From a virus (taxonomy: Duplodnaviria > Heunggongvirae > Uroviricota > Caudoviricetes), in the IMG/VR virus record IMGVR_UViG_2703718827_000001, positions 1 through 32,372 of that record: a DNA stretch of 32,372 nucleotides. One strand, given 5' to 3'. The notes under the pieces were generated by a model. The model searched no databases and was not told the origin of the DNA. It saw nothing but the letters and a program-made list of their open reading frames with translations. The translations under genes were made by a program, and so were the position numbers. The first letter of the stretch is position 1, and every line of letters starts with the position of its first letter. Below are positions 1 through 32,372 of the stretch, in pieces.

Positions 1-1154
1 GTGACGTAGTTGGTGACCAGTGATACCGGGTAAGTCGTGCCCTGCCAGCTGATGTTGAACGTCACAGGCGCGGTGCTAAAGTCGTAGGTGGTCGGCGCGG
101 CGCTGGCAGTTATGGTTGCGGCACTCCCACCCACCCCCGGCACTGCCGGAACGCCCGGGGCATAGCTGGCAATCACCAGATCGTAGTCATTGCCGTTATA
201 GTTCAGCGTCACCGGCATGCCTACATAAGGTGCAAGTTCCTCTATCCCGCCATAAATCATGCTGTAACCGCCGGACGACACGACCGTATACGAATTTGGG
301 GCCAGTACGGTGATCACCGTTCCGACGGTCCACGACGGCGGGATCTCCTCATCGCCAGACGACGATACGTCAACCAGCGTGATGGAGTTTCCAGACACGA
401 CCAGCGCATCAGCGATAATGCTGACCGTCTCCGGTCCGCTTGAGCCAAGGTCCAGCCCGGCAGTACCGGAACCGGTATTCCCGACCTCTGGTGAATTGAA
501 CCAGTTTTCAGTGCGCGTATCGCCGGATACCGTGGCGCCAGGCGGGTAGAGGGTGTAACGCACATCGGTACCGAACGCGGATATTGGCGTATTACCGATC
601 CTGATATCGGACTGGTTAATCACCATGTCGCCGACACCCACGCACAGGAACATGCTGGTTTCCATGCTGGTCTCGTTAACGAACCGGCTGACCGGCTGCA
701 CGACGTAATCAGGCCAGACGCGATATTTGCCGAAGATTTCCCGGATGGGGTCACCCAATTTCGCCGCGTTGGCTTTAGCCGGGTTGAGGTCAATCTGGTC
801 GCCGCTGGCCGCCTGGGCGCCACCGCCGCCAGCCTGAGACATTGTGCTCATCATGTAGATGCTGTACGCAGCAGAGGCTACGGCTACGCTGACGGCAACC
901 CAGATCGCGATTTCTGCACCGGTACCGTATGGCACCGGATACATCCTTACGTCTGTTTCTCGCTTGATAACGCACAGTGGCCACTCTGAAGCCGGGACGG
1001 GAACGCCATCGATTTCAACCGCGACCGGGTGCTGCTGATCCGGCGCCCAGCCCTTCACGTTCCGCGCAAACCAGGCGCTGAGCAACATCGTTTCATGTTC
1101 GTGCTTCTCCAGCGGTTCGCCCGGCAGGCGAGAGGGATAGATTCGGATCGTCAC
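1..1154 (-). CDS. Tail-tip protein (gpI/J-position), C-terminus truncated by the window edge
   Basis: Minus-strand frame is open from a GTG at 1152..1154 (overlapping the upstream stop as GTGA, with GGAG about 8 nt upstream) to position 1, translated by hand from the sequence; alternative ATG at 1086..1088. Contains a hydrophobic segment (AEIAIWVAVSVAVASAAYSIYMM) followed by a Gly-rich stretch. Position after the K-like gene. Not in the ORF track because it has no stop in the window. Confidence 0.45.
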   Translation of the reverse strand, partial: MTIRIYPSRLPGEPLEKHEHETMLLSAWFARNVKGWAPDQQHPVAVEIDGVPVPASEWPLCVIKRETDVRMYPVPYGTGAEIAIWVAVSVAVASAAYSIYMMSTMSQAGGGGAQAASGDQIDLNPAKANAAKLGDPIREIFGKYRVWPDYVVQPVSRFVNETSMETSMFLCVGVGDMVINQSDIRIGNTPISAFGTDVRYTLYPPGATVSGDTRTENWFNSPEVGNTGSGTAGLDLGSSGPETVSIIADALVVSGNSITLVDVSSSGDEEIPPSWTVGTVITVLAPNSYTVVSSGGYSMIYGGIEELAPYVGMPVTLNYNGNDYDLVIASYAPGVPAVPGVGGSAATITASAAPTTYDFSTAPVTFNISWQGTTYPVSLVTNYV

Positions 1155-1582
1155 TGGTAATACTCCACGCGGACAAAGCGGCGCGCAAACCGCGCCAGCG
1201 GCAGAAATGTTACGTTGGTGCGGGGATTGCACTCCGCTGCGCGCAGCTGGCCGTCAATCTCGACAACGATGGCAACGTGTGTCACCACAGAGCCGGAATA
1301 ACAGGCGATACCCGCACCTGGAGCCGGTTCACATCGCGTCAGACTAGCCATCAGCCCCCGCGCCTCCCGGTCAAGACCGTTATCGTCCTTCGTGACGCCG
1401 GCGAAATCAGGCCACGGCGCCAGACCAAGATCCCGCCTGATTTCATTGACGATGCCAAAGCAGTCCAGCGCGGGGTAAGCGCGTCCGCCCTTCTGCCACT
1501 CGACAGAACGGTATTTATCAGGGTTAAACCGACCGTCTTTGCAGGATGAATTCACTTTTGAGGCGCTGGATAAGCTCATCAT
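1151..1582 (-). CDS. NlpC/P60 (C40 peptidase-like) tail protein, lambda gpK-position
   Basis: 143 aa; candidate catalytic Cys in LDCFGIVNEI and His in VTHVAIVV, consistent with the NlpC/P60 fold; sits between minor tail and tail-tip genes. Confidence 0.6.
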   Translation of the reverse strand: MMSLSSASKVNSSCKDGRFNPDKYRSVEWQKGGRAYPALDCFGIVNEIRRDLGLAPWPDFAGVTKDDNGLDREARGLMASLTRCEPAPGAGIACYSGSVVTHVAIVVEIDGQLRAAECNPRTNVTFLPLARFARRFVRVEYYQ

Positions 1583-1706
1583 TTGACTCCTTAATCATCT
1601 TCTCTGCCTCTGATCTGGTGATGAGATCGGGCTGGTTGTGGCATTCATGGTGGATATCGAGAGGATGCGCTGACGCCAGCGGGTTGCCGGTATTGTATTT
1701 AGCCAT
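1524..1706 (-). CDS. Small hypothetical tail-module protein (60 aa)
   Basis: ORF overlaps the NlpC/P60 gene start by 59 nt in another frame; His/Cys-rich patch HPLDIHHECH. Could be a separate small gene or the N-terminal part of a split K-like protein. Confidence 0.3.
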   Translation of the reverse strand: MAKYNTGNPLASAHPLDIHHECHNQPDLITRSEAEKMIKESNDELIQRLKSEFILQRRSV

Positions 1707-1715
1707 AATGATTTC

Positions 1716-2216
1716 CTACTGGAGATAGCGGAGGCCCGGGAAGACTGGAAGCGTGTATCGATAGCGCGGCCATGCGGTTTTCAGGATATTCAGGAACCCC
1801 GCAGTGATCTGAACCTCTGTCGCGTTCCAGTACCCGTCTTTGATCTGCAGGACAATCGGAGGCGACGCGGGGGAGCTCAGGTCGGTCGATATGTACTGTC
1901 GCATTACCAGCGTGCCGTTGTTCAGGTTAGCCAGGGCGTTGCGTATTGCCGTGGAAACGATGCCGTCTATGTTGCTAACGGCGAATTGCAGATCCTGCGT
2001 GCCGTCCTTATTCCTTGCCGGTAGCGCGATAGCCATGGCCGCCGCCAGGAACGTCACTGTCTCCCCCGCCTCCGTAACAGCGGTGATGTCTTCGAAGTTC
2101 TCGACCAGGCAGTAACTCTGGCTTCCGACGTTAATCTGCAGCGTATTGAGGATGATTTCACTACCATCACTGGTGTAAAGCCTGTTTAAGATTGCGCTGG
2201 TCATGCCTCTGGCCAC
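1716..2216 (-). CDS. Minor tail protein (gpL-position)
   Basis: 166 aa ORF, overlaps the upstream gene by 16 nt (coupled); position between the tape-measure-proximal minor tail gene and the K-like gene. Confidence 0.5.
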   Translation of the reverse strand: MARGMTSAILNRLYTSDGSEIILNTLQINVGSQSYCLVENFEDITAVTEAGETVTFLAAAMAIALPARNKDGTQDLQFAVSNIDGIVSTAIRNALANLNNGTLVMRQYISTDLSSPASPPIVLQIKDGYWNATEVQITAGFLNILKTAWPRYRYTLPVFPGLRYLQ

Positions 2217-2671
2217 TCCTTGTTGAGCGCATAATCGATAATGCTCTGCCCCACGATGAACTCAGGGAAATTACCCCAGACAGGAGGCAGGATTGGACGC
2301 TCCCACAGCTCTAATATTGCCGTGAACTTCCAGAACCCAAGCGCGTACAGTACCGGGCCGTTGTAGATATCTTTGAACCGGCACACGTAATCACCAACAC
2401 CCATTGGCGTACGCATGCGCATGTTGAACCACGCTGCGCCGTCAGTAATCACATCCCTGAACCACACCTCAAACAGCTGCGCCTGGGCATCGTTAAACAC
2501 CCACGAAACAGACGCCTCAGTCGGAACCGAGGTGTATTTGCGGCGCTGCCGCGTGCGGCCAGATGTCATGGTGGTGCGCTGGAGCGGGCTTACCGGGGTG
2601 AATCCATGCCCAGAGCGTTGAGGCATTGGCAGGTACTGATGCGGGAAATCAATGGTGCTGCTGATCCCCAT
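2201..2671 (-). CDS. Minor tail protein (gpM-position)
   Basis: 156 aa ORF starting 9 nt after the tape measure stop; position-based call. Confidence 0.5.
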   Translation of the reverse strand: MGISSTIDFPHQYLPMPQRSGHGFTPVSPLQRTTMTSGRTRQRRKYTSVPTEASVSWVFNDAQAQLFEVWFRDVITDGAAWFNMRMRTPMGVGDYVCRFKDIYNGPVLYALGFWKFTAILELWERPILPPVWGNFPEFIVGQSIIDYALNKEWPEA

Positions 2672-2680
2672 GAGAGCTCC

Positions 2681-5092
2681 TTATGTGATTCGTTGACTGG
2701 TGTTGAAGTTGGTAGCGAGAGCGTTGGACAATTTGCCCTTACCGCTGGCGACATCTCTGACGGCCATGGCGTAGCCCTGCTGCGCACCTCGCTTAACCGC
2801 GGCCTCAAGCATGGCTTGTTGCTGTGCAGAGTAATCACCGTTTAGATGGATAACCGGGCTGAAATTGAACGCCCCGCCACCACCGCCGATATCCCGGTTA
2901 CTGATGACGCGACCGTTATCGCCGGGGATCATGTACTGGCTACCATTGCTGGCTTTGAAAATCTCAGGCTTGCCGCCCTCGCCCACACGGTACATGGAGC
3001 TGGCAGATACCGGGCCGCCGTTTTCGCGCCCGCCGCCATATGAGATGCTCGCAACGTTCGACAGCAATGACGCTCCAGCAGAGGCGATGGCTGCATAGTT
3101 CGCAAGTTTTTGCGCTGGAGTCAGCGCTGTCGGATCAGCCATGGCCTGCATGATTGCGGTATTCAGGCTGAGGGTAGACTGGGCAATCGCAAACGCTTTA
3201 CTGGCTGCGAACATGACCTGGTACGCCGCGTTACTCTTACCAGCAGAGTCTGCAATTATCGACGCCAGGCTATCAAAGCCCTGGGACGCAGAGCCCAGAA
3301 TAGAAAGAACGGATGCTCTTTGCTGATCTGCCTCAGTCTGCGCTATTTGCATCCGTGCGTTTGACGCCTGCAGTTGGATGGCAGTTTTGGCGTCTTCGTA
3401 AAGCTGGGTATTTTGCTTATCCAGTTCCTGATATTTAGCCAGGGCCTCAAGCTTTTGTGTTTCCTGGAGATTGATTTGCGCCAGCGGATCCACTGATGCC
3501 CCAGTGATAGGGTTGACCGAGGTATTTCCGGCGGCTATCTCCTGTTTGGCATACTTCCGCCCCTGCTCAGCCTCTTTGCGCTTCTGAATAGAGATTGCTG
3601 CCTTTTCGTTTGCCTCACCAAGAGCCCTCGCTTCCGCTAGTTGCTGCTGAGTCGCGGCGCTACCAAGAGACTGCTCCGCACGAAGACCCGCCTCTTGAAT
3701 ACGGCGCTTTTCAATCGACTCTGTGGTCAGGTCTGATTGAGCGCGGAGATTAGCCAGTTTCTGAGCAATGGATTCAGCCTGCGATGCGGAAGTTTTGCCC
3801 TCTTTGTTGCTCTCTTTCCGCGCCTCAGTAACCCGATAGGTTTCTGCATATTCATCCTGAAGAGATTTGATGCGTTTCTGATCGGTGATACCAGCGTCTG
3901 TTGCATCATATTGAGCCTGCAGCCTGGCTCTGGCTTCACCTTCAAGCTTGGCTAGCGCCAGGCGGCGCTCTGAGTTTTTTATCAGCTTCGATGTAGCCGC
4001 ATCGTCTCCGGTCGTTTTAATGTTTATTGGCTTTGTATTAGAGGCCTCTTGAGAGGCTTGGGTCACGGCAGAAATATCCCCAACGAGAGCTGCAGCTTTG
4101 TTGCTTAGCCCTGCAAGCGCCTTGCTTTGAGCCTCCCAACCATCCAGTCCCAGCCAAGACCATGTCCTCGCCCTTCGCTCAAACATCTCTGCTGTGCTAT
4201 TGAGATCGGAAATTTGAGCTGCTGCTGAAGCTGTTTTCCCAGTCAGCCTGTCTATGGCTGTGGTGATGGAGTCAATTACAGCCACCATGGTTCTGCTCGC
4301 GCCCGTAGTCTGGTTAATTGAGTCAACCATTGACAGAAACGAATTGGTAAGAGCAGCATTGGCCTGAGATAAGGTGCGGGGCAATTTTGCGAACTCTGCA
4401 TTCACGATGCTGGTTTGCTTCTGAATTGCATTGAGTGCATCTTGAGCAGAAAGCTTCCCATCCAGCATCAACTGACGCAATTCACCAATACCAATGCCAA
4501 GCCCTGCCGCCATCTGCCTTGCCAACTCAGGCATTTGCTCAAGAATAGAGTTAAATTCTTCTGCTCTGACAACACCGGATGAAATAGACTGCCCGAATTG
4601 GCGCAGCGCATTAGCCATTTCCTCGGCAGATGTTCCTCCAATTCGACCAATTTTTTGAAGGGTGTCGGTAAGCTGCAATATTTGGCCATTAGTGGCACCA
4701 GTGCTCCGCAACGCAGTGCTTAACGTTTCCCACAGCTTGGCTGTATCCTGGAGAGATCCTCCTGTTGTTGAGCTTATATTCATCAGACTTTGCATGGTCT
4801 GAGATGCGACAGAAGCACTACCAGTTAGCCTTTCAACTCGAGCGTTAAGTTGGCTCATATTGTCAGCGGCTACAAGAAATGCCTTCCCCCATTCAACGAC
4901 AATTGAAGCAGCGATCGCGCCAGCTACTCTGCTTATGCTGGTCTGAAGCTCATCAAACTTGCTGGCAGCTTTTGATACTCCGCCATTCATCTTCTCAAGC
5001 CGTTCGTTGACTTTTCGCTGGGCCTCAATAAGGTTGGCTACATCCATCTGTACTTGATAGACGATATTTCCTACCTGTTCCTCACTGGCCAT
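2681..5092 (-). CDS. Tail tape measure protein
   Basis: About 800 aa, Ala/Gln/Leu-rich helical composition typical of tape measure proteins, downstream of the major tail protein. ORF extends to 5107, but the first ATG directly abuts a terminator T-tract; the second ATG (MASEEQ..., 5090..5092) has a GGAG Shine-Dalgarno 5 nt upstream. Confidence 0.85.
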   Translation of the reverse strand: MASEEQVGNIVYQVQMDVANLIEAQRKVNERLEKMNGGVSKAASKFDELQTSISRVAGAIAASIVVEWGKAFLVAADNMSQLNARVERLTGSASVASQTMQSLMNISSTTGGSLQDTAKLWETLSTALRSTGATNGQILQLTDTLQKIGRIGGTSAEEMANALRQFGQSISSGVVRAEEFNSILEQMPELARQMAAGLGIGIGELRQLMLDGKLSAQDALNAIQKQTSIVNAEFAKLPRTLSQANAALTNSFLSMVDSINQTTGASRTMVAVIDSITTAIDRLTGKTASAAAQISDLNSTAEMFERRARTWSWLGLDGWEAQSKALAGLSNKAAALVGDISAVTQASQEASNTKPINIKTTGDDAATSKLIKNSERRLALAKLEGEARARLQAQYDATDAGITDQKRIKSLQDEYAETYRVTEARKESNKEGKTSASQAESIAQKLANLRAQSDLTTESIEKRRIQEAGLRAEQSLGSAATQQQLAEARALGEANEKAAISIQKRKEAEQGRKYAKQEIAAGNTSVNPITGASVDPLAQINLQETQKLEALAKYQELDKQNTQLYEDAKTAIQLQASNARMQIAQTEADQQRASVLSILGSASQGFDSLASIIADSAGKSNAAYQVMFAASKAFAIAQSTLSLNTAIMQAMADPTALTPAQKLANYAAIASAGASLLSNVASISYGGGRENGGPVSASSMYRVGEGGKPEIFKASNGSQYMIPGDNGRVISNRDIGGGGGAFNFSPVIHLNGDYSAQQQAMLEAAVKRGAQQGYAMAVRDVASGKGKLSNALATNFNTSQRIT

Positions 5093-5107
5093 ATTTTCTC
5101 CGGGCAT

Positions 5108-5129
5108 AAAAAAACCCGCCGAAGCGGGT
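5108..5129 (-). terminator. Rho-independent terminator after the lipoprotein moron, immediately upstream of the tape measure start
   Basis: Minus-strand hairpin ACCCGC-TTCG-GCGGGT (6 bp GC-rich stem, tetraloop) followed by TTTTTTT. Confidence 0.7.
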
Positions 5130-5146
5130 TAGGATTCACGGTTTAG

Positions 5147-5533
5147 TCACTTGGTGCAGAACTTATAATCACGCCCACAGAGCGCTATGGATTTTTTTCC
5201 ATCCTCTGACCAGGCCTCTATGGACTGGACATAAACAGCATTCGTCTCTGCATCGATCTGGAACGAAACAAGCCCACCGCTGTAATCTAAAATCTTCCCA
5301 TTTCCCTTAATCGCCTTAAAGGTCGCCGACGCATTATAGGTGTTATCGCTTTTCCGCTCTGAAACCTTGGCCCTCCCCCCTTCAACAGAGAAACATCTTG
5401 CGCTCTTATCCCCACACAGAGCCATCGACATTTCTTTCTTCGCAAGCTGGAAGGCTTCATCTTCTGTGGGAGCTGGTTTACCACAACCAGCCAATAAGAG
5501 CCCTGCAATGGTGACGATTATTAAGCGTTTCAT
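5147..5533 (-). CDS. Lipoprotein (moron); candidate superinfection-exclusion lipoprotein
   Basis: 128 aa; N-terminal signal peptide with lipobox LLAGC; AAGGA Shine-Dalgarno 3-4 nt upstream; followed by its own terminator; region looks AT-richer than flanking tail genes. Confidence 0.7.
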   Translation of the reverse strand: MKRLIIVTIAGLLLAGCGKPAPTEDEAFQLAKKEMSMALCGDKSARCFSVEGGRAKVSERKSDNTYNASATFKAIKGNGKILDYSGGLVSFQIDAETNAVYVQSIEAWSEDGKKSIALCGRDYKFCTK

Positions 5534-5895
5534 ATCCTTATTCCCATTGGTAAAAGTGGAAACATCCTACCCAGGAATAGCACAGGCGCAACGGCAAACG
5601 CTGATTTATTGATCTCAATCGACCGGAAACGGGAAACCTGATCTTTTATCAGGATGTTCGACAATGGGGGTTCCAGGGTAGGTTATTTCATCTTCTCTGC
5701 GACCAAAGCAGTTAAGAAGTAAGCACTCGACATTCTTAGTGTTGATCCACAGGAAGAGGAAAATGAGCGACCAAAACCAAAAACAGAACACCAATCAACC
5801 TTCGCAGCAATCTACCACCCAACCGACGCCGGGGGACAAACCGAGAACCGACTTCTCGCTTGACCGCCGATTTGTTGGGAATTCTGCCGATAAAA

Positions 5896-6468
5896 TCAGA
5901 AAAAAAGATAGCCCACAGTAGTAATAGCTAACGCGCAAATCGGAGTGAGGATTGTTGCGATCCTCGCTCTGTCTAACCTGGTCCTGATTCGCTCATTCAC
6001 TTCACACAACTCTTCAGCTGTATTGTGCAAATTGGCTAACCTGATACGCCTGATTACTGATACCGGGTTGCGGTCAGCAGTAAACCCCCTACTTGCCAGT
6101 TCTTCGTAATGCTCATGGTCCAGCGATTTATAAAGTTTAGTATAGAGATCTGCCGGCGCTGAGTTAAGCAAAGCGCGAACCTGAACTGACAGGACGCCAG
6201 TAACCAAATAAATAGCGCACGCTGCCCAATAGAGCATGAACACACCAATACCTAGCGACATAAAAAAAGGTTGGTTATTTTGCGTCAGCAGTAAAAACGA
6301 TGAACCAATTCCGACAATAAGAATCCCAAGCAATTTGTATCCGTTTTCTCTGTTAATTGTATTCGATTGCTCGATCTCTTTGATGCACTCCTCGCCCTGT
6401 CTCTCGAGAAATTCAACAAGCTTATCATCGGCACTTAGAAAATAATCGTAAGGGAGATTTGTCATCAT
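5896..6468 (-). CDS. Multi-pass membrane protein (moron), unknown function
   Basis: 190 aa; two adjacent hydrophobic helices (LLGILIVGIGSSFLLLT and FFMSLGIGVFMLYWAACAIYLVTGV) and a C-terminal hydrophobic segment; weak RBS; AT-rich. Confidence 0.55.
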   Translation of the reverse strand: MMTNLPYDYFLSADDKLVEFLERQGEECIKEIEQSNTINRENGYKLLGILIVGIGSSFLLLTQNNQPFFMSLGIGVFMLYWAACAIYLVTGVLSVQVRALLNSAPADLYTKLYKSLDHEHYEELASRGFTADRNPVSVIRRIRLANLHNTAEELCEVNERIRTRLDRARIATILTPICALAITTVGYLFF

Positions 6469-6525
6469 AAACCGCTTAACTTTATGGACTTAGATAAATT
6501 TTAACCGATTGTGGGCTTGCGTATA

Positions 6526-6549
6526 AAGGAAAAGCCCACCTGAGTGGGC
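6526..6549 (-). terminator. Rho-independent terminator downstream of the KilA-N gene
   Basis: Minus-strand hairpin GCCCAC-TCAG-GTGGGC followed by TTTTCCTTTAT, about 10 nt after the KilA-N stop. Confidence 0.55.
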
Positions 6550-6559
6550 CTTGCCACCT

Positions 6560-7123
6560 TCACGCGATGCCTGGCAGGTACATCTGAACTTCATCGGCGA
6601 CGCGCTCCCTTGCTGCGTGCAACAGCTGCTTACGACCACCGACACCCCACCGGGCCATCTGGCTGGCGCATTGGCTGATCTGCCTGGTTTCAGTGTTGAT
6701 GATGTGGTCGATTTTGTTCAGGCGAGACATGGCACTGATACCGAGGCGCACTACGGTTCTGAACACCTCATACACTTCAATCTCAAATTCCGGCTTAATC
6801 CATGCAGCATAACGGATCGCCAACAGTTCAACACCCCAAACGCCTGGTTCATCCCCACCTTTAATAACATTAAGTGGTTGAATTTGTTCCAGAGTGCTTT
6901 TTTGCACTTTGGCTTTTAGTGCTTTTATGAAGCGCTTAACTTGAGCACTACGCAAAAACTGACTTGGGCGCTGCTGTTCTGTTGCCTCTCCGTTTGCCAC
7001 TGCGGCTGCATGAAGATCATTAAGGTTATAGCGCCCTTCGTCATCAACGCGAACGGAAACGCCGTTTACTGATACGGTTGGATATTTCATTGCGATTTGC
7101 CTATAGAAAGCAGAGCCTGTCAC
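6560..7123 (-). CDS. KilA-N domain protein (moron inside the tail operon)
   Basis: 187 aa; N-terminal region (VSVNGVSVRVDDEGRYNLNDLHAAA ... VIKGGDEPGVWGVELLAIRYAAWIKPEFE) matches the KilA-N/APSES-type DNA-binding domain pattern; possible alternative start at Met12. Confidence 0.7.
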   Translation of the reverse strand: MTGSAFYRQIAMKYPTVSVNGVSVRVDDEGRYNLNDLHAAAVANGEATEQQRPSQFLRSAQVKRFIKALKAKVQKSTLEQIQPLNVIKGGDEPGVWGVELLAIRYAAWIKPEFEIEVYEVFRTVVRLGISAMSRLNKIDHIINTETRQISQCASQMARWGVGGRKQLLHAARERVADEVQMYLPGIA

Positions 7124-7197
7124 ACAGAGAAGCCGCCTCCTAGAGAGGTCGCCACCTATAACGGCAACTCTCAGGCTCGCTTTCTGTAGGCTCTAGG

Positions 7198-7203
7198 ATT
7201 ATA
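7198..7203 (-). promoter_or_regulatory. Candidate sigma70 -10 element (TATAAT) upstream of the KilA-N gene
   Basis: Perfect TATAAT on the minus strand with a preceding TG; no convincing -35 hexamer found. Confidence 0.3.
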
Positions 7204-7242
7204 CAATGCGCGTGTGAAGCGCGGTTGATTTACTGCGGGTAC

Positions 7243-7269
7243 AAAAAAGCCCCGGACAATGCCGAGGCT
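7243..7269 (-). terminator. Candidate intrinsic terminator between the chaperone-position gene and the KilA-N moron
   Basis: Minus-strand 8 bp stem with one mismatch (AGCCTCGG/CCGGGGCT) followed by TTTTTTGT. Confidence 0.45.
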
Positions 7270-7285
7270 TGATTATTTGGGTGGG

Positions 7286-7975
7286 CTACTTCTGCTTAGC
7301 CTGCCGCCGTTTGCGTCGCGCAAAGTAGTCATCTGCCGCACTATCGTACTCTTCCCTGGTGTACCCCTTCTGTTCAGGGTATTTAGCGACCAGCATCATC
7401 TGAAACTCTGTCATCGTCAGCTGTCCAGCTTCTTCTTTGCTGATGTTGAAGTGGTTGCGCGCAGCAATGATGTAATCAGATGCCCTGAATTCATTGGTTG
7501 GTTCGTTCGATTCGTGGCGCTGTAGCTTGCGTAACTTGGCTTGGCCGATAATGCCGTGCATCATCAGGCTTTGGGCGATGATGACCATTTCCTGGGGCGG
7601 CATAATACCCCGCCGCCACATAAAGCCGCGCTTCCGGCTTTTACCTGGCTTCATCCAGCCGATCAGATCTCCCACTTCATCCTCGCAGCATGCGGACAAA
7701 ACCGTATGCGCAGCCATGATAGCCTTACGGCTCAGTATTCCGCTCTGTATGTAGCGAATGACACATTCTGGCAGGCGGTCATATTCTGATTGGATGTAGG
7801 ATTTGGACGCCTTCTGGATGAGAGTAGTCACCTCATCATTACAGAGATCGTAAAACGTCTGAACAATTTCCACTGGCTCGCCAATGCTGGACATCGCGAA
7901 TAGTGACGGACGAAAAAAATAGTCCTTATCACCGACACTAATAAGGCATTCTCCAAACTCTTTAACTGGTGTCAT
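7286..7975 (-). CDS. Hypothetical tail-module protein in the tail assembly chaperone position
   Basis: 229 aa; lies directly downstream of the major tail protein, where G/GT-type chaperones normally sit; basic C-terminus; no slippery-site frameshift seen. Confidence 0.45.
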   Translation of the reverse strand: MTPVKEFGECLISVGDKDYFFRPSLFAMSSIGEPVEIVQTFYDLCNDEVTTLIQKASKSYIQSEYDRLPECVIRYIQSGILSRKAIMAAHTVLSACCEDEVGDLIGWMKPGKSRKRGFMWRRGIMPPQEMVIIAQSLMMHGIIGQAKLRKLQRHESNEPTNEFRASDYIIAARNHFNISKEEAGQLTMTEFQMMLVAKYPEQKGYTREEYDSAADDYFARRKRRQAKQK

Positions 7976-7980
7976 CTTTC

Positions 7981-8004
7981 CCCCATAAGCAAAATCAAGG
8001 GCAG
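7981..8004 (-). terminator. Candidate attenuator/terminator downstream of the major tail protein gene
   Basis: Hairpin GGGCAG-CGAC-CTGCCC followed by TTGATTTTGC on the minus strand, about 20 nt after the stop; T-tract also on the plus side. Confidence 0.45.
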
Positions 8005-8024
8005 GTCGCTGCCCTTTGTTTTGC

Positions 8025-8777
8025 TTACACAGTGACAGTTACGGTGTGGGTTGCCGTGAATGCGCCATCATCAGTGGTGACAGTAATCACCGCGGTTCCC
8101 GCTGTGGCCCCGGAAGGGGCAGATACGGTTACGGTATTACCTGAGAAAGCCACCGTAGCGCGAGCTGGTACGGATGACGTGACAGTAAACACTTTATTGT
8201 CAGCATCTACTGGCGCAATGTTCACGGTGAACGTCGTGCTTGAACCGGCCGCAATAGAACTGCTGGTTGGTGTAACCGTCACGCCTGTTACCGCGATATC
8301 GCCATCAGCTTCGGTGATCTGGAAAGTAGAACCATCTGCCAGCTTGAACTCAAAGCTGTAGGTGACAATTTCCTTAACACCACCACCATCGCTGGCACCA
8401 GACGGCACCATGTAGCCGATGTGATAATAATCGCCCCAATGGAAACGCATCCACACGCCAGGCTGACGGCGGGCCCGAACCTCATCAACGATATACTTCA
8501 CGAACTGCTGAACACCGAATTCGTCGGTGCGGTCCTTGACACGCACCTCGCCTTCAATCGAATAGGTTGGATCGAGGCTGGAGATCAGGTTTGAACTGAA
8601 ACCGCCATTATCGGCATCAGACGTAAGGGCCTCAGGACTCAAATCCCACGTAGCCGAAGTTGGAAGGCCCATCAGCTTCCAGTCACCTTCCTCCGGCACC
8701 AGGTCAGCGCATCCGTACGCCAGTTCCAGCGTCTTCGCGCGACCAATTAGTTGTTCGTTATTGGAGCAGCCTTGCAT
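8025..8777 (-). CDS. Major tail (tube) protein with C-terminal Ig-like (Big_2-type) domain
   Basis: 250 aa; C-terminal Thr/Val/Ser-rich beta repeats (TVTGVTVTPTSSSIAAGSSTTFTVNIAPVD...VTVTV) typical of Ig-like domains on siphovirus tail tube proteins; position upstream of the tape measure. Confidence 0.8.
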   Translation of the reverse strand: MQGCSNNEQLIGRAKTLELAYGCADLVPEEGDWKLMGLPTSATWDLSPEALTSDADNGGFSSNLISSLDPTYSIEGEVRVKDRTDEFGVQQFVKYIVDEVRARRQPGVWMRFHWGDYYHIGYMVPSGASDGGGVKEIVTYSFEFKLADGSTFQITEADGDIAVTGVTVTPTSSSIAAGSSTTFTVNIAPVDADNKVFTVTSSVPARATVAFSGNTVTVSAPSGATAGTAVITVTTDDGAFTATHTVTVTV

Positions 8778-8846
8778 CTTTGCTTACCTCACTTCTGATA
8801 ATAAAAAAGGCCGCTCCGGGCGACCTTGTGTGATGTTGATTTTGAG

Positions 8847-9236
8847 CTATCCGCCAAACAGACAGGCAAATTGCAGGCGCCACACCATGCGCCCTTCGGT
8901 AGTCATTACAGGAGATGGTATGCCGCCCATATTTGAGATTTGCCCAAGGCAGCGATTTGTCATCGGGTTTGCTTTCACATAGTCGATGATGGCCTGAACG
9001 TCATCCTCAGCTTTTGATTTGTCGCCAAGAGACTTACCCGTGATAAGGTCAACAAGGACGTAATAATCAGCCGCCATGTCGCGGTCTATCGCCGTGCCGC
9101 CATTTGGCCGGAAGACAATGAACCGATCAGCAAGCTTCCCGGAATCAGACCACAAAAGAGACTGAACGATGTAGCCTGTAGTAAGTCCGGCATCAACGAT
9201 AACGTTGCGAAAACGCTTATACATCGGAGGGGTCAC
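8847..9236 (-). CDS. Tail terminator / tail completion protein (gpU-position)
   Basis: 129 aa, immediately upstream of the major tail protein gene; position-based. Confidence 0.4.
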   Translation of the reverse strand: MTPPMYKRFRNVIVDAGLTTGYIVQSLLWSDSGKLADRFIVFRPNGGTAIDRDMAADYYVLVDLITGKSLGDKSKAEDDVQAIIDYVKANPMTNRCLGQISNMGGIPSPVMTTEGRMVWRLQFACLFGG

Positions 9237-9601
9237 AGGGATAACTCCTTCTTAATCACCGCATCGATCTGACTGCGCATATCCTCAAAACCTTTAGTCA
9301 GGAACTCTTTTCGCGCAGTGGACCGAAGGAAAGTCTGCGGCACACTTGGATCGTGAACGTACACTGCGTAATTAGCAGAGTATCCCACACGGCCAGTCAC
9401 GCGATTGCCGTTCACGGTTATGTCGCGAAACTGACTATTCAGCAGAGTAGACGTGTCGATCGGCGTATAGAGTGCAGCCTGCGAGCCCCCGATAATCAGC
9501 GCCGACTGCATGGCCCTTATGGTCTTACGGCCCTGGATGTCGCCGACTAGGGCATTTAGGTTTTTGCGCGCCTGGCTAATGCCCTTCACTTTGATCCCCA
9601 T
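9233..9601 (-). CDS. Head-tail joining protein, HK97 gp10-like
   Basis: 122 aa; overlaps neighbours by 4 nt (coupling); sequence character resembles HK97 gp10-family tail components; position between head and tail modules. Confidence 0.5.
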   Translation of the reverse strand: MGIKVKGISQARKNLNALVGDIQGRKTIRAMQSALIIGGSQAALYTPIDTSTLLNSQFRDITVNGNRVTGRVGYSANYAVYVHDPSVPQTFLRSTARKEFLTKGFEDMRSQIDAVIKKELSL

Positions 9602-9603
9602 GG

Positions 9604-9960
9604 CTACACTCCCGTCAGGATGGCAAAATCATCCGCCACGCGCTCGAACGTGTCGGCGTAGCGGATAACCTGCCGCACCTCGTCAGCGCCAGCGGCAACC
9701 GGATCGGCGTCGGTAGATTCACCAATCAGCAGGTAATCACCGGCGTCGGCCAGCGCGTATTCCGTCCAGACGGTATTTTTCACGACAATTTCAGTGCCCA
9801 GGTTGCCGATACGCTTTGACAGGCCTCCCTCATAATCGACCATGATGACTACCGGCGCGTCATAGCCGTTTATGGGGTCGCCGTTTTCATCCCTGCCGCC
9901 TGCACCCTTGCGCCAGATAGTGGCTTTGGCGGTGTAGGACCAGTTTGCTACGCTAGACAT
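9604..9960 (-). CDS. Head-tail adaptor / head closure protein (hypothetical)
   Basis: 118 aa ORF in the head-tail joining block; position-based. Confidence 0.4.
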   Translation of the reverse strand: MSSVANWSYTAKATIWRKGAGGRDENGDPINGYDAPVVIMVDYEGGLSKRIGNLGTEIVVKNTVWTEYALADAGDYLLIGESTDADPVAAGADEVRQVIRYADTFERVADDFAILTGV

Positions 9961-9970
9961 CGCTCACCCC

Positions 9971-10288
9971 TCACAGTTCTGGTAGCGGCACCGTCATGCC
10001 CGCCATGTTATGCGTACAGTCATTCAGATATTGAATCTGCCCATCTGTCACAAATGAATGGCAAGTAAACGGCTTGTCTTTCGTGGCGTCGTCAAACTCC
10101 TCTGGATCATCGCTGGGCGTGAAGCCTGTGACTAAAACGCTGGGGGTAAGCGTGGGCTTATCCATGCTGCCATTCCATCCCCATCGCGGCCCATTGCCAT
10201 TGCCAACCTGCACTACATGGCGACTGCCACACCCAGGACACATGAAAGATAATCGGTTATCGCTCGCCTTCTTCACTCGCTCTGTCAT
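9971..10288 (-). CDS. Small Cys/His-containing (zinc-ribbon-like) protein
   Basis: Likely start at the internal Met (MTERVKK...), overlapping the upstream small ORF stop as ATGA; motifs CPGCGSRH and CHSF...DCTH. Confidence 0.45.
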   Translation of the reverse strand: MTERVKKASDNRLSFMCPGCGSRHVVQVGNGNGPRWGWNGSMDKPTLTPSVLVTGFTPSDDPEEFDDATKDKPFTCHSFVTDGQIQYLNDCTHNMAGMTVPLPEL

Positions 10289-10455
10289 TCCTTCCACCTC
10301 AGCACCTTCGCTCCAGTCGCCCGGATGCGCGGGCAGTTGATGAACCACTCACCGTCCGATTTAACGTAGCCGGTAGTTTCCCGCCCGGTGTCGGTCATCA
10401 CCCAGACGCGGACGAATGAACGCGGCAGCCCATGCTTCACTGATTTGTACGTCAT
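10285..10455 (-). CDS. Small hypothetical protein (56 aa)
   Basis: Hand-translated minus-strand ORF (MTYKSVKHGLPRSF...VLRWKE) filling the gap between two structural genes, with start and stop overlapping its neighbours; below the ORF-track size cutoff. Confidence 0.35.
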   Translation of the reverse strand: MTYKSVKHGLPRSFVRVWVMTDTGRETTGYVKSDGEWFINCPRIRATGAKVLRWKE

Positions 10456-10835
10456 CAGCAGCCTCCGACCACCATGAACAGGCCCACACTGTTGCCGGCG
10501 CTGATAGGCAGCTCACCAGTGCATCCGCTGGTATCGAGGCGGGCCAGCGAGTCGCGCAACCAGGTGATGCTGTCGTCACCGTACTCAAACGAGCGTGACG
10601 CGCCAGACGGCGCACCCTGCGATTTGATGCGGCGCGCACCGGACGACGTAGCCATAAGCGCGGCGGCATACATCAGGATCAGCTTCGCGGTGCACTCGTC
10701 ATAGCCAGCGCCATCGAGGCACGGGATAATCTTATTCACCACGCAGAGAATCGGATCCAGCAGCGCGCCCGGGATGGAGTAACCCAATTCACCGAGAAAC
10801 GCCTGCACGTCTGCCGCTGTGATTGGGTCAGCCAT
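10455..10835 (-). CDS. Head-tail connector-type protein (possibly DUF4054-like)
   Basis: 126 aa ORF immediately downstream of the capsid-associated genes; family call from memory only. Confidence 0.4.
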   Translation of the reverse strand: MADPITAADVQAFLGELGYSIPGALLDPILCVVNKIIPCLDGAGYDECTAKLILMYAAALMATSSGARRIKSQGAPSGASRSFEYGDDSITWLRDSLARLDTSGCTGELPISAGNSVGLFMVVGGC

Positions 10836-10837
10836 GG

Positions 10838-11203
10838 TTATTTCGCCTTCTTGGTTGCTTCTGCCAATGCCGCTTCGGCTTCGTCAGCGCGTTTTGTTTC
10901 TGCTGCCAGTGCGTCGGCGTGAGCCTTGTCTTTTGCTTCACCATCGGCGATTAGCTTTTGGTTCTGCTCCAGCGCGTCCGCGAGTTGCTTTTGCAGGCCA
11001 GAAAGGTCTGCCGCCTGCGCGGACGGAGTTGCCACTTCGAAGGTAAGCTTCTCGCCTTTCTTCTTGTCGGTTTCCTTCGCCTTGCCAGCGCTGATCCAGC
11101 GCTCAGCCGTTGCGTCGTCAACATCCACCACCGAACCAACCTCCAGTTTGCGGAGATTGGCACCGGCGTGCAGGTTACTTGCCACGATTTCTACCAGTGC
11201 CAT
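10838..11203 (-). CDS. Hypothetical structural-module protein with charged Ala/Lys/Glu-rich C-terminus
   Basis: 121 aa ORF directly downstream of the major capsid gene; helical low-complexity C-terminal half. Confidence 0.45.
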   Translation of the reverse strand: MALVEIVASNLHAGANLRKLEVGSVVDVDDATAERWISAGKAKETDKKKGEKLTFEVATPSAQAADLSGLQKQLADALEQNQKLIADGEAKDKAHADALAAETKRADEAEAALAEATKKAK

Positions 11204-11212
11204 GATTTATCC

Positions 11213-12310
11213 TTAGCTTGATGCGTGAATGACGGAGTATTTGTTGTTGATGTCCTGCTTGACCATCAGCCCCATTGCACCCCAGGTGCGCCAGATGTAG
11301 TCGCTGTTGTACTCCGGGCGGGGGGAGGCAACGGTACCGATAGCCTGGCCGACGATCGGAGCGATAACGCCAGCGCCCAGTGGCACGATGACGATTTCGT
11401 TACCTGACAGCTGGCTGTCTTCTTTAATCGCCGCAACACCGGTCAGCTTCAGGATTTCATCCATGATCGTTCCGGACTGGAAGTTGTCGGAGAAATAGCG
11501 CTCCAGGTTGGAGATGATTTCTCCGGATACGTACCAGGTTTGCTCTGCATACTGGTTGTTTACGCGACGCATCTGATCACGCAGTGCGATTGCCCCGGCG
11601 CGGATAGCCTGAGACGTTGCGGTACCAGAGGTGAAGTCGATGTTAAGGCCGGAAGCGCCAAGGTCGATCTGCGCTACACGCTCATCGTCACGCAGCCCTT
11701 TCCAGGTCAGGCCGTCGAATACTGCGAAGTTGCCAGCCTTATCGCGGAAGCCGTTGAAGATGTAGTCAACGTAACGACGCTGAACGTCTTCAACCGAACC
11801 ACGCTGCGCATCAGCCTGCGACTGCAATGCCTGCGGGCTGTTGAAGATTGGATCACGCCATTCGAACTTAAAGCCCGAGTCGTGGATAGGCACCATGGTG
11901 CCATCGAAGGAATAGCTACGAGCATCGAGTGCCGCGCCGACCTGTCCGGACATGGAAGTGTGAGCCCAGCCGCGTCCACCGGTACGAGCGTAGTCGTAAC
12001 GAGACTGTTCGATTCGAACGGAGCGAGAAAGCGGCATTAGATCGTTCAGCAGAGTGAACTCGGTATTCGGCTCGAACTGCTGAAGAACAGTTGTGTCGAA
12101 AGCGCGATACAGGCGACGAATATCGTCAACTGCGTTCACCGCATCGAGATAAGGAGCGTTTTCTGCATCGCCACGGAACTGAGTGCGCGCCAGAAAATCA
12201 GCTGCTGCCTGAGCACTGGCGTTTCGCTCAAGTTCGAGAGCGCGCCATTGCGCCTGGTTTACCGCGAGGTTACCGGTCTTCTCGCCGATAGACTTGGAGA
12301 ATACAAACAT
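11213..12310 (-). CDS. Major capsid protein
   Basis: 365 aa ORF in the canonical position after scaffold and decoration-like genes; size and composition typical of a major capsid protein. Confidence 0.7.
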   Translation of the reverse strand: MFVFSKSIGEKTGNLAVNQAQWRALELERNASAQAAADFLARTQFRGDAENAPYLDAVNAVDDIRRLYRAFDTTVLQQFEPNTEFTLLNDLMPLSRSVRIEQSRYDYARTGGRGWAHTSMSGQVGAALDARSYSFDGTMVPIHDSGFKFEWRDPIFNSPQALQSQADAQRGSVEDVQRRYVDYIFNGFRDKAGNFAVFDGLTWKGLRDDERVAQIDLGASGLNIDFTSGTATSQAIRAGAIALRDQMRRVNNQYAEQTWYVSGEIISNLERYFSDNFQSGTIMDEILKLTGVAAIKEDSQLSGNEIVIVPLGAGVIAPIVGQAIGTVASPRPEYNSDYIWRTWGAMGLMVKQDINNKYSVIHASS

Positions 12311-12320
12311 TCAGTGCTCC

Positions 12321-12755
12321 TTATTTGAACACAACGCGAATCAGATCGCCCGCCACCGCAGTGACTGCTTTATCTTCTTCGACATAAGCGAATACGGCGG
12401 CATCATCTACAACCGCAGTGATCTGACCGTTGGCTACTGCAACCGGCTGGCCTTTGGTGTAAGTGCCCGCTGCTGCTCGCACATTTAGGAACATGCCAGG
12501 CAGCGGATGAATACCAACAACCAATTCATTGGCTGGGATTGCGTCATCAACACTCAGGCAGCGCAGGTAGTCTTTGTTTGCCACATACTTGATGGCGGAT
12601 TCTGCCCCGACCACAGAGGCCGTGAACTTGTCAGCAGTACTGAAGAAGCCAACAGTACCAGGCAGAGTCGATGCAGCCGCCCCGCCTTCGCGGTTAAGCA
12701 GCGGATTAGGGAACACGCCGCCGGCGTGGATAATATGCTTTCCGTCTTTAGCCAT
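12321..12755 (-). CDS. Head decoration / cement-like protein (possibly DUF2190-like)
   Basis: 144 aa Gly/Ala/Val-rich beta-type protein between scaffold and capsid genes. Confidence 0.4.
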   Translation of the reverse strand: MAKDGKHIIHAGGVFPNPLLNREGGAAASTLPGTVGFFSTADKFTASVVGAESAIKYVANKDYLRCLSVDDAIPANELVVGIHPLPGMFLNVRAAAGTYTKGQPVAVANGQITAVVDDAAVFAYVEEDKAVTAVAGDLIRVVFK

Positions 12756-12758
12756 TTT

Positions 12759-14165
12759 TTACTCCGGCATTTCGCTGACTGATTGGGTGTTGGTTGCCTG
12801 ATGGCGGAATGCACCGTTCAGGCCGAAAGATGTCTGGCACTTGGCGTACATAGCGTCGAGCGCCTTACCGTCCAGATCCGCGACTTCGTCGTCGCTCATG
12901 TTCATCGCCAGCTTCACAGCCGCGCGCTTTTCGCCTTTCTCTTTATCGGCGTTAGCGCTCAGGCTGTTGAAAACGACGTCCACGCGATCGGCGAGTTTCT
13001 GCGCCCACGCTGGCATCTCTTCGTTATTGGCGGCCTGCTCTTTTTTCTTGGGCTTGCCGGTTTCCGGGTCGATTTCTTCATCGCCTTTTTTCTTGGCGAT
13101 GGCTTCTTCGGCCTTCATCTGGTTGTATGCGTCCATCAGCTCGGCGTCGGACTTGCCTTCAGTCGGCTTACCAGCGGCTTGCAGCGCATTGATAATCAGT
13201 TCTTTCATCGGATCGTTCTCTCCGTTAGTTTTAATCTCGTACTCAGTTGGTTTGCGCACGACTTCTACAGGTTCGCCGACGAGCGATACTGCCCCGTCAG
13301 AGATGAGGTACTTCTGTTTGAAGAGGGACCGGCCAGAATCGTTCTTCTTCTCTTCTTCGAAAATAAGATAGTCCGGGTAAATGCTGACGACATAGCGCCA
13401 AGAATCAGGAATGTTTGCGCGAATTGCTTCACGCAGCGATGCGGCGATCTCATCGAAGGACATCCCGCCGTCATTAGCGACAAAGAACTTTATTTTGTTC
13501 AGCCATCCGTCTTTACGGTTGTCGCTAACAATTGCGTCCTGAAGGTTACAGACCTCAATTTCAGTCTCATCACCTTCGGCATTAACGAAGATTCCCACGC
13601 CCTCATCCGGCGTACCGGCGCCGGGCTCATCAAGCAGCACCGCCACATGGTCAAACATCATGTTGGTGGCGATCTCGTTGTACTTCTTGCCCTTCGACTC
13701 GCCGTTAGCGGCAATGCCGGAATACAGCAGGCCCGTGGATATGTGGATAGGGTCGGAGTTGGTACCGGCCAGCATCTCATCCAGACGGTTAATCAGGCGC
13801 TTGCCCTTATCCCTCGACTCGGCGTACTGTCGGTCGACGTACATATCGCCGCTTACCTTGCCGTCTTTGTGGCTGACGTTCTGGAGCCAAGCGCCGACGT
13901 GGTAGTTGTTTACCGCCCTGACATCGCGCGCCGAAACATGCTTGCCGTCCACTTTAGGGTGGCCCAGCGGCATCGGGTTACGCTCAAGCGTGTTGTAGGC
14001 CTTTTCGATTTCTGCTGCCGGGTACAACTTCCGGTTCATCACGATATCGTCCACGACAGGCGTGATGCCGCGAACCACGATATGTGGCTTGCCGTCGATG
14101 GTTTCTGTGGTGATGTTTGAAGCGGAGTTGACGACGGTCAGCACGTTAACGCGGTTGCGTTTCAT
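12759..14165 (-). CDS. Prohead scaffolding / protease-like protein
   Basis: 468 aa; C-terminal half is highly charged and helical (KKKGDEEIDPETGKPKKKEQAANNEE...), as in scaffolding proteins; lies between the portal-associated gene and the capsid gene. Confidence 0.5.
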   Translation of the reverse strand: MKRNRVNVLTVVNSASNITTETIDGKPHIVVRGITPVVDDIVMNRKLYPAAEIEKAYNTLERNPMPLGHPKVDGKHVSARDVRAVNNYHVGAWLQNVSHKDGKVSGDMYVDRQYAESRDKGKRLINRLDEMLAGTNSDPIHISTGLLYSGIAANGESKGKKYNEIATNMMFDHVAVLLDEPGAGTPDEGVGIFVNAEGDETEIEVCNLQDAIVSDNRKDGWLNKIKFFVANDGGMSFDEIAASLREAIRANIPDSWRYVVSIYPDYLIFEEEKKNDSGRSLFKQKYLISDGAVSLVGEPVEVVRKPTEYEIKTNGENDPMKELIINALQAAGKPTEGKSDAELMDAYNQMKAEEAIAKKKGDEEIDPETGKPKKKEQAANNEEMPAWAQKLADRVDVVFNSLSANADKEKGEKRAAVKLAMNMSDDEVADLDGKALDAMYAKCQTSFGLNGAFRHQATNTQSVSEMPE

Positions 14166-14217
14166 GCTGGGTCCTCATTGGTGTTATTCTGGTAAAAATC
14201 TTAAAAGGAGTTAACAG

Positions 14218-14571
14218 ATGAAAAAAATTGCAATGGCTATCGGGGTTGGTGCGCTGATAATTTCTTTCGACTCAATGGCTGATTACTACGGTGGTAATGA
14301 TATTGCCAAATGGAGCGACTCCAGACTTAAAGCCAAGGCTGGAACCGCTGATAACATGGACTATGTTAACGTTGCAACTTTACGAGGCCTTGTTATTGGT
14401 GTTCATGATGCTTTCGAAGGGTCTTCAATCTGCTCGCCTCAGGGAGCAACAAATGGGCAAATAGTCGATACGGTTACTTTATACGTATCAAACCATCCGG
14501 AGAAGCGTACCGATAATGCATCTCTGTTGGCTTATGAGGCATTATCCAACGCCTACCCGTGTAAAAAATAG
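14218..14571 (+). CDS. Secreted small protein (moron) on the opposite strand inside the head module
   Basis: 117 aa; N-terminal signal peptide (MKKIAMAIGVGALIISFDSMA); strong AAAGGAG Shine-Dalgarno; two Cys residues; AT-rich; its stop abuts the stop of the convergent minus-strand gene with no gap. Confidence 0.6.
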   Translation: MKKIAMAIGVGALIISFDSMADYYGGNDIAKWSDSRLKAKAGTADNMDYVNVATLRGLVIGVHDAFEGSSICSPQGATNGQIVDTVTLYVSNHPEKRTDNASLLAYEALSNAYPCKK

Positions 14572-15564
14572 TTACTGATCTTTAACTGCATTCCACTGCT
14601 TACGCTCGTTCGCCAGCTTTTCCGCCAGCCCCTTGTTGAAGATGCTGCCGTCATCGTTGAGTAGCACCGGTATCTGGCTGCAATAGCAGTTGTACCGGTT
14701 GCCATTCTCGGCGTAGAAGTCCCGCACTTCTTCGGTGGTGTAGACCTTTCCGTGACGGCTAGCATGCCACAGGCGCGTGGTAGGCTTGAGAGCTGACAGC
14801 CACATCAGGCCGGTATTCAGCCCTAGCCGATCAGCAGCCCAGTCCGTTTCATTCCACTGCGCCTGACGCAGCGCGCCGACTTGCTCCGTTTGCGCGATGA
14901 CCTTGGCCTTAACCATGGACACATCAAGGCGCTTACTGACGATGCTTGCAGTCTCGACCGGGTTGATGCCACGCCCGATGGAATCAGCGATGACATTTGC
15001 CAGATCTGCGCGCGCGGTGTCGCTGATACCTTTCCAGTCGCTATAGGTGCTGATATAGGCGCTGGCTATCTGGTTCTGATACGCCGGACTCGACAGGAGT
15101 TGCTGCAGCGTCGTCTGGCCGGCATAGACTGGCGACTGAACCGACAGGTTGGTGAAGGCGCTGAGCGTGCCGCGGTCATATTCTGCAATGACGTAGTCCA
15201 TCGCCCATAGGTTCTGGCTGCCGCCTTCAAGAAGCTCATCATCAAGAATCGACTGCACCACCTGGAGCAGATCGGCCAATTCAGCAGCTGTCATGTCATA
15301 GACGAACTTACCGGCATTGACTTGATACAGCGAAGATTCTGCGCCCTCGTTGTTGCACATCATCCAGGACTGCTGTGCGTTCGCCTCACGTTGCTGCCCA
15401 GTCAGCCGCAGCTCAAACAGAGCCTTAAGCCTGCGCTTGATGTTCAGATACCGATCTTCGATATCGTTGAACATCCGACTGACCTGCCGCGATGATTGCG
15501 TCGGGTCAGCTTTATTACGCGGTACGATTGGCGTCCCGATTCTGGTTTGCGCTGTCATCATCAT
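14572..15564 (-). CDS. Head morphogenesis / minor capsid protein (SPP1 gp7 / Mu F-like position)
   Basis: 330 aa ORF directly downstream of the portal gene; may start at the internal Met (MFNDIEDRY..., about 15474) since the annotated start overlaps the portal gene by 50 nt. Confidence 0.5.
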   Translation of the reverse strand: MMMTAQTRIGTPIVPRNKADPTQSSRQVSRMFNDIEDRYLNIKRRLKALFELRLTGQQREANAQQSWMMCNNEGAESSLYQVNAGKFVYDMTAAELADLLQVVQSILDDELLEGGSQNLWAMDYVIAEYDRGTLSAFTNLSVQSPVYAGQTTLQQLLSSPAYQNQIASAYISTYSDWKGISDTARADLANVIADSIGRGINPVETASIVSKRLDVSMVKAKVIAQTEQVGALRQAQWNETDWAADRLGLNTGLMWLSALKPTTRLWHASRHGKVYTTEEVRDFYAENGNRYNCYCSQIPVLLNDDGSIFNKGLAEKLANERKQWNAVKDQ

Positions 15565-16972
15565 CTGTCAGCGGATCCTTATCGGTTTGCTTTACATCAG
15601 GGTTAGGTGGCTGCACGACCTTGCGAGGCTCAAGCTCACCAACTGCGCGGATTTCGTTTTCATCCACTGCCGGAGTGCCGTATGCCTGTTGGGTATCTTT
15701 CGCCACGACAGCCATTGCCTGCATGTTGGCAATCTTCTCTTTCTCACTCGGCGCGAGCAGATCAGACCATGCCAGCGTAACCTCTCCGGATGTAGGCGGG
15801 TCAATGACACCTACTGTCCAGAAGCGCTCAAGCACACTCTCAATAACCGTCGACTGGAATCCCCAGCGGCGGCCGTTACAGCGCTTCGCCCAGTCTGTTT
15901 TGTCCTCATCTGAGGCAAGGCGCCCCGTCTGCTGACCAAACAGTATGGTGAACGGGCACTGAATCGAAGATGCAAACTCGTTGGCAGCTACTGTCCAAGT
16001 CGGGGATGGATCGGCAGCTGCAACAGAAAGCACCGACGGCGTGCCGGCCTGCATTACCAGGGCAGAATCAGTGCCACGGTTCATCTTGGCGACTTTGTCG
16101 TTGAGCGCTTCGCCCAGGTCTTTGTAGCCAGCGTCTGTGGCTTGCTTTGACAGGTTCGCAATGTTGGTTTCTTTGTCGAACGCAATCCCGAGCTGGCGAC
16201 TGGCATTCTTCAGGAACCCTTCGGCACTACCACCCGATACCTTTTCAAGGTCGAGAAGTTTGTTGTACCCCGCGCGCAGGAAAGGCACGCCAGAGAGCAT
16301 GTTTTCGTCTTCCGAGCCTTCGCAGAGGATGATGATTCGCTCAGGGTGTACTGTAACGCCGCGTACCGGACCATACGTGCCATCATCGCCTACGGGCTGC
16401 TCGTTGAAGTTGTACGAAACTGGCTGGCCATAAGTTTCGGAAAGCGTGTCAGTATCGAAGTTGCCCGGCTTGATCTGCGATTCCCACGCGGGGATTAGCT
16501 TAACGATGGGTCCGTTACCGATATTCCTCAGAGATTTAACCTTCTCTCGGTCTACCGGCTCGTGCCATTCTCTGCCGTCCCGGAACTGAATGAGCAATGC
16601 CGAGTACCGGCCAACGAGATTACGGCGATCCGCATCCTTAATTTTCGTCCAGTGCTTCTTCAGTAGTTTTGTGATTGTCTTTTCCCAGTCCGTTGTCTCG
16701 GTTGACTCCTTTCCGTCGTCGCCGTCGATGATCGTCGGGTTATCAACCCAGCACGAATCAAGAAGCTTATGAACGGCGGCAAACGCCACCGCGTTGCGCT
16801 CATAGGCCCGGTAGTAGCGGTCGAACTCGAGACTATTTGGATAACCGAACTCATCCCACAACTTTGTGCGTTTGGTATTTCCCGGCTGGCCCGCGTACAG
16901 CATGCGCTGCCGCCCGATAGCATCAGCAAGGGCATTAACGAGGAACTGCTCCCCGGTGCTTAATTCACTCAC
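15515..16972 (-). CDS. Portal protein
   Basis: 485 aa ORF immediately downstream of the terminase large subunit; acidic C-terminal tail; size and position typical of portal proteins. Confidence 0.7.
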   Translation of the reverse strand: MSELSTGEQFLVNALADAIGRQRMLYAGQPGNTKRTKLWDEFGYPNSLEFDRYYRAYERNAVAFAAVHKLLDSCWVDNPTIIDGDDGKESTETTDWEKTITKLLKKHWTKIKDADRRNLVGRYSALLIQFRDGREWHEPVDREKVKSLRNIGNGPIVKLIPAWESQIKPGNFDTDTLSETYGQPVSYNFNEQPVGDDGTYGPVRGVTVHPERIIILCEGSEDENMLSGVPFLRAGYNKLLDLEKVSGGSAEGFLKNASRQLGIAFDKETNIANLSKQATDAGYKDLGEALNDKVAKMNRGTDSALVMQAGTPSVLSVAAADPSPTWTVAANEFASSIQCPFTILFGQQTGRLASDEDKTDWAKRCNGRRWGFQSTVIESVLERFWTVGVIDPPTSGEVTLAWSDLLAPSEKEKIANMQAMAVVAKDTQQAYGTPAVDENEIRAVGELEPRKVVQPPNPDVKQTDKDPLTDDDDSANQNRDANRTA

Positions 16973-16983
16973 TGATGAGCTCC

Positions 16984-18456
16984 TTAGAAGAATACTGCGC
17001 CGACCTGTTTGTGGTTGTTCTTCGCTACGGCAAAGTAGCGGAAACTGTCAGCGCCGTGTGATGTGAAGTCATGAAGCGGCTTATCTTTCCAGCAGCCGCG
17101 CTTGTCGTCCCACTCCTTGCGGTAGCCCTCGAGGTGAGATATGCCCTCGGCACACTTCTCCTCATCGAATACACAGGACGGGAGGATTTCGCGCACCGAC
17201 TCAATGCCGGTGTCTATTCCCACTTTCGGAACCACCTGAAACGTCATGCTGTAAACCTGCCCGTCGATTTCATACCCTTCACGGGCAAGTTCTCTGCGGG
17301 ATTTGGCGTCAGCACCGAATTCACGGTTATCGATGTCGTGCGGACCCCAATGCTCGCCGTACTCGTAGCCGCGGTCTTTCAGCACCTTCATGTAGTGCCT
17401 CAGGCCTTCGCCGGAGTTTTCGTAGTAGTCGATGATGTGGAACTCTTCGCCAACCTCACGAACGAACCAGATCGCCGTTGAGTCACCCACACCGATATCC
17501 CAGAACGTGTGTACCGGGAGGTGCGAGTTATCAGGGATTTGGCCGATCCGCTTGTTGGTATAGAGCCAGCGGAATTGTTTGGCGTAGTACGCGCCCTCGA
17601 CCGACTGCTGGAACGCCTCGGCCGGAATGGTCGGGTATTCGCGCTTCATGTCATCGCCGAGCGTTTTCTCTTTGGCGTAGTACCAGGCTTTCTGGCGCTC
17701 ATTGACGACTACGCCGTGCTTAGCCTCCATCTCGGCGAAGTACTCAAGCAGGCGCGCCGGCAGAGACTCGACCGGGTCGATTGCGTAGTGTGGATTCTTC
17801 CACCAGGAGAAGAAGAAAAACTTCCAGTCCAGCGCGGATAAAGGCTTACCCTGAAGCAGTGCTTTCTCTGCCGTCTGGCAGTAATCGAAGAAGTAACCCG
17901 CCCGGCCCTCTGCCGTGCTCTCGATAGTAGCGAAGCATCCAGTAGATACCGCCTCAAACGCACCAGTGACGATTTCACGGGCTTTGTCAGGATACTTGGC
18001 GCATATCTTCCCGAACTCTGAAACGTGCAGGTAACGCAGCGTACCGCCACGAAACGACGTGCTGACGTATAGCGAGCCGCCCTTCTTAAAGACGAGCTCA
18101 CCAGACGAATCATTGCTCGCCGGGTTGGCCGCCTTTATCTCTGCCGGAAGCTTGTCATAAGCGTACTTCACCTTTTCGCGGAACAGGCGCTTTGCGTCAT
18201 TCAGCGTGTGGGCAATCAGCGCGCACTTTGCCGACTCAAACAGGGCCGCGTCGAGCTGGATGATGCACACCTCTGTGGTGAACCCGAGCTGGCGAGCTTT
18301 CAGGATGATGTTGCGTGTGTGGATCCCTTCGAAGTATTCCCGCTGCTCAGGCGTCATCCTGAACCGCGTAGGCTTTCCCTCTTTGTCGGTGATCCAGTAA
18401 AGATTGTTCAGCCGCCAGTCTTTGTCGGACAGCAGCTTCAGATGCTCAGGTTTCAT
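16984..18456 (-). CDS. terL: Terminase large subunit
   Basis: 490 aa; N-terminal ATPase region with Walker-A-like ARQLGFTT, C-terminal nuclease-type region with acidic motifs (FWDIGVGDSTAIW, HDID); follows the small subunit gene with a 1 nt overlap. Confidence 0.85.
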   Translation of the reverse strand: MKPEHLKLLSDKDWRLNNLYWITDKEGKPTRFRMTPEQREYFEGIHTRNIILKARQLGFTTEVCIIQLDAALFESAKCALIAHTLNDAKRLFREKVKYAYDKLPAEIKAANPASNDSSGELVFKKGGSLYVSTSFRGGTLRYLHVSEFGKICAKYPDKAREIVTGAFEAVSTGCFATIESTAEGRAGYFFDYCQTAEKALLQGKPLSALDWKFFFFSWWKNPHYAIDPVESLPARLLEYFAEMEAKHGVVVNERQKAWYYAKEKTLGDDMKREYPTIPAEAFQQSVEGAYYAKQFRWLYTNKRIGQIPDNSHLPVHTFWDIGVGDSTAIWFVREVGEEFHIIDYYENSGEGLRHYMKVLKDRGYEYGEHWGPHDIDNREFGADAKSRRELAREGYEIDGQVYSMTFQVVPKVGIDTGIESVREILPSCVFDEEKCAEGISHLEGYRKEWDDKRGCWKDKPLHDFTSHGADSFRYFAVAKNNHKQVGAVFF

Positions 18457-18971
18457 TACGCCCCCTGAGACAGTGAATCCATCAGGTCTGAAATCGAATC
18501 AACTACGTGCTCAGTTTTTACCTGCTCACGGAATGCCTGGACGTCGATATGCTTACCAATCAGTTCGAGGTTCTTAACCTTATCAGGCCACTTAATCTTC
18601 TTGAGCAGTGCGGCGGTGTTTCCCTCGGCTGACATCTCGACGACATCCAGCCCGGATAATGTCGTCCTCCAGACCTTCGGCCACTGAGACACCGGCTTCA
18701 ACTCTCCGGTCGAGGTCAGGATATCCAGCACGTCCATCTGGTCAATCTCAACGAGACGATTCAGGACGTATGTCGCATTTATACCAACCAGATCATTGCG
18801 TTGCGATTTAAGTTCGGCAATTCTGGACTGGATGTCAGGTTTTGACAGGTTTTCGGACGCGGTGCGGTTAGCTGTCTTTGCGCTGTACCCCGCCCGAATA
18901 GCCGCTTGCGTGGCGTTTAAATCGATGAGGTACTCGCGACAGAACATTTCTTGCTTGTCGGTGAGTGCCAT
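18456..18971 (-). CDS. terS: Terminase small subunit
   Basis: 171 aa; N-terminus MALTDKQEMFCREYLIDLNATQAAIRAGYS matches the conserved Terminase_2-type small-subunit HTH. Confidence 0.8.
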   Translation of the reverse strand: MALTDKQEMFCREYLIDLNATQAAIRAGYSAKTANRTASENLSKPDIQSRIAELKSQRNDLVGINATYVLNRLVEIDQMDVLDILTSTGELKPVSQWPKVWRTTLSGLDVVEMSAEGNTAALLKKIKWPDKVKNLELIGKHIDVQAFREQVKTEHVVDSISDLMDSLSQGA

Positions 18972-18998
18972 GTTTATTCCAAGTTAAAAGGAGTTTAT

Positions 18999-19334
18999 AT
19001 GTCTACAGAATCACTTCTTGATGCGATGCTAAAACATGATCGTTTTCATAATCAAAATGCGATGGTTCCAGGAATAGCCCAAAGAGCAGTTGATAATGGG
19101 TACGACAGCCTAACCGCAAAGCAACAGGCTGTTTTAGACCCTTTCTTAACCGAGAAATGTGATGGAGTAACCAACCCTGGAGGACATCATAACGACTGCC
19201 AAGTCATCCTTGAGGGTGACGATCTCGAAAGTGCTATTGAAAATGAAATGTATTATGGAGGGCTGCTATGCCCTTCATGCGTCGACGAGAAGGAGCATTA
19301 CAAGGCTGAATGGGAAAGAATTCAGCGCGAGTAA
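18999..19334 (+). CDS. Cys-rich small protein (moron), divergent from terS
   Basis: Start at the ATG preceded by AAAAGGAG (strong Shine-Dalgarno); 111 aa with CDG...HHNDC...CPSC motifs suggesting metal binding; plus strand, opposite to the backbone. Confidence 0.5.
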   Translation: MSTESLLDAMLKHDRFHNQNAMVPGIAQRAVDNGYDSLTAKQQAVLDPFLTEKCDGVTNPGGHHNDCQVILEGDDLESAIENEMYYGGLLCPSCVDEKEHYKAEWERIQRE

Positions 19335-19393
19335 TTCATAACCATTTTTATATTTGGCGGCCTGACCTATCAGCGTGGTCGCCTCTGTTTCGG

Positions 19394-19609
19394 CTAATCT
19401 GCCATCTCGTTTAACAGTTCGGTCTGCTCTTCCGGTACTGGCGTGAACTCCACGCGCTTTACATCGGCAGGAGCGAAATATAGCCATTGGCCCGTTTCTG
19501 TCGCCAGCGGCACAAAACCGTTAACCAGCTCAGGCTGACATCGAGGCATCTTGCCCGTAACGGCCTGTCTTGCCTGGCTGGTGGGAGTGATTTGATAGAT
19601 AGAGGTCAT
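19394..19609 (-). CDS. Hypothetical protein (71 aa)
   Basis: ORF on the backbone strand between the lysis cassette and terminase; no recognisable motif. Confidence 0.35.
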   Translation of the reverse strand: MTSIYQITPTSQARQAVTGKMPRCQPELVNGFVPLATETGQWLYFAPADVKRVEFTPVPEEQTELLNEMAD

Positions 19610-19672
19610 ATCAGAGACTCATAATTGTGTGTTTAAATGTTTTTCAAAAATACATTCAGATAAGGAAAAGAG

Positions 19673-20254
19673 ATGAATCCTGTAATTTTTATGAAAATCT
19701 TCGGTGAGGTGGATATCTCAAAGTTTTTTATTTCCATTGACCAAAATGAAGATGAACTTGGCTCGGTTTTAAGAGTTCATCTTTTGTCTGAGCGGCTACT
19801 TGATGCATGGATAGCGGCCCATATAAATAAAGAAGATTTGTTTCAAAATTCACCGGGCGAGAAAATAAAGTTCAATCCGAGCTATGGGATGAAACTTGGA
19901 CTCGCAAAGAAGTTAGGAATGCACGCTGAGTTATGTTCTTGCCTGCAAACTATTAACAAAATAAGAAATAACTTTGCTCATCGCTATGATTGCGAACCCC
20001 TAACAGATAAAGACATGCAAGCGATGGAAAATGCACTCAAAGGCGCTCCTCTACCTGCGAAAGTCAGAGCCGTCAGTGAAATTGATTTCAAGATTATTGA
20101 TATCACTGGTAAGGAAATTAAAAGCTACCATTTCAATGATGAAGAAACGCCAAATCGAATCCGCCTGCTTATTATTTTCGCCAGCATAATGGCAAGAATC
20201 ATCACTGTGGTAGTGGATAAACTTAAGACAATTGACCCCTTAGTCTTCAAATAA
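19673..20254 (+). CDS. HEPN-motif protein (candidate abortive-infection / RNase-type defence moron)
   Basis: 193 aa; R-x4-H motif (IRNNFAHRYD, R98 to H103) in a predicted helical context, matching the HEPN Rx4-6H signature; AAGGA RBS; AT-rich; transcribed opposite to the flanking late genes. Confidence 0.55.
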   Translation: MNPVIFMKIFGEVDISKFFISIDQNEDELGSVLRVHLLSERLLDAWIAAHINKEDLFQNSPGEKIKFNPSYGMKLGLAKKLGMHAELCSCLQTINKIRNNFAHRYDCEPLTDKDMQAMENALKGAPLPAKVRAVSEIDFKIIDITGKEIKSYHFNDEETPNRIRLLIIFASIMARIITVVVDKLKTIDPLVFK

Positions 20255-20319
20255 CAATCTGGGATATAAACCCCAGACTTTCTATGCTTAAAGTCCAGAA
20301 GAGAGACTGTGCCAGAACC

Positions 20320-20547
20320 TCAGGGATGAGGTTCTATTCTGGCGCAGTTCGCCTGCACCGATTTGTTGTGCGCCAGCACGTCTTTCTTCGTCTGGCGATC
20401 CATCACTTCGATGTCGTGCTCAGTGAGGCGGATGACGTTTACCCAGTCACAGCCGGTGTCGATGACCTCAATCTTTGCGGGTCCAGTTTGCGCGCAGCTC
20501 GCGATCAACATCGTCATCAGGCATATGGCTAACTGTCTGCTGAACAT
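20320..20547 (-). CDS. o-spanin (Rz1-like outer-membrane lipoprotein)
   Basis: 75 aa; signal peptide with lipobox LIASC; starts inside the 3' end of the i-spanin gene in another frame (overlapped spanin architecture). Confidence 0.6.
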   Translation of the reverse strand: MFSRQLAICLMTMLIASCAQTGPAKIEVIDTGCDWVNVIRLTEHDIEVMDRQTKKDVLAHNKSVQANCARIEPHP

Positions 20548-20740
20548 TGCTGGCCTCCTTGGTTACTTCAACGCGGCGTTCTGCAGCTGCTTTGGTGGCT
20601 GCTGCGTTATCGTCGGTTCGCTGCTTATCGGCTTTGTCTTCTGCCCTCTCCCGTCCACGCATGCTGCCCAGGCCAAAAGCGCCCAGCACCACCAGCACAA
20701 CAGTGACGATAAACGCCAGGATGGCTTTCAGTTTGGTCAT
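20468..20740 (-). CDS. i-spanin (Rz-like)
   Basis: 90 aa; N-terminal transmembrane segment (ILAFIVTVVLVVLGAFGLG) followed by a charged periplasmic region; directly downstream of the endolysin. Confidence 0.6.
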   Translation of the reverse strand: MTKLKAILAFIVTVVLVVLGAFGLGSMRGRERAEDKADKQRTDDNAAATKAAAERRVEVTKEASNVQQTVSHMPDDDVDRELRANWTRKD

Positions 20741-21279
20741 AGGCTCACGCGCTCCCGGATCCAGCCATACACGAATGACTCGTTTTGCTGGCGCTGCTCT
20801 GCCAGTTCGAGATAACGCTGCCCTTGGCTGCAGTTAAGCGAGCGAAGCAATACGGTCTCCCCTTCACTACCACGCTTCGCCAGGTAAGACTTCAGCGCGC
20901 TGATGCTGCGCGGGCCAATCTGGCCGTCGGCGATCAGGTCGGGATAGAACTGCTGCTGGTTGTTGAATACGTTCAGCCAGCGCTGGAACCACTTCACCTG
21001 TACCGATGGCCCCATGTTCACGCCGGTGTCGCAGAGTTCAGCGGCAATTGCAGGGGATAAAGACGCCACCTGGTCGAAGCGTGGGCCATACCAGTAATCA
21101 GCCTCGAGGATTTCCAGAGCCTGCTCGCGGGTCAGGTCTCGCATGTCACCGCTATAACCATGGGCGCGGGCCGTTGCCTGAGTAATCCCCCAGTTCGTCG
21201 GGCCGCCTTTATCGTTCGGGTGATTAACGTAACCTCCCTCTTTTCCGAGGATGGCATTGAAGATGTCGTCTTTGGTCAT
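20737..21279 (-). CDS. Endolysin, glycoside hydrolase family 108-type with C-terminal peptidoglycan-binding region
   Basis: Start at MTKDD (ATG overlapping the upstream holin stop as ATGA); motif ILGKEGGYVNHPNDKGGPTNWGIT is characteristic of GH108 lysozymes. Confidence 0.75.
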   Translation of the reverse strand: MTKDDIFNAILGKEGGYVNHPNDKGGPTNWGITQATARAHGYSGDMRDLTREQALEILEADYWYGPRFDQVASLSPAIAAELCDTGVNMGPSVQVKWFQRWLNVFNNQQQFYPDLIADGQIGPRSISALKSYLAKRGSEGETVLLRSLNCSQGQRYLELAEQRQQNESFVYGWIRERVSL

Positions 21280-21557
21280 TGCCCGGCCTTCTGGAATACT
21301 TTGGCGAGATTGCCACGGGAGCGCCACACCGCAACGCATATGGCGACGTTCAGCATCAGCTCTCCCGGATCCACCTGCAGGTATTTGCCATAGAGAATGC
21401 GGAATGAGGTGAATCCGGCGGCCAGAATCATCAGGTACGCCATCCACGCAACAGCCGGACGGTGTCGCTTCCCACTCTTACTGAAGAACATCAGCCGGAC
21501 GGCGATAAGCGCGCAGATAATGGCGTTTACATCAAGAACGATGGCTTGCCATGTCAT
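21276..21557 (-). CDS. Holin-like membrane protein (holin or antiholin)
   Basis: 93 aa with two or three hydrophobic helices; immediately upstream of the endolysin with 4 nt overlaps on both sides. Confidence 0.6.
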   Translation of the reverse strand: MTWQAIVLDVNAIICALIAVRLMFFSKSGKRHRPAVAWMAYLMILAAGFTSFRILYGKYLQVDPGELMLNVAICVAVWRSRGNLAKVFQKAGQ

Positions 21558-21952
21558 TTACCTTCCTCCTCCAGTCCCGGCATTTTCCCCCGTTTTGATT
21601 TGGCGAGGATGCGTAACAGGACTGCGACAGAGATGGAAGCGGAAACCAGCGCGCCAATATTCGGGGATACTTCGATGCTGACCGGCGGCTGCAACAGGCC
21701 AAGGGCGGTGTTAATCACCCCGGCCAGTATCTTCGCCATTGGCACCGAGAAGAACACCCCGCCGACAAAGCTGATGACGGCGAACAGGAATTGCTTCCAC
21801 AGTTGGTGTGGATCGGATGTCAGAACGTACATTGCTGCGCCAGCCAGCGCGCACAGCATTACGCCGGGCGTTGCCTCGGGGAACAGAGATGCGAACGTCA
21901 CTCCGATTGTTGCGGACGTTACACCGCCAGCAATGGTTAGAGGTTCAGACAT
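21554..21952 (-). CDS. Holin
   Basis: 132 aa, multiple transmembrane helices, charged C-terminus (KSKRGKMPGLEEEGK); first gene of the lysis cassette. Confidence 0.6.
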   Translation of the reverse strand: MSEPLTIAGGVTSATIGVTFASLFPEATPGVMLCALAGAAMYVLTSDPHQLWKQFLFAVISFVGGVFFSVPMAKILAGVINTALGLLQPPVSIEVSPNIGALVSASISVAVLLRILAKSKRGKMPGLEEEGK

Positions 21953-22027
21953 AGGTGGTCCATGTGTAGAGAAGGCCGTCAGACACGAGGGCTACGTGGC
22001 ATCTGAGGGTGATTGTCTGCGGCCTGA

Positions 22028-22053
22028 ATAAAAAAGGCGGGTTCTGGTCCGCC
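22028..22053 (-). terminator. Intrinsic terminator in the late leader region
   Basis: Minus-strand hairpin GGCGG-ACCAGAAC-CCGCC followed by TTTTTTATT. Confidence 0.5.
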
Positions 22054-22115
22054 AAGATGAGGGTCTTACTTGAGCCGTAGCTCTTATGGTCCCAGGTAGG
22101 GGTATTCCAGATACG

Positions 22116-22150
22116 AAAAAGCCCAAGGCGTTAACCTCGGGCTCTTTTGT
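22116..22150. terminator. Bidirectional intrinsic terminator (tR'-like) between the Q-position gene and the lysis genes
   Basis: 9 bp stem with one mismatch (AGCCCAAGG/CCTCGGGCT), 6 nt loop; followed by T-runs on both strands. Confidence 0.5.
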
Positions 22151-22212
22151 GTAATTCAGTCGACAACCAAAGCTATGGCGACGATATCAGATTTACGCTA
22201 AATGTATGCTAT

Positions 22213-22902
22213 TTAATTGACTTTTGCAACACCCTGCTGCGAAAAAGCTGCTTTTTGTTGTGATCGTGTTCTCACTGCTCGCAGTAAAGCATCACTATCA
22301 AGTCGCTCAAATATGGCACACATGGCATTCCAGTAGTCGGCGTAGTTATGGCTCCAGTTATCCGGTTTCACCCCGCATAGCTCAGCAAGTTCCTGCTTCT
22401 GGTATGTTTCCCGCCCGGCCAGCTCAGCTTTAACATCCTGCGCCGCCAGCCAGATTAACGCCTTCAGCCTGTCCATGGTCTTGCCGGCCACCTTCCGGGT
22501 TCCCAGTTGCTCCCTGAACTGGGCCCATGCCCACTGAGTGATCGCCACCTGGTACTCGAAGCGGATATTCTCGCTGTAGTTCCACAGTAGCCATGCCTTC
22601 TGATGGTCTTCCAGCGACAGGACAGCGCGGCGCCAGGATGCGGTCACGAACTCAACCGGCCCCACCAGTGCGATGGATGATCCCTTTGCGCGGGACTGGC
22701 TGCCGCTCATCGCCGGGCCGTCCCGGTTAACTTTACGGCCGGTGATCGGGTCGGTGATTTTCTTCCTCCCCCGGCTGCGCGCCGTCGCGGTGAATTGTGC
22801 GTTCTCAGCGAAAGCTACCAGTTGCCCTTTCGTCTCCCCACTCAAATCTGCAGTCGCCACAATGAGCTGCTGACGTACGTATTCCAGTTGCTGACTGTTC
22901 AT
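22213..22902 (-). CDS. Putative late-gene antiterminator (Q-position protein)
   Basis: 229 aa ORF located between the nin-like genes and the terminator-containing leader upstream of the lysis cassette; call is positional, family not confirmed. Confidence 0.4.
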   Translation of the reverse strand: MNSQQLEYVRQQLIVATADLSGETKGQLVAFAENAQFTATARSRGRKKITDPITGRKVNRDGPAMSGSQSRAKGSSIALVGPVEFVTASWRRAVLSLEDHQKAWLLWNYSENIRFEYQVAITQWAWAQFREQLGTRKVAGKTMDRLKALIWLAAQDVKAELAGRETYQKQELAELCGVKPDNWSHNYADYWNAMCAIFERLDSDALLRAVRTRSQQKAAFSQQGVAKVN

Positions 22903-23011
22903 GCGGCTTCCTTATGTGACTGGTTGGTTTTGGTCTGGCTGTGCTTTGCTACTGGCGGCAGGCTGGCACGCTTAACGCTTTCTGCCTGGTACCGGAGGAA
23001 ATCGGCGTGGT

Positions 23012-23653
23012 TCATGCTGACTCCTTCTGCTTTGGTCCGCGATATTCACCATACAGAGGTGTTCTTCCTCTTGGCCTGGTATGCCTGTGGGTTACCTTGG
23101 GAGAAAAAAGCGCATCCTCTACATTCATTCCATTTTTTAGTCGACGCTTAATGGATGTTTCTGATACTGAAACGCGAGGGTCCCTTGACCATTCTGTGGC
23201 GGTTTTCGTTTCGCCATTGAAAGTTATGGCTGTGCGTCCTTTTTTTGTGTGCTCAGGGATATGCACTCGAGATCGCATGACATTACACGCTCGGCAAAGC
23301 ACCCTAAGATTTGAGTCCGCATTGTTATCTACAACCTCATCAATGTGATCAATATGCGCGGTTTTCCATGCGACCTTCTTGCCGCATTTTTCGCATGGTG
23401 GAAGTGTTTCTCCATAGCGGTCGTAAACAACTTTTCGGTGCTCATAAACGCAACCATTCGCCATTGATAGTGGGTGATCAGGAATTTTGAGCATTTGATA
23501 TCCCTTCGCATTTTTATGCCTGAATTTCCCTTTACCGTTTTTTGTGAGTTCGTAGGTCCCGTAGCGCATCATTCGGAAGTAGTGCATTTGACAGATACCC
23601 TTTCCTGGGTAGTGTTTGCATTCACGCTCACAACCTTCAACTTTGCATTTCAT
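23012..23653 (-). CDS. HNH endonuclease with N-terminal zinc finger and C-terminal AP2-like DNA-binding region
   Basis: 213 aa; Cys cluster at the N-terminus; HNH core (HIDHIDEVVDNNADSNLRVLCRACN); C-terminal TAITFNGETKTATEWSRDPRVSVSETSIKRRLKNGM resembles AP2-type domains. Confidence 0.75.
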   Translation of the reverse strand: MKCKVEGCERECKHYPGKGICQMHYFRMMRYGTYELTKNGKGKFRHKNAKGYQMLKIPDHPLSMANGCVYEHRKVVYDRYGETLPPCEKCGKKVAWKTAHIDHIDEVVDNNADSNLRVLCRACNVMRSRVHIPEHTKKGRTAITFNGETKTATEWSRDPRVSVSETSIKRRLKNGMNVEDALFSPKVTHRHTRPRGRTPLYGEYRGPKQKESA

Positions 23654-24297
23654 GCTGCACTCTCCTGTAATTTTTGACGGCGCTTCATCAGTGCATTGGC
23701 CCTGCGGGAAAAAATTGCTTTCACGCGCTTCAGGTAGGTAACGTCAAACCGGCGTGGGGCATTGTCAGCTTCGAGCCGCTCTACGCGCTTAAGGCCAATG
23801 CGATCAACCAGGCGGATCCGGTACTCGACAGCATTACCGCTCAACTGCCGGTTACAGCGTGTGCAAGCGGAGTGGACGTTAAACACGTTGAATTTGAGGT
23901 GTGAGGCAGCGCCGCGTGAACGGTAATGGCTGGCATCAATGGCGCTGCCAGTCAGGTAATAGCTTTTGCCGATGAGTGGATTGCCGCAACTGACACATGG
24001 CTTACCTTCATCGCGGACCCGGATGTAGCGATTGAAAGCTGATTGAGCCTCTTTATCCCACTGGGATTTAGACTTGAGTGACTCGCGCTTGGCCTTGCGG
24101 CGTTTGCGACCGGCCTTCTCGGCTTCCTTCTGCTCTTTGATGCGCTTAGCCGCGGCTTTCACCTTCTCCTTTTCGCGCTCCTCCAGTGCGAGGATTGTGC
24201 CGTGCTCCGGGCAGCACCAGCGGATCCGGATGTCGTGGAATTTCGGCACGAAGTATTCACCGCATACTTTGCACTTACGGCGGGATGGCTTACGCAC
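23650..24297 (-). CDS. ninG: NinG / Rap-like recombination protein
   Basis: 215 aa; recognisable similarity to lambda NinG, including conserved Cys clusters and a Lys/Arg/Glu-rich linker; GTG start. Confidence 0.8.
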   Translation of the reverse strand: MRKPSRRKCKVCGEYFVPKFHDIRIRWCCPEHGTILALEEREKEKVKAAAKRIKEQKEAEKAGRKRRKAKRESLKSKSQWDKEAQSAFNRYIRVRDEGKPCVSCGNPLIGKSYYLTGSAIDASHYRSRGAASHLKFNVFNVHSACTRCNRQLSGNAVEYRIRLVDRIGLKRVERLEADNAPRRFDVTYLKRVKAIFSRRANALMKRRQKLQESAA

Positions 24298-24460
24298 GTT
24301 TCCTCCTCGCCGCGAGACGCAGCCATTTCTGATCTACCAGGCGGGCGGTGTAGCCTTTCATAGTCGGGATGTCGGAGGGCTTAATCGCGGGCTTGCGCTG
24401 GCGGCGCGCCGGAACGCGGAAGATTTCGTTTGTGATGACGCGGGAAAGTGGAGTAGACAT
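24290..24460 (-). CDS. Small nin-region ORF (56 aa)
   Basis: Hand-translated ORF (MSTPLSRVITNEIFRVPARRQRKP...) with start overlapping the NinB stop and end overlapping the NinG start; basic composition; below the ORF-track cutoff. Confidence 0.3.
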   Translation of the reverse strand: MSTPLSRVITNEIFRVPARRQRKPAIKPSDIPTMKGYTARLVDQKWLRLAARRKRA

Positions 24461-24915
24461 CAGTCCTCCTGCTTATCGCGCAGCTGCTGGTACTCGCAGC
24501 TCTGCGGGATGGTCAGGTGGCAGCCGATATTCATCGCCCAGGCTTCGACTTTGCACAGGAATATGTACATCTCGCCGGTTTCCAGCTCCGACGTATGGCG
24601 GAGGGATTGTACGGTAGTGACCTCCCCGGACACGACGTCTACCCGGTCTTTGCTTTCGTAGCCGAGATAGGTGTGCTTCATCGCGTCTTTGACCCACTCA
24701 GGCGTAGCGAAGGTCTTACCGCGGGCGATGAGGTACTCGCTGATTTCCGTGTACCACATGTGGCTGAGCGCGTTCTGCGACAAGCTGCGCTTCTCGCGCC
24801 ACGGCTTAACCTGCAGGCGGAAGCATTGCCCGGCGTCCAGCAATGGCTGAATCTGCTGGCCGATGGCCGCGAAGTTGCCGCGATGGAGCTTGATGCCGTC
24901 TACTGGAAGAGTCAT
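24460..24915 (-). CDS. ninB: NinB / Orf-family recombination mediator
   Basis: 151 aa; motif REKRSLSQNALSHMWY parallels the conserved RSLDQNRKLWA region of lambda NinB. Confidence 0.65.
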   Translation of the reverse strand: MTLPVDGIKLHRGNFAAIGQQIQPLLDAGQCFRLQVKPWREKRSLSQNALSHMWYTEISEYLIARGKTFATPEWVKDAMKHTYLGYESKDRVDVVSGEVTTVQSLRHTSELETGEMYIFLCKVEAWAMNIGCHLTIPQSCEYQQLRDKQED

Positions 24916-24995
24916 ACGGCCTCCTTAACGGAAACCGCAGAATACAGAAAATCGCAGGTGCATTTCTGCATCTGTGACAAGGTGAGAAGTTCATA

Positions 24996-25223
24996 TTGTG
25001 GTCGCATTTAAGTCCCCTTAAATGCGCAGAAGTCTTACCGTCGGGCGTTCAACTCCGACGACGGTTAAATTATGGCTGGTTGATTATGGAAAATCAACAT
25101 AAGAGAAAGGCCTTCGAAGAGGCCATTGGTGTCTTGATGCTGGTTTATAAATCTCTACCCGCCGGGATGATTCACAAAATACATTTGCAATTAGTACTTC
25201 AGGGAAGGCTGGATTTGATCTAG
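24996..25223 (+). CDS. Small plus-strand ORF (about 45-75 aa), start uncertain
   Basis: ORF with possible internal start MENQHKRKAF...; preceded by a candidate promoter (TTGTGG-N16-TTAAAT) and palindromes; AT-rich; first gene of a plus-strand islet in the nin region. Confidence 0.25.
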   Translation: MWSHLSPLKCAEVLPSGVQLRRRLNYGWLIMENQHKRKAFEEAIGVLMLVYKSLPAGMIHKIHLQLVLQGRLDLI

Positions 25224-25283
25224 CTTGTTAAACAATCCGTAGATTATGATATCGGGATAAAAAACAGAAGGGATGGCCTGGTT

Positions 25284-25721
25284 ATGAATAATGGGGTGTT
25301 TACTACCGTCATTACTGGTGTTTCAGTGTTTGTGTTGGGTCAGATATTTGTAAAATCCATGCTTGATCCTTACATTTCATTCAAGGAACATTTGGGGATG
25401 GTTTCGGCCATTCTCCTGCGTGAGCAAAATAAAATCCTTAGCATCAATGCGAAAAGCGAAGTAATAAACGAAATCAAACAGGCGTCAGCTTTGCTGTTGT
25501 CAAAATCTAATGCCATACCCTTGTATGGAATGTTGGCTACTTTACGTCTCCTTCCTCGATACAAAGATGTCCTTAAGGCCTCGTGGAATCTGAATCTTAT
25601 TGCGTCTATTTTAGAAGAAGGAAGAAACACCACCCCCAAAGAAACCTATACAACTATTTCTAATTCTCTCAATGCGGTAGGCAGTAAGTTAGGGGTGGTT
25701 GTTACATACAGACCATCTTAG
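25284..25721 (+). CDS. Membrane-anchored protein (moron), unknown function
   Basis: 145 aa; single N-terminal transmembrane helix (VFTTVITGVSVFVLGQIFV) then a predicted helical soluble domain; plus strand, AT-rich. Confidence 0.55.
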   Translation: MNNGVFTTVITGVSVFVLGQIFVKSMLDPYISFKEHLGMVSAILLREQNKILSINAKSEVINEIKQASALLLSKSNAIPLYGMLATLRLLPRYKDVLKASWNLNLIASILEEGRNTTPKETYTTISNSLNAVGSKLGVVVTYRPS

Positions 25722-25722
25722 A

Positions 25723-26340
25723 TCAGCAAATAATATCTTCCTGCTGCGGCGCTGCCGGCAGCGGCATCCAGTGGGTTGGGCTCCATGATGCTCCTGGTAT
25801 AATCCAGCCATCTATATCTGCATCCGGATGCCCAGGGCAATTTGTTGCCCACTTCATTGCATAGCCGCCAGGAGCTGATTGCCATGGCGCAGCAACTATC
25901 ACACCTGTTGATGGGCTTGGCATCCGCTTACTGCAAGCCACCCAACCGTCTGTCAACTCATCACTATTACTTACAGGTTCGGCCTGAAGCATGGCGGCGC
26001 GATAGGCGTTCCAGCCGACAGCTTTTCCGTGTTCAAACGCGCTGTCAAAGTCATCATCAATTTCCATCGCAGCGGGCACAGATACCGGCGCTGGCGGGGC
26101 GGTGTAAAGCGGCGTTACTTCTCGCAGCGGGTCGGCATAAGCATTGCCACTATCGAAGCTGACGTTGTTTTTTGCCCCGCCTCCTGACAGCAACCACGCC
26201 ACCGGCTCCGCTTCGAGCGATGCCAGCGCTATACGCGCCATCTCTTTGACAACGTCACAGTTTTTATTTCCTTCGCAATCATCCATCAAAAGCCAATCGT
26301 CATTGATTATTTCTTTAATCTTATCCCGTGAAAGTTCCAT
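25723..26340 (-). CDS. DUF551-domain protein
   Basis: 205 aa; C-terminal Trp-rich region (DGWVACSKRMP...THWMPLP) typical of DUF551 proteins common in lambdoid early regions. Confidence 0.65.
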   Translation of the reverse strand: MELSRDKIKEIINDDWLLMDDCEGNKNCDVVKEMARIALASLEAEPVAWLLSGGGAKNNVSFDSGNAYADPLREVTPLYTAPPAPVSVPAAMEIDDDFDSAFEHGKAVGWNAYRAAMLQAEPVSNSDELTDGWVACSKRMPSPSTGVIVAAPWQSAPGGYAMKWATNCPGHPDADIDGWIIPGASWSPTHWMPLPAAPQQEDIIC

Positions 26341-26540
26341 TAATTCACCGCCTTAGCTTTACGCTCTGCTTCACTAAAATCCCAGTCAACACGATGCGAT
26401 ATTTCAATTGCCGCCCTAACGGAATGCTCAATCATGATGTCGAGCTTTTGAAGTGTCATGGCCATATTTGGATTTCGAGCCAATATTTCTGCGCGAAGAA
26501 TTTGCCAGTCATTGCATGTTTCAAGTAATGAATTAGCCAT
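26340..26540 (-). CDS. Small hypothetical protein (66 aa)
   Basis: Internal Met start (MANSLLETCNDW...) of the longer track ORF; overlaps neighbours at both ends. Confidence 0.35.
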   Translation of the reverse strand: MANSLLETCNDWQILRAEILARNPNMAMTLQKLDIMIEHSVRAAIEISHRVDWDFSEAERKAKAVN

Positions 26541-26922
26541 TATCTTTACCCCGCGCTCCATATGCAGATAAGCACTCTTCAAATCCAGCCTGATTATCCG
26601 TTTGACCAAAACTGAAGCCATGCTGAAGACCATGACGAAATGCGCTATCTTGCAATTTATCTGCGCTATCGAGCTTCGCTTCCAGTTCAGCGATTCGCTT
26701 CTCTGCGGCTTCCAGCTCATCCAGCAGCGCCAGCACGGTGGCGGGGTTGGCTGCGGCGATAAATGCAGCATCACGCGCTTCGTTTTCACTGAATACCATG
26801 GCTATTTGCTCATGGTTCACGCCGTCAGTGGAGTAAATCTCATCGTCGAACTCAACAGCCCACCGGCATTTCGTCGCCTTCTCCGCTGCTTCACGTAATC
26901 CACGTTTGTCGATGTTGCTCAT
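26533..26922 (-). CDS. ead/Ea22-like protein
   Basis: 129 aa; central coiled-coil motif ATVLALLDELEAAEKRIAELEAKL and overall pattern typical of Ea22-like early proteins. Confidence 0.6.
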   Translation of the reverse strand: MSNIDKRGLREAAEKATKCRWAVEFDDEIYSTDGVNHEQIAMVFSENEARDAAFIAAANPATVLALLDELEAAEKRIAELEAKLDSADKLQDSAFRHGLQHGFSFGQTDNQAGFEECLSAYGARGKDNG

Positions 26923-27116
26923 TGGGCGGCCTCCTCCATGGCTGGGTCTGCTGGTAAAGTCATGTGCGGCACTTCAATCAGTTCTGCCCGAGCATCAGCC
27001 GTGTTAAGCGCCATTAATGCGACGATCCGCTTCTGCTCAGCATCCATTCGTAACGCTACTGTCTTGCCGTTCATATTGAAGAACACCGCAACGTTTTTGA
27101 TATCTTCGATTTTCAT
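26919..27116 (-). CDS. Small hypothetical protein (65 aa)
   Basis: Internal Met start (MKIEDIKNVAVFF...) of the track ORF; coupled to neighbours by 4 nt overlaps. Confidence 0.4.
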   Translation of the reverse strand: MKIEDIKNVAVFFNMNGKTVALRMDAEQKRIVALMALNTADARAELIEVPHMTLPADPAMEEAAQ

Positions 27117-27457
27117 ACCCCTACCCTCCCCCAAACCATCAATACCCTTCTCATCGCCGCGCTGTTGCGGCACTCCTGGCAGATCACGTTTGCCTCTGTA
27201 CGCTGCACCAGCTTCGAATTTCCCTTCGGCATAGCCGGGATTGTTTCTGGTGCGTATTTCATGCCGTAATCGGTCAGCCGATAAAGCCGCTGTCCGTGCT
27301 TGCCTTCGAACTCGATCAGGCCGTCTGCAAACAACGTACTTAACGGGCCGGAAATCTTTTTGGTGGTCATGCCGATCATGCTGGCAATACGAGCACTGTT
27401 CAGGCCCGGGTTGTTACGCAGGGCTGCAAGAATCTGCCCGCGGATTGTTATGGTCAT
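27113..27457 (-). CDS. Winged-helix DNA-binding protein
   Basis: 114 aa; N-terminal wHTH-like region (QILAALRNNPGLNSARIASMIGMTTKKISGPLSTLFADGLIE); C-terminal Cys pair. Confidence 0.5.
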   Translation of the reverse strand: MTITIRGQILAALRNNPGLNSARIASMIGMTTKKISGPLSTLFADGLIEFEGKHGQRLYRLTDYGMKYAPETIPAMPKGNSKLVQRTEANVICQECRNSAAMRRVLMVWGRVGV

Positions 27458-28893
27458 CAGAATCCCCCTTTCTTTTTCGGCTGCTGCTCACGCCCGCGGC
27501 GTTCTGCGGCGGCGGCCTGCTGGTCTGTGTCGTAAATTGCCCCGTTGATCTGATTGCAATAAACCGTTCCGGTACTGCCGTGGCGATTGAGTCGCAGGAT
27601 TAACTCGGTTTCTCCCGGCGGCACGCTGTCATCGAAAGCACCTTCCCGGTGGATACCAACCCAGTAGTCGCAGTCCTGCTCAATCTGTCCTGTGTCGCGG
27701 GAATCGCTCGGTAACGGGCGTTTATTCACTCGCTTCTCCAGTTCGCGGTTGAGCTGGGTCAGCAGCACGACGACGCAGCCAAGCTCTTTAGCGAGGTTCT
27801 TCAACCCTTTGGTGATCATCCCGTAGGCAAGGTCATTACGGTCGGCTTTTTCGGCGGTCATCAGAGTCAGGTAGTCAACCAAAATCATTCCTACGCAGCC
27901 CTTCTCGCGCTTGATTCGGCGGCTTTCGCTAACGATGTGCGCCAGTGACAGGCCAGGAGTATCGTCGATGTACAGCATGTCGATTTCACTCAATCGCCCG
28001 GCGGTGGCGATCGCCTTCTTAAAGTCGCCGTCGTAATCGCCCTGGTACTGGTCATCGGCGTCATCCGTGGCTGGCATGTAAAAAATGCTCGGGTTAACTC
28101 CAGACTTCTGACCAACCAGTTTTTCGAGGATCTGGTCGCCCGGCATTTCGAGGCTGAACATCAGCGCTGGCTTTTTCTCACGAACCGCGCAGTTGATCGC
28201 CATCTGACCGTACAGGGTTGTCTTGCCCATCTTTGGCCTTGCGCCAATCACGAACAGAGAGCCTTTAACCAGACCTTTCGGCGCCAGCAGCCGGTCGAGT
28301 GACGGGATGCCGGTGCTCATGCCGCGCTGTTCGCCTGAAGGGTCAAAGCGTTTCTCCAGATCTGCTACCCAGTCATCCATAACCTCGCCGAACGACCGCA
28401 ACCCACGGCGACTACCGGTTTTTGAATGGTCTGCGAGCTGGGTGAAAATACCCTGAATGGCCTCGTACTTCTGCGTGGCGCTCATGCCATTGCGGGAATA
28501 CAGCAGCTCAGTAGCTTCGGTCAGGCGGCTGATACCGTAGCGCTCCATTGCGGCTTCCCGGACTGACGCAGCGTATGCCACGATGTTTGCAGCGCTGGGA
28601 GTGTTCTTGGCGATCTCCGCCAGGTAAGCAAAGCCACCTACCTGCTCCGCGAGCCCTTTGCCTTCGAGCGCGTCGAACAATGTCAGACCATCGACTGGCT
28701 TGTTGTCGCGGAACATCTGGCGCATCTCGGCAAAGATCAGCTGGTGAGGTCGGCTGTAGAACGATTCAGGCTTGAGCATCGCCAGAACCTTCTGGACTCG
28801 CTCGCTGTTGTCATCATCCAGCAGCAGGCCACCGATAACGCTCTGCTCTGCTTCGAGGTTTTGTGGTACAGCCATGAAATCAGCGGTCATCAC
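27457..28893 (-). CDS. dnaB: Replicative DNA helicase (DnaB family)
   Basis: 478 aa; DnaB N-terminal domain (QNLEAEQSVIGGLLLD), Walker A (GARPKMGKTT) and the conserved RecA-like core. Confidence 0.9.
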   Translation of the reverse strand: MMTADFMAVPQNLEAEQSVIGGLLLDDDNSERVQKVLAMLKPESFYSRPHQLIFAEMRQMFRDNKPVDGLTLFDALEGKGLAEQVGGFAYLAEIAKNTPSAANIVAYAASVREAAMERYGISRLTEATELLYSRNGMSATQKYEAIQGIFTQLADHSKTGSRRGLRSFGEVMDDWVADLEKRFDPSGEQRGMSTGIPSLDRLLAPKGLVKGSLFVIGARPKMGKTTLYGQMAINCAVREKKPALMFSLEMPGDQILEKLVGQKSGVNPSIFYMPATDDADDQYQGDYDGDFKKAIATAGRLSEIDMLYIDDTPGLSLAHIVSESRRIKREKGCVGMILVDYLTLMTAEKADRNDLAYGMITKGLKNLAKELGCVVVLLTQLNRELEKRVNKRPLPSDSRDTGQIEQDCDYWVGIHREGAFDDSVPPGETELILRLNRHGSTGTVYCNQINGAIYDTDQQAAAAERRGREQQPKKKGGF

Positions 28894-29785
28894 GATCCCC
28901 CTCGCGCACTTCGATGTAGAGCTTTTCGGTCAGGAACTTATCGAATTTCATGCGGCGCCAGGTCTTCCCAGACTTCTGGTCTGGTCGGTCTTCAAGCATC
29001 CAGCGGCAGTTCTGAGCGATGTAACGCAGATAGCTTCTGAAACCGTCCATATCCATCGGCTTGCCGTCCAGGTTGCGGGCAATCTTATTAGCCTTACCCC
29101 AGAATGTGCGGATCAGATTGCGTCGCTCATCAGTGAGGCATCTCCATCCCCGTGCTTCAGGCAGTTCGTCTTTCAGGCATTGCCATACTTCATCGCATGA
29201 CAAACGAGACTTTTTCTCTTCAGCGGGTTTCTGGTCATTTGCGACATACTTACTACCGTTAGGTAGTAAGTTATTTAATATATTGTTATCTGTGGACACT
29301 GGCTGGACATCGGCTGGACACTCCACCTCCGCAGGCATTGGTACGACTATGTTTGGGCTGGACGCTGGCTGGACATCTGCTGGACAAAAATTTGACTGAT
29401 ATTCGTCATATTTGACCACTTTTAGAACAGTAAAACGGTTGTTCGATTTGGTGGTGATCATGCCCAGATTCTGGAATTTACGGAGAAGGGATTTAACGCG
29501 ATCAGCGGTCAAACCCGTTTCCATTGCCAGTGTGTTTCGCCCGGTGATGAACTCTCCGCGCTCGCAGATCACATCGCCAACATCAGTAGATACCAGTGTC
29601 TGTTCGTGATTAGCACGCAGGAGCATGTGAACCCATAAATGAGCCGCCTCAGCGTCCTTGTAGAACGGCACATCCATAATTTTACGGTGCAGCAAGGCAA
29701 ACCCCTTACCGTCATTCGTGCGCGGTTTCTGGAGCCTTCTGGCCTCTCTGGCTTCGGCTAAATTGGATACGTTACCCACGGCCAC
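28880..29785 (-). CDS. Replication initiator (lambda O-like function) with internal origin repeats
   Basis: 301 aa; overlaps the helicase gene start by 14 nt; N-terminal HTH-like region; repeated peptide CPADVQP encoded by DNA iterons; position between the cII-like gene and the helicase. Confidence 0.65.
   Translation of the reverse strand: MAVGNVSNLAEAREARRLQKPRTNDGKGFALLHRKIMDVPFYKDAEAAHLWVHMLLRANHEQTLVSTDVGDVICERGEFITGRNTLAMETGLTADRVKSLLRKFQNLGMITTKSNNRFTVLKVVKYDEYQSNFCPADVQPASSPNIVVPMPAEVECPADVQPVSTDNNILNNLLPNGSKYVANDQKPAEEKKSRLSCDEVWQCLKDELPEARGWRCLTDERRNLIRTFWGKANKIARNLDGKPMDMDGFRSYLRYIAQNCRWMLEDRPDQKSGKTWRRMKFDKFLTEKLYIEVREGDRDDR
29290..29395. repeat. Iteron array (about 6 direct repeats of GGCTGGACA at 11-12 bp spacing) plus adjacent AT-rich tract: candidate origin of replication
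   Basis: Direct repeats visible in the sequence inside the initiator ORF, followed by an A/T-rich segment (CAAAAATTTGACTGATATTCGTCATATTTGACCACTTTTAG). Confidence 0.7.
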
Positions 29786-30011
29786 TCTCCTTACGTTTCA
29801 GTTCTTCCAGGATGGCGCGCATCTTCTCTGCCACAATCGGGTTAACCGAGCGGATGAAGCGGTCGCGGGTTATGTTTTTATGTACAGAGGTATGGTAATA
29901 GCGTGGATTTTTTGCCATTATTCCTCCTGCAATGAGTGCACACGATTTGCATCTGAAGGCCAGTTCTGTTCGCGCAGACTGGCTTTCGCCATTTTTGAAA
30001 CTTCCCATCAC
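29772..30011 (-). CDS. Small hypothetical early protein (79 aa)
   Basis: ORF coupled by overlaps to the cII-like gene upstream and the initiator downstream; contains CKSC. Confidence 0.4.
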   Translation of the reverse strand: MMGSFKNGESQSARTELAFRCKSCALIAGGIMAKNPRYYHTSVHKNITRDRFIRSVNPIVAEKMRAILEELKRKESGRG

Positions 30012-30550
30012 ATAACCCCCAACATCGAAGTGACCATAGCCATCAGCGGCGCGGTCAGATCCGGGTCGACACGGAACATCTCTACAATCCCCTCACTGAG
30101 TTCCTTGAGCTTCTGGTGACGCGGGGCGTTCATCGCAACGGCCACTTTCGCCTCGCTCGTTTCTTTCTCAAGTCGAGCTAAGCGGGACATAAAACTGTCC
30201 TCTGGAAGAAGTCGATGGCGATACTCCAGCGGCAAAACGGCCATGATTGCGGGCGTCAGCTGGCGCACGTTCTCGCGGTACTGCTCAGAGTCGAAACGGT
30301 TATCCAGAAAGCGAAAAAGTTTCTGGCGCGCCCTGCTGATGTCTTCCGGAAAGCTGATGGCGGTCCCGCCCTGCTCCCGGTATTCGTTGATGATCAGCGC
30401 CGAAACGACGTCCTGATTGTCCAGCGCCGACGACCATGCCCTGACCGCATCGCGGATCTTTTCGTGGTCTGGCGCCGCCTTAGGTTGAGCGCGGTTTATC
30501 ATCGCTCCCGGGTGTATTCCGGTATTGTGTTGATACGCAAGTGAATGCAT
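30008..30550 (-). CDS. YdaT-like / CII-type regulator
   Basis: Start at the internal Met (MHSLAYQ...); segment EYREQGG...LTPAIMAVLPLEYRHRL resembles Rac YdaT (EYLRQGG...LIPAILAILPRELRHRL); located directly downstream of the cro-like gene. Confidence 0.55.
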   Translation of the reverse strand: MHSLAYQHNTGIHPGAMINRAQPKAAPDHEKIRDAVRAWSSALDNQDVVSALIINEYREQGGTAISFPEDISRARQKLFRFLDNRFDSEQYRENVRQLTPAIMAVLPLEYRHRLLPEDSFMSRLARLEKETSEAKVAVAMNAPRHQKLKELSEGIVEMFRVDPDLTAPLMAMVTSMLGVM

Positions 30551-30578
30551 TGCTTTCCCTTCGTGGTTAGGGCCGCCG

Positions 30579-30806
30579 TTAAGCGGCTTTTGGTTTACTG
30601 ATTTCAAGGATCTGGTTCTCGGTAAACTGACCACCAGATGCAGCTGCGATTTTGGACGCATAACCTGTTTCGCCGGTGTAATCGGTACGCGGCAGGCAAC
30701 CGCTGTTAATCCACTTGTAGATAGCGCGGGGAGTGCGCCCGCAAGCCTTCGCCACCACCGGTACACGGATTTGCTTGATGATGTCGCCAAGGTTCTTAGG
30801 TTGCAT
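30579..30806 (-). CDS. cro: Cro-like repressor (YdaS-type HTH)
   Basis: 75 aa; HTH (VAKACGRTPRAIYKWINSG); GAGGG Shine-Dalgarno; divergent from the cI-like gene across an operator-containing spacer. Confidence 0.7.
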   Translation of the reverse strand: MQPKNLGDIIKQIRVPVVAKACGRTPRAIYKWINSGCLPRTDYTGETGYASKIAAASGGQFTENQILEISKPKAA

Positions 30807-30895
30807 TTGTTAACCCTCAAATTGAACTGTAAGTACATATTATGTCGGAACTGATAGTTCACGCAAGTGATATTATGATTGAACCTATGGTTCAA
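30807..30895. promoter_or_regulatory. Divergent immunity control region: PR-like promoter and three operator-type palindromes
   Basis: Palindromes GAACTGTAAGTAC (about 30824..30836), GAACTGATAGTTC (about 30848..30860, perfect) and TTGAACCTATGGTTCAA (about 30879..30895). Minus-strand promoter TTGCGT-N16-CATAAT with the perfect palindrome in its spacer. Confidence 0.6.
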
Positions 30896-31597
30896 GAAGA
30901 AAAAGCGCGTAAAGAGTTTTCCCAACGGCTAGCGCTGGCCTGTGATAAAGCTGGTTTACCTGCTCATGGACGTCAGGCTGAAATAGCCAAACGAATGAAG
31001 CTCACGCCTAAAGCGGTAAGCAAGTGGTTCAATGGGGAGGCTATTCCAAGACGTGGGAAGCTGCAGGAATTGGCGGCTATAATTGGCACATCCTCGTCTT
31101 TCCTGTTGGGGGACAGCGCTGCTGATGGCATATCTGAAGGGCATATGGCGATGAGGGATGATTCTTTCCGTGTAGACGTTTTTGACATTCAGGCAAGTGC
31201 TGGGCAGGGAGTTCTCGTGCGAGATGAATTCATTGAAACCATCAGATCCATTGAGTATTCAACCGAAGAGGCTCGCGCCGTATTTGGTGGGCGCCCAGCT
31301 GACCACATTAAAATGATTGCCGTGAATGGCGATTCGATGTCTGGCACGTTCGAGCCTCGAGACCAGATCTTCGTCGACGTCAGCATCGACTGCTTTGACG
31401 GTGACGGCATATATATTTTCGTTCTGGACAATGATCTCTACATTAAGCGCCTTCAAAAGCAGCACAAAAAATTAGCTGTGATTTCAGACAATAAAAAATA
31501 TGAAACCTGGTACATCGAAGATGGTGATTTTTCTTCTCTCCGTATATGCGCGAAAGTGCTGGTAAGCCAGTCAAGGGCATACAGATTTCATAGCTGA
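30842..31597 (+). CDS. cI: CI-like phage repressor with C-terminal S24 (LexA-type) autopeptidase domain
   Basis: N-terminal HTH (RQAEIAKRMKLTPKAVSKWFNG); C-terminal S24 signature with Ser (VNGDSMSGTF) and Lys (LYIKRL). True start may be 30875 or 30887, because the first ATG overlaps the PR-like -10 element. Confidence 0.85.
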   Translation: MSELIVHASDIMIEPMVQEEKARKEFSQRLALACDKAGLPAHGRQAEIAKRMKLTPKAVSKWFNGEAIPRRGKLQELAAIIGTSSSFLLGDSAADGISEGHMAMRDDSFRVDVFDIQASAGQGVLVRDEFIETIRSIEYSTEEARAVFGGRPADHIKMIAVNGDSMSGTFEPRDQIFVDVSIDCFDGDGIYIFVLDNDLYIKRLQKQHKKLAVISDNKKYETWYIEDGDFSSLRICAKVLVSQSRAYRFHS

Positions 31598-31608
31598 GGA
31601 AGTTAAGC

Positions 31609-32196
31609 ATGGAAGCAAATAAGGTTACAGAGCTGAGTGATGGCAGCGTCTTGTACGAGCTTGGTGATCACCTCATTACCTGCAAATTAAGCCACGATAA
31701 ACGTTGGCAGCTAGGTGCTTTCAAACGTGATGAAAGTAATATCAGAGATGACACTCTGGCGGTTTTGAAGAATGAAAAATTCATGTTTATGGTTAAGCTC
31801 GGCGGGCAGCTTTCTCCTAAGCCTCAATGCATAGCTGTTAACGGGCGATTTTTATTTTCTGTCCATACCGGCAAAGACAACAACATGGCTGCAGCCATAG
31901 TCATGGATAACACCGGGAAAGAGTTATTCAAGATAGAAACTTCCACTCACCTCATCAGTTCGGCCATATCTGAATTTGGCTGCTACATCGCCCTATCGTT
32001 TGCCGGTAGCAAAAATAAAGATGATTTTTACGCGCACCGGCTTGAGGTCATAAACATTGATACCGCAGAGGTGTTGATGTCCGTTATCAAAACAGACTTC
32101 CTTCGATACGCTGAACTTTCAGTTGTTGAGCCAGACGGCGGACTTTTCGCAACTTTCAATGGTCGCACAAGACTAGTAGATGTGACGAACCTCTAA
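31609..32196 (+). CDS. Hypothetical protein co-transcribed with cI (rex-position cargo gene)
   Basis: 195 aa ORF starting 12 nt after the repressor stop on the same strand; no recognisable motif; AT-rich; lies between operator-bearing promoters. Confidence 0.6.
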   Translation: MEANKVTELSDGSVLYELGDHLITCKLSHDKRWQLGAFKRDESNIRDDTLAVLKNEKFMFMVKLGGQLSPKPQCIAVNGRFLFSVHTGKDNNMAAAIVMDNTGKELFKIETSTHLISSAISEFGCYIALSFAGSKNKDDFYAHRLEVINIDTAEVLMSVIKTDFLRYAELSVVEPDGGLFATFNGRTRLVDVTNL

Positions 32197-32325
32197 AATA
32201 TCCAATCCGCACCCTCCTCCAGGCATTCCCCACAAAAAATTCTAAAAATTTTTTCTCTTTAAAGTTCATATACATACTTGCATATGAACTTTCCATTCAC
32301 TTTAAATGTACTTTTGGTACTTTAC

Positions 32326-32353
32326 TTGAATGAACTATTGGTACATTATCAAC
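32326..32353 (+). promoter_or_regulatory. Candidate PL/OL-like promoter-operator
   Basis: TTGAAT-N16-TATCAA with operator-like GAACTATTGGTAC in the spacer, mirroring the PR-like promoter; nearby GTACTTTTGGTAC repeat. Confidence 0.35.
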
Positions 32354-32372
32354 CCATCGAAACGAAACATCG

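Follow-up and report, generated by a model that had tools for sequence, protein, structure and literature searches.

A predicted HK022-type OL/PL region with a candidate upstream terminator at the right end of a lambdoid phage sequence

In lambda, the repressor operon cI-rexA-rexB is followed by the terminator tIMM, which lies ahead of OL/PL. The closest described system to the locus studied here is that of HK022, where pL is annotated as TTTACA-N17-CATCAT. HK022 CI dimers act with a cooperativity factor of about 2000 (PMC7498355). In vivo the same repressor joins OL to OR in a loop, having bound both cooperatively, and for 'the 53 bp between OL2 and OL3' the paper cites DNase I sensitivity of a loop-like kind that CI induces (PMC8053113). 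Native HK022 PL is used in vitro by E. coli sigma-70 holoenzyme, which made the putL RNA employed for cryo-EM, and the numbering of that RNA (A3GACG7) fixes +1 as the A of CCCATAGACG, 7 nt after CATCAT (PMC9378689).

We analysed one 32,372-nt stretch of a tailed-phage genome, positions 1 to 32,372 of IMG/VR record IMGVR_UViG_2703718827_000001, which is referred to as the window throughout. Its right end carries a repressor gene and one further gene, followed by 176 bp of non-coding DNA (66% A+T) that run to the last nucleotide. The features of this region are listed below; the promoters, start site, operators and terminator among them are predictions.

30579-30806, minus strand: cro.
Between cro and cI: control region of 72 bp.
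30823-30837: OR1, TGAACTGTAAGTACA.
30847-30861: OR2, GGAACTGATAGTTCA.
30880-30894: OR3, TGAACCTATGGTTCA.
Within 30823-30894, minus strand: PR, TTGCGT-N16-CATAAT.
30887-31597, plus strand: cI, repressor of the HK022 type with a LexA-like C-terminal domain, matching PHROG 4 (transcriptional repressor).
31609-32196, plus strand: orf195, a cargo gene of 195 codons between cI and OL.
32254-32268: distal operator-like half-site, TCTCTTTAAAGTTCA, with a perfect right half-site; measured between centres, it is 53 bp away from OL2.
32261-32292, plus strand: conserved hairpin, candidate terminator of the cI-orf195 transcript, whose 3' arm overlaps OL3.
32285-32299: OL3, TGAACTTTCCATTCA, matching 9/10 half-site positions and starting 22 bp upstream of the OL2 start.
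32307-32321: OL2, TGTACTTTTGGTACT, adjoining the -35 hexamer; homologous to the annotated oL2 of HK022/HK75 and also recovered as a repeat.
32321-32326, plus strand: PL -35 hexamer, TTTACT, aligned with the annotated HK022/HK75 pL -35 TTTACA.
32331-32345: OL1, TGAACTATTGGTACA, in the PL spacer with a 2-nt overlap with the -10 hexamer; homologous to the annotated oL1.
32344-32349, plus strand: PL -10 hexamer, CATTAT, N17 from the -35 hexamer and aligned with the HK022 pL -10 CATCAT.
32356-32372, plus strand: predicted PL start at A32356, with +1 to +17 of a leader that the window end cuts short.

The cI reading frame opens at 30842, with ATG 30887 as its likely start. The encoded repressor shares 59% identity over 233 amino acids with CI of HK75 and HK022, and only one residue separates the recognition helix / helix-turn-helix segment of window CI (TPKAVSKWFNGE) from the HK022-type segment (TPKAISKWFNGE). 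The cro product is 51% identical to HK75 Cro. Because these similarities come together with shared operator spacings, we assign the right end of the window to an HK022-type immunity region, of which 32254-32372 would form the OL/PL part; cI, cro, the six operators and both promoters are all intact in sequence. The gene orf195 matched no Pfam, PADLOC or PHROG family. It occupies the slot between cI and OL that rexAB fills in lambda, and relatives differ widely in this interval, with OL lying anywhere from 118 to 2396 bp past the cI stop. In the window, which unlike HK022 carries the 195-aa cargo gene, OL and OR are about 1.46 kb apart, compared with about 0.7 kb in HK022. For annotation purposes, the assignment fixes the right boundary of the immunity region, identifies six operators, PR, PL and a probable PRM, marks orf195 as a cargo gene in the cI-OL slot, and places the cut end of the window 17 nt into the predicted PL transcript.

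Homology searches tied the non-coding stretch directly to the described OL/PL regions. Using a word size of 11, blastn aligned window positions 32285-32360 with HK022, HK75 and O276 at 77.6% identity over 76 nt (E = 2e-7), and the match falls exactly on the annotated oL3, oL2, pL and oL1. Megablast against phage genomes gave no match reaching the right edge of the window, which only the word-11 search did, and an exact 54-nt search of viral contigs gave no match. Temperate phages of Citrobacter and Klebsiella match the window OL/PL at 76-81% over 105 nt. The same orf195-OL segment is present in seven complete E. coli genomes at 90-99.9% identity, and a metagenome scan returned two contigs, L157 and L158, that are 100% identical to the window here (L157 over 997 nt to the left and the 145 nt up to the window end, L158 over the 145 nt). 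More widely, the cassette of OL2, -35, OL1 and -10 hardly varies across more than 100 viral contigs and is also found in Pseudomonas, Acinetobacter, Photorhabdus and Marinomonas loci; in some such phages CI is only 54-64% identical overall, with a nearly identical N-terminal domain. This spread may interest students of immunity groups and mosaicism, and no new mechanism is implied by it. Judged by sequence homology, the element is of an ordinary, already understood kind, a homologue of the HK022 region; DNA homology, operator set, cognate repressor gene and promoter hexamers are all found within the window, and repressor binding and promoter activity are predicted from these.

The preliminary description of this DNA, made from the sequence alone, had noticed one sequence at the right edge related to the operator half-sites upstream of cro. 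That relationship is borne out, and the region holds three predicted OL sites and a half-site where one had been proposed. The operators are 15 bp long with the pattern TGAAC-N5-GT(T/A)CA, which is common to OL and OR in the window, in HK022 and in the OL/PL regions of HK75 and O276 (about 78% DNA identity over the 76 nt). At no more than one mismatch, TGAACNNNNNGTWCA gave 11 strand-hits in the window where 2.65 were expected, and none of 100 shuffles reached 11. Five of the six distinct sites found at this threshold fall in two clusters that flank the cI operon, at 30823-30894 and 32285-32345; OL2, the sixth operator, surfaces at two mismatches. OL1 matches the operator pattern with 0 mismatches and is 81% identical to OR1. 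OL2 and OL1 are spaced 24 bp apart and the OR sites 24 and 33 bp, exactly as in HK75, and HK022 has the same 24-bp OL2-OL1 interval, the same OR layout and the same order of elements (OL3, OL2, -35, OL1, -10), followed by a CCCAT start region.

To examine the arrangement across relatives, two comparative sets were used. The first had been picked by its OL2/-35 pattern, so it is uninformative on conservation of the -35 hexamer. The second consists of 80 viral loci that were gathered through the cI protein alone, independently of OL sequence. An operator pair was found downstream of cI in 77 of these 80 loci, and when the loci were rescanned every selected pair was 24 bp apart. The position of OL3 is also recurrent: a site scoring 9/10 lies at offset 22 from OL2 in 39 of the cI-anchored loci, oL3 is annotated at the equivalent position in the HK75 record, and in Acinetobacter relatives the third operator is complete (TGAACAAAAAGTTCA) and lies 21 bp upstream of OL2. 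OL3 of the window is the better palindrome, with 9/10 positions versus 7/10 in HK022. Further upstream, the half-site at 32254-32268 may be an extra CI contact. Its counterpart in HK022 and HK75, TTTCCTTAAAGTTCA, is likewise centred 53 bp from OL2, and we infer that the '53 bp' statement (PMC8053113) refers to this distal site. At no more than two mismatches, no counterpart of the HK022 OFR, a fourth operator downstream of cro, was detected between 28890 and 30822, which is one point of difference from HK022.

Promoter-likeness is by itself at chance level in this AT-rich DNA. The assigned PL agrees with the sigma-70 consensus at 8/12 positions, and promoter-like arrangements scoring 8/12 number 9 in the 176-bp region compared with 7.2 +/- 2.8 in shuffles. 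A generic promoter and terminator scan called neither PL nor the hairpin, and reported no terminator in 32197-32372. We therefore based the assignment of PL on its homology to HK022 PL and on conservation of its hexamers in 70 or more of the cI-anchored relatives. At the -35 position TTTACA occurs in 54 of these loci and TTTACT, the form in the window, in 16 (70 together); at the -10 position CATTAT, again the window form, occurs in 47, CATATT in 17 and CATCAT in 8 (72 together). Thus the predicted PL is TTTACT-N17-CATTAT, firing away from cI, and it differs from HK022 PL in having TTTACT for TTTACA and CATTAT for CATCAT. Three bases never vary in an alignment of 62 relatives (A1): A at -11, T at -7 and the A of the start site (column A110, within CCCATCG). 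The predicted start, A32356, is the homologue of the HK022 +1 A.

A different pair of hexamers had been proposed in the preliminary description, which gave the promoter as TTGAAT-N16-TATCAA. Both hexamers exist (32326-32331 and 32347-32352), each matches the consensus at 4/6 positions, and OL1 occupies the spacer between them. The spacer, however, is 15 nt and not 16, a length that is rarely functional, and TATCAA does not have the near-essential T at -7. Relatives carry ATGAAT, ATATTT, TTGATG and other sequences at the TTGAAT position, whereas TTTAC(A/T)-N17-CAT(T/C/A)(A/T)T is conserved, and the 5' end of the HK022 transcript agrees with a CATCAT hexamer 7 nt upstream of +1. Arrangements scoring 8/12 are found here at chance frequency, which also counts against TTGAAT and TATCAA. 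We consider it extremely unlikely that these hexamers form the promoter, and TTGAAT-TATCAA was rejected because its -35 is not conserved and the T at -7 is absent. The earlier conclusion that a second repressor-controlled promoter fires rightward from this region is upheld by the homology to HK022/HK75 OL-PL, the HK022-like cI and cro, and the continuations seen in identical and near-identical sequences; on the strength of the HK022 homology and the cI-anchored conservation we keep that conclusion and replace the hexamers. This promoter does not, however, mirror PR exactly, as the order of elements is OL2, -35, OL1, -10 at PL and -35, OR2, -10, OR1 at PR.

What the predicted PL transcript would contain beyond its first 17 nt was read from relatives that extend further to the right. 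Past the window, both L157 and L158 read GTCAGTCGAACGGCGCGACAGTAAACCATGCGTCGGACCATAGGCGGGCTCAGGAAGAGCGGCAAT, which is clearly related to HK022 putL; a put-like RNA also follows in E. coli 1218KP (99.9% identical). In the identical contigs the put-like element lies 63-140 nt beyond the window end and has the two-stem put architecture. In an alignment of 13 sequences, 7 of the 19 predicted pairs show compensatory changes, and the two-stem architecture with such changes is shared with HK022 putL and putR. A covariance model built from this alignment scored the continuation at 97 bits and the independent HK022/HK75 putR at 36 bits. The same model, with filters on or off, detected nothing resembling putR on the PR side (best score in the window 7.4 bits, E = 0.33), a further difference from HK022. 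Rfam, searched in E-value mode with the extended 1218KP region, gave no match, and Rfam apparently has no put family. The element also departs from HK022 putL in its position, which is beyond the window and further from the promoter, starting about 75 nt further from the start site where HK022 put begins at +1, and in its stem II base (ACCAUA/UAUGG), with the bulge shifted.

In near-identical E. coli prophages, genes of an early-left operon lie further to the right. The annotated genes there open, in 1218KP and the closest relatives, with one on the opposite strand that encodes a small zinc-binding protein of the ECs_2282 family and takes the position of nun in HK022. In 1218KP it is followed on the plus strand by an Nmad5-family gene, a kil-like division inhibitor, ydaE, recE and recT, and other near-identical E. 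coli prophages carry gamL with bet or recT on the plus strand. The preliminary description had placed the N / early-left genes beyond the window and suggested that the sequence be extended rightward in search of them. What the relatives contain on the same strand, after the opposite-strand first gene, is a set of early-left genes (kil, gam, bet, recET); annotation of the closest relatives shows no N gene downstream, and the identical contigs carry a put-type RNA in place of nutL. This downstream context in identical contigs and near-identical prophages points to PL transcription that would head into an early-left operon, with put RNA and not N as the predicted antitermination device. Among 25 more distant relatives that share this leader, put is present in 13 and a boxA/nut-like sequence, TGCT(C/T)TTTAACAA, in 11, the junction between the two types lying about 50 bp beyond the window end. 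Since about half of the relatives with the same leader are boxA/nut-like in place of put, the downstream antitermination mechanism is mosaic, and for this window it is therefore read from the identical contigs.

That the window ends at +17, with the right flank outside it, bears on a further explanation, in which the region is a relic in a defective prophage and OL/PL is nonfunctional or PL no longer drives a left operon. Left operons of prophages are often decayed or mosaic; L001 has a frameshifted gene, and relatives differ after the leader. Yet cI, cro, the six operators and both promoters show no damage, the OL module is highly conserved in the more than 100 viral contigs, and the identical contigs continue into an intact put element. 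We regard decay of this kind as very unlikely, and return to the reading of the region as a working OL/PL for the question of what lies immediately upstream.

There, the preliminary description had reported an inverted repeat with 9-bp arms, followed by a T-rich stretch, as a candidate operon terminator. The repeat is real and has the N10 loop described; its arms are perfect over 11 bp, AAAGTTCATAT (32261-32271) and ATATGAACTTT (32282-32292). A repeat search returned the same inverted repeat with 14-nt arms at 93% and a 4-nt loop. Positions 32293-32330 are rich in T only in a loose sense (45%), and the immediate tail, TTTCCATTCAC, contains no U-run. As plus-strand RNA the hairpin folds at -11.5 kcal/mol (z = -6.9), and none of 200 shuffles was as good. 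The stem is AT-rich with 2-3 G-C pairs, below the stem criterion of the terminator scan. If the stem is taken to end at C32289 the tail is UUUCCAUU, with 5/8 U, while after the full 11-bp stem it is CCAUUCAC, with 2/8. The conserved hairpin lies directly upstream of the operators and overlaps OL3 in HK022 as well, where the T-tract is TTTTTAT, compared with the poorer TTTCCATT of the window. In HK022, in contigs L049, L086 and L027 and in many other relatives, the hairpin (-12 to -17 kcal/mol) is followed by 5-7 T, which has the appearance of a textbook intrinsic terminator.

Covariation within the stem indicates that pairing is maintained in the enterobacterial relatives. Across the 62 distinct sequences of A1, 83% of stem cells are paired; sliding the partners by 1-3 columns lowers this to 21-45%. 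These are related sequences, chosen as a set for having GTTCA in the left arm, which makes the invariance of that arm partly a product of selection; the GTTCA/TGAAC core of the stem is invariant and hence silent on pairing, so that only the inner pairs are informative. Two inner pairs (24/39 and 25/38) show compensatory double changes: one is UA in 46 sequences, UG in 8, CG in 3 and GC in 1, and the next is AU in 26, UA in 21, GU in 3 and GC in 1. Stem cells contain 15 G.U in the plus sense and 3 A.C, which would be G.U in the minus sense. This asymmetry favours, from sequence, an RNA transcribed in the same direction as cI, although in the window itself the minus-strand RNA of the hairpin folds better than the plus-strand RNA (-15.9 vs -11.5 kcal/mol). 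From its position and conservation, and by analogy with lambda tIMM, the hairpin probably serves as a weak terminator at the end of the cI-orf195 transcript. The terminator proposed at the outset thus gains a hairpin conserved with compensatory changes, against which stand the scan that did not call it and the poor U-tract of the window lineage. Given that weak U-tract, partial termination at best would be expected.

The tail also serves another predicted element. In the window lineage the tail TTTCCATTCA completes the 9/10 operator OL3 and is a poor U-tract. Relatives from Pseudomonas and Acinetobacter have a distinct GC-rich terminator ahead of the operators, which suggests that the general plan is terminator, OL3, OL2, -35, OL1, -10, and that in the enterobacterial group the descending arm of the terminator came to form the left half-site of OL3. 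We rejected as a rule any strict trade-off of OL3 quality against the quality of the U-tract, since relatives such as L049 (TGAACTTTTTTTACA) have both.

The overlap raises the question of whether the palindrome at 32261-32292 acts mainly as DNA, its half-sites together with OL3 providing additional CI contacts for cooperative or looped binding. The RNA hairpin would then be incidental and termination would be achieved otherwise, for example by Rho or by a CI roadblock. Exact half-sites do lie in the arms, GTTCA and TGAAC facing outward at a distance of 21 bp, and the 3' arm supplies one half of OL3. In HK022 and the window alike, 53 bp separate the centres of the distal 15-mer and OL2, a number that matches the DNase I statement; HK022 CI is extremely cooperative, and the U-tract is weak in the window lineage. 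A protein-binding site would not, however, require the inner stem positions outside the half-sites to covary in a way that keeps pairing. Many relatives have a textbook stem with T5-7 at exactly the same place, and the excess of G.U over A.C points to plus-strand RNA. We consider a mainly DNA-level role unlikely, if still deserving of some weight, and prefer the weak terminator. The two roles are not mutually exclusive, and a more speculative possibility, which we hold to be quite unlikely, is dual use of the palindrome: its RNA would terminate the repressor operon, while as DNA its arms, OL3 and the distal half-site would form a fourth CI contact that wraps or loops OL. If this were true, repressor occupancy would be coupled physically to read-through of the maintenance transcript into the lytic left operon, and lineages would tune the arrangement by trading U-tract quality against OL3 quality.

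Taken as a whole, 32254-32372 is very probably an HK022-type lambdoid OL/PL region with a CI-repressed rightward PL, preceded by a hairpin that probably acts as a weak terminator, and we infer the following course of events. In a lysogen, dimers of the phage's own CI would bind cooperatively to the pair OL1 and OL2, sites that flank the -35 hexamer and overlap the -10 hexamer, and would bind OL3 in addition; PL would be shut off by CI bound at OL. OL and the three OR sites 1.46 kb away would probably be bridged by repressor into a DNA loop. Upon inactivation of CI, sigma-70 RNA polymerase would start at about A32356 from TTTACT-N17-CATTAT and transcribe rightward out of the window. The PL transcript would then carry the put-type antiterminator RNA and reach the early-left genes, as judged by the identical and near-identical contigs. 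The hairpin in the cI-orf195 transcript, as a likely weak intrinsic terminator, would keep maintenance transcription from PRM out of the left operon, and its 3' arm and tail would double as OL3.

The differences from HK022 noted above, in cargo gene and OL-OR distance, in OL3 and U-tract quality, in the placing of put and in the elements detected on the PR side, are matters of degree, and a put-type RNA lies downstream in the contigs identical to the window. With lambda the predicted arrangement shares its logic: the repressor and left early operons are codirectional, cargo follows cI, a terminator stands between cargo and OL, three operators overlap PL, and OL and OR form a long-range loop. 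It shares no sequence similarity with lambda. The window operators are 15-mers of other sequence, where those of lambda are 17-mers; the closest relatives use a cis-acting put RNA, where lambda uses N and nut; and in the window the candidate terminator and OL3 physically overlap.

As a separate observation, the placement of OL3 in HK022 depends on the source that is followed. The annotation of HK75 puts it at the proximal site, equivalent to 32285-32299 in the window, whereas the '53 bp' remark fits the distal half-site.

The OL2/-35/OL1/-10 cassette, comprising two of the predicted CI operators and the core elements of PL, the left early promoter, is nearly invariant even in relatives whose CI protein is just 54-57% identical overall (L224-L238, L012, L016, L020, L024, L029 and L011). 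In L224, the one example compared, the N-terminal ~75 residues of CI are close to 90% identical, a match that suggests domain-level mosaicism of the repressor. The same cassette was also present in Pseudomonas, Acinetobacter, Photorhabdus, Marinomonas and Rheinheimera loci. Judged from these sequences, the distribution suggests an operator specificity that is common to many phages and very widespread.

The leader that follows PL is joined to different elements, the first of which lies beyond the window and was seen in contigs identical to it:

L157 1183-1260 and L001 6814-6891, about 63-140 nt past the window end: put-type antiterminator RNA
L001 7027-7449, minus strand: gene of the ECs_2282 family encoding a putative zinc-binding protein, separating put from the early-left genes

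Both stems of this HK022 put-type RNA show compensatory changes, and the RNA starts ~75 nt farther from the PL start than does HK022 putL. A mosaic junction was found after CAGCGGCG, ~50 bp past the position of the window end, in L010, L015, L037, L051, L066, L096 and other relatives, and among relatives that share the PL leader, approximately half have a boxA-like TGCT(C/T)TTTAACAA of the nut type instead of put. Since some relatives carry put and others the nut-type sequence, one OL/PL cassette has been joined to two different antitermination systems. Whereas HK022 has nun beyond put, in L001 this place is held by the inserted ECs_2282-family gene in opposite orientation, which transcription from PL would cross antisense.

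We also searched for the HK022 devices of the PR (right early) operon. No putR-like element was detected downstream of cro (window 26000-30806, minus strand; best score 7.4 bits) using a put covariance model that does recover HK022 putR, and no fourth operator resembling OFR was found downstream of cro. The PR operon of the window seems to be without these devices. Its cII-position gene encodes a YdaT-toxin-domain protein, according to the relatives' annotation.

Three features lie on the cI side of OL:

Window 30851-30879: PRM (cI promoter) candidate, CTGATA-N17-TATGAT, predicted start ~30886-30887
Window 31609-32196, plus strand: orf195, between cI and OL
Window 32234-32256: A-rich box, directly upstream of the hairpin that is the candidate cI-orf195 terminator

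In relatives collected through their CI protein, between 118 and 2396 bp separate the cI end from OL, and this interval is therefore a variable cargo ('moron') slot, occupied by rexAB in lambda and by orf195 in the window. The orf195 product, which belongs to no family in Pfam, PADLOC or PHROG, may have an exclusion or defence function expressed in the lysogen. The A-rich box, conserved in the window and relatives with or without preceding cargo genes, apparently delimits the conserved OL module on its left side; it reads AAAAATAAAT in most relatives and AAAAATTTTTT, a small A/T palindrome, in the window. Lastly, alignment with HK022 places the cI start at the ATG at 30887, which coincides with the predicted PRM start; the cI mRNA would then be leaderless, as it is in lambda. 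Between the relatives' RefSeq annotations, the cI start differs (251 aa or 240 aa versus 236 aa).
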